Shown here piece after piece: positions 1-350 of a stretch of DNA of 350 nucleotides. Source of the DNA: a phage; the sequence record AF056252.1. One strand, 5' to 3'. The number at the start of each line of letters is the position of its first letter. The stretch's first letter is position 1. Both the position numbers and the translations under genes were made by a program. The notes under the pieces are model-generated. The model searched no databases. It was not told the DNA's origin and saw nothing but the letters and a program-made list of their open reading frames with translations.

Positions 1-107
1 TTCCCCTTGTTAACAAAATGTTTAATGCTGGTTGTTCTGCTACCGTCCAGCAGGTTACGCAGCGCACCTTTTAAGACGGTTGCGTTATCTGGTTTATATA
101 GCCTCAT
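1..107 (-). CDS. Partial CDS (N-terminal 35 codons) of an unrecognised protein; continues beyond the left edge of the window
   Basis: Reverse complement of 1-107 reads ATG AGG CTA TAT AAA CCA GAT AAC GCA ACC GTC TTA AAA GGT GCG CTG CGT AAC CTG CTG GAC GGT AGC AGA ACA ACC AGC ATT AAA CAT TTT GTT AAC AAG GGG (MRLYKPDNATVLKGALRNLLDGSRTTSIKHFVNKG...) with no stop to the window edge. An in-frame TAG lies upstream (complement of 160-162) with no other ATG/GTG/TTG in between, so ATG at 107 is the only start. Codons are mostly E. coli-preferred (CTG x3, CGT, AAC, ACC, GGT, GCG, GAC). G+C is higher than in the adjacent intergenic DNA. A 35-codon open frame alone is weak evidence; the SD and codon usage carry the call. 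Confidence 0.6.
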   Translation of the reverse strand, partial: MRLYKPDNATVLKGALRNLLDGSRTTSIKHFVNKG

Positions 108-114
108 TTGTTGG

Positions 115-120
115 CCTCCC
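115..120 (-). promoter_or_regulatory. Shine-Dalgarno / ribosome-binding site for the minus-strand CDS
   Basis: Plus-strand CCTCCC at 115-120 is GGGAGG on the minus strand, separated by 7 nt (108-114) from the ATG at 107-105. This is a near-ideal SD sequence and spacing for enterobacteria. Confidence 0.6.
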
Positions 121-138
121 TCGTTAATCGGTGAGTGA

Positions 139-168
139 ATGATAAAGGTATTTTCTTTCTAGGGGCAA
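139..168 (-). promoter_or_regulatory. Candidate sigma70 promoter for the minus-strand CDS
   Basis: On the minus strand, TTGCCC (complement of 163-168; 4 of 6 to TTGACA), an 18-bp spacer, then TATCAT (complement of 139-144; 5 of 6 to TATAAT). This would start transcription near 132-136 and give a roughly 25-30 nt leader before the ATG at 107. Hexamer matching by eye only; alternative -10-like hexamers (TAAAAT, complement of 174-179) exist. Confidence 0.3.
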
Positions 169-207
169 ATATTATTTTACCTTTTTATTTTCCTTGCCTA
201 ACGCTTA

Positions 208-236
208 TTTTTATGTTAACCGCGCAGCGGTATAAT
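208..236 (+). promoter_or_regulatory. Candidate sigma70 promoter reading rightward (perfect -10, weak -35)
   Basis: TATAAT at 231-236 is an exact consensus -10. At 17-bp spacing the best -35 is TTTTTA (208-213), only 3 of 6 matches to TTGACA. There is no extended -10 TG (upstream bases are CGG). AT-rich upstream DNA could act as an UP element. Predicted transcription start near 243-244. The target gene would lie beyond the right edge of the window. Confidence 0.4.
219..231. repeat. Short inverted repeat ACCGC-gca-GCGGT directly abutting the -10 hexamer
   Basis: Positions 219-223 ACCGC and 227-231 GCGGT are perfect reverse complements (5-bp arms, 3-bp spacer). It is the only G+C-rich island in the AT-rich region and sits in the spacer/-10 junction of the candidate plus-strand promoter. 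Confidence 0.4.
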
Positions 237-328
237 AAAGAACAAAACACGGCGAAACCACCAGGGCGACGGGTGAAGCTTTACTTTAATATTACCCCAC
301 CGCATTTAGCTCGTTAGAAAGCGTTTAA

Positions 329-347
329 GGGTACCGAACTCGAATTC
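329..347. other. Restriction-site cluster (KpnI GGTACC, SacI-like GAACTC, EcoRI GAATTC) resembling a pUC/M13mp-type polylinker segment
   Basis: 329-347 reads GGGTACCGAACTCGAATTC. From memory, the pUC19 polylinker contains GGGTACCGAGCTCGAATTC, which differs at a single position (G to A inside the SacI site). Identity is based on recall, not a database search. Confidence 0.35.
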
Positions 348-350
348 CAT

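Follow-up and report, generated by a model that had tools for sequence, protein, structure and literature searches.

Most of the window (the whole 350-nucleotide stretch of phage DNA analysed here, AF056252.1) is DNA of a BF23-like Tequintavirus. Positions 5–330 correspond to the terminal repeat, i.e. the pre-early, first-step-transfer region, and comprise the start of a gene 011 ortholog and the left part of a conserved untranslated repeat region. The best match is Escherichia phage BF23 (OR083247), with 98.2% identity over 5–330; 423 phage records match the window, 180 of them over at least 80% of its length. In BF23 the matching stretch is annotated as left terminal repeat; it takes in the start of BF23_00010 together with the long untranslated region ahead of that gene. 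The window agrees with the Tequintavirus terminal repeat both in homology and in synteny with gene 011 and its upstream region. Repeat regions of T5-like terminal repeats have been described (bioRxiv 10.1101/866236). BLAST against RefSeq E. coli genomes, in near and distant modes, gave no match, and BLAST against PLSDB gave chance matches only.

Read on the minus strand, positions 1–107 encode the first 34–35 codons of an ortholog of T5 pre-early gene 011 (BF23_00010, DUF7566), with its ATG at 107–105. Either the edge of the window or a second junction close to position 5 truncates the gene. BF23_00010 itself has 330 residues (Pfam DUF7566, E=1e-112; phrog_4263), and the record of phage AKFV33 notes its ortholog as “Similar to T5.011”. 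T5 gene 011 is reported to be a non-essential but toxic pre-early gene, with an upstream promoter that has been characterised experimentally (bioRxiv 10.64898/2026.04.02.716235). In the window, a ribosome-binding site GGGAGG (120–115, minus strand) lies ahead of the gene 011 ATG, and a consensus scan gave a sigma-70-type promoter-like site at 139–168 on the same strand, with a –35 element TTGCCC (168–163), a spacer of 18 nt and a –10 element TATCAT (144–139). This site falls within the pre-early promoter predicted in the BF23 record (3107–3187, equivalent to window 111–191). The promoter and the start of the T5-type gene 011, both already known, are the sole biology in the window. A tRNA search of the window found none, and the two longest window ORFs were not on record in an exact-protein look-up. 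The sole Rfam match is DapZ-like and probably due to chance; it lies on the plus strand at 113–191, opposite the promoter and leader of gene 011, and scores 25.5 bits where the gathering score is 56 (E=0.018).

The untranslated stretch upstream of gene 011 (225–330) is nearly invariant in 20 T5-like phages and is part of those conserved repeat regions that have been considered in connection with the injection stop signal of T5. Its last 27 bases in BF23 form one arm of an inverted repeat (BF23 record 3302–3328 and 3849–3875) with the partner 520 bases off, 74% complementarity and an 11-base perfect core (GCGTTTTAGGC/GCCTAAAACGC). In the window, this arm is severed by the junction described below.

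The right end of the window resembles a polylinker. The 19-mer GGGTACCGAACTCGAATTC occurs in single copy at 329–347 on the plus strand. The first-pass annotation had likened it to the KpnI–SacI–EcoRI part of the pUC/M13 polylinker at 18 of 19 positions, and this likeness is borne out by the polylinker inside record HM037272 (18/19), by vector sequences and by a published primer (PMC7835838). KpnI (GGTACC, 330–335) and EcoRI (GAATTC, 342–347) are uninterrupted and, as had also been noted, both intact at the vector spacing. The three sites abut in the order and spacing of the vector, with a single change in SacI: positions 336–341 read GAACTC versus GAGCTC in the vector, and the G>A at 338 (plus strand) inactivates the site. 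The intact SacI between EcoRI and KpnI that a pTrc99A-type multiple cloning site (MCS) would have is therefore missing. The likeness starts exactly at GGG, the SmaI half-site, and goes on past 347 to the end of the window at 350 (CAT), giving GAATTCCAT at 342–350, with the rest of NcoI (GG) outside the window.

The MCS of the pTrc99A family, and of derivatives such as pECXT99A, has the order NcoI-EcoRI-SacI-KpnI-SmaI-BamHI and so on, with EcoRI directly preceded by the NcoI start codon (CCATGGAATTC). Measured against vector sequences that were partly checked against database records and a published primer, positions 329–350 are identical to the pTrc99A family (GGGTACCGAGCTCGAATTCCATGG) at 21 of 22 positions, to pUC19 at 19 and to pUC18 at 18. 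A query made from the pTrc99A region was covered by database records piece by piece, with overlaps and at 100% identity, and a primer with GGATCCCCGGGTACCGAGCTCGAATTCCATGG is printed in a primer table that gives CTGCAGGTCGACTCTAGAGGATCCCCGGGTACCGAGCTCGAATTCCATGG for a pTrc99A-family vector (PMC7835838). The choice of pUC/M13 as comparator holds as far as the 18/19 likeness goes, but the best match is of the pTrc99A type (21/22, extending to 350), which owes its lead over pUC/M13 to the CAT that follows EcoRI. These bases (348–350) are the only ones in the window that follow EcoRI, and they discriminate against pUC18, pUC19 and pCC1FOS.

On the minus strand, 329–350 run from the ATG of NcoI through EcoRI (ATG GAA TTC), the altered SacI (GAG tTC) and KpnI (GGT ACC) to a final C at the SmaI half-site. 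A reading frame of 14 codons (MEFEFGTLKRFLTS*, 306–350, minus strand) opens at this ATG and stops in phage DNA, as expected for an insert cloned regardless of frame; on the plus strand, the frame over the tail is shut 5 codons upstream (*KAFKGTELEFH). The last 22 bases are almost certainly left over from the multiple cloning site of a cloning vector.

How far the string itself can bear this conclusion was assessed from base rates. That a chance match was unlikely, as first proposed, is confirmed for random sequence: none of 200 shuffles of the window contained the 19-mer, and the probability of at most one mismatch over 19 positions at one fixed alignment is 58/4^19, or ~2e-10, for uniform random sequence. 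Yet a total of 596 Gb of bacterial and archaeal genome sequence contains 15 copies of the exact window 19-mer (~3.5x the uniform expectation), mostly inside conserved genes; as a native sequence it is rare, not impossible. Several of the 15 copies lie in glutamine-synthetase-family genes encoding GTELEF (contigs L007, L009, L011 and L017; in L011 at 1001–1019, within an ORF of Pfam PF00120). The 23-mer GGTACCGAACTCGAATTCCATGG, one base from the pTrc99A cloning site, was found in a metagenome scan in five contigs, in each case in cydA (cytochrome bd oxidase subunit I; Pfam PF01654), encoding TMEFEFGTNW, and the exact 21-mer GGTACCGAACTCGAATTCCAT (330–350) is native, with no mismatch, in cydA of some proteobacteria. 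The cydA contigs (L037–L041; e.g. L038, with the gene at 9683–11263 and the motif at 9903–9925) are from bacteria of 56–66% G+C. Judged by identity alone, natural cydA would fit 330–350 as well as the vector does. With natural copies in cydA and in glutamine-synthetase-family genes, the 19-mer by itself has no diagnostic value.

Several searches describe how such strings are distributed in public data. The exact junction 32-mer had no match in GTDB genomes and JGI metagenomes, and neither the window 19-mer nor a window-specific 34-mer had one in IMG/VR. No vector variant with GAACTC was found; every exact match to the variant 23-mer in metagenomes is natural cydA. The canonical, unmutated 19-mer is present in nine IMG/VR contigs, eight of which are plain vector remnants beside an abrupt insert boundary, mostly near contig ends. 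These eight (L044–L051), seven of pCC1FOS type (GTGGGATCCCCGGGTACCGAGCTCGAATTCGCCCTATAGTGAGTCGTATTA) and one of pUC18 type, are untrimmed vector in a public viral collection; genuine remnants of this kind are common among public viral sequences. A similar case is the Bacillus thuringiensis plasmid pBMB0558 (HM037272.1, a “complete sequence”), where positions 7600–7657 hold an intact EcoRI-to-HindIII pUC-type polylinker amid A+T-rich native DNA; 14 matching places are listed for this public plasmid record, an indication that remnants of subclones or of vector are present in it.

It is the break in homology, and not the identity of the 19-mer alone, that carries the argument for a vector. When a junction-spanning query (window 296–350, with query base 35 at window 330) was searched, 212 T5-like phage records matched and none covered 80% of it; among the 40 matches listed of these 212, all 40 end at window 330. 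For the tail bases past 330, there is no T5-like match among these 40 listed records or among 20 relatives that were aligned, some just 87% identical overall. The relatives have C at 331 (20/20), C at 332 (19/20) and G at 333 (20/20), where the window has GTA. After GCGTTTTAGG, all 20 go on with native CCGC or GCGG, and the native block CCGCTTAAAATTGATTGCAGTTGTTAAC past 330 is kept for more than 40 nt in 19 of them; the exception, VAH1, shows natural divergence 8 bases beyond the same point. The window bases at 331–333, 336, 339, 341 and 347 are present in none of the 20. Following GCGTTT(T/A)AGG at the junction, the window reads GTACCGAACTCGAATTCCAT, the polylinker having replaced the native BF23 continuation CCGCTTAAAATTG... 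In every relative examined, homology to the window is lost at 330/331.

The similarity to the native locus is lost exactly where the polylinker match starts, as in a vector remnant, and it drops from 98% identity to none within one or two bases of that start, inside a strongly conserved non-coding block. Because the GG at 329–330 is common to BF23 (TTTTAGG/CC) and the vector (CCC/GGGTACC), the exact join between insert and vector is placeable only between 328 and 331. The proposal of a cloning junction, vector contamination or an engineered locus is supported by this break at 330/331, and the comparison with related genomes that had been recommended along with it gave the same answer, with the tail in none of the 20 relatives and all 40 listed matches (of 212) ending at 330.

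The same data bear on a native origin of the tail, in which an unsampled BF23-like phage would have a natural recombination or insertion breakpoint at 330/331 in the untranslated region of its terminal repeat, and the polylinker likeness would be coincidental. T5-like terminal repeats are mosaic here, as the divergence of VAH1 illustrates, an HNH endonuclease gene lies downstream in some relatives at a distance of a few hundred bases, and the exact 19-mer and 23-mer do exist elsewhere as coding sequence. Such an event would, however, have to produce a 21/22 match to one particular MCS (~4e-12 per fixed alignment, uniform) within 1–2 bases of the only homology break, in a sequence of which no aligned relative shares the first bases past 330 and no matching record (0/212) covers 80% of the junction query. 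Furthermore, the window 19-mer is absent from IMG/VR, the frames over the tail are short (on the plus strand a stop comes 5 codons upstream, and the minus-strand frame has 14 codons), and the left edge likewise breaks at the centre of a GGCC. We consider a native phage of this kind very unlikely, and give the same low standing to its corollary, an insertion or replacement from 331 onwards near the DnaA-box repeats proposed to act in the injection stop.

Another route to a natural tail would be an assembly or concatenation chimera of phage DNA and a bacterial cydA, or a similar gene, that natively holds GGTACCGAACTCGAATTCCATGG. Here the identity is exact (21/21 over 330–350 to cydA in five metagenome contigs), but the motif in cydA is preceded by CCAGTT, unlike anything in the window, and the break point would have to hit exactly this 21-mer within a whole bacterial genome. 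Moreover, assembly chimeras need shared k-mers, of which only GG is available, and the cydA genes in question are from bacteria of 56–66% G+C, which are not hosts of T5-like phages. As a native coding motif, the string would be found within a long cydA or glutamine-synthetase-family ORF; in the window the frames are closed and the flank is phage DNA. The probability of a cydA chimera is close to negligible.

If the right end of the window is a cloning junction, the left edge may hold a second one. The first six bases, TTCCCC (1–6), agree at 5 of 6 positions with ATCCCC, the BamHI/SmaI side of the same polylinker, a stretch too short to decide the matter, and the left-flank prediction of ATCCCC fails at position 1. 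The first four bases as a block depart from every relative, and positions 2–4 are unlike all 20, BF23 having TCGG and then CC. A clone model with a BF23 fragment in the SmaI site (ATCCCC + BF23 + GGGTACCGAGCTCGAATTCCAT) shows 8 differences to the window, compared with 21 for contiguous native BF23. Both breaks are at centres of GGCC sites in BF23 (window-equivalent 3–6 and 329–332); GGCC occurs 12 times in 6.3 kb, and a third such site is inside the fragment, at 113–116. An identical junction sequence is predicted by SmaI blunt cloning of 7–328 and by ligation of a partial HaeIII fragment (5–330) to vector ends that had lost 2 nt. The route could have been either of these or a PCR primer with a KpnI tail. 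Other routes were tried and rejected. With a HaeIII fragment placed straight into SmaI, there should be 5 G and 6 C in a row, against the 3 G and 4 C of the window. KpnI cleavage with T4 polymerase polishing predicts CGAGCTC right after the insert, which does not fit. Filled-in BamHI, EcoRI or NcoI ends do not produce the TTCC on the left, and an EcoRI linker (GGAATTCC) suits the left flank, not the right.

A per-column comparison with the 20 relatives places a cluster of changes relative to BF23 at 235–338 (plus strand). The phage part has four changes that none of the relatives shows: two are G>A (242 and 257), and the others are the loss of one G at 277/278 and a T>A at 327. At 235, also G>A relative to BF23, several other relatives have A as well (GCAATA or GTAATA there), and we regard this A as a natural polymorphism on the basis of the alignment. 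The change turns TATAGT of BF23 into a perfect TATAAT (231–236, plus strand), a full hexamer seen only in the window and with no good –35 element upstream. The lost G (274–281, GAAGGCTT to GAAGCTT) creates a new HindIII site, AAGCTT, and could reflect either an error in sequencing through a run of GG or a genuine alteration of the clone. The change in SacI at 338 is a G>A of the same type and on the same strand as those at 242, 257 and 235. One simple reading would be a single error process (polymerase errors, mutagenesis or sequencing errors) that affected all of the chimera once it had been formed; with just four transitions in the same direction, statistical significance is not reached. Because the SacI mismatch is one of several changes private to the window, copying or reading errors are likely to lie behind it.

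Taken as a whole, the evidence makes it a near-certainty that the window is engineered or vector-derived in some way, with a man-made join of polylinker and phage DNA that has no natural function. The specific reading that we favour, and hold to be highly probable, is that the window spans the junction of a cloned BF23-like phage fragment with a vector polylinker. A fragment of ~322–326 bp would have been inserted in a pTrc99A-type polylinker, at or beside the SmaI/KpnI sites, and would carry the gene 011 promoter, the ribosome-binding site, the first 34 codons and ~220 bp of upstream untranslated DNA. Positions 329–350 would then be vector, made up of the SmaI half-site, KpnI, a mutated SacI, EcoRI and the ATG of NcoI. 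Transcription from the trc promoter of the plasmid would cross the 14-codon frame and enter the phage promoter region. The model predicts that the sequence past 350 is GG followed by TCTGTTTCCTGTGTGAAATTGTTATCCGCTCACAATTCC (GG TCTGTTTCCTGTGTGAAATTGTTATCCGCTCACAATTCCACAC...), in which the trc ribosome-binding site and the lac operator are read as reverse complement, and that position 1 is preceded by ...CTGCAGGTCGACTCTAGAGGA. Several observations speak against a vector or a clone: the match is 21/22 and not perfect, with SacI broken; just 22 putative vector bases are in the window, the backbone being beyond its end; the T>A at 327 adjoins the junction and is unaccounted for by cloning; and the VAH1 break 8 bases further on indicates that the neighbourhood tolerates natural mosaic breaks.

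That the vector belongs to the pTrc99A family specifically is a claim to which we attach moderate confidence; the assignment would depend on the three bases CAT. The same junction evidence holds for constructs of other kinds, such as a PCR product tailed with KpnI/EcoRI, another vector or synthetic MCS, or an engineered BF23 or T5 phage with a cassette in the untranslated region. It is only the CAT at 348–350 that points to the vector family, with one SacI mismatch tolerated, the T>A at 327 and an A at 18 fall where primers would anneal, and T5 genome engineering via plasmid templates is in current use. However, a run of 22 bases that keeps the order and spacing of pTrc99A as far as the SmaI half-site is most simply that MCS, and no construct with GAACTC at this place was found, all matches to the variant 23-mer being natural cydA. 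An engineered origin other than a pTrc99A clone is accordingly an unlikely alternative, if a less remote one than a native phage. A literature search for a T5 pre-early or BF23 clone in pTrc99A found none, and the methods of several T5/BF23 papers name pBAD24, pUC19 or pET vectors and not such a construct.

For the cloned fragment that we favour, the consequences concern data hygiene. The window would be a laboratory chimera, which should be masked or taken out ahead of biological interpretation. Otherwise its junction and private substitutions, along with the short MEFEFGT... frame, might pass for variation of the phage or for a small gene not seen before. There is also a caution for vector screens: a short polylinker-like string is no proof, as cydA with its GGTACCGAACTCGAATTCCATGG is a natural false positive, and what decides is the break in homology to relatives.

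Among known systems, the phage part resembles the pre-early region of the BF23/T5 terminal repeat in the gene start, ribosome-binding site and promoter region (98.2% over 5–330), and differs from it in four changes seen in no relative examined and in having a polylinker for the native continuation. The tail shares with natural cydA (TMEFEFGTNW) and glutamine-synthetase-family genes (GTELEF) an exact identity of 21–23 or 19 bases, but there the string is part of a long conserved frame, whereas the window frames are closed within 5–14 codons and the neighbour is phage DNA that is without the CCAGTT preceding the motif in cydA. Beyond the equivalent of position 350, cydA has GG and then T(G/C)A(G/T)(G/A)CCGGT, where the vector has GG and then TCTGTTTCC. 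Vector remnants in IMG/VR (pCC1FOS- and pUC18-type) show the same abrupt boundary between insert and vector, followed by GGGTACCGAGCTCGAATTC and usually by the contig end; unlike in the window, the 19-mer is unmutated and the bases after EcoRI are GCCCTATAGTGAG or GTAATCATGG. The polylinker of pUC18/19 and M13mp18/19 has the KpnI-SacI-EcoRI 19-mer at 18/19, but continues after EcoRI with GTA in pUC18 and ACT in pUC19, against CAT in the window. The pTrc99A-family MCS agrees in order, spacing and sequence (ATG-EcoRI-(SacI)-KpnI-SmaI half-site, 21/22), and the match stops at the position of the SmaI cut, the place for an insert to start; it differs in SacI, GAGCTC in the vector and GAACTC in the window, and the three bases CAT are what would assign the tail to this family.
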